Below, in pieces: positions 1 to 34,088 of a stretch of 34,088 bases of DNA. This DNA is from a virus. Lineage: Duplodnaviria > Caudoviricetes. The notes under the pieces were generated by a model. It saw nothing but the letters and a program-made list of their open reading frames with translations, had not been told where the DNA came from and ran no database searches. Both the position numbers and the translations under genes were made by a program. The DNA is taken from positions 1 to 34,088 of the IMG/VR virus record IMGVR_UViG_3300042914_002376; one strand, written 5' to 3'. Positions within the stretch are counted from its first letter, which is position 1. The number at the start of each line of letters is the position of its first letter.

Positions 1-17
1 CCTGCCCCCTTCCGCTG

Positions 18-512
18 ATGAACATCCAGAGACGCCCCATCGACTCGCTGACGCCCGACCCGGAGAACGCGCGAACTCACGACGCCGACAACCTCGCCGC
101 CATCGCTGCGAGCCTGAAGGCGTTCGGCCAGCAGAAGCCGATCGTCGTTGATACGCGCGGGGTCGTGCTCGCCGGAAACGGCACGCTCGCCGCGGCGCGC
201 TCGCTTGGGTGGACCGAGGTTGCCGTCGTCGAAACCGACCTCGAAGGCGCGGCCGCAGCGGCGTACGCGATCGCCGACAACCGCACCGGGGAACTCAGCC
301 AGTGGGACTACCAAGCGCTCGCGCTCGCGCTCGAGCAACTGCCCGCCGGGATGGCGCTGGCGACCGGGTTCGAGTCCGGGGCGGTGGAAAGCATTACCAC
401 GCTCGCCCAGCGCATCGAGTCCGAGGCGGCGAGCAAGAAGCCGAAGATCATCACCTGCCCGCAGTGCGGTGCTGAGATCAAGGAGAACACTGATGACGCC
501 GGAAACGATTGA
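18..512 (+). CDS. ParB/Srx-like N-terminal domain protein with C-terminal CxxC motif
   Basis: L.PDPENARTH, SLKAFGQQKPIVV, LAGNGTL.AA, AYAIADNRT.EL; C-terminal CPQCG. Confidence 0.85.
   Translation: MNIQRRPIDSLTPDPENARTHDADNLAAIAASLKAFGQQKPIVVDTRGVVLAGNGTLAAARSLGWTEVAVVETDLEGAAAAAYAIADNRTGELSQWDYQALALALEQLPAGMALATGFESGAVESITTLAQRIESEAASKKPKIITCPQCGAEIKENTDDAGND
385..400. repeat. Dispersed palindrome site 1, TGGAAAGCATTACCAC
   Basis: Fits consensus YGGMARNNRTTACCAC shared by five sites. Confidence 0.7.
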
Positions 513-996
513 CCCGCACGAGCTGCGCTTCTGCGAGACGAACGCTCGTGCGCACGGAGAGCGCAGCATCCGCGCCGTGATGAAAAGCCTCGAACTGTTC
601 GGGCAGCAGAAGCCGATCGTCGTCACGCAGGAGCTCGAGGTGATTGCGGGGCACGGCACGCTCGCGGCCGCCATGCGCCTGAAGATGCCCAAGGTGTGGA
701 TCGTGCGCTCGCACCTGACGGTCGATGACGCCGCCGCCTACGGCATCGCGGACAACCGCACCGCGGACCTCGCCAAATGGGACGAGGAAGTACTCCGCAC
801 GACGCTCGCTCGCATCGCGGCGGAAGACCCCGACCTGCTCGCCGGTTCGGGCTTCTCGAAGAAAGAGACCGAGGCGCTCCTGGCCGCGGCGGCGCAGGCA
901 CCGCTCGCGACGCTCGGCGAGGCGTACGACGAAGCGGTCGCGGACGACGTTGAATGGCGTTGCTGCAAGGAGTGCGGACACCGATGGCCGAAGTGA
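493..996 (+). CDS. Second ParB/Srx-like protein (paralogue of 18..512)
   Basis: ATG 493 after AGGAG (481-485); NARAH, FGQQKPIVV, IAGHGTL, YGIADNRT; C-terminal CKECGHRW. Confidence 0.85.
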   Translation: MTPETIDPHELRFCETNARAHGERSIRAVMKSLELFGQQKPIVVTQELEVIAGHGTLAAAMRLKMPKVWIVRSHLTVDDAAAYGIADNRTADLAKWDEEVLRTTLARIAAEDPDLLAGSGFSKKETEALLAAAAQAPLATLGEAYDEAVADDVEWRCCKECGHRWPK

Positions 997-1979
997 AGCC
1001 GTTTACCGTCGTGAGCACGTTCGCCGGGTGCGGCGGATCGTCGCTCGGCTACAAGCTCGCGGGCGGCAGCGTGCGCCTTGCCGTGGAATGGGACGACGGC
1101 GCGGCGAGCATTTACCGACGAAACCATCCGACGACCGACCTGTTCCACGGGGACATCGCGGCGCTTACGGTTGATGACGCGCTCGCGCGCATCGGCATGA
1201 AGCCGGGCGAGCTCGACATCTTCGACGGCTCGCCACCCTGCCAGGGGTTCAGCATGGCCGGCAGGCGAAACATCGAGGACCAGCGCAACCAGTTGTTCCG
1301 CGAGTACGTCCGCCTGCTGCGCGGCCTGCAGCCGCGGGCGTTCGTCATGGAGAACGTCGGCGGCATGGTCGTCGGCAAGATGCGCCTGATCTTCGCCGAG
1401 ATCCTCCGCGAGCTGAAGGCAAGCGGCTACCGCGTCGCTGCGCGCAAGTTGATCGCCTCCGACTACGGCGTGCCGCAGGCGCGGGTGCGGATGATCTTCA
1501 TCGGCGCGCGCGAAGACCTCGGCATCGACCCGACCCATCCGGCCCCGACGCACGCCCCGGTGTCCGCGCAGCAAGCGCTCGTCGGGCTCGAGCAAGACGA
1601 AGCCGAGGTCGCGCGCCTGCTCGAAATCGGCAAGTCGCGCAAGGCCTACAGCATGTGGCAGTTCATGCGCCCCGGACAGAACCTCACCAGGATCGGGCTG
1701 AAAAGCGGATTCAACACCGTCAAGGTCAACCCGATGCGCCCGTGCCCGACCATCACAAAGAGCACCGCCTACCTCGGGCTCGGTGGCCTGATGCACTGGG
1801 CAGAGCAGCGGCCGTTTACCGTCGCAGAGTTGAAGCGGTTCAGCACCTTCCCTGACGACTTCGACTTCGGCGACGACTACACGAACGCCGTCGAGCGCAT
1901 CGGCAACACGGTGCCGCCGCTGCTCATGAAAGCGGTGGCCGAGCACGTACGCACGACTATCCTCGAGGCAGCACGATGA
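984..1979 (+). CDS. DNA (cytosine-5) methyltransferase
   Basis: Motif I FAGCGG, IV GSPPCQGFS, VI ENV, VIII QARVR, X IGNTVPP; start at ATG 984 after AAGGAG. Confidence 0.95.
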   Translation: MAEVKPFTVVSTFAGCGGSSLGYKLAGGSVRLAVEWDDGAASIYRRNHPTTDLFHGDIAALTVDDALARIGMKPGELDIFDGSPPCQGFSMAGRRNIEDQRNQLFREYVRLLRGLQPRAFVMENVGGMVVGKMRLIFAEILRELKASGYRVAARKLIASDYGVPQARVRMIFIGAREDLGIDPTHPAPTHAPVSAQQALVGLEQDEAEVARLLEIGKSRKAYSMWQFMRPGQNLTRIGLKSGFNTVKVNPMRPCPTITKSTAYLGLGGLMHWAEQRPFTVAELKRFSTFPDDFDFGDDYTNAVERIGNTVPPLLMKAVAEHVRTTILEAAR

Positions 1980-2455
1980 GCGGACCTCCGCCCAAACCGA
2001 CCGCGATGCTCAAACTCTCCGGGAGTTGGCGCGCCCGCACGCGCAAGGGAGAGCCGACGCCGGCAGCAACCCGGCCGAAGAAGCCGACATGGTTGGACGA
2101 CGAAGGCGCCAAGGCATGGGACCAGTTGATCCCGATCCTCGAGCGGATGCGCGTGCTCACCGAGGCAGACGGGTTCGCGCTCGCGGTCCTCTGCGAGGCA
2201 TGGTCGCGCTACCGGCGGGCGACCGACATGCTGAACCAGTACGGCGACGTTTATCCCGTGAAGAACCCCGACGGCACGTTGAAGATGCTTCGACGCTCGC
2301 CGTACTCGGCGATGCAGATGGAACTCGCGTTGAACGTCCGGCGCATGCTGGCGGAGTTTGGGCTCACGCCCTCCGCACGCGGTCGCCTCATCGCACTCCC
2401 GGAGGCCAAGGACAATGGGAAAGCGTCGTACTTCTCGCGCAACGCGACCGCCTGA
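1976..2455 (+). CDS. terS: Terminase small subunit (P27-like)
   Basis: GPPPKPT..LKL.G N-terminus, P.WLD..G...W, D...L...C..W, LAEFGLTPSAR; lies before terL. Confidence 0.92.
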   Translation: MSGPPPKPTAMLKLSGSWRARTRKGEPTPAATRPKKPTWLDDEGAKAWDQLIPILERMRVLTEADGFALAVLCEAWSRYRRATDMLNQYGDVYPVKNPDGTLKMLRRSPYSAMQMELALNVRRMLAEFGLTPSARGRLIALPEAKDNGKASYFSRNATA

Positions 2456-4058
2456 CCCTTGGTCGCCCGAGGCGTTCAACAGCATTCCGGGCTTCGACGC
2501 CATCGCGACGCGCGGAGATTCAACATGGAATCCGGCGGCCGCGAAGCACGCGATCGGCTTCATCGAGGGCCTCTGCACGTTCGCGAAAGGAACGTGGGCG
2601 GGGCAGCCGTTCCGGCTCCTCCCATGGCAGCGCGGCGTGATCGGCAACCTGTACGGGTGGTCGCGCCCTGACGGCACGCGACGATTCCGCGAGTGCGGGA
2701 TCTGGATTCCTCGCAAGAACGGCAAGACCGAGCTCCTGGCGCCGCTCGGCCTGTATCACCTTCTCGCTGATGACGAGCCGACGCCCGAGGTCGTGTCGTT
2801 CGCCGCGGACCGTAAGCAGGCGAAGCTCGTTTTCGAGCGAGCGCGCACGATGATCCGCGCCGAGCCCGAACTCGAATCGCGCGTCGAGGTCTATCAGAAC
2901 CGAATCGTCGCGCCGTCGCTTGGCGGGGTGTGGGCAGCGATGAGCAGCGACGCGCCGACGGCGCACGGCCTGCACGTGTCATTCGCCATCGGCGACGAGA
3001 TCCACGCGATGGGAAACCGGCGCGAACTCTGGGAAGCGATCCAGACGTCGATGGGCGCACGCCTGTCGCCGCTTCTCGTGTCGATCACGACCGCCGGAAC
3101 CCTGCGCGAATCGCTTGAATGGGACCAGTACGACTACGCGTGCAAGGTGCGCGACGGCATCATCGAGAACCCGGCATACCTGCCCGTGGTCTACGAAGCG
3201 CCGGAGTCGATGGATTGGCGAACGCCGGAAGCATGGACAACGGCGAATCCGTCGCTTGGCACCTCGCTCCAGGAACGATGGATCGCCGAGGAATGCAAGC
3301 GAGCGCAGGAGCAGCCGTCGTACGAAACCCCCTTCCGGACGCTGCACCTGAATCAGCACGTGACCGCCGACATCCGATGGGTGCGCATGTCCGATTGGGA
3401 TGCGTGCCTGAACGCGGTCGAAGACGACCGCCTGACCGGACTGCCGTGCTACCTCGGCATCGACCTCGGCGAAGTGAGCGACCTCACGAGCCTGACGGCC
3501 GTGTGGCTCGACGGCGACGAAGCGCACGTGCGGTCGTGGTCGTACGCGCCCGAAGACGGCGCCGAGCGACGGCAGAAGCGGGATCGCGTCCCGTACTTGG
3601 ATTGGTCCCGGCAGGGGTGGCTGAAGTTGACTCCCGGAGACGCGACCGACTATGAGTTTCTCCGCGCCGAGATCAAGCGCATCGTCGAGCGGCACAAGGT
3701 CGTCGCCGTCGGCTACGACCCCAACAATGCCGGCGGCCTCGCGCAGCAGCTGCAGAACGACGGCCTGAATCTGAAGCGGGTGCCGCAGTCGTTTCTGCAC
3801 ATGAGCGGCCCGACCCGGCGATGGGAGGCGGCGATCGTCGGCCGCAAGATGCACCATGACGGCAACCCGGTGCTCACGTGGGCGATGAGCAACACGGTCG
3901 TCGAACTCGACTACAACAACAACCCGCGCCCGTCGAAGCGCCGTTCGGTCGAGAAGATCGACCCGGTCGTTGCGGGCATCATCGCCCTCGCGGTAGCGTT
4001 GGACGGCACCCCGCTGATACGCTCGCCCTACGAGGACCGCGGCATCCAATGGCTCTGA
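2415..4058 (+). CDS. terL: Terminase large subunit (HK97/cos-type family)
   Basis: L.PWQ, Walker A IPRKNGKT, Walker B IGDEIH, ITTAG, ANPSLG, nuclease GIDL and KIDP motifs. Confidence 0.97.
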   Translation: MGKRRTSRATRPPDPWSPEAFNSIPGFDAIATRGDSTWNPAAAKHAIGFIEGLCTFAKGTWAGQPFRLLPWQRGVIGNLYGWSRPDGTRRFRECGIWIPRKNGKTELLAPLGLYHLLADDEPTPEVVSFAADRKQAKLVFERARTMIRAEPELESRVEVYQNRIVAPSLGGVWAAMSSDAPTAHGLHVSFAIGDEIHAMGNRRELWEAIQTSMGARLSPLLVSITTAGTLRESLEWDQYDYACKVRDGIIENPAYLPVVYEAPESMDWRTPEAWTTANPSLGTSLQERWIAEECKRAQEQPSYETPFRTLHLNQHVTADIRWVRMSDWDACLNAVEDDRLTGLPCYLGIDLGEVSDLTSLTAVWLDGDEAHVRSWSYAPEDGAERRQKRDRVPYLDWSRQGWLKLTPGDATDYEFLRAEIKRIVERHKVVAVGYDPNNAGGLAQQLQNDGLNLKRVPQSFLHMSGPTRRWEAAIVGRKMHHDGNPVLTWAMSNTVVELDYNNNPRPSKRRSVEKIDPVVAGIIALAVALDGTPLIRSPYEDRGIQWL

Positions 4059-7000
4059 GAGATCTATTCCTGCGCCTGCTCGGATCGGAAGTCCGTCAAG
4101 ACTTCCAGGACAACACGCCCGTCGGCATGCCCGTGTCGTCGGGCATCCAGTCGTACGTAGTCAACTGGGCAGAGACCGGGCGATTCATCACGCCGGAGAT
4201 CGCGCGCTCGAGCCCGAGCGTGCATGCGTGCACGATGCTCATCAGTCAAAGCATCGCCCGCATGGAATGGAAAGTGTTCCTCGAGCGAGACGACGGCCAC
4301 CTGCAGCCGACGCCGTCGCACCCGTTGTATCGGCTGCTGAACACCGAGCCGAATCCGTTCATGGGCGCGCTCACGTGGCGACAGAGCATGCTGCTCGACT
4401 GCCTGTTGTACGGGAACGGATACTCGTACATCGAGCGAGATCCGACCGGGCGACCGATTCGCCTTGAGAAGCTTCGGCCCGACCTGATGACCGCGATGCG
4501 AGCGCCCGACAACTCGGTCGTGTACGCGTACGCGGCAGGGACGCCGGGGGCGCGCACGTTCCCGGCGTTCGACATCTTCCACCTCATCGGGCCGAGTGCG
4601 GACGGACTGTTGGGCGAGCCGCCGATCTACCTCGCGCGCCAGTTGATCGGCATCGAGATCGAGGCCGAATCGTTCGTCGCGTCGTTCTTCCAGAACGGGG
4701 CGCGACCTGCGGGCGTGCTCGAGGTGCAGGGAACGCTCTCGCCTGACGCATGGCAGCGACTGCGACAGTCGTGGCAAGACATGCAAGGCGGCGCGCGCAA
4801 CGCCGGCCGCATCGCCGTGCTCGAGGCCGGGTACCAGTTCAAGCCGATTACGATCAACCCCGACGACGCGCAGCTCATCGAGCTCCGGCGATACTGCCGC
4901 GAGCAGATCGCCGCGGCGTTCGGCGTGCCGCCGCACATGGTCGGCGACTCGACGAAGCAGTCGTATGCCTCGGCAGAGCAAGCCGACCTCGAGTTCACGA
5001 AGCACACGCTCGGCACATGGGCAAGCCGACTCGAAGAGGAGTGCACGCGCAAGCTCGTGCGCGCGGGCGACCGCATGCGCACCGCGATCAGCTTCGACGC
5101 GCTGACGCGCGGCGACATGGGTGGCCGCTTCTCCGCGTACGCGACCGCGTTGCAGCACGGGTTCCTGACGATCAACGAGGTACGCGCGCGCGAAGGTCTC
5201 GCGCCTGTCGAGGGCGGCGAATCGTTGCGCGTGCCCCTGCAACTCGGTCCGTTGCCGACGGCCAAGGACAAGACGCCGACGGCGGCAGAACAGCAAGCCG
5301 CCGGGGTCGGGCAACTGCAGGCGATGACCGCGCTCGCCCAAGCCGCGGCCTCGGGCGCCGTTCCTGCTGATGCAGCCAAGGGGTTGATCGCGGCCGCGTT
5401 CCCCGGTATGCCCGGCACCGCGGTCGCCGGGATCGTCGATCCCCTCGTGCAAGCCGCCGAGGAAGCCGCCAAAGCCGCCCCGCCGCCGGAACCGCCTCCG
5501 ACCCCCGCGACGCCTCCGGACGCCTCTGGGGGCGAACCTGCCCCGCCTGCGACCGGCGAACCCCCGACCGGCGGCGCAACGGTCGAGGGTCGAAGTGCGC
5601 GAGACTGCGGTACCGGAGCGGGAGGGTTTCAACCCGGCAACGCCTGCGGCAGCGGCGGAGACGGTGCAGGAGCAACCGCGACCGAAGACGATAGCAGCAG
5701 CATCCCTGATGCAAGCGACCTGAAGACCGTCGGACGCCTTGGCGGATCGACGGGCGCCGTCCTTGCCGAAGACGCCGACGGAAACCAGTACGTCGTGAAG
5801 GGAGGCAACAGCGCCGACCACATTCGCAGCGAAGCCGCGGCGAACGACCTGTATGCGGCCGCGGGCGTTCCTGTTCCGGCGCATCGCCTCGATGAATCGA
5901 ATCCCGATGCGCCGAGGCAAGTCACGCGATTCGTCGAAGGCAAGCCGATCGGCGACCTGCGCGGCGAGGCGTTTCAGGCCGCAGCGGCGAAACTCTCCGA
6001 GAACTTCGCCACCGACGCGCTGCTCGCGAACTGGGACGTAGTCGGCATGAGCGGCGACAACGTGCTCGTGACTAAGGACGGCACGCCGATGCGCGTGGAC
6101 AACGGCGGCGCGCTCGCATTCCGCGCGCAGGGTGGTCCGAAGGTGTTCGGCGACAAGGTCGGCGAGCTCGACTCGATGCGCACAAGCGACCAAGGGCGAC
6201 GCGTGTTCGGCAAGCTCACGAACGGACAGATCGCGTCGCAGATTCGCGATCTCGGTCGCCGTCGCGCGTCGATCCTGCGAGCAACACCCAAGGCGCTGCG
6301 CGGAACCATGAGCGCACGCCTGGACTACATGGAGCGATGGGCCAAGGAGAATGGCGCGCGCGCTGCCAACGACGCGATCGTGTTTGCCATCGACGACGAG
6401 CGCACGCTGCGAGACTGCGTTGCCGACAAGATCACGCTGCTGCTCGACGAGGGCTACGAGCACGATCAAGCCGTGGCGATTGCGCTCGACTATTGCAACG
6501 GGGAAGAACGCGACTGCGGCACGGGCGCAGGCGGGTTTCAGCCCGGCAACGAATGCGGCAAAGGCGAAGGCGGCGGCGGCGACAAGGACGGCGGCGGCAA
6601 AGACGGCGGCAGCAAAGCCAAGGGCGAATGGGTCGAGAAGAAGGGCAAGGAATACGCCGCGGCGGTGAAGACCGCGGGCGACGCGAAGCTGCACGCCTGC
6701 CTCGTCGCGAAGCACCAGGCCGACGGCCTCACGAAGAAGGAAGCAACGGCCGCAGCAAACCAGGAACTGCTGAGCAGCAGCGACGCCGCGAAGGGAATGG
6801 CCGCAGCGGAGTTCGGCATCGACATGTCCTCGGAAGTGAATCAGGTCGCCGTGAGCGAACTGAAGAACGACCCAGGCATCTACGCGAAGGAGAAGGCGAT
6901 GGCGGCGGGCTACATCACCGCCGCCGCGTCCGGCTCGCAGTCGAATGTCGCGCCCATCAAGGCAGAGCCGACCGCGCCGCCGCCGCAGCCAAAGATGGCG

Positions 7001-7705
7001 CCGACCGTCGCACCGCCGCCGAAGGACCCATCGAAGGAACCGGCGAATCAGCCGCCGAAGGACAAAGCAGGACCGAGCGCGACGCCGGGCACGCCTCCGA
7101 TCGGCATGCTGCCGACTCAGGCGCCGCCTGAATGGGAAGCGTCAACGCCCGAGCCCAAGGTAACTGACGCGCAGAAAAAGGTGATGGAATCCGTGCCGCT
7201 CGCGAGGGCGGCCATCGAGGCGTACTCCGGCTCGAGCTATCGCGAGCTGAACGACAAGTTGCGGCAGATGTCACCCGACTCGTCGCTCGGAGTGGTTCAC
7301 AACATGACATCGAAGCAGGCGGCCATGATCGGCGCCCTCGACGTACTGACGCGCATCGACCAGCGAGATCCGCCGCCTGCGACGGTGTTCCGCGGCGCAG
7401 GAGAGAAAGTCGCGCGCCAGCTCGACGCGCTCGGCGTAGGACAGACATGGACCGAGCGAGGCTTCATGAGCACGAGCACCGAACGCAACGTCGCCGACAA
7501 CTTTGGCAGCGGGAAGGGCGGCGTCGTGATGCGAATCAGTACGCGCCAAGGTGTGTCGATCAGAAACTACGGCGGCCTGTCGGGAGAGCGAGAGGTGCTC
7601 CTGCCTCGCGGCGCACGCTTCCGAATCAAGACCAAGGAATGGCGATACTCCCCGAGTCGCGGAGCGCGCCTGTACGTGGACCTCGAACACGTAGACACCA
7701 ACTGA
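4049..7705 (+). CDS. HK97-family portal fused to a Pro-rich linker, a PI3K/HipA-like kinase domain and a C-terminal ADP-ribosyltransferase (1218 aa)
   Basis: aa 1-400 portal (HPLYRLLNTEPN, LLYGNGY, FFQNGARP.G, IAAAFGVPPHMVG, TINEVRAREGL); kinase GGSTG/YVVK/E/NWD..N/DNG; ART VFRG/FMSTS/EREVLL. Confidence 0.9.
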   Translation: MALRDLFLRLLGSEVRQDFQDNTPVGMPVSSGIQSYVVNWAETGRFITPEIARSSPSVHACTMLISQSIARMEWKVFLERDDGHLQPTPSHPLYRLLNTEPNPFMGALTWRQSMLLDCLLYGNGYSYIERDPTGRPIRLEKLRPDLMTAMRAPDNSVVYAYAAGTPGARTFPAFDIFHLIGPSADGLLGEPPIYLARQLIGIEIEAESFVASFFQNGARPAGVLEVQGTLSPDAWQRLRQSWQDMQGGARNAGRIAVLEAGYQFKPITINPDDAQLIELRRYCREQIAAAFGVPPHMVGDSTKQSYASAEQADLEFTKHTLGTWASRLEEECTRKLVRAGDRMRTAISFDALTRGDMGGRFSAYATALQHGFLTINEVRAREGLAPVEGGESLRVPLQLGPLPTAKDKTPTAAEQQAAGVGQLQAMTALAQAAASGAVPADAAKGLIAAAFPGMPGTAVAGIVDPLVQAAEEAAKAAPPPEPPPTPATPPDASGGEPAPPATGEPPTGGATVEGRSARDCGTGAGGFQPGNACGSGGDGAGATATEDDSSSIPDASDLKTVGRLGGSTGAVLAEDADGNQYVVKGGNSADHIRSEAAANDLYAAAGVPVPAHRLDESNPDAPRQVTRFVEGKPIGDLRGEAFQAAAAKLSENFATDALLANWDVVGMSGDNVLVTKDGTPMRVDNGGALAFRAQGGPKVFGDKVGELDSMRTSDQGRRVFGKLTNGQIASQIRDLGRRRASILRATPKALRGTMSARLDYMERWAKENGARAANDAIVFAIDDERTLRDCVADKITLLLDEGYEHDQAVAIALDYCNGEERDCGTGAGGFQPGNECGKGEGGGGDKDGGGKDGGSKAKGEWVEKKGKEYAAAVKTAGDAKLHACLVAKHQADGLTKKEATAAANQELLSSSDAAKGMAAAEFGIDMSSEVNQVAVSELKNDPGIYAKEKAMAAGYITAAASGSQSNVAPIKAEPTAPPPQPKMAPTVAPPPKDPSKEPANQPPKDKAGPSATPGTPPIGMLPTQAPPEWEASTPEPKVTDAQKKVMESVPLARAAIEAYSGSSYRELNDKLRQMSPDSSLGVVHNMTSKQAAMIGALDVLTRIDQRDPPPATVFRGAGEKVARQLDALGVGQTWTERGFMSTSTERNVADNFGSGKGGVVMRISTRQGVSIRNYGGLSGEREVLLPRGARFRIKTKEWRYSPSRGARLYVDLEHVDTN
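5600..5650 (+). repeat. Intragenic repeat copy 1 encoding RDCGTGAGGFQPGNACG
   Basis: 16 of 17 aa identical to 6509-6559; lies just before the kinase domain. Confidence 0.9.
6509..6559 (+). repeat. Intragenic repeat copy 2 encoding RDCGTGAGGFQPGNECG
   Basis: Matches 5600-5650 with synonymous divergence; precedes the ART-bearing segment. Confidence 0.9.
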
Positions 7706-7905
7706 TGAACACGCCAGACCAAGAACGCGAAACGGATTGGGACATCGTCCCAGAGAACGCCTCAGACGCCGAAGAGGTGTTTCGTCGCAACCTCGCGAGC
7801 GATCTTGTGCTGCGCGACATCGCGCGACGCATCAGCGAAGGCGTTGATCCGGAGGAAGCCGTGAAGCAGGCGAAGGCGTTGGCAGAAGGGAAAGCCGATG
7901 AGTGA
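7705..7905 (+). CDS. Small acidic protein (66 aa), candidate immunity protein for the portal-borne effector
   Basis: TGATG overlap with the portal stop; MNTPDQERETDWDIVPENASDAEE...; function inferred from position only. Confidence 0.6.
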   Translation: MNTPDQERETDWDIVPENASDAEEVFRRNLASDLVLRDIARRISEGVDPEEAVKQAKALAEGKADE

Positions 7906-8785
7906 CGGACACAAGCCGACCGCGGGCATGCGCGAGGAAGCCGAGCGCGGCCTCGCGTGGCGGCGCGAGTTCAATCGCGGAGGCACGGCCGTCGGGGTCG
8001 CGCGCGCTCGCGACATCGCGAACGGCAAGAACCTGTCCGACGACACCGTTCGCCGGATGCACTCCTACTTTGCGCGGCACGAAGTCGACAAGAAGGGACA
8101 AGGATGGAGCCCCGGCGAAGACGGGTTCCCGTCCGCCGGTCGCATCGCGTGGGCGTTGTGGGGCGGCGATCCCGGGAAGTCCTTCGCGGAAACGATTACC
8201 ACTCGACTCAACAAGGAACAAGGACGAACCGACATGAGCACCATCGAAATCCGCACGCGAACCGGCACGCTCGAACACCGCTGCCCGGCCGGAGCCAGAG
8301 GCATCCTTCGCGGCTACGCATCGACCTTCGACGAGCCGTATGACATGGGACGATTCGACGAGGTGATCGCCCGCAGCGCCTTCGCCCGAACGCTGCGCGA
8401 GCAGCCAGACGTCGTAGCCCTCGTCAACCATGACAGCGCCAAGCCCATCGCCAGGACGACGAATGGGTCGCTGCGCCTGTTCGAGGATGAGCGCGGCCTC
8501 GGGGTCGAGATCGAGCCGATCGCCACGACCTACGCCGCCGACCTGATGGAAGCCGTCCGGGCCGGAGTCGTGAACGCGATGAGCTTCGGCTTCAACGTCA
8601 AATCGGACCGATTCGAGCAGCGAGGCGGCAAGGTGACGCGCATCATCGAAGACGTAGACCTGCACGAAGTGTCGGTCGTGTCGTTCCCGGCGAACCCGGC
8701 CACGAACATCAAGCTCGACGCACGAAGCTTCGAGCGATGGGTGGAATCCTCGCGGCGGCGCTTCTTCCTCATCCCGCAGGATTGA
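7898..8785 (+). CDS. HK97-type prohead protease with an extra N-terminal domain
   Basis: GYASTF, LVNHD, LRLFEDERGL, MSFGF, EVSVVSFPA in the C-terminal ~180 aa; ~110-aa N-terminal domain (GVARAR..., RIAWALWGG); possible internal start ATG 8234. Confidence 0.9.
   Translation: MSDGHKPTAGMREEAERGLAWRREFNRGGTAVGVARARDIANGKNLSDDTVRRMHSYFARHEVDKKGQGWSPGEDGFPSAGRIAWALWGGDPGKSFAETITTRLNKEQGRTDMSTIEIRTRTGTLEHRCPAGARGILRGYASTFDEPYDMGRFDEVIARSAFARTLREQPDVVALVNHDSAKPIARTTNGSLRLFEDERGLGVEIEPIATTYAADLMEAVRAGVVNAMSFGFNVKSDRFEQRGGKVTRIIEDVDLHEVSVVSFPANPATNIKLDARSFERWVESSRRRFFLIPQD
8187..8202. repeat. Dispersed palindrome site 2, CGGAAACGATTACCAC
   Basis: Same consensus. Confidence 0.7.
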
Positions 8786-8811
8786 CCTGCGCTCACCCCT
8801 CCCCATAGGCT
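8782..8811 (+). promoter_or_regulatory. Putative sigma70-like promoter for a leaderless 8819 transcript
   Basis: TTGACC-N18-TAGGCT, ATG 7 nt downstream, no Shine-Dalgarno. Confidence 0.4.
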
Positions 8812-8818
8812 GCTCACC

Positions 8819-9901
8819 ATGTACGACGAGCTGGAACTCGACCTTCGCAGTGGCACGACATCGGCCGACATCGACCACCTCGCTCGCAAGGCGATGATGC
8901 GGGGGCAGCACGCGCTGACGCACGCGGAGATGCGCGCGCTCGGCGAAGCCACCGGAAAGGGCGTCACCGAGAACGGCTTCTACCTCGCGCCGAGCACGTT
9001 CGCGAAGGAATGCGTCTACAAGATCCGGGCACTCAACCCGATCCGAAGGCACGGCGCACGCGTGTTCCGGAACGTCGGCTACAGTCTCAGCGTTCCGGTG
9101 GTGTACGACGACATCACCGCGCTGTACACGGTGCGCGACACGAACAACGACGTGCCGATGACGGAATACACGACGACTCCGACCTTCTCGCGACCGATAG
9201 ATGGCACCGAGGTTGGAGAGGGAGTGCTGCTGTATCCGAGGCAGCAATACGTCTACTTCCGCGCCAGCCTCGAGCTGCTGCAAGACACGAGCGAAGACAA
9301 TGGGCCAGCACTCGAGCGACTGCTCGCAGACATGGCCGCGCAGGCGTTCGTGCAATCCGAGGTCGAGCAGATCATCCGCGGCAGCGGCGACAACGACGAC
9401 CCGATGAACGCGAAGCGCCTTGGTCTGTCGCTGCAGCTGACGAACTCCGCACGCTTGAGTTCAGCAGTCGGAACGGCCGCCAGCGCATTCACCGCGGCAG
9501 AACTCGCGCAGATCATCGAACGCCTTAGCAGCGGCCGCTACGCGCGAGCGATCCACTGGTGGCATCCTCGCATGCTCGGCATCCTCGCTTCGAGCTTCGA
9601 CGCCATGTTCTTCGGAACGAACTTTGCGAAGGCAAAGGACGACACGATGATGATGCTCGCGGGCCGACCGCTGTTCATCGAGCCGACGATCCTTGCGACC
9701 GGCGCCGACTTCATCGCCGGAGCGAAAGCCGGATACGTCATTGATCCGACGGCGTACGTATTCGCCGAAAGCGGCCCGCCGGTCGCGCTGCGACGCCTCG
9801 ACGAACTCGGCGCGGCAAACGGACAGGTCCTGTTCCAGGCATGCCGCCGAATCGACTTTGCCCTCGCCGACGTGGATGCGGCGTTGGCGATCGTTCTCTG
9901 A
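8819..9901 (+). CDS. Divergent HK97-fold capsid-like protein (minor capsid paralogue)
   Basis: E.RAL..G...GFYLAP..F...I.ALNPIR, L.GRP, RRLDEL.A.NGQV.F.A..R.D; aligns by eye with 9943..11229. Confidence 0.75.
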   Translation: MYDELELDLRSGTTSADIDHLARKAMMRGQHALTHAEMRALGEATGKGVTENGFYLAPSTFAKECVYKIRALNPIRRHGARVFRNVGYSLSVPVVYDDITALYTVRDTNNDVPMTEYTTTPTFSRPIDGTEVGEGVLLYPRQQYVYFRASLELLQDTSEDNGPALERLLADMAAQAFVQSEVEQIIRGSGDNDDPMNAKRLGLSLQLTNSARLSSAVGTAASAFTAAELAQIIERLSSGRYARAIHWWHPRMLGILASSFDAMFFGTNFAKAKDDTMMMLAGRPLFIEPTILATGADFIAGAKAGYVIDPTAYVFAESGPPVALRRLDELGAANGQVLFQACRRIDFALADVDAALAIVL

Positions 9902-9913
9902 ATCCACCCAACA

Positions 9914-9942
9914 CCGCACCAACACCCAACAAGGAAACCAAG
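9914..9942 (+). promoter_or_regulatory. A/C-rich leader plus Shine-Dalgarno of the major capsid gene
   Basis: CCGCACCAACACCCA (9914-9928) identical to 13976-13990; followed by AAGGA. Confidence 0.6.
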
Positions 9943-11229
9943 ATGGACGACACCGCACCCGCTGCCGCTCCCGCCCCCGAGGGCGGCGACCAGTACCGCG
10001 CCCTGATCGAGGAGATGGGCAAGCTCTACGAGCGCATGCGCGCCCTCGTCGAGAAGGCGAACCGCCAGGGCGAGATGAGCTCCGACGAAGAGGAAGAGCT
10101 CGCTCGCATGCAGAAGAAGTACGACTCGCTGCGCAGCCTCAAGGAGCGCAACGTGAGCCTCATGCGCCTCGCCGCCGAGCACCGCGACGCCGCCCCGGCG
10201 CCGACCGTGAACGCGGCCGTCGCCCGGCAGTCGAGCAAGGCGACGCACTTCGCGCAGACGACCGAGTACCGCGACGCGTTCAACGCGTACCTCAAGGGTC
10301 CGCGCTTCGTCGGCGACATGGAGCGCCGCGCGCTCAGCGAAGGCACCGACGCCGACGGCGGCTACCTGCCCTCGCAGGACTTCTACTCGACCCTCGTGAA
10401 GGTGCTCGAGCAGCAGGTGATCTACCGCCGCATCGCGAACGTGATGAGCCTCGGCGCGTTCAAGACGAACATCGCGCTCGAGAGCACCATCGCGAGCGCG
10501 TCGTGGGGCGCTGAAGCCGCCGCGATCAGCGAGACGACGCCGCAGTTCGGCCAGCTCGTGCTGCAGCCGCGCCGCCTCAGCGCGATCGTGAAGTCGAGCG
10601 TCGAACTCATCGAAGACGCCCCGGCCCGCGGGCCCGGCTTCTCGGTGGAGTCGATCGTCGCCGACCAGCTCGGCCGCGCGTTCGCGCTCGCCGAGGAGAG
10701 CGCCTTCTCGGTCGGCGTCGCCGGGTCCTACCAGCCCGTCGGCATCTTCACCTACACGAGCTCGGGCATCAGCGACGGCAAGACCTGCGCCTCGACGAGC
10801 GCCATCACGGCGAACGAGCTGCTCGACTTCGTCTACTCGCTGCCGCGCCAGTACCGCGAGCAGAAGTCGACGTGCATCGTCACGAGCGACGCGGTGCTCG
10901 CGCTCATCCGCAAGCTCGCGAGCCCCGGCTCGAACACCTTCCTCTCGTACCTCTGGCAGCCGTCGTTCCAGCAGGGCGAGCCGGACCGCCTGTCGGGCAT
11001 CCCGATCTACGCAACCCAGTACGCGCCGTCCATCGCGGCCGGCGCGCGCGTGGCCGTGATCGGCGACTTCTCGCGCTACCACATTGGCGTGCGCTCCGGC
11101 ATGAGCGTCAAGGTGCTGCGCGAGCTGTACGCGGGCAACGGGCAGATCGGGTTCCAGGCGATCGCTCGCCTCGACGCCGGATGCTCGATCTACAACGCGT
11201 TCCGCTACCTCCGCATGGCGACGAGCTGA
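9943..11229 (+). CDS. Major capsid protein (HK97 fold) with N-terminal coiled-coil delta domain
   Basis: RALSEGTDADGGYLP, S.ELIED, YLWQPS, L.G.PI, IGDFS.Y, VLRELYA.NGQIGF...R.D; strong G/C-ending codon bias. Confidence 0.95.
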   Translation: MDDTAPAAAPAPEGGDQYRALIEEMGKLYERMRALVEKANRQGEMSSDEEEELARMQKKYDSLRSLKERNVSLMRLAAEHRDAAPAPTVNAAVARQSSKATHFAQTTEYRDAFNAYLKGPRFVGDMERRALSEGTDADGGYLPSQDFYSTLVKVLEQQVIYRRIANVMSLGAFKTNIALESTIASASWGAEAAAISETTPQFGQLVLQPRRLSAIVKSSVELIEDAPARGPGFSVESIVADQLGRAFALAEESAFSVGVAGSYQPVGIFTYTSSGISDGKTCASTSAITANELLDFVYSLPRQYREQKSTCIVTSDAVLALIRKLASPGSNTFLSYLWQPSFQQGEPDRLSGIPIYATQYAPSIAAGARVAVIGDFSRYHIGVRSGMSVKVLRELYAGNGQIGFQAIARLDAGCSIYNAFRYLRMATS

Positions 11230-11248
11230 TACTCGCCTTCTTCTGCGC

Positions 11249-11282
11249 GCAGGGGCGAGGTCGTTCGCGGCCTCGCCCCTGC
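11249..11282 (+). terminator. Strong stem-loop after the capsid gene (terminator or mRNA-stabilising hairpin)
   Basis: GCAGGGGCGAGGTCG-TTCG-CGGCCTCGCCCCTGC, 15-bp stem with one G-U pair; no U-tract. Confidence 0.55.
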
Positions 11283-11302
11283 CCCCTTCGGAAAGGATCA
11301 CC

Positions 11303-11497
11303 ATGAAGGTCCGGATGATTGAATGCCTCGCCGGAATCGACCAGACGCTGAACGCGGGCGACATCGTGGAACTCGCTGATGCGGTCGCCGAGCGATACGT
11401 CGCCGCCGGAATCGCCGAGGCGATCGTCGAGCCAAGCGACGAGCCGAAGCGCGAGACAACCTCGAAGCGCGCTGCCAGTCGCACGACCAAGGAGTGA
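11303..11497 (+). CDS. Small head-region protein
   Basis: AAGGA Shine-Dalgarno; MKVRMI...AGDIVEL...AE.YVAAG.AE pattern common after capsid genes. Confidence 0.75.
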   Translation: MKVRMIECLAGIDQTLNAGDIVELADAVAERYVAAGIAEAIVEPSDEPKRETTSKRAASRTTKE

Positions 11498-12117
11498 CGA
11501 TGCCGACGATCCTCGACGGCGCGACGTACCTCTCGCACGCGGCAACGTCGGCACCGGCGACGGAGCCCGTCACCGTCGCCGAGGCGAAGGCGCACTCCAA
11601 CATCGACCACACGATCGACGACGCGCTCATCGCGGCGCAGTTGATCGCGGCGCGTGAATACGTCGAGGCGCTCATCAAGGCGCCGCTGATGCAGCGCACG
11701 TTCCGCCTCCGGCTCGACCAGTTCCCGATCGGGAACGCGGTGATGCTGCCCGCCTACCCCGTTCAAAGCGTGACCTCGGTGCAGTACGTCGATTCGGCAG
11801 GGGCGACGCAGACGCTCGCGAGCGCCGCCTATGCGCTCGACACCGACGCCGCGACCGCACGGATCACGCTGAACCGCGGCTACAACTGGCCGGGGGTCGG
11901 CGTCGAGTACGGAGTCTGGGGCGCGCAAGTGACCTACGTCGCGGGCTACGCGCTCGCCGCCGACGTTCCGCAGACGCTGAAGCAGGCGATACTGTTGGTG
12001 TTCGGACACTGGTACGACAACGCGCGCGAAACGGCGCTCGCCGAGAATCTTCGGGAAGCGCCGCACGCCGTAGACGCCCTCTGCAAGACCTTCGTGCGGA
12101 CGAGGTGGTTCGCGTGA
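11494..12117 (+). CDS. Head-tail connector (HK97 gp6-like)
   Basis: EPVTVAEAKAH..ID...DDALI...I.AAREYVE; VP..LKQAILL..GHWYDN.RE. Confidence 0.9.
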   Translation: MTMPTILDGATYLSHAATSAPATEPVTVAEAKAHSNIDHTIDDALIAAQLIAAREYVEALIKAPLMQRTFRLRLDQFPIGNAVMLPAYPVQSVTSVQYVDSAGATQTLASAAYALDTDAATARITLNRGYNWPGVGVEYGVWGAQVTYVAGYALAADVPQTLKQAILLVFGHWYDNARETALAENLREAPHAVDALCKTFVRTRWFA

Positions 12118-12461
12118 GCCTGAAGGCCGCGAGCATGCGCTTCGCGCTGACGGTGCAGAACCCGTCGGCCGGGGTCGACGCAACCGGACAACCATCGCGC
12201 GAATGGACCGATGGCTCGACCGTGCGAGCCGCCATCGAAACGATGCAAGGTACCGAAGGCCCGTACGCGGGCGGGCAGCAAGCCGCCTGCTCGCACAAGA
12301 TCACCGTGCGAGCATGGGCGCACGGCATCACGACCGGCTCGCGATTGAAGTTTGACCGCGGCAACGGCGCGGCGATTCGATACTTCGAGGTCGTGTCGAT
12401 CACCGATCCGACCGAGATCAAGCACTATCAGCTCGTGCTTGCGAAGGAGGTCGTCGCATGA
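12114..12461 (+). CDS. Head closure / head-tail adaptor (SPP1 gp16-like)
   Basis: A..MR..LTVQ.P....DATGQP...W, HKITVR, YFEVVSI.DP; position; start uncertain. Confidence 0.8.
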   Translation: MSLKAASMRFALTVQNPSAGVDATGQPSREWTDGSTVRAAIETMQGTEGPYAGGQQAACSHKITVRAWAHGITTGSRLKFDRGNGAAIRYFEVVSITDPTEIKHYQLVLAKEVVA

Positions 12462-13093
12462 ATCGCTTCGCAGCGGCAACCCGGCAGACATACGCAAAGG
12501 GGTTGAAGCTCAACCTCGACGCCGTGCGCGTGCAGCTGCAAGGCGTCGAGGGAATCGACGACACCATCGCCGCGCTCGCGGCGCTGCCCGGCCGAGCGCA
12601 GACGAATCTGTACCGACGCGCCATCAGACCCGGCCTGATGGCCGTCGCCAAAGAAGCGCGCGCCTTGGTCCACAACATCCCGATCCGCAGCGGCATGGAG
12701 TCGCGCGAAAGCAAGCGAGACGAGGATGGGTCCCTGCGCGACGAAGTCGCTCGCGCGATCAAGGTACGCGTCGGAATCAAGCCGAAGAAAGGCGTGTACG
12801 GCAACGTCGCCGTGCGCTACCCGAAGCGCGGCAAGAACGTGAACAAGATTCCGCCAGGACGCAAGGCGCAGCTCGCGCACCTCATCGAGTTCGGGTGGAC
12901 GCTGAAGGTCGCGTATCGCGGCAAGCCACGCGCGCAGCCTGTCGAGATCGAAGGGACGGAGTTCATGACGAGCGCCTTTGAACGCGTCGCGCCACGGGCC
13001 CGGCGGCTCGTGCAGCAGGCGATTGTGGCGCTCGCCCGCGACCCGTCCATCGGCAAGAAGCAGTTCGCGAAGGCGATGGAGGCGGTGCTCTGA
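12458..13093 (+). CDS. HK97 gp10-like neck/tail completion protein
   Basis: G.L...IKVR, AHLIEFG, FM..AFE; position. Confidence 0.75.
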   Translation: MNRFAAATRQTYAKGLKLNLDAVRVQLQGVEGIDDTIAALAALPGRAQTNLYRRAIRPGLMAVAKEARALVHNIPIRSGMESRESKRDEDGSLRDEVARAIKVRVGIKPKKGVYGNVAVRYPKRGKNVNKIPPGRKAQLAHLIEFGWTLKVAYRGKPRAQPVEIEGTEFMTSAFERVAPRARRLVQQAIVALARDPSIGKKQFAKAMEAVL

Positions 13094-13506
13094 TGGCCGT
13101 AATCGAGCAAGCCATCTACTCGCTGCTGAACACGAAAGGCGTGACGAGCCTAGTCCCGCTCGCGTCGATCACGCCGGACGTTCGCAAGAAGGACGGAACG
13201 CTCCCGGCCATCGTCTATCGCATCGGCTACGGCGAACCGATCAAGACGCTCGCCGGGCCGCATGCCTCGTTGACGCGCACCGACGTAACGATCACCGCCT
13301 ACGCAACGACGCGCCTCGCGTGCCGGAACATCCTCAACGCCTGCGGGGTTGTATTCGACGGGTACAGCGGGGAAACTGGCGGCGTCGTGATTCGCGGCCT
13401 CACGCTCGACTCGTTCGAGACCGCCTACTTCGAGCCCATCGCGGGCGAGAATCAAGGCGTGTACGCGGCCGCGCTGACGATCCGCGTGATGCACGAGACG
13501 CTCTGA
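13093..13506 (+). CDS. Tail terminator / completion protein
   Basis: IEQAIYSLL, LPAIVYRI, V.I.AYA; position before the tail tube genes. Confidence 0.75.
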   Translation: MAVIEQAIYSLLNTKGVTSLVPLASITPDVRKKDGTLPAIVYRIGYGEPIKTLAGPHASLTRTDVTITAYATTRLACRNILNACGVVFDGYSGETGGVVIRGLTLDSFETAYFEPIAGENQGVYAAALTIRVMHETL

Positions 13507-13964
13507 TGCCGCTCCTATCGCAAACCACCTACGTCAAGTTCGGCGCGTTCTTCGATGAGACGTCGGCGTTTTCAACGACCGTCGCGCAGGTGTTGTCGTG
13601 GAAGTTCGTTCCGACCGGGGCGTACAACGAAATCGTCGCCCCGGACCTCACGACGACGACGCGATCCGCGAGACAAGGCACGATCGACCTCGGCACGCTC
13701 GAGCTCGAAATCAACATCGACGCGAACGTGAAGCAATCGACCGCGCAGCTGTTCGCGACCTATCAAGGGCAACGCCTGAACTACGCCGTCGCCGTCACGA
13801 TTCCGGACAACCCGCCGGCCGACCGCTATCAGCAGTTTTCGTTCGAGGGGATCATGCGCGATACCTCGCGAAACGCGGCCGTCGATGCGCAGTTGACGCA
13901 GACGATCGCAATCCGCCTGCAAACGAACGTTTCGCTCAAGTACCTCTCGACCCTCATCATGTAG
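13506..13964 (+). CDS. Tail-tube-like protein (divergent paralogue of 14005..14403)
   Basis: TGATG-coupled; EI...LT.T.....GTIDLGTLELEIN.D and SF.....AAVDAQLT....R match the next gene. Confidence 0.75.
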   Translation: MPLLSQTTYVKFGAFFDETSAFSTTVAQVLSWKFVPTGAYNEIVAPDLTTTTRSARQGTIDLGTLELEINIDANVKQSTAQLFATYQGQRLNYAVAVTIPDNPPADRYQQFSFEGIMRDTSRNAAVDAQLTQTIAIRLQTNVSLKYLSTLIM

Positions 13965-14004
13965 GGCACTTCCATCCGCACCAACACCCACAAGGGATAT
14001 CACA

Positions 14005-14403
14005 ATGGCAGCCAACAGCAGCTACAACACCATCATCAAGAAGGGCGCCTCGACGCTCGGCGACATCACCTCGATCAGCCTGTCCGGCATCACGCGCACG
14101 GAAATCGACGTGACGGCGCTCACGGACACGGCGAAGACGTACCTCATGGGTACCGTTGACTCCGGCACCGTCGAGGTGAGCTTCAACTACGACGACACGC
14201 TCGACGACTATGTACCGGCGACGGGTTCATCGACTTCCTCCGCGTGGTCGATCGTGTACCAGGTCGGCGGAGGCAAGACGCAGACCGTGTCGTTCAACGC
14301 GTTCGAGCAGTCGTTCAGCATCGAAGCCGGAGTCGACGCGGCGCTCACGGGCAACCTGACGCTCCGCATCGACGGCGTCGTGACGTTCGGCGCGCCCGCG
14401 TAA
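14005..14403 (+). CDS. Major tail tube protein (lambda gpV-like)
   Basis: ITSIS.SGITR.EIDVT.L.D....YLMG..DSG.V.V.FNYD; A/C-rich leader with AAGGG. Confidence 0.85.
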   Translation: MAANSSYNTIIKKGASTLGDITSISLSGITRTEIDVTALTDTAKTYLMGTVDSGTVEVSFNYDDTLDDYVPATGSSTSSAWSIVYQVGGGKTQTVSFNAFEQSFSIEAGVDAALTGNLTLRIDGVVTFGAPA

Positions 14404-14407
14404 GCGG

Positions 14408-14436
14408 TTGCGAGACGGCGTCGCAAGGCTTACGAT
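14408..14436 (+). promoter_or_regulatory. Putative sigma70-like promoter with internal palindrome, leaderless 14443 transcript
   Basis: TTGCGA-N17-TACGAT; TTGCGA-N7-TCGCAA inverted repeat; ATG 6 nt after the -10 box. Confidence 0.45.
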
Positions 14437-14442
14437 GGGGAC

Positions 14443-14820
14443 ATGAATACCCCGACTGCATCGCATGCTTCCAAAGACGCCATCCTCGCATTGGCACGCA
14501 GCACGAAGATCGAGCGCGTCGAGATCGACGGTCTCGATGCGCCGATCTTCGTGCGCGGCCTGTCCGCGCGCGAACGCGACGCGTTCGAGGCGTCGTGCAT
14601 GGCGGGCAAGGGCAAGGCACGCGGCCTCAACATGGACAACGTGCGAGCGCGCCTGCTCGTGCGTTCGATCTGCGACGCCAACGGCGAGCGCGTGTTCGCC
14701 GATCATGAAGCCGACGCTCTCGGCGCCGTTCCTGCCGCCGTCATCGACCGCCTGTTCACGATCGCGCAGCAGCTTTCGGGCCTCAGCCCGACCGACGTGG
14801 ACGACCTCGCGGGAAACTGA
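14443..14820 (+). CDS. Tail assembly chaperone (gpG-like)
   Basis: SKDAILA, VRGLSARERDAFE, RARLLVRSICD.NGERVF; ends in slippery G GGA AAC TGA. Confidence 0.9.
   Translation: MNTPTASHASKDAILALARSTKIERVEIDGLDAPIFVRGLSARERDAFEASCMAGKGKARGLNMDNVRARLLVRSICDANGERVFADHEADALGAVPAAVIDRLFTIAQQLSGLSPTDVDDLAGN
14811..14817 (+). other. Programmed -1 ribosomal frameshift site GGGAAAC
   Basis: X XXY YYZ heptamer; the -1 frame reads GKLKARPGRRFIFRLAAQLGMTVE, in frame with 14871..15143. Confidence 0.88.
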
Positions 14821-15143
14821 AAGCGCGCCCGGGGCGGAGGTTCATCTTCCGCCTCGCGGCGCAGCTCGGCATGACGGTCGAGGACATGCTCGCGCGCATG
14901 AGCTCCGAGGAACTCTCGGAGTGGATGGCGTTCGATCGCCTCGAACCGATTGGATGGGCGCGCGTCGATCTGGTCGGTGGCCTTCTCTGTTCGCTCATCG
15001 CAAACCAGCACCGCAAGCGTGGGTCGAAGGCCTTCAAGCCGGGCGACTTCATGCCGTTCCTCGAGCGCGACACGCTCGACATCAGCGACCCGGATGCGCT
15101 GGCGACGGCGTTCGGGCCGCTGCTGAAGAAGGCGCCGCGTTGA
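14811..15143 (+). CDS. gpT-like frameshift extension of the tail assembly chaperone
   Basis: RLA..LGMTV..ML.RMSS.EL.EWMAF..LEP.G; DFMP. Confidence 0.85.
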   Translation, partial: GKLKARPGRRFIFRLAAQLGMTVEDMLARMSSEELSEWMAFDRLEPIGWARVDLVGGLLCSLIANQHRKRGSKAFKPGDFMPFLERDTLDISDPDALATAFGPLLKKAPR

Positions 15144-15159
15144 TGGAAACCGTTACCAC
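15144..15159. repeat. Dispersed palindrome site 3, TGGAAACCGTTACCAC
   Basis: Same consensus; in the gap before tape measure. Confidence 0.75.
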
Positions 15160-15182
15160 CGCTCAGCAGAAAGCCTGTTGAT

Positions 15183-17729
15183 ATGGCAACCATCGGCAAC
15201 CTGTTCGTGAAGATCGGCGCCGATACCAAGCCGATGGAGAAGTCGTTGGCGGAAGCCAAAGGACGCCTCGGACAATGGGCGAACTCCATCGGCGGCATCG
15301 CAATGGGTGCGGGCGGCATGCTTGCGTCCGTGCTGCCGGGCGACCTCGGCGCCGGAGCCGCGCGCATCATGAGTGGCCTGCAAGGCATCGCCAACGTCGC
15401 GCAGAGCGGCAGCAAGATGGTCGGCATGTTCGGCGACGCTGTCGGACTGCTCGCGAATCCGTTCGCCGCGGCGGCGCTCGGCGCGACCGCAGCGGCCGTC
15501 GCGGTCGCGGCCGTTGGTGCGGCGATTGTCATGGCAACGCTGAAGGCGGCCAAGCTCGGCGACCAACTCAAGGAAACGGCCGACGAACTCGGCACGACGG
15601 CGGAAGGATTCCAACGCCTCGAATACATCGGCACCGCGGCCGGCGCGGGACCCGAGAAGATCCGCGCGAGCATCACGAAGATGCAGTTCGCGCTCGCAAG
15701 CGCGGCACAAGGCAGCCAGGAATCCGCGAAGGCGTTCCAGCGCCTTGGCCTCGACATCGGCAAACTCAGCACGCAAGACGCGACGAAGTCCTTCGAGGAA
15801 ATCATCGGCAAGATCCGCGAGCTGCCGACGCACACGGAGAAAGTGAAGGCACTGCGCGACATCTTTGGCAAGGGCGGCGCGGGCCTCGCGGGCATGGTCA
15901 AACTGACCGCCGAGGAAATGGACGCACTCAACAAGGAAGCGGCGGCGTTCTCGATTCGCGAAGGCAGCGTGCAGGCGTTGGCGTCGCTGCAGGATTCGGT
16001 CGATACGCTCGGGCTCGCGTTCGAGCGGCTGCTCGCCGAAGCCGTCGCGCCGTTCGCGCCGTTGCTGCAGAAAGTCACAGACGGCCTGAAGGAACTGCTG
16101 TCGGCCAACGCGGACGACCTGTATCGCACGATGAGCGGCCTTGCGGCGCTTACGACCGTGTTCCTCGACGGATTGCGACCGACGTATGAGGCGTTGATGG
16201 GCATCCTGAACGTGCTGCAGGCGATCAACGGATTCGTATCCGGCGTCATGCTCGACGCGGTCCACAAGGTGCTGCGCACGATCCTCGGCATCGTCGAAGC
16301 GGTCAACCTTATTCCCGGCATCGAGATCCCGACGGCGGGCCTCGAGCGGCTCACGCAGGTGGCCGACAACATGAAGACCGACGCATTCACGCGATCGGCG
16401 CAGGACTTCAACGACGCGGGAGATCGCTTCGCGACCGCGGCGACGACATGGTTGGCGAACGCCAAGGGCGAAGCCGGAGAGTTGACGAAGACGCTGCAGG
16501 ACTTCGAGGCCACGCGCCGTGCCGTTGCCGACTCGCCGGTTGCCGCGTCGGAAGCCGCGCCCGTCGTCGATCCGGCAAGCGTCGCCAAGGCAGAAGAGGT
16601 AGCGAAGATCATCAGCAAACTGCGTGACGACATCGCCGCCGTCGGCGCATATCCGGACGAGTTGATGGAGCAGCAGCTCCGCAAGCTCAACGCGACCGAA
16701 CAACAGATCGGCGAGGCGCTTGAACTGCAGCAGCAACTGACGGACGCGCAGAACAAGGCGGAAGCCGAGCGCCAAGTCGGCAAGACGCTTGAAGACCTCG
16801 CGACCAAGATGGAGCGCCTCGTGCTCGGCGAGGAGATGATGCTCGAAATCGACTTGAAGCGACTCGGGGCGACCGAGGATCAAATCAAGGCGGCACAGGT
16901 CTACGCGAAGACGATCAAGGACACCGAGGCCAACAACAAGATCGCGGCGCAGCTCGACGACATGCGGCGCAAGGTCGATGAGTTTGGCAAGAGTGCGGCG
17001 GAACTGGCGACCGCGCAGCTTGCGTCGCTTGGCGCGACGCAGGCGCAGATCGACGAAGCGGTCCGATTGCAGAACGAACTGGCGGCGATGGAGACCGCGG
17101 CGAACAACGCCGCCGAGGTGGAGCGCATCCTCGCCGACGTTACGCGCGCCGCAGACGACGCCGGGAAATCAGAGATGGAACTGATGCGGCGGCGCCTCGA
17201 AGCACTCAACGCCACCGAGGACCAGATCACGCGCGCGCTTGGGGCGCTTCGCGATACGCAGGTCGGCAACATGCTGCGCGACCTCGAAGACCAAGCGAAG
17301 CGCGCCACGATGAGCGAGCGCGAGCTGCTCGAGGAACGACTGCGCGCGGCCGGGGCAACCGCCGACGAGATCGCCAAGGGCCTTGCGCTCCAGGACAAGA
17401 TCGACGCATCCAAGAAGAAGGACGCGGCGCAGGAAGACAAGGCAGCGGCCGCCGGTCCCGATTCGGTGCAGACCGCGCTCGGCTCCATCAAGCTCCCGGG
17501 CATGATGAGCTCCGTGCGGATCGCCGAGCAGCAGCTCGACGTGCAGAGCACCTCGGCGCGCATGCTCGAGCAGATTGCCGGAGCGACCGTCGCAACGTCC
17601 GGCCTGCTGATGGCGGCCGCCGAGCAGGGCGGCAGTCGCGGCACCGGAACCATGCTTGAAGACCAGACGCTGTCGGTGCTGAAGCAGATCGAAGCCAATA
17701 CGCGAGCCTTCGCAGGAGTGTTGACGTAA
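15183..17729 (+). CDS. Tape measure protein (848 aa)
   Basis: MATIGNLFVKIGADT start, Ala/Gly-rich hydrophobic segment, long helical repeats; follows the chaperone genes. Confidence 0.93.
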   Translation: MATIGNLFVKIGADTKPMEKSLAEAKGRLGQWANSIGGIAMGAGGMLASVLPGDLGAGAARIMSGLQGIANVAQSGSKMVGMFGDAVGLLANPFAAAALGATAAAVAVAAVGAAIVMATLKAAKLGDQLKETADELGTTAEGFQRLEYIGTAAGAGPEKIRASITKMQFALASAAQGSQESAKAFQRLGLDIGKLSTQDATKSFEEIIGKIRELPTHTEKVKALRDIFGKGGAGLAGMVKLTAEEMDALNKEAAAFSIREGSVQALASLQDSVDTLGLAFERLLAEAVAPFAPLLQKVTDGLKELLSANADDLYRTMSGLAALTTVFLDGLRPTYEALMGILNVLQAINGFVSGVMLDAVHKVLRTILGIVEAVNLIPGIEIPTAGLERLTQVADNMKTDAFTRSAQDFNDAGDRFATAATTWLANAKGEAGELTKTLQDFEATRRAVADSPVAASEAAPVVDPASVAKAEEVAKIISKLRDDIAAVGAYPDELMEQQLRKLNATEQQIGEALELQQQLTDAQNKAEAERQVGKTLEDLATKMERLVLGEEMMLEIDLKRLGATEDQIKAAQVYAKTIKDTEANNKIAAQLDDMRRKVDEFGKSAAELATAQLASLGATQAQIDEAVRLQNELAAMETAANNAAEVERILADVTRAADDAGKSEMELMRRRLEALNATEDQITRALGALRDTQVGNMLRDLEDQAKRATMSERELLEERLRAAGATADEIAKGLALQDKIDASKKKDAAQEDKAAAAGPDSVQTALGSIKLPGMMSSVRIAEQQLDVQSTSARMLEQIAGATVATSGLLMAAAEQGGSRGTGTMLEDQTLSVLKQIEANTRAFAGVLT

Positions 17730-18502
17730 TGCCCGCAGTCGTCCTCGACATCAAGAAGATCGCCGCGTCCGCAGGGTCGGACGACACGAGCACTTACACC
17801 GAGGAATACATCGCGACGGCGAGCGACGGTTCGGCACTGACGTACAACGACGTGATGACCGCGCTTCCGGCGTTCGGTACAACCGAAACCGTGCTCGGGG
17901 TCCAGGCGTTTCTCGCGACGAAGCAGGTCGACAGCATCGAGGACACCGCGGGCCGCGCATGGTCGGTGGTCCTTACGTTCAACTCCGAGACCGTGGACGA
18001 TGAGTTCGTCGCGCTCGACATGAACAGCAGCGCGACGGCGGTGGACTTCTATCGCTCCGGAGCCGCGGCACCGGCTAACCTCAACACGCCGGGCAACAGC
18101 GATATCGGGGGCACCCCGATCGACCAAGGCGGGCAGCCGGTCACGACGCTCATACCGACGCAAGAGTTGTCGATCACGAACTATCGCGCCGACAACAATG
18201 CCGTCGCCATCCGTGCCGCGCTTGGCAAGCGAAACAGCGCATCGTGGTTGGGCGCAGCCGCCGGGTTCGTGTTGTTCACGGGCGCGACGGCCAAGCGCGT
18301 CGGCATCAACAAGTACGAAGTGCAGTACAAGTTCGTCTATGACGACTACGCGCACTGCCGCCAAGTCGCGATCCGAGACCTCGACGCCAGGCCGCGGCTG
18401 AGCACGCCGGACGGAAACGGCCTTTGCAACGCGTCGCTCGTCGTGTGGCGGCAGCCGTTCCAAGCGACCTACAACTTCGCGAGCATGGGGATCGTGACCT
18501 GA
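17729..18502 (+). CDS. Putative tail tip / distal tail protein
   Basis: TAATG-coupled to tape measure; beta-rich composition; call based on position only. Confidence 0.55.
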   Translation: MPAVVLDIKKIAASAGSDDTSTYTEEYIATASDGSALTYNDVMTALPAFGTTETVLGVQAFLATKQVDSIEDTAGRAWSVVLTFNSETVDDEFVALDMNSSATAVDFYRSGAAAPANLNTPGNSDIGGTPIDQGGQPVTTLIPTQELSITNYRADNNAVAIRAALGKRNSASWLGAAAGFVLFTGATAKRVGINKYEVQYKFVYDDYAHCRQVAIRDLDARPRLSTPDGNGLCNASLVVWRQPFQATYNFASMGIVT

Positions 18503-19146
18503 TGGCGATGAAGCCAGCCATCACGACCGGACTCGGCGCGCTGACGCCCGCCACGTGGAAGGACCTCGTGCAGGCGGTCGACTACGTCAAGGCCCAGCTC
18601 GCCGTGACGAACGGTCAACTGGGCAACCTCCGCGACAACCCGCGATGGATCACCGTCGCAATCGGCGAAGCCACGAAGCTCGACAACGTGGCACGATGGG
18701 AGTACGCCTGGACGCAGGTGCGCCGCGTCGCAAACGAGACGACATACGGTGCCGACGCCCTATCCGCGTTGACAAACGACACGCCGGGCATGAGCAAGGC
18801 GCTCAACACCCTCGAAGCGGCGAACACCGAGACGGTCGCCTACGGCTACGCGGTGCTCGAACCAGACGGCGTCGAACTGACGGACCACGAAGGATTCGAG
18901 CTCAAGCCCGTGCCGGAAGGCGCAGTCGTGCACCTGTTGATGGTGCGAGACGTTGCCGGCGTGCTGAAGCTCGAGTTCAGCGCAGCGAATCCGATCGACG
19001 GGATATGCCCAGAACCGCCGCAACCCGTCACGAACGCCTACGACTACGGCACGTTCCTCGAGCCCGACCCCGCGGCGATTGCGTACGACGGCGAAACCTT
19101 CGCGGCGCCGAACGAAACGATCCTCGACTTCGGCGAGTTCACGTAA
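18502..19146 (+). CDS. Putative tail protein with acidic C-terminal D-x-G repeats
   Basis: TGATG-coupled; YDYGTF, YDGETF, LDFGEF at the C-terminus. Confidence 0.55.
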   Translation: MAMKPAITTGLGALTPATWKDLVQAVDYVKAQLAVTNGQLGNLRDNPRWITVAIGEATKLDNVARWEYAWTQVRRVANETTYGADALSALTNDTPGMSKALNTLEAANTETVAYGYAVLEPDGVELTDHEGFELKPVPEGAVVHLLMVRDVAGVLKLEFSAANPIDGICPEPPQPVTNAYDYGTFLEPDPAAIAYDGETFAAPNETILDFGEFT

Positions 19147-19164
19147 GCAGCAAGGAGCACGAGC

Positions 19165-19839
19165 ATGGCACTGCAGATCAGACGCGGCCTCGAAGCGAAT
19201 CGCACCTTCATCGCGGACGAAGGCGAGCCGCTGTGGGTCACCGACACGGACCGCCTGTACGTCGGCGACGGTACGACGACCGGAGGCAAGGCGGTCAAGG
19301 CGCTGCCGGTCGGATCGGCGGGCGGCGACCTGCAAGGCACCTACCCGGATCCGACCGTCCACAAGATCCACGGCAACAACGTGCAGAGCGGCGCGCCATC
19401 GGACGGCGACGTGCTCCAGTGGGAAACAGCGCAGTCGCGTTGGAGTCGCAAGTACGTTGACCTGTCCTACCTCGAAATATGGCTTTCGGCCGGGCCCGTG
19501 ACGCTTGCCTCGAAGACCTTCACGACCATCGCGCAGCTCACGCTCACGCAAGGCACGTGGCTTGTGACGGCCAACGTCATGACGATGGGGATTGGCGACG
19601 TGAACGCGGCCGAGTTCCAAGTCATCGACGCATCGAACGTCGAATGGGCAGGCGCGGCAATCAACTCAACGATCGACAATCCCGCGAGCACAAGCTGCAC
19701 GACGCTCATCACGACGGCGGGCTCATTGGCGATCTACCTCAAGGGCAAGGGCGCAGACGCCTACATCGACGCCGTGGCGGTATCGCCGAACAACGAGATA
19801 CCGCGCGTCACCGGGCTCGTAGCCGTCCGCATCGGATGA
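19165..19839 (+). CDS. Tail fibre protein with Mtd/hyaluronidase-type N-terminal domain
   Basis: LQIRRG......EGEP.W.TDT.RLYVGDG.T; AGGDL.GTYP.PTV; AAGGAG Shine-Dalgarno. Confidence 0.8.
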   Translation: MALQIRRGLEANRTFIADEGEPLWVTDTDRLYVGDGTTTGGKAVKALPVGSAGGDLQGTYPDPTVHKIHGNNVQSGAPSDGDVLQWETAQSRWSRKYVDLSYLEIWLSAGPVTLASKTFTTIAQLTLTQGTWLVTANVMTMGIGDVNAAEFQVIDASNVEWAGAAINSTIDNPASTSCTTLITTAGSLAIYLKGKGADAYIDAVAVSPNNEIPRVTGLVAVRIG

Positions 19840-19870
19840 CTTGAAGCGACTCGATTGATAGGATGAGGAA

Positions 19871-20074
19871 ATGACGAGAGAGGCAGACAACACCGTGAAG
19901 CTGTCGCTGCGCGACTGGCTCGCCATCGGAGCGCTTGCGACGACGATCATGGGAGCGGTGCTCGGTGCATTCGTCCACCATGATCGCCTGCTGATGCAGC
20001 TCGTCACGCAGCAGCAAGCAGCGAACGCGCGACTCGACAAGATCGAAACCAAGCTCGAAAGGAGACTCCCATGA
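19871..20074 (+). CDS. Small membrane protein (holin/antiholin-like)
   Basis: One TM segment (WLAIGALATTIMGAVLGAFV) plus a coiled tail. Confidence 0.6.
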   Translation: MTREADNTVKLSLRDWLAIGALATTIMGAVLGAFVHHDRLLMQLVTQQQAANARLDKIETKLERRLP

Positions 20075-20274
20075 GCAAGATCACCGAAGCACTGCAGGGC
20101 AAGTCGTGGAAGACCACCGGCGCAGGAGTCGCCGCGATCCTCGTCGCGGGCGGAGCAGCGCTCACCGCGCTCACCGACGCGGACCCCGCAACCCATCCCG
20201 ATTGGGCCGCGCTCATCGCCGCAATCATCGCAGGCGTTGGTCTGATCTTCGCCAAGGACAGCGCGAAGGCCTGA
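20071..20274 (+). CDS. Putative holin (2 TM)
   Basis: KSWKTT.AG, two hydrophobic helices, C-terminal GLIFAKD; AAGGAG Shine-Dalgarno. Confidence 0.7.
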   Translation: MSKITEALQGKSWKTTGAGVAAILVAGGAALTALTDADPATHPDWAALIAAIIAGVGLIFAKDSAKA

Positions 20275-20275
20275 G

Positions 20276-20467
20276 GTGTATGCCCTGCTGCGCGCCATCC
20301 TGGACTCGCTGCTCGCGTGGGTGCATCGACTCGCAAGCGACCGCGGCAAGGCGAGTGACGCGCCGACTGATGCTGGCGCTCTGCGTCGCGCCGGGGATCG
20401 TGTGCGGAAGTGGATGCACGCGAGCGGTGCTCGTGAGCGAGAACAGCCCGATCAGGACGGGACCTGA
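20276..20467 (+). CDS. Small protein with hydrophobic N-terminus (i-spanin/Rz-like candidate)
   Basis: GTG start directly after the holin; overlaps the lipoprotein ORF in another frame. Confidence 0.45.
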   Translation: MYALLRAILDSLLAWVHRLASDRGKASDAPTDAGALRRAGDRVRKWMHASGAREREQPDQDGT

Positions 20468-20588
20468 TATGCGCGGCCGCGTGTACGTGCGCGACGACAA
20501 CGGGTGGCGACTGTCCGACAACGCCGTGACGATTCCCGAAGGGTGGTACTGCGTGCCGCCGTCGTTCGTCGAGGCCGAAGCACCATGA
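20355..20588 (+). CDS. Putative lipoprotein (o-spanin/Rz1-like candidate)
   Basis: MTRRLMLALCVAPGIVCGSGC signal-like sequence ending in a lipobox-like GC; stop overlaps ATG 20585. Confidence 0.5.
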   Translation: MTRRLMLALCVAPGIVCGSGCTRAVLVSENSPIRTGPDMRGRVYVRDDNGWRLSDNAVTIPEGWYCVPPSFVEAEAP

Positions 20589-22240
20589 CGCTCACGCCCG
20601 CCGAATGCTGTTGCGATGGAGAGCCACCGCAGCCGGACCCGTGCCTCGCGCAAGACACCTACTCCCCGATCACATTGTGCTACTCGTACCTGATGTGCGA
20701 GAACTTGATCGCAGAGAGAAAGTACACGGGCGGATGTCAATGCGGCCTAGAAGCCGCGTGTCCGGGAGAACCAGGGCAAGATCCGCCGGTGTACACGCCG
20801 CCGCCCACGGGATGCGGCTCGGCGCTCGTCATCAACTACAAGGCATGTGATTGTCCATTTTCGTTCGGTGCAGTCTGTTGGGACAACTTGTATCAGGCGT
20901 ACGCGTCTTTCACAGGATGCGTATCCATCCCATTCAAGTCGCAAGGACAAGTGACAACCGGCGCATACTTCATCACGGCATCGGGCAATCCGGTCGGCGT
21001 AGCGGCGACGTACAGCGCCGTGCGAGTTGAGTATGAGCTTCCGGTCGCAGCGCGCCTCGCGTGGTCCTGCGAAGCGCTTGGGCCGTGCGGTTCGTCGGAA
21101 AGTTGGTCGCTTGTCCCGCAAGCGCAGGCCATCAACTGCGACGGAAGCAGCGGAGGTGTCCCGGGCCCGTACCGGGTCCTTCACACTGGGCCGCCATACG
21201 TCACGCAAGCGCCGAGCATCTGGACCATCCGAAGGCAGACATCGAGCAGCGTCGCGAGCACGTGGGAAATCACCTCGACGAAGTTCGTGATCCGCAACAC
21301 GGCCGGAACGATCGTGTACGAAACGACGACAACCGGCAAGACGATCGGGCAAGTGTTCACGGAAGTCGACACACAGACAGCGGCGCCCGTGCAGCTCGTG
21401 AAGCAATACGCCGCAGGCGGATCAATCGCCGCTTTCTCAGTCGACCCGCAGCAGTTCACGGATGTATTTGAAGCGCAGGGTCCATCGACCATGACCGGGT
21501 TGACCGTGTACACGATCCGCGCCTACGTGCTCGCGGCAGGACAATCGCGACGCGCGCCGCTGATTACGATTGCGAACCCGCCGTACTCGATCCTCGTTGG
21601 CACGATCAACGTGGTGACTCCGTGGTCACTGATGGGATATGACATCAGCGGTTTCGCGCCGCACTCAGGAGTCACTACGTGGGGAGGCACGACTTTCTGG
21701 GCGTTCGCGGCCGACAACGGCTGGACGGAAGCATCCGTGTCGGCCTTATGCTCGGGCTTCGCAAGATCGTGGGACAACGAGCAGAACGCGATATACGCGG
21801 CGTTCGACTGCCAGGGCTACGTGCCGGGAACTCAACCTTCGGGCCAAGTTCCATATGGCAGCTACACGACGGCATACGGAAATCAGTGCGGCGGGGAGCC
21901 AGCCATCATCTGGTGCCCGTTCACGGTCACGAACACGAACCCATGCACGTATCCGCCGGGATTCATAGGGGGCGGGTCTTGGGGAAGCCTCGCGACGCGG
22001 GATTTCCCCCCGAACGGCCAAGGCACTACGGTCGTGAACACATTCACGCAGTGCACCAGCAACTATGGAGGCAGCGTGTACGCGTGGAGCTGCGACCCGT
22101 TCGAGTCGGAAGCCAACTGTTGCTGCCCAGAGATCAATGGCAACAACTGCGAGGACGCGTTCAGGACATTTTCCGGATGCCTTATCTCGCAGAGCGGTTC
22201 ATATGGTGAATGGGATTACCTTTTCACGGTGACGCGATGA
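20585..22240 (+). CDS. Cys-rich, lower-GC protein (551 aa), possible receptor-binding or virion surface protein
   Basis: About 29 Cys including two CCC triplets; rich in Thr/Ser/Gly/Tyr; ATGA-coupled at both ends. Confidence 0.7.
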   Translation: MTLTPAECCCDGEPPQPDPCLAQDTYSPITLCYSYLMCENLIAERKYTGGCQCGLEAACPGEPGQDPPVYTPPPTGCGSALVINYKACDCPFSFGAVCWDNLYQAYASFTGCVSIPFKSQGQVTTGAYFITASGNPVGVAATYSAVRVEYELPVAARLAWSCEALGPCGSSESWSLVPQAQAINCDGSSGGVPGPYRVLHTGPPYVTQAPSIWTIRRQTSSSVASTWEITSTKFVIRNTAGTIVYETTTTGKTIGQVFTEVDTQTAAPVQLVKQYAAGGSIAAFSVDPQQFTDVFEAQGPSTMTGLTVYTIRAYVLAAGQSRRAPLITIANPPYSILVGTINVVTPWSLMGYDISGFAPHSGVTTWGGTTFWAFAADNGWTEASVSALCSGFARSWDNEQNAIYAAFDCQGYVPGTQPSGQVPYGSYTTAYGNQCGGEPAIIWCPFTVTNTNPCTYPPGFIGGGSWGSLATRDFPPNGQGTTVVNTFTQCTSNYGGSVYAWSCDPFESEANCCCPEINGNNCEDAFRTFSGCLISQSGSYGEWDYLFTVTR

Positions 22241-22728
22241 GCAAGAAAGTTCACGCCTTCAAGTTCCAGACGCAATACGCGCACTGGGAAATCGAACTCA
22301 ACGACGACGCCGGCACGATCGTCGTGAAATCGCATCAACCAAAGCCGCCGCAGGAAATCGCGGATGGCGTGGAAGCGGATCGGCGAGCGTTGCATGAACG
22401 CATCGCGCAGCGCACGGCTGGAAATCCCGGGTTGTTGTCGAAGGCTGCGGCATGGATGAAGGCGGAAGCGTCGCTCAGGATGAGCGGTCCACTGCCGGAC
22501 GACCAGTACGCGCTGCGCATCAAGGCGTGCACGGCGTGCCCGGAACTCGACGCCGTGGCCGATCCGCAGGTCGGTTGGTGCAAGAAGTGCGGGTGCGGTC
22601 GCAACGCGCGAGCCGAGCTCACGATCAAGGCGCGAATGCCAGCCGCGACCTGCCCGCTCAACAAGTGGCCGACGGTTGATGAACGGCCGCAAGGTGATAC
22701 GATCCCTCCGTCCGGCGCGGCGCCCTGA
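22237..22728 (+). CDS. Small Cys-motif protein (R...C..C...C..CGC...K.....CP..KW)
   Basis: RIKACTACP...WCKKCGCG...KARMPAATCPLNKW. Confidence 0.75.
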   Translation: MSKKVHAFKFQTQYAHWEIELNDDAGTIVVKSHQPKPPQEIADGVEADRRALHERIAQRTAGNPGLLSKAAAWMKAEASLRMSGPLPDDQYALRIKACTACPELDAVADPQVGWCKKCGCGRNARAELTIKARMPAATCPLNKWPTVDERPQGDTIPPSGAAP

Positions 22729-22778
22729 CGAGGATCGCCCGCAAGTGCGTGCGAGACTGCCCGACCGGACCTGACCCC

Positions 22779-22821
22779 CGGAAGCGCGCCCCGTAGACCT
22801 CGCGGTCCGGGGCGCGTTCCG
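22779..22821 (+). terminator. GC-rich hairpin at the end of the late operon
   Basis: CGGAA-G-CGCGCCCCG ... CGGGGCGCG-TTCCG; weak U-tail. Confidence 0.55.
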
Positions 22822-22966
22822 TTCCCCGTCGCGCCGCCTACGTTGCCCTGTACGGCGTTCCCGCGCACGATCCCCCTCGCCACGCCCGAAACGCGCCCCC
22901 TCCCTGTACGCCCGTCCTACGGCGTCCAATAGCCGCCGAAAGAAATCTGCGAAATATTTGATATAC

Positions 22967-23000
22967 CCCCTGTACAACCCTTTCGACGACGGTATAGTTC
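22967..23000 (+). promoter_or_regulatory. Early promoter P1
   Basis: TGTACA-N16-TATAGT with an AT-rich upstream tract (about 22940-22965); 25/34 nt identical to 26281-26314. Confidence 0.7.
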
Positions 23001-23046
23001 ACCCATCAGCACCGCGCTGATTCGCAACCCCGAACACGAGACACCC

Positions 23047-23250
23047 ATGACCATCTACATCGCGACCGTCGAATCTCGGCACTTCACCTTCTCCGCCATC
23101 GGCACGACCGCGGCCGCCGCGAAGGGCCACCTCATCCGCGGCCTCGAAAAGCACGGCAAGTCGAACCGCCTCGCGACCGATTGGTTCGCCGACCTTATCG
23201 ACGACATCACCATCGAAAAGATGACCGAGGGCGAGACCGTCATTCGCTGA
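23047..23250 (+). CDS. Hypothetical early protein
   Basis: First ORF after P1; C-ending codon bias; A/C-rich leader. Confidence 0.7.
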   Translation: MTIYIATVESRHFTFSAIGTTAAAAKGHLIRGLEKHGKSNRLATDWFADLIDDITIEKMTEGETVIR

Positions 23251-23279
23251 CCCAACACGCACCCCAACGGATCAACACC

Positions 23280-24200
23280 ATGCCTACCACCGCCACCATG
23301 TCTACCGCCGCTCCGACCCTTCCCGCCGTGACCGCGCTCACCTTCGGCGTCGAGATCGAAACGGGCGTTCCCTTCTCGCGCAACCTCGCCGTCGGCGGCT
23401 ACCACAACGGCCGCACCGTGCCGAACATGCCCGAGCGCGGCATCGTGAGCGGCGCGTGGCGCGCCTCGTCCGACGGCAGCATCAACGTGCCGAACATGCA
23501 AGGCGTCGAGTTCGTGTCGCCCGTCCTCCGCGGCGCCGATGGCCTCGACAACGTCGCGATCGCCGTCGAGCGCATCGCCGCGATGGGCGCCAAGGTGAAT
23601 CGCACGTGCGGCGTCCACATTCATGTCGGCTTCCCGACCAACGACCTCGCCGCCGTTCGTCGCCTCGTGCACCTCGTCGCGCATTGGGAGGCCGCCTTGT
23701 TCGCGACGACGGGCACCAAGAGCCGCGAAGAGAACCACTACTGCCGCTCCATCAAGACCCCCAACGTGCGCACCGCGCGCTACACCTCGACCGCGACCGT
23801 GCGCACCGCGATCAACGCGAACCGCTACCACACTCTGAACCTCATGCCGCTCCTGTCGGGATCGCAGCCGACCGTCGAGTTCCGCGTGTTCAGCGGCAGC
23901 GTCAACCCCAAGAAGATCGTCGCGTGGACGATGCTCGCTCTCGCGCTCGTCGAGGCCGCGCTCAACGGCCACCGCGCCAAGACGTTCGACATGCCCGAGA
24001 CGAGCGTCGCGCGCGAGCGCGGCGAGGGTCGCGGCGAGCGCCTCGTGAAAGCGATGCTCAACGACCTGTTCGTGTGGAACGGCAAGAGCGCGACGCGCGG
24101 GCAGTTCGCGCACCCGACCTACGGCCATGAGTTCATGCGGAAGCAGCTCGTGCGCATGGCCAAGAAGTACGACATGCACGACACCGCCGAAGTCGACTGA
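23280..24200 (+). CDS. Putative amidoligase (COOH-NH2 ligase, Amidoligase_2-type)
   Basis: TFGVEIE, W....DGSI, EFVSPVL, VN.TCGVHIHVG, RY..LNL, TVEFR.F.GS. Confidence 0.88.
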   Translation: MPTTATMSTAAPTLPAVTALTFGVEIETGVPFSRNLAVGGYHNGRTVPNMPERGIVSGAWRASSDGSINVPNMQGVEFVSPVLRGADGLDNVAIAVERIAAMGAKVNRTCGVHIHVGFPTNDLAAVRRLVHLVAHWEAALFATTGTKSREENHYCRSIKTPNVRTARYTSTATVRTAINANRYHTLNLMPLLSGSQPTVEFRVFSGSVNPKKIVAWTMLALALVEAALNGHRAKTFDMPETSVARERGEGRGERLVKAMLNDLFVWNGKSATRGQFAHPTYGHEFMRKQLVRMAKKYDMHDTAEVD

Positions 24201-24234
24201 TTCCCTCACCATCACCAACACGGAGACCATCACA

Positions 24235-24969
24235 ATGTGCGGACTGTTTGCCCTGTTCACCTCGACCCCCGACGCAACCCTCTGCCCCCGTTCCGCGTGC
24301 CGACTCGCCGCGGCGCAAGTCACGCGCGGCCATCACGCGTGGGGCATCGCGTGGCTCGACTCCATCGGCACGATCCGGTCCTACCGAGCGATCGGCCCCG
24401 TCACCGACGGCCTCGAGATCATCGCCGATATCGCCTCGACGGCGACCGCGATGATCGGCCATACACGATGGGCGACGCACGGCGCCGCCGAAGACCTCGC
24501 GTGCGCTCACCCGTTCACGTGCGCGGGCGGATTCCTCGCCCACAATGGCATCATCCCATCGCACGAACGACTCGCCCGCGAGCACGGCCTTCTCTGCACG
24601 AGCGAGTGCGACTCGGAAGTGCTTGCGCGCCTCGTCGAATCGCATGCCGCGAACGGCGCCGCGGGCGCTTTCCGCGCGTCGATCAACGCCGTCGCGCACG
24701 GCGCACCCCTCGCGACGATTGCCCTGTTCGGCGGCACCGACCCGCGCATCGTCTACGCGCGTCGCGGCAACCCGCTTGCGCGCACGACGATGCAACACGG
24801 CAAGGCGACGCTCACGCTCATCGGCTCCAACGTCGCCGCCGCGCCGTCGATCGACGACGACACCGTGACCGTGCGGCACCTGTTCCGCCGCGGGGCGCCG
24901 ACGACCCTGACCCTCGACCGTACCGCCCCGACGATGCGAAACGTCAAGGGCTCGACCCTGTTCGCTTGA
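24235..24969 (+). CDS. Class II (Ntn) glutamine amidotransferase
   Basis: N-terminal MCG, RG..AWG, GHTRWATHG, AHPF, HNGII, DSE. Confidence 0.92.
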   Translation: MCGLFALFTSTPDATLCPRSACRLAAAQVTRGHHAWGIAWLDSIGTIRSYRAIGPVTDGLEIIADIASTATAMIGHTRWATHGAAEDLACAHPFTCAGGFLAHNGIIPSHERLAREHGLLCTSECDSEVLARLVESHAANGAAGAFRASINAVAHGAPLATIALFGGTDPRIVYARRGNPLARTTMQHGKATLTLIGSNVAAAPSIDDDTVTVRHLFRRGAPTTLTLDRTAPTMRNVKGSTLFA

Positions 24970-24991
24970 CCCATCACCCAAGGAGACACCC

Positions 24992-25297
24992 ATGAACACC
25001 ATCGCAAGCGCCTTCCCTGTCCTCGCCCCCGACCGCCGTATCGCCATCGCCGTCGAACTCTGTCGCCGTGATCCCAACGGCATCGGAGCCGCCAACGAGT
25101 CGCTCGTCCTCCGCGTCGCCAACGCCCGCATGGGGCATGTCGACCTCGACAACGAGCACGAATGGACGGCCGCGGCCTACGAACTCGAAGCCGCCGTCGA
25201 GCGGTGGGCGCGACGCTTCGGTCGCACTATCCTCCCGCCCAACATCCTCACGCCCGCGGAGGCAAGCGCGCGCGCCATGCCCGAGGTGATCCGATGA
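24992..25297 (+). CDS. Hypothetical protein
   Basis: AAGGAG Shine-Dalgarno; ATGA-coupled to the next ORF. Confidence 0.7.
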   Translation: MNTIASAFPVLAPDRRIAIAVELCRRDPNGIGAANESLVLRVANARMGHVDLDNEHEWTAAAYELEAAVERWARRFGRTILPPNILTPAEASARAMPEVIR

Positions 25298-25743
25298 CCG
25301 AGCTCGCGCTCAACGTCCTGCACCAAGTCCGACCCTGCGGGGAATGCTCCATGTGCTGCAAGTTGATGGAGATCGACCGCGACGACGGCACCAAGAAACC
25401 GCACGGGCAATGGTGCGAGAATGCCCGCCTCGCAGGTCGCGACGGCTGCGCGACGAATCACTGCGCCGCATACGAGACGCGATGGAAACCCTGTCGCGAC
25501 TTCGTATGCGCGTGGGCGGGTGGGTTGCTGCCGCTCGAGGCGACGCCGCGAAAGACCCGGTGCATCGTTCGCACCCATGTCGTGGACGGGAAGCAAACGG
25601 TCGTCATCAACGAAGACGCGCCGCGAGCTGCCGATCATCCCGAGATCAAGGCGGTGATCGGCTTCGCCCTCAAGCGCGGCTACCCGTGCGTCGTGATCGC
25701 GCCCGATGGGCGCCGCCGCCTCGTGCGAAAGGCGACGCCGTGA
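25294..25743 (+). CDS. YkgJ-like CxxCxxCC zinc/iron-chelating protein
   Basis: CGECSMCCK, KP.G.WC, C..YETR...CRDF.C.W. Confidence 0.8.
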   Translation: MTELALNVLHQVRPCGECSMCCKLMEIDRDDGTKKPHGQWCENARLAGRDGCATNHCAAYETRWKPCRDFVCAWAGGLLPLEATPRKTRCIVRTHVVDGKQTVVINEDAPRAADHPEIKAVIGFALKRGYPCVVIAPDGRRRLVRKATP

Positions 25744-26063
25744 GCAACCCCAACGAAATGCCGCCCGAGATCAAGGAACTCATCGAGGTCCTTCTCAACG
25801 GCGAAGCGGCCGAAGTGCTCGAGGTGACCGAGGATCTGATGGACGAGATCCTTCGCAACGTCAACGACGATCTCGCGCAACGAATGTCGAAGCAGTTCGG
25901 CGATCGCATCAAGTTCGAGCGCACCGTCAACAACAACGGCGCCATCGCATCAGTCACCATGCACGGCATGTCGATGCCGTTCATCGCGACCGAGGAGCAG
26001 TTGAATGCGTTCCTGGTCGGCATGGCATCAGCGGTTCGATTGATGAAAGAAAGGGAGGCGTGA
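25740..26063 (+). CDS. Hypothetical acidic protein
   Basis: GTGA-coupled start; normal codon usage. Confidence 0.65.
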   Translation: MSNPNEMPPEIKELIEVLLNGEAAEVLEVTEDLMDEILRNVNDDLAQRMSKQFGDRIKFERTVNNNGAIASVTMHGMSMPFIATEEQLNAFLVGMASAVRLMKEREA

Positions 26064-26100
26064 GTTGTCAACCGGTCAAAGATCGCTTACCCTTCCGGCG

Positions 26101-26280
26101 ATGGAAGTCGTTACCACCGCCGAAGTCGCCAAGATGCTCCGCGTGAGCGCGCAACGCGTTCGGCAACTCGCCGAAGCGCGCGGCATCGAACCCGCGATGA
26201 TCGTGGGCACGGCGAAGGTATGGCATCGTCGAGACCTTCCGCGCTTCGAGCGACGCCCGCCCGGACGACCGCGAGCGTAG
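26101..26280 (+). CDS. Small helix-turn-helix DNA-binding protein (excisionase/MerR-like)
   Basis: TTAEVAKMLRVSAQRVRQL...W; RPPGRP tail; start may instead be TTG 26065. Confidence 0.8.
   Translation: MEVVTTAEVAKMLRVSAQRVRQLAEARGIEPAMIVGTAKVWHRRDLPRFERRPPGRPRA
26102..26117. repeat. Dispersed palindrome site 4, TGGAAGTCGTTACCAC
   Basis: Same consensus; overlaps the HTH gene ATG. Confidence 0.7.
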
Positions 26281-26314
26281 CCCCTTTACAACCGTGGCGG
26301 CGTCGTTATGATTC
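26281..26314 (+). promoter_or_regulatory. Early/middle promoter P2 for the recombination-replication operon
   Basis: TTTACA-N16-TATGAT; homologous to P1. Confidence 0.72.
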
Positions 26315-26405
26315 GCGCCGTGCGGACCGATGACACCAACACCACGCCCCTCGCCTGCGGGTCCGCACAACCCGGCGAGGGGCGTGGTCATTCACGGAGA
26401 CAGCG

Positions 26406-27305
26406 ATGACGATCACGGAGAAGCAACTCGCCGCGCGCGACTCGGGCCTCGGCTCGAGCGAGATCGCGGCGATCCTCGGGCGAGACCCGTGGAGAACGGC
26501 ATGGGACGTATGGGCCGTGAAGACCGGGCGCGCCGACGCGGCACCCGCCAACGACGCGATGCGGATCGGCACCGCCTTCGAGCGCGTGCTGCTCGACCTC
26601 GCGGGCGAGGAACTCGGCCGCAAGGTCGTCGCGCCGACGAGCACCTTCGTCCGCGGCGTGATGCGCGCCAACATCGACGGCATGCTCGACCGCTTCGCCA
26701 AGGGCGGCGAGATCGTCGAAGCCAAGACGACCAGCGTGACCGACGGATGGGGTCCTGCCGGGTCAAGCGAAGTGCCCGAGCGCGTCGCGCTGCAGGTGCA
26801 GTTCCAGATGCTCTGCGCCGAAAGCAACGTCGCGCACGTGGCGAAGCTCTCTGCCGCATTCGGCTTCGCGTTCGCGCTCTACCGCATCGAACGCGACGAA
26901 GACGTATGCGCGGAGATCGAGGCGCGCTGCGAGGAATGGTGGGCAAAGCACGTGGTCGAAGGCAAGGAACCCGACGCGACGCCGTCGCCCGACGTGCTCG
27001 CTCGCGTGCGTCGCGAAGCCAAGAAGGTCGACATCGACGCGACGCTGATTGCGCGCGAGCGCATCGCCCGCGACGAACTTGCGGCCGCGGAAGCGAAGTA
27101 CGAAGCCGCGAAGTCGGCCGTGCTGCACGCCATGGGCGACGCCGATACCGCGAGCGACGGCACCTGGACGGTCCGATTCCACAACGTGAGCCGCACCGGG
27201 CTCGACACCGCGGCGATCGTCGCACGGTGGCCCGAGGCGGCCGACATGAAGAAGGCAACGACCTACCGACGCTTCGACGTTCGGAAGGCAGGAGGCAAGT
27301 CATGA
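26406..27305 (+). CDS. YqaJ/lambda-exonuclease-like recombination nuclease
   Basis: R..GLGSSEIAAILG.DPW.T..DVW..KTG, G..FE, ANIDG, EAKTT, QVQ.QM. Confidence 0.93.
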   Translation: MTITEKQLAARDSGLGSSEIAAILGRDPWRTAWDVWAVKTGRADAAPANDAMRIGTAFERVLLDLAGEELGRKVVAPTSTFVRGVMRANIDGMLDRFAKGGEIVEAKTTSVTDGWGPAGSSEVPERVALQVQFQMLCAESNVAHVAKLSAAFGFAFALYRIERDEDVCAEIEARCEEWWAKHVVEGKEPDATPSPDVLARVRREAKKVDIDATLIARERIARDELAAAEAKYEAAKSAVLHAMGDADTASDGTWTVRFHNVSRTGLDTAAIVARWPEAADMKKATTYRRFDVRKAGGKS

Positions 27306-27940
27306 CGGCGACCCCGCACCTCAGCGCCGCGCTCGTGCGCGCGCAATCCCTCGTCCGACCCGTCGGCAAAGACGCCTACAACGCGCACCACAAGTACAAT
27401 TATGCAAGCGCCGAAACGATGCTTGCGGGTGCGCGCGAGGCGCTCAATGCCGCCGGACTCGCCGTGTCGCGCGTGTCGTGGCACGTGGTCGACGGCAACA
27501 TGCCGATGCTCGTGTCGTCCTTCCGCCTCGACCATGAGAGCGGCGAGACCCGCGACTTCGTCGATCTGCCGTGGCCGATCCTCGAAGGCAACGGTCGGCC
27601 GTTCGACAAGGCGATGGCCGGAGCGCTCACGACGCAGCAAGCGTACTTCGTGCGCGATCTCCTGCAGATGCCGAAGGAAGACGAGAACGAGATTGATCGG
27701 CGCAACGACGCCGAGACCGTCGCGGTCGAGGTGATCGGCGTCGCGGGCGCGGGCGCAATCCGGCGCAAGCTCAAGGCCGCGGGCCTTGCGCTCGCGGACA
27801 TGATCGCCGACATGAAATCGAAGAACCTCGACCCGCCGAGCGACCTCGCGAACTGGCCGCGCGCCTGGTCGAAGGGCGCCGACGCATGGATCGAACGCAA
27901 GACCTCCGAAGCGAGCACGCCCCCGACGACGGAACCGTGA
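27302..27940 (+). CDS. ERF-family single-strand annealing protein
   Basis: LSAALVRAQ....V.KD..N.H.KY.YA, HESGE, GALT...Y. Confidence 0.85.
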   Translation: MTATPHLSAALVRAQSLVRPVGKDAYNAHHKYNYASAETMLAGAREALNAAGLAVSRVSWHVVDGNMPMLVSSFRLDHESGETRDFVDLPWPILEGNGRPFDKAMAGALTTQQAYFVRDLLQMPKEDENEIDRRNDAETVAVEVIGVAGAGAIRRKLKAAGLALADMIADMKSKNLDPPSDLANWPRAWSKGADAWIERKTSEASTPPTTEP

Positions 27941-28079
27941 TCGCTTCTCGGCGCGGGGGGCGAGCAGTACGCTCCCCGCGCCGACCACAACCCAGTACCC
28001 GGTGCTGCGCACGGACGAAGACCTGCGGGTCGCGCAGCCGGAGAGGTGCCGCCGTGGTAGGGCACCAGAGGATGGTCGC

Positions 28080-28095
28080 GTGGTAACGATTGCCA
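28080..28095. repeat. Dispersed palindrome site 5 (reverse complement TGGCAATCGTTACCAC)
   Basis: Same consensus in opposite orientation; about 210 bp upstream of the ParB-HTH gene. Confidence 0.7.
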
Positions 28096-28302
28096 CGCGG
28101 CTCGCGGCGAGGACTGACCCTACCTCGCCCCGGCGGCAACGTAGCCGCCGCGCTCAGCACGTGAAGCGCGCCGTACCTCCGGCGGAAATGGACATACGTG
28201 CAGCGCGACGCCGACGCCCGAAAGGAGCGGCACGCGCCCCCGCGAGGATTGAGCGGGGGTCGCTCAGCTCTCGGCCCTCTCGGAGGGCACGGAAACACAC
28301 AC

Positions 28303-29103
28303 ATGCCACGCAACGCACGAAACCCCCGCCACGTTCCGCTCGACGCCCTCCGCATGGACGGAGGCACGCAAGCCCGCGCACAGATGACCGAAGACGCAGT
28401 CGCCGAGTACGCCGACGCGCTGCAAGACGGGCACGCCTTCCCCCCGGTCGCGGTCGTCGATGACGGGACGACCTTGTGGCTCGCCGATGGGTTCCATCGC
28501 GTTGAAGCCGCGCGACGCCTCGGCCAAGACCGCATCCTCGCCAACGTCACGCCGGGAACGATGGTCGACGCCGTGCTCATCGCCGCGGGCAGCAACGCCG
28601 CACACGGCGTGCGACGCACCAACGCCGACAAGAAGCGCGCCGTCGCGATGGTCCTCGGCCTGCCGGGATACCAAGACAAGAGCGACCGCGAAATCGCCCG
28701 CCTCTGCGCCGTGACGCATCCCTTCGTCGCGGCCTGCCGCCGTCCGGCGGAGGAAGTCGACACCAGCGAAGACGCTGATGCAGGCGACGCCGGCGACGCT
28801 GCCGGCGCCGAACTCCCGGCGATGGATGCCGCTCGCGAGGCGATGAACGAGCTCCGCGAAACGCTGCGCGCCGCGAAGCGCATGGCGCTCGACCTTGCCG
28901 ACGGGCCGCACGGCGTATTCCTCAACCGCGACGCCATCGGCAGCGACCTCGCGAACGCCATCGCCGCCGTCGAAGGGGCGACGCCCGCTCGCGAATGCCC
29001 GGTCTGCCACGGCAGCGGATGCCGCACCTGCCGGAACGTCGGATGGGTGAGCCGCCTCGTCAACGATCACGCGATCCCGACCGACCTCGAGGGCCAACGA
29101 TGA
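28303..29103 (+). CDS. ParB-like CTPase domain plus HTH plus C-terminal Zn finger
   Basis: TQ.R, FPPV.V, LADGFHR.EA (GxxR), N..HG.R.T.ADK..AV, SDREIARLC.V HTH, CPVC.G.GC..C...GW. Confidence 0.85.
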   Translation: MPRNARNPRHVPLDALRMDGGTQARAQMTEDAVAEYADALQDGHAFPPVAVVDDGTTLWLADGFHRVEAARRLGQDRILANVTPGTMVDAVLIAAGSNAAHGVRRTNADKKRAVAMVLGLPGYQDKSDREIARLCAVTHPFVAACRRPAEEVDTSEDADAGDAGDAAGAELPAMDAAREAMNELRETLRAAKRMALDLADGPHGVFLNRDAIGSDLANAIAAVEGATPARECPVCHGSGCRTCRNVGWVSRLVNDHAIPTDLEGQR

Positions 29104-29393
29104 GCCGCAAGACCATCGAAGAACAGTGGCCAGCCGCGAAGCGATGGCTCATGACGAAGGGCTTTCTCATCGGCACGACGAAGACCGGGTGGGCTGCAGT
29201 CGGCCGCAACGGGATCGTCGTCACCGTCAGCCCGTCGCGCGCGAAGGTCGAATGGGACGACGGCGCGGGATGCCTCACGGTGTCCCGCGCCGACTCCATC
29301 CCCCTGCCGTGGATTCAGCGCGTGATGATGGAAGCCGAACTCGCACGCGAGGCGGTTGCCAAGGCACAAGCCACGAATGCGAGGCGTCAATGA
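29100..29393 (+). CDS. Hypothetical protein
   Basis: ATGA-coupled at both ends. Confidence 0.65.
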   Translation: MSRKTIEEQWPAAKRWLMTKGFLIGTTKTGWAAVGRNGIVVTVSPSRAKVEWDDGAGCLTVSRADSIPLPWIQRVMMEAELAREAVAKAQATNARRQ

Positions 29394-29617
29394 CCGACCC
29401 GGACATCGTGACCCGGCTCCGAGAATCGGCCGGTGGATACTTCATGCGCCAAATGGTTACGGAAGCCGCCGCCGAAATCGAACGGCTGCGCGCCGAGCGC
29501 GACGAGGCGAAACAAGAATGCGATCGCCTCGCACGACGAAACGCCGTCCTCGTCGTCGAGATCGACGCGCTCCGCGAGAAGGAACTCGGGCGCGACCTGT
29601 ACGGAGGCGAAGGCTGA
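29390..29617 (+). CDS. Small coiled-coil phage protein
   Basis: DIVTRLR...EAAAEIERLRAERDEA pattern common in phages. Confidence 0.7.
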   Translation: MTDPDIVTRLRESAGGYFMRQMVTEAAAEIERLRAERDEAKQECDRLARRNAVLVVEIDALREKELGRDLYGGEG

Positions 29618-31245
29618 TGCTGCGGCACTATCAACGAGACGCCATCGACGCGGTGCGCGACGCCTGGACACGCGACCAGTCCTCGCTGCTCGTCATGGCG
29701 ACGGGCACGGGCAAGACCGTGACCGCCGCGAGCATCATCGGCGACCGCATCGGGTTCGGCGGCCGCGCGATGGTCGTCGCGCACCGTGAGGAACTCGTCG
29801 AACAGGCGGCCGCGACCATCCGACGCGTCGCGCGGTGCGACGTTGCGGTCGAGATGGCGGCTCGTCGCTCCATCGAGGACGGGTTCAGTCGATGCCCCGT
29901 GGTCGTCGCGAGCGTGCAAACCCTCACCAGCCGAAGGCACGGGCAGCTGCGCGCAGAGCGCTTTCGGCCGAGCGACTTCGGGACGGTGTGGTTCGACGAA
30001 GCGCATCACGCGACCGCGAGCACGTGGTCGAGCGTATGGGAGTGGTTCAAGACGAACACCGCCTGCCGATTGCTCGGCACGACCGCGACGCCCGACCGCG
30101 CCGACGAGCGCGCGCTCGGGTCGATCTTCTCGTCGGTCGCATACCAGTACGGGATGCTCGAAGGCATCAGGGATGGGTGGCTCGTCCCGGTGAAGCAGAG
30201 CGTAGTGCACGTGCACGGGCTCGACTTCTCGAGCGTGCGCACGACGGCGGGCGAACTCAACGGGGCAGACCTCGCCGCGCTGATGGAGTACGAGCAGACG
30301 CTTCACCGCATGGTCGGCCCGACGATCGAAATCGCGGGCGACCGAAGGACGCTGCTGTTCTGCACGACCGTCGAGCACGCGAAGCGCGTCGCGGAAATCA
30401 TCAACCGACACAAGACCGGGAGCGCGGCCTGCATTCACGCGGCGACTGACCGCGACGAGCGGCGCAACATCCTGCGCGACTTTGGCGCAGGCCGACTGCA
30501 GTACCTCGCGAACGTGGGGATCACGACCGAAGGATGGGACGATCCGGCAACCGACGGCCGCGGTGTTCAGGTCGTCGCCATGCTTCGCCCGACAAAGAGC
30601 CGCAGCCTGTACTGCCAAATGGCGGGGCGAGGGACGCGACCGCTGCCCAACACGGTCGACCGGCTCACGACCGCCGACGAGCGGCGCCTCGCCATCGCGG
30701 CGAGCGTCAAGCCCAGCGTGCTGCTGCTCGACTTCATGGGCAACTGCGGGCGCCATCGCCTCGTGCACGCCGGAGACGTACTCGGCGGCAGATGGGACGA
30801 CGAAACGCGGCAACGATCGACGCGCAAGGCGGCCGAGACGCCGGGCGAAGAGGTCGACGTTCTCGCGATGCTCGACCGCACCGAACTGCTCCTGCGCGAC
30901 GAGAAGGAACGCAGTAAGCGGCAGCTGCTCAAGGGCACCGCGAAGTACACGACGCAGGCGGTGGACCCGTTCGAGTTCGTCGGCATCGCGCCGCCGAAGG
31001 TCAAGGGCTTCCGGGCGAAGATCCCTGCGAGCGAGAAGCAGCGCACCTACCTCGCCCGCAACGGAGTGCCGAACACCGATCGCCTCACGCTGGACGAGGC
31101 GAGCGCCATCATCGACGCGCTGATGAAGCGCCCGACCGAAGCGCAGGCGTGGTTCCTCAAGAAGCACGGCAGGGACCCGGCCGCGTTCGACCGCAAGACC
31201 GCGAGCGAAGAGATCGGCCGCATCAAGGAAGGGGTCGCGGCATGA
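29617..31245 (+). CDS. Superfamily 2 DEAH (ResIII-like) helicase
   Basis: LRHYQ, ATGTGKT, AHREEL, DEAHH, TATP.R, TEGWD.P, RPTKS..LY.QM.GRG.R. Confidence 0.95.
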   Translation: MLRHYQRDAIDAVRDAWTRDQSSLLVMATGTGKTVTAASIIGDRIGFGGRAMVVAHREELVEQAAATIRRVARCDVAVEMAARRSIEDGFSRCPVVVASVQTLTSRRHGQLRAERFRPSDFGTVWFDEAHHATASTWSSVWEWFKTNTACRLLGTTATPDRADERALGSIFSSVAYQYGMLEGIRDGWLVPVKQSVVHVHGLDFSSVRTTAGELNGADLAALMEYEQTLHRMVGPTIEIAGDRRTLLFCTTVEHAKRVAEIINRHKTGSAACIHAATDRDERRNILRDFGAGRLQYLANVGITTEGWDDPATDGRGVQVVAMLRPTKSRSLYCQMAGRGTRPLPNTVDRLTTADERRLAIAASVKPSVLLLDFMGNCGRHRLVHAGDVLGGRWDDETRQRSTRKAAETPGEEVDVLAMLDRTELLLRDEKERSKRQLLKGTAKYTTQAVDPFEFVGIAPPKVKGFRAKIPASEKQRTYLARNGVPNTDRLTLDEASAIIDALMKRPTEAQAWFLKKHGRDPAAFDRKTASEEIGRIKEGVAA

Positions 31246-31436
31246 GCGAACGGCAACCGCACGACCTCGCCTTCGTCCGCGTGCGCCTGATGAGCAAGAA
31301 CGAGCGCGGCGAATGGGTCTGCGCCCAAGTCGACCCGCAGGGACGCGATCTCGAAGGCTCGGCCGCGTTCGTGTGGGCCGAAGATCGAGCGATCGTCACG
31401 CTCGACGAAGCACGGAAGATCGCGAGAGGTCGATGA
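31242..31436 (+). CDS. Hypothetical protein
   Basis: ATGA-coupled at both ends. Confidence 0.6.
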   Translation: MSERQPHDLAFVRVRLMSKNERGEWVCAQVDPQGRDLEGSAAFVWAEDRAIVTLDEARKIARGR

Positions 31437-31675
31437 CTCGAAAGTACAAGCGCCTTACCGCCGCCGAAACGCTGACCCGGCTTCAGGCCGAGGACTACTG
31501 CGAAGACGCACGCACCGCCGAGATCCTCGCGGGACTCATCCGCCTCGCGAACGCGGGCGGACCCGTCGCGCAGTTGCTGCTCGAGAACGCCTCGCTCGAG
31601 AATCGCCCCGTACGCGCCGCGCTCGAGGAGTGGGCCGCCGCGGTCAAGGCGATGCGCGAGAAGGGAATCCTATGA
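31433..31675 (+). CDS. Hypothetical protein
   Basis: ATGA-coupled at both ends. Confidence 0.6.
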   Translation: MTRKYKRLTAAETLTRLQAEDYCEDARTAEILAGLIRLANAGGPVAQLLLENASLENRPVRAALEEWAAAVKAMREKGIL

Positions 31676-32523
31676 GCCACCTCGTGCTCGCCGACCGCAG
31701 GACGGGCGAGGTCGCCTTTGACGGGCGCCGCGTGTCGCGCGCGCTGCCGTGTCCGATCTGCTCGCACCTTCATCGCACGCAGTCATGGTGCCTCGTGGAC
31801 GCCGCCAGAGGGCTCGCAATCTGTCCGCGCGTCGAGAGCGACCGCCGCATCGGGGATGCGGGCTACCTGCACCGCATCGACGGCGGCGCACTCGAGCCCG
31901 TGCGAGTCGTAGTTCAACGGCAGGAGCGGCTCGACCCCGCCGACCTTGGATGGTTGCAGCCGCGCTACGCCGACGCCCTGACGCAAACCCGCGCCGCGGA
32001 ACTCGCCGACCGATGGGGAACCTCGGTCGACACCTTGCGCGCCATCGGATGCGGTTGGGACGGTGCTGCCTGGACGTTCCCCATGCACCAAGGAACCCGG
32101 ATCGTGGGGTTCCGCAGGCGACTCCTGGACGGCAGCAAGATATGCCGCACCGGATCAAGACTCGGACTGATGATGCCGACCGCACGTACTGCCACTCGTG
32201 GGTCGCTGTTCGTGGTCGAGGGCGAAAGTGACCTTGCCGCGGCGGTTGATCTCGGCCTCGACGCCGTCGCGCGGCCCGGATGCCGGGTCTGCGAAGACCT
32301 CGTCGCCCCGCTCGCGAAGGGACGCGACGCGGTGATCGTCGCCGACGCCGACGCCCCCGGAATGGAAGGGGCGAGCTCGCTCCGGCTGCGCCTGTTGAAG
32401 ATCGCTCGCTCGGTCGTTATAGTTCGACCGCCAGGCCGCTACAAGGATCTGCGCGACTGGGTGCGCGCGGGCGGCACGCGAGAATCGTTGCGGTTCATCG
32501 TGACGAGCATGCGAGGGTTCTGA
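31672..32523 (+). CDS. Primase-like protein (Zn finger plus TOPRIM)
   Basis: CPIC...WC...C.R; TOPRIM VVEGESD, VAD.D..G..GA, KDLRDW. Confidence 0.85.
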   Translation: MSHLVLADRRTGEVAFDGRRVSRALPCPICSHLHRTQSWCLVDAARGLAICPRVESDRRIGDAGYLHRIDGGALEPVRVVVQRQERLDPADLGWLQPRYADALTQTRAAELADRWGTSVDTLRAIGCGWDGAAWTFPMHQGTRIVGFRRRLLDGSKICRTGSRLGLMMPTARTATRGSLFVVEGESDLAAAVDLGLDAVARPGCRVCEDLVAPLAKGRDAVIVADADAPGMEGASSLRLRLLKIARSVVIVRPPGRYKDLRDWVRAGGTRESLRFIVTSMRGF

Positions 32524-32795
32524 TGCCTCGGGCACCGAAGGACCCAACGACCGCAGACCTCAGCGCGCGCCTCGAACGGTGCTCGGAGGAACGCGCGCGA
32601 GCAGAGCAACAGCGCGACAGCGCAGAGGAACGTGGACGCCGATGGCTCGAGGAACTTCTCTCGCTCGACGACGAGATCGAGCGCCTCATGAAGCATATCG
32701 AGGCGGAGGTGCGAGCAGGCAACGCGAGAGCGGTGCACCATCATCTGTATCGAAGGCTCAGCATCGCAAGGAACGCCGCTCGCTCCGATTCGTGA
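32523..32795 (+). CDS. Hypothetical coiled-coil protein
   Basis: TGATG-coupled; heptad-like charged sequence. Confidence 0.6.
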   Translation: MPRAPKDPTTADLSARLERCSEERARAEQQRDSAEERGRRWLEELLSLDDEIERLMKHIEAEVRAGNARAVHHHLYRRLSIARNAARSDS

Positions 32796-33199
32796 TCGAA
32801 GGGGAACCCAAGCCGCAACCGCGTCCGCGCGCCTACCGCCGAGGCCAGTTCGTCGGGGTCTACAACCCATCGAACGCCGACGCATGGAAGGTGCGATGCG
32901 CAGTCGTTGCGCACGACGCGATCGCCAAGCCGTTCGAGGGCGCCGTACGCGTCGCGTTGTGGTTCATGATGCCGCGGCCCGCAAGTCACCTGACGAAGCA
33001 AGGCAAGCCGCGCAAGACCGCGCCGGCGCACCATGCCCAACGGCCCGACGTGGACAACCTCGCGAAAGCCGTCATGGACGCGCTCGCAGGCATCGCGTTC
33101 CGTGACGATGCGCAGGTCGCCGAACTCATCGTCGGGAAGCAGTGGGCAGAGGAGACGCCCGGCTGCATCGTCACCATCGAGACCATCCATGCCATCTAA
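32792..33199 (+). CDS. rusA: RusA-family Holliday junction resolvase
   Basis: GEPKPQPRPR, F.MPRP, PDVDNLAKAVMDAL, DDAQV; start uncertain. Confidence 0.93.
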   Translation: MIEGEPKPQPRPRAYRRGQFVGVYNPSNADAWKVRCAVVAHDAIAKPFEGAVRVALWFMMPRPASHLTKQGKPRKTAPAHHAQRPDVDNLAKAVMDALAGIAFRDDAQVAELIVGKQWAEETPGCIVTIETIHAI

Positions 33200-34088
33200 G
33201 CCTCCGACCATCCGTGGAGGGCAAGATCCGCGGAAGCACGGTCGTGGGTCGAAGTGGCACAAGACGAGCAGGGCGGCTCGGGCCATCGAGCCGCTCTGCC
33301 GTCTGTGTCTCGCGAGCGGACGCACCGTGCCCGCCGTCTGCGTCGATCACATTCGACCCCTCATGGACGGGGGCACCTCAACCCCCGACAACCTGCAGCC
33401 GCTCTGCCGCGCCTGTCACCATCGCAAGACATCAAGCGACATCGCGAATGGCGCGGGCAAGCGCGGCCCATGGGCGCCTCGCATCACCATCCTCGTCGGC
33501 GCCCCCGGCGCCGGGAAGACGACCCTCGCACGAAGGCACCTCGCAGGGAATGACCTCGTGTACGACTACGACGCGCTCGTGAGCGCGTGCTCGTGCATCG
33601 CGCCATGGACAGCAGAGGGACTGATGCTCGCGCCCATCCTGCGCCGGGTCCGGGACGCCATCATCGGCGCCGCCATTGATGGACACGTGCAGGGAAGGGT
33701 CTGGGTACTGATGAGCGACCTCACCTCGGCGCTCGATCTCACCTCGACCCCGGGGGTCGATCTGTTGATCCTGCACCCGGGGATAGACGCCTGCGTGGAC
33801 GCCATCCGGGCGCGACGCCTCGACCCGGATCGCGAACGCGACGCGTGCCTCGCCGCCTCGCGATTCGACGCGACCCTGCGCGCCCTTCTCAACGACCCTA
33901 CGCAGCCCCTACGAGCCGCCACGTTGCGTCGGCAGCGCGAGGACGACCCTCGGCCCCTGCCGCAGCCGGACGCGTCTGGGGCCATTCCTGCCGCCTATAA
34001 CCCCGGCAGCCGGGTACCCCGTCCGCAAACCGTGAAACCCGACGGGACACCGAGGCCACGCCGCCACAAACGCGCGCGCCCGGGTTCC
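33189..34088 (+). CDS. HNH endonuclease fused to a P-loop (kinase/AAA-like) domain; open at the window end
   Basis: Manual translation: EPLCRLC...VDHIRP...GG...DNLQPLCRACHHRKT, then ITILVGAPGAGKTTL...VYDYD; no stop before 34088; absent from the supplied ORF track. Confidence 0.88.
   Translation, partial: MPSKPPTIRGGQDPRKHGRGSKWHKTSRAARAIEPLCRLCLASGRTVPAVCVDHIRPLMDGGTSTPDNLQPLCRACHHRKTSSDIANGAGKRGPWAPRITILVGAPGAGKTTLARRHLAGNDLVYDYDALVSACSCIAPWTAEGLMLAPILRRVRDAIIGAAIDGHVQGRVWVLMSDLTSALDLTSTPGVDLLILHPGIDACVDAIRARRLDPDRERDACLAASRFDATLRALLNDPTQPLRAATLRRQREDDPRPLPQPDASGAIPAAYNPGSRVPRPQTVKPDGTPRPRRHKRARPGS

Follow-up and report, generated by a model that had tools for sequence, protein, structure and literature searches.

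Carriers of phage-borne effectors

Effectors fused to portal proteins have already been described computationally. Passages of Iyer et al. (2017; PMC5512222) and of Iyer et al. (2022; PMC9503650) place PBECR, 2H, Nudix and Alt/VIP2 ADP-ribosyltransferase (ART) domains on portal or MuF proteins and predict their packaging and injection, as we do for the locus analysed here. The phage polyvalent proteins treated in the same passages combine several unrelated enzymes in one chain, again as here. An initial annotation of this DNA implied that a MuF-free portal carrier was new; since portal–effector fusions appear in those passages, that novelty was overstated. Release in the published systems is ascribed to embedded metallopeptidases, whereas here the prohead protease is the likely agent, and the passages on these systems do not mention the CGTG tag, which is a feature of the present phage.

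Head-packaged cargo is also described in passages on two other phages. T4 Alt, an R-S-E ART, is packaged and injected (PMC5512222), and the SPN3US protease, gp245, cleaves the portal and ejection proteins (PMC10052503); a head-packaged ART of this clade and processing at the phage's own motif would be common to those systems and to ours. Unlike in T4 and SPN3US, the cargo here lies C-terminal to the portal, the phage is of 34 kb with a lambda-like tail tube and a conserved tag follows the likely cut. The cargo of T4 (Alt and the internal proteins) and SPN3US consists of separate gene products of large myoviruses with removable N-terminal leaders. Except in T4-like and giant phages, little is known of the way in which proteins needed at the very start of infection are loaded into, and released from, small tailed phages.

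The MuF polymorphic toxins, as outlined in part of PMC5576092, join a head-region carrier to a variable C-terminal toxin with a small downstream immunity gene, as here. In Bxa/Bsi an ART is blocked by a binding immunity protein (a passage of PMC11699363), to which we liken a 66-residue protein whose binding is predicted. In contrast to the MuF toxins, two enzymes are carried here and, in agreement with the initial annotation, no MuF domain was found (PF04233/PF06152, E ≤ 0.1).

The portal polyprotein

The window, meaning the whole 34,088-nucleotide stretch analysed, comes from a freshwater phage whose tail tube is lambda-like by profile scan. The features discussed below all lie on the + strand. 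Positions 4049–7705 form a single stop-free frame of 1218 residues (128.5 kDa), placed between terminase and protease in the gene order TerL–portal–protease–capsid. Residues 57–383 (4217–5197) are an HK97-family portal domain, which matches PF04860 over profile positions 2–321 of 321 (337 bits, cut-off 39.1, E = 1.3e-100) and PHROG 12 (E = 4.7e-115). Both the uninterrupted frame and the N-terminal HK97 portal had been proposed before, and the motifs named with them are where they were said to be (K584, E595, Asn-Trp-Asp at 661–663, D684, R1115, Ser-Thr-Ser from 1141 and Glu-x-Glu at 1180/1182). What had been recognised was the fusion; a repeated 14-residue tag and an overlapping 66-residue gene had been overlooked. 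After the portal domain come a short helical-looking tail module, which reappears in related portals, and a Pro-rich linker (residues 395–513; 5231–5587), with no Arg in 119 residues.

Downstream lies an S78 prohead serine protease (7898–8785; PF04586, E = 5e-42), likely the processing enzyme, whose N-terminal part is a mobile helical module (PHROG 2859). It is followed by a first HK97-fold capsid-like gene (8819–9901; PF05065, E = 6.8e-18), with junction EMR-AL, and by the major capsid gene (9841–11229; PF05065, E = 9.7e-45), whose junction ERR-ALSEG served as this phage's own cleavage reference.

The portal–kinase–ART fusion is real. Six other clusters at 90% identity (P0002–P0007, portal identity 77–99%) likewise join portal, kinase and ART in a single chain, and the five related loci that were translated are all stop-free; the shared layout and the open loci show that the fusion is not an assembly artefact. 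One run covers the whole stretch as one contig with zero differences and may be the source itself, it is covered piecewise in three further studies, and independent contigs span 5156–5586 and 5406–6010 without gaps. Only one frame-breaking change is listed, an insertion of two bases at 6566 in a single contig (depth 2.4). It is what could be cited for the view that separate genes were fused in assembly or annotation through a missed stop or frameshift, a view that the relatives largely refute, that the bridging contigs oppose and that we consider almost certainly wrong. A canonical in-frame X-XXY-YYZ slippery heptamer was absent from all six sequences searched, which counts against the same view and led us to reject a programmed frameshift yielding a short portal. 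None of the 2516 matching records is from a cultured phage with 80% coverage of the full chain, and no RNA holder of the sequence was listed.

The kinase-fold domain

Residues 552–769 (5702–6355) form an atypical kinase domain of the CtkA/HipA/PI4K-like fold, as judged from an AlphaFold2 model (pLDDT 94.5), Foldseek and VIA; the fold check thus bears out the kinase assigned to the middle of the chain. The best match is Helicobacter pylori CtkA (VIA Z = 13.2, r.m.s.d. 3.3 over 189 residues). HipA, CotH, PI4KII and actin-fragmin kinase are alike in fold (Z = 11.0, 11.7, 11.4 and 10.9, respectively). Two lobes are present together with the catalytic set K584 (β3 Lys), E595 (helix-C Glu), D663 (catalytic Asp), and N671 and D684 (Mg-binding Asn and Asp), which places the domain in the atypical protein-kinase-like fold of the CtkA/HipA/PI3-4K group. 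These proteins have the same Lys/Glu/Asp/Asn/Asp set, with only 10–18% identity to the phage domain; D663 and D684 are invariant in 20 of 20 kinase-domain sequences. The phage kinase differs from the CtkA/HipA group in its N-W-D-V-V-G motif, which is without the HipA His, and in its occurrence in phage head polyproteins.

Membership of the HipA family proper was rejected. The HipA_C and HipA_2 matches fall below the Pfam cut-offs (12.2 versus 30.5 bits and 14.3 versus 27 bits), and the loop, NWDVVGMSGDN, has no catalytic-motif His, the HipA motif being N-x-D-x-H-x-x-N. Among lipid kinases, PI4KII shares its rank with Rio, CotH and HipA, and CtkA stands above all four. The earlier label 'PI3K/HipA-like' therefore holds at the level of the fold but not of the family. 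The same kinase fold also takes in lipid kinases. Passages of Iyer et al. (2017) describe a polyvalent-protein kinase that has lost its C-terminal subdomain and has an insert between His and Asp; our model keeps a helical C-lobe (helices 88–217), arguing against that kinase. Sequence searches of the domain against PHROGs and the PDB gave nothing usable, and a PurE match at E = 0.01 was ruled out by the fold. Between related loci dN/dS is 0.06–0.27.

The ADP-ribosyltransferase and its small neighbour

The chain ends in an ART with an ExE motif, of the arginine-specific R-S-E clade of Alt and VIP2 (residues 1047–1218; 7187–7702), as the initial annotation had it. Residues 1053–1195 match PF03496 (45.8 bits, cut-off 23.4, E = 5.6e-12), and the residues that define the clade (Arg, Ser-Thr-Ser and Glu-x-Glu) are kept: the catalytic Arg, the Ser-Thr pair and Glu-x-Glu are invariant in nine of nine sequences and the third Ser is found in eight. 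The nearest solved chains are Vis, HopU1 and Certhrax, and dN/dS is 0.23–0.52 between related loci.

Overlapping the portal stop codon (TGATG) is the start of a gene for an acidic protein of 66 residues (7705–7905; pI 4.35), a candidate for ART immunity. It lies directly 3′ of the ART in all nine loci, one of which has a lambda-type portal, so that a variable C-terminal toxin with a small downstream gene, the MuF-toxin trait, is present, with binding of the partner a prediction. The predicted complex of the two proteins scored 0.77, the best control scoring 0.00, on a scale whose mark was passed by 116 of 157 solved pairs and two of 215 mismatched pairs. Contacts agreed by at least 83% between runs, with a pLDDT of at least 79 for the small partner. 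Some fall next to the catalytic Arg and Ser of the ART, and the ExE residues are not listed in the predicted interface. Our models thus predict that the 66-residue protein binds the ART and holds it back as a candidate immunity protein. It matched no named family in the ESM Atlas, and no paper on it was found in a search of mostly open-access literature.

A two-cysteine tag on each cargo module

Each cargo module opens with xxR-D-CGTGAGGFQPGNxC. In tag 1, R518-D-CGTGAGGFQPGNAC (5600–5647), a likely head-protease site is followed by the conserved two-Cys tag; tag 2, R821-D-CGTGAGGFQPGNEC (6509–6556), stands at the start of a faster-diverging second cassette. The tag was found on about 410 viral stretches, carried by HK97, lambda and Mu portals, MuF proteins, head proteases and stand-alone cargo. 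Head-protein domains occur in 36 of 58 tag-bearing ORFs (15 HK97 portal, 15 lambda portal, one Mu portal, two MuF and three protease), and many of the others adjoin protease, capsid or portal genes. Although the pattern searched for did not include the second Cys, all 112 de-duplicated viral instances have it; this and the frequency of head-protein domains argue that the tag is not a chance motif. The tag occurs in 31 of 114 long HK97 portals, and Arg lies two residues before it in 37 of 38 copies; another 11 have a variant, preceded by xxR in 14 of 14 copies.

A genome scan gave true tags at 13 of 22 loci (12 contigs); seven of these contigs are from Planctomycetota and two from other PVC bacteria. 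None carries a portal close to that of this phage and the cluster names give no host, so PVC is only a hint as to the host. Mostly open-access literature, in which the tag string is itself an unspecific query, yielded no paper describing the tag, a phage head kinase that resembles CtkA, or the release of cargo from portal fusions by a protease.

The region between kinase and ART had been taken for a low-complexity linker. It holds instead a small acidic head-protein module (C-x-x-x-K-I…AVAIA; 6410–6505; a weak match to PHROG 2423, E = 0.0056), tag 2 and a folded helical domain (residues ∼860–952; 6626–6904; AlphaFold2 mean pLDDT 79, core ∼90). R788 lies just before the acidic module, which is absent in P0005–P0007. 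The helical domain sits inside a 231-residue Arg-free run and has a dN/dS of 0.15–0.32; it was unmatched in the ESM Atlas, and its best Z among 48,161 chains, 3.9, shows neither novelty nor absence.

Probable cleavage sites and Arg-free linkers

At 24 tag loci with an HK97-fold capsid we compared by eye the capsid junction, inferred by likeness to HK97 K103/S104 (a passage of PMC10275583), with the residue two before the tag. Lys occupies that place in all four Lys-junction loci and in none of the 20 Arg-junction loci; Arg does so in ten of the latter, and lies two residues further upstream in one more. On sequence, 15 loci are concordant, none has the opposite residue and nine, all with an Arg junction, have no such residue at the place; eight of these belong to a single group, whose tag is near the start of a separate ORF, and the ninth is L072. 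The association has p = 7e-4, a value calculated without the nine non-matching loci and from related phages, which are not independent. A prophage of Singulisphaera sp. PoT is Lys/Lys and a lambda-portal locus, L011, is Arg/Arg; Singulisphaera acidiphila DSM 18658 (L179) has a tag-bearing prophage as well, with predicted cuts after Lys in both Singulisphaera prophages. In lambda-portal groups EL, EF, RF or E precedes the tag, and by eye the protease-like ORFs of the same loci echo these motifs.

The linkers contain no Arg in 375 residues, against 10.2% Arg across 20 other genes, a contrast whose binomial significance is overstated because Pro/Lys-rich linkers are compositionally biased; the longest Arg-free run in those genes is 101 residues. 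In the 50 residues after the tag the Arg:Lys ratio is 43:201 in the Arg class and 28:33 in the Lys class (p = 1e-5), the Leu, Ala and Glu classes being Arg-poor as well. The extensions of Lys-type phages are not clearly Lys-free (longest Lys-free runs 42–94, Arg-free 51–123), and reciprocal Lys depletion is seen in part only. The kinase and ART domains have 19 Arg each, which would need shielding by folding if cuts follow Arg. That the upstream residue tracks each phage's own capsid junction, and that the linkers are free of Arg, suggest that the head protease is likely to free the enzymes.

Probable cassette exchange

In all computable domain comparisons (18 of 20) dN/dS is below 1. Relative to L001, dS is 0.34 for the portal, 0.46 for the kinase, 1.20 for the helical domain and 1.03 for the ART, and nucleotide identity is ∼67–85% over 6600–7800 and returns to ∼90% downstream. 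Related portals do carry variable C-terminal cassettes, as a survey had been expected to show, and close portals with other cargo are found in P0008–P0012. The second cassette, from tag 2 to the 66-residue gene, is likely to be exchanged among relatives, as in polymorphic systems; we judge this from sequence comparison.

Proposed mechanism and alternatives

The same tag behind a likely cut site on each enzyme makes it likely that the phage packs these enzymes, cuts them free and injects them. We somewhat favour a pathway that would start from the single chain of portal, kinase fold and ART. Portal C-termini point into the capsid interior (a passage of PMC8703570), so that up to 12 copies of each enzyme would face it; 12 copies would take up ∼1.5% of the head volume if an inner radius of 26 nm is assumed. 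In the procapsid the head protease would cut after Arg, at sites that co-variation places at R518, R771/R788 and R821, to give a portal of ∼53 kDa, a kinase of ∼26 kDa and an ART module of ∼42 kDa. The two-Cys tag would become the new N-terminus of each cargo, with a speculative role in retention or ejection. The enzymes would leave the head along with the DNA at ejection and, from what is known of their families, may phosphorylate and arginine-ADP-ribosylate proteins of the next host for takeover or counter-defence, while the 66-residue protein would bind and quiet the ART in the producing cell. Passage of 26–42 kDa proteins through a lambda-like tail is an assumption of the mechanism. The initial annotation also read the portal as a carrier that loads effectors for injection; the carrier and the inward-facing portal end are supported. 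It offered no release step, and one is supplied by the tag together with the likely cut sites and the candidate immunity protein.

The enzymes could instead act in the producing cell, late in infection. Close to the assembling head they would modify proteins of the host or of a defence, for instance to shield portal or terminase from sensing, or they would exclude superinfection; cutting would serve only to clear the head, and the 66-residue protein would time the ART. This has been raised for head-linked ARTs in a passage of PMC9503650, the predicted ART partner agrees with it and, in part of PMC10052503, cleaved SPN3US propeptides mostly exit the head. We think it unlikely: fusion to the inward-facing portal end would not be needed, and the Arg-free linkers, with a conserved tag that would remain on the cargo after every cut, point to cargo that stays intact after maturation. 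The folded 26–42 kDa products are also far bigger than scaffold peptides. An immunity partner is compatible with action in the producing cell as well. It is decidedly unlikely that the portal carries a MuF-type polymorphic toxin that is virion-borne and serves chiefly to kill or stall competitor cells in which the immunity gene is missing, so favouring a lysogen, even though a toxin-like domain is followed by a small cognate gene, cassettes turn over, DddA-like, PBECR and zeta-toxin domains are found among the other tagged cargoes, and models and precedent exist (passages of PMC5576092 and PMC11699363). No integrase or repressor was found among the 32 ORFs scanned, a part of the window's ORFs, and a lethal ART dose would presumably hurt the phage's own replication, because the incoming phage carries the immunity gene only as DNA.

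We give very little credence to an uncut chain whose enzymes remain attached to the portal crown. On that view the tag would act as an anchor, structural or metal-binding, or as a hot-spot at which recombination swaps cassettes. Tags 1 and 2 agree at 42 of 51 nucleotides and divergence climbs near tag 2, the invariant Cys pair might coordinate metal or close a loop, and the nine loci without a basic residue two before the tag would fit. Against this, the upstream residue changes between Arg, Lys, Leu/Phe and Glu along with the head module, and tethered enzymes would have no host substrate because the portal remains in the virion.

Under the injection pathway, fusing cargo to the portal would fix the dose at no more than 12 copies without a separate targeting system, and a tag behind the phage's protease site leads to exact predictions of cut positions, product masses and mature N-termini. 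In hundreds of uncultured phages the tag shows, in addition, where cargo is bounded. A wider reading, which we offer tentatively and lean against, is that CGTG(A/S)GGFxxGNxC is a portable head-cargo signal of unrelated small tailed phages. It would form the mature N-terminus behind a local protease site (Arg, Lys, Leu/Phe or Glu), holding cargo in the head and leading it out via the portal. Portals, MuF proteins and proteases would be interchangeable carriers for an exchangeable set of enzymes (kinase, three ART clades, deaminase, RNase, zeta kinase and topoisomerase), each enzyme with its own immunity gene. If true, injected proteins could be recognised in sequence by their tag, and a phage kinase family that is still unstudied would come to light. 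The kinase subfamily is amenable to bench work because it occurs in cultured phages (Pseudomonas Dolphis gp117, Gordonia GodonK gp67, and also Escherichia and Aeromonas phages), as is the tag, which is present in prophages of Singulisphaera isolates.

The fused portal protein

The frame at 4049–7705 is single and open and encodes 1218 amino acids. An HK97 portal domain occupies residues 57–383 (Pfam E 1.3e-100) and an ADP-ribosyltransferase (ART) domain residues 1053–1195 (E 5.6e-12); Pfam places no MuF domain in the 1218-residue protein. The portal–kinase–ART fusion is real, since six other 90% clusters also carry the three domains in one chain, and five of five related loci translate without a stop. 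Contigs from three further studies span the stretch piecewise; among them a frameshifting change is listed only once, for a contig of depth 2.4. The relatives' frames, the independent contigs and Pfam thus uphold the initial annotation, which described one uninterrupted ORF with HK97 portal, kinase and ART but no MuF domain, and it is exceedingly improbable that the fused frame is an artefact.

The source contig, viral and 34,088 bases long, has a completeness rating of 99%, and near-identical DNA is present in lake and freshwater metagenomes. The head module runs small terminase, large terminase, portal, S78 protease and two capsid-fold genes. The latter are tandem HK97-fold genes (8819–9901 and 9841–11229), each with an xxR-AL junction, and the pair is kept in four relatives (L061, L075, L083 and L098). 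Immediately 5′ of the small terminase lie a ParB-like gene and a C5 cytosine methylase (18–1979). Elsewhere (23181–24969) an Amidoligase_2 gene adjoins a class-II glutamine amidotransferase gene, possibly a peptide or cell-wall modification pair.

The two-Cys tag and a likely cleavage code

The tag CGTGAGGFQPGNxC is present twice, at residues 520 and 823; both copies follow R-D and head a cargo module. An exact degenerate pattern that omitted the second Cys matched at least 138 viral loci (about 410 estimated), and that Cys is present in all 112 de-duplicated viral instances. In a genome scan it is missing from nine of 22 matches, which look like chance; the true tags are mostly from Planctomycetota or other PVC (9/12 contigs). 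A domain scan of 58 tag ORFs, drawn from loci with flanks and excluding four close relatives, placed a head carrier domain in 36: HK97 portal in 15, lambda portal in 15, Mu portal in one, MuF in two and protease in three. Of the 55 ORFs whose start is complete, 12 have the tag within 60 residues of the first Met, a placement such as a targeting leader might be expected to have. Cargo domains include VIP2-type ART, ART-PolyVal, PARP, zeta kinase, DddA-like, 2H, PBECR and topoisomerase IB.

A variant tag, xxR-(G/A/V)-F-C-x-T-G-x-G-G-G-x-D-x-(S/T)-C, has the same role ahead of the same kinase (proteins P0117 and P0119–P0122; locus L011). A Singulisphaera sp. PoT prophage with Lys-type junctions encodes a stand-alone tag-headed DddA-like deaminase directly after the portal (L165:7776–9289), then a 126-residue protein that may provide immunity to it. 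In a contig binned as an archaeal MAG (L171/L181), a 2419-residue Mu-type portal ends in a topoisomerase IB domain, and the next ORF starts with the tag and contains six ART-PolyVal repeats.

The capsid junction in the window, ERR-ALSEG, resembles HK97 K103/S104 (PMC10275583). Junctions were read by eye in 24 loci with an HK97-fold capsid. Lys stands two residues before the tag in 4/4 Lys-junction and 0/20 Arg-junction loci; among the latter, Arg is at that position in ten and two residues further upstream in one. Nine have neither; in eight of them, which group together, the tag sits early in an ORF of its own, and locus L072 is the remaining one. Computed without those nine loci and ignoring relatedness, the match gives a Fisher p of 7e-4. 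Among 114 long HK97 portals Arg is ahead of 37 of 38 tags and all 14 variant-tag copies; lambda-portal groups have EL/EF/RF or E at that place. A matching residue precedes most of the other small modules too. The N-terminal helical module of the protease (7898–8230, PHROG 2859-like) is itself mobile, with homologues in portals, proteases and separate ORFs of dozens of fetched loci.

Arg accounts for none of 375 linker residues here against 10.2% in 20 other genes, and Arg-free runs reach 231 residues here against 101 elsewhere, a contrast inflated by linker bias. The mirror test in Lys-type phages was weak. We read the Arg-free linkers as probable selection for cutting solely at module borders.

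Proposed mechanism

Effectors, ARTs included, fused to portal or MuF are already known, and their packaging and injection have been predicted (PMC5512222; PMC9503650); MuF toxins are the subject of PMC5576092. Portal and ejection proteins cut by protease have been described (PMC10052503). We found no paper describing the tag, this subfamily of kinases or the release of portal-fused cargo by a protease, although article supplements could change that.

Portal C-termini point into the capsid (PMC8703570), so a dodecameric portal would place up to 12 cargo copies inside the prohead, about 1.5% of the interior of a head of assumed 26-nm radius. The S78 protease would likely free the kinase (about 26 kDa) and the ART module (about 42 kDa), each starting with a tag. 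These may exit with the DNA, the route that T4 Alt takes, and modify host proteins. We lean towards this mechanism overall, in which enzyme cargo is released by S78, co-ejected with DNA and directed at the host. That the enzymes act instead in the producing cell is unlikely; it is distinctly unlikely that the cargo is a competition toxin, and a little more doubtful still that the chain stays uncut as a tether or recombination anchor.

The kinase domain

The middle domain is predicted, from a model with pLDDT 94.5, to be an atypical kinase fold. D663 and D684 are invariant in an alignment of 20 sequences, and K584, E595 and N671 are each kept by 90% or more. The top Foldseek match is actin-fragmin kinase (E 3e-6); among the matches listed, the highest TM-score (0.61) is that of CtkA. 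In an exhaustive structural alignment search CtkA leads (Z 13.2, rmsd 3.3, 189 residues), followed by Rio, CotH, PI4KII and HipA (Z 11–12). The domain had been annotated as PI3K/HipA-like; the likeness in fold stands, but membership of the HipA family was rejected because scores fall below the cut-off and the His is missing.

Domain partners, tallied by hand from precomputed Pfam assignments for 120 listed of 244 long kinase-bearing proteins found, include a head domain in 44 (29 MuF, 14 portals of three types, one MuF2), a VIP2-type ART in 27 and Nudix in eight. Cultured phages have the kinase domain in 20 records; examples are Dolphis gp117, where it accompanies an ART, and GodonK gp67, where it directly follows the portal. 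A family of proteins of about 788 residues without Pfam hits combines the same kinase domain with a VTK-SL motif near the N-terminus (many of P0180–P0229, e.g. P0193).

The ART, its small neighbour and probable cassette exchange

The annotated C-terminal R-S-ExE ART is confirmed by the Pfam match and by the catalytic Arg, S-T and E-x-E, invariant in 9/9 relatives. Among solved structures, Vis, HopU1 and Certhrax lie closest. ExE ARTs are arginine-specific, and by family this enzyme would be so too.

An acidic 66-residue ORF (7705–7905) starts within the portal ORF stop codon. A similar small ORF lies 3′ of the ART in 9/9 loci examined. One of these is L011, in which a lambda-type portal carries this kinase and ART and small-ORF identity is only 24%. 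The ORF is absent from that place in close relatives without this ART (L075 and L047). Prediction of the complex scored 0.77 against 0.00 for the best control, with at least 83% of contacts agreeing between runs and partner pLDDT of at least 79. The score mark used is reached by 116/157 solved and 2/215 mismatched pairs, rates only approximate with the alignments used here. The predicted contacts include residues next to the catalytic Arg and Ser; the ExE is not among them. The model supports binding to the ART by the 66-residue product, a candidate immunity protein. For another phage ART, an immunity protein that binds the enzyme has been demonstrated (PMC11699363).

All domains are under purifying selection. 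Synonymous divergence from the closest relative is 0.34 in the portal and 0.46 in the kinase, against 1.20 in the helical domain (residues about 860–952) and 1.03 in the ART, and identity rises again 3′ of the 66-residue gene; this pattern points to probable exchange of the second cassette among relatives. A survey for related portals with variable C-terminal cassettes, as the initial annotation had suggested, found them in P0008–P0012, whose portals are 59–71% identical and carry other cargo after the same tag.
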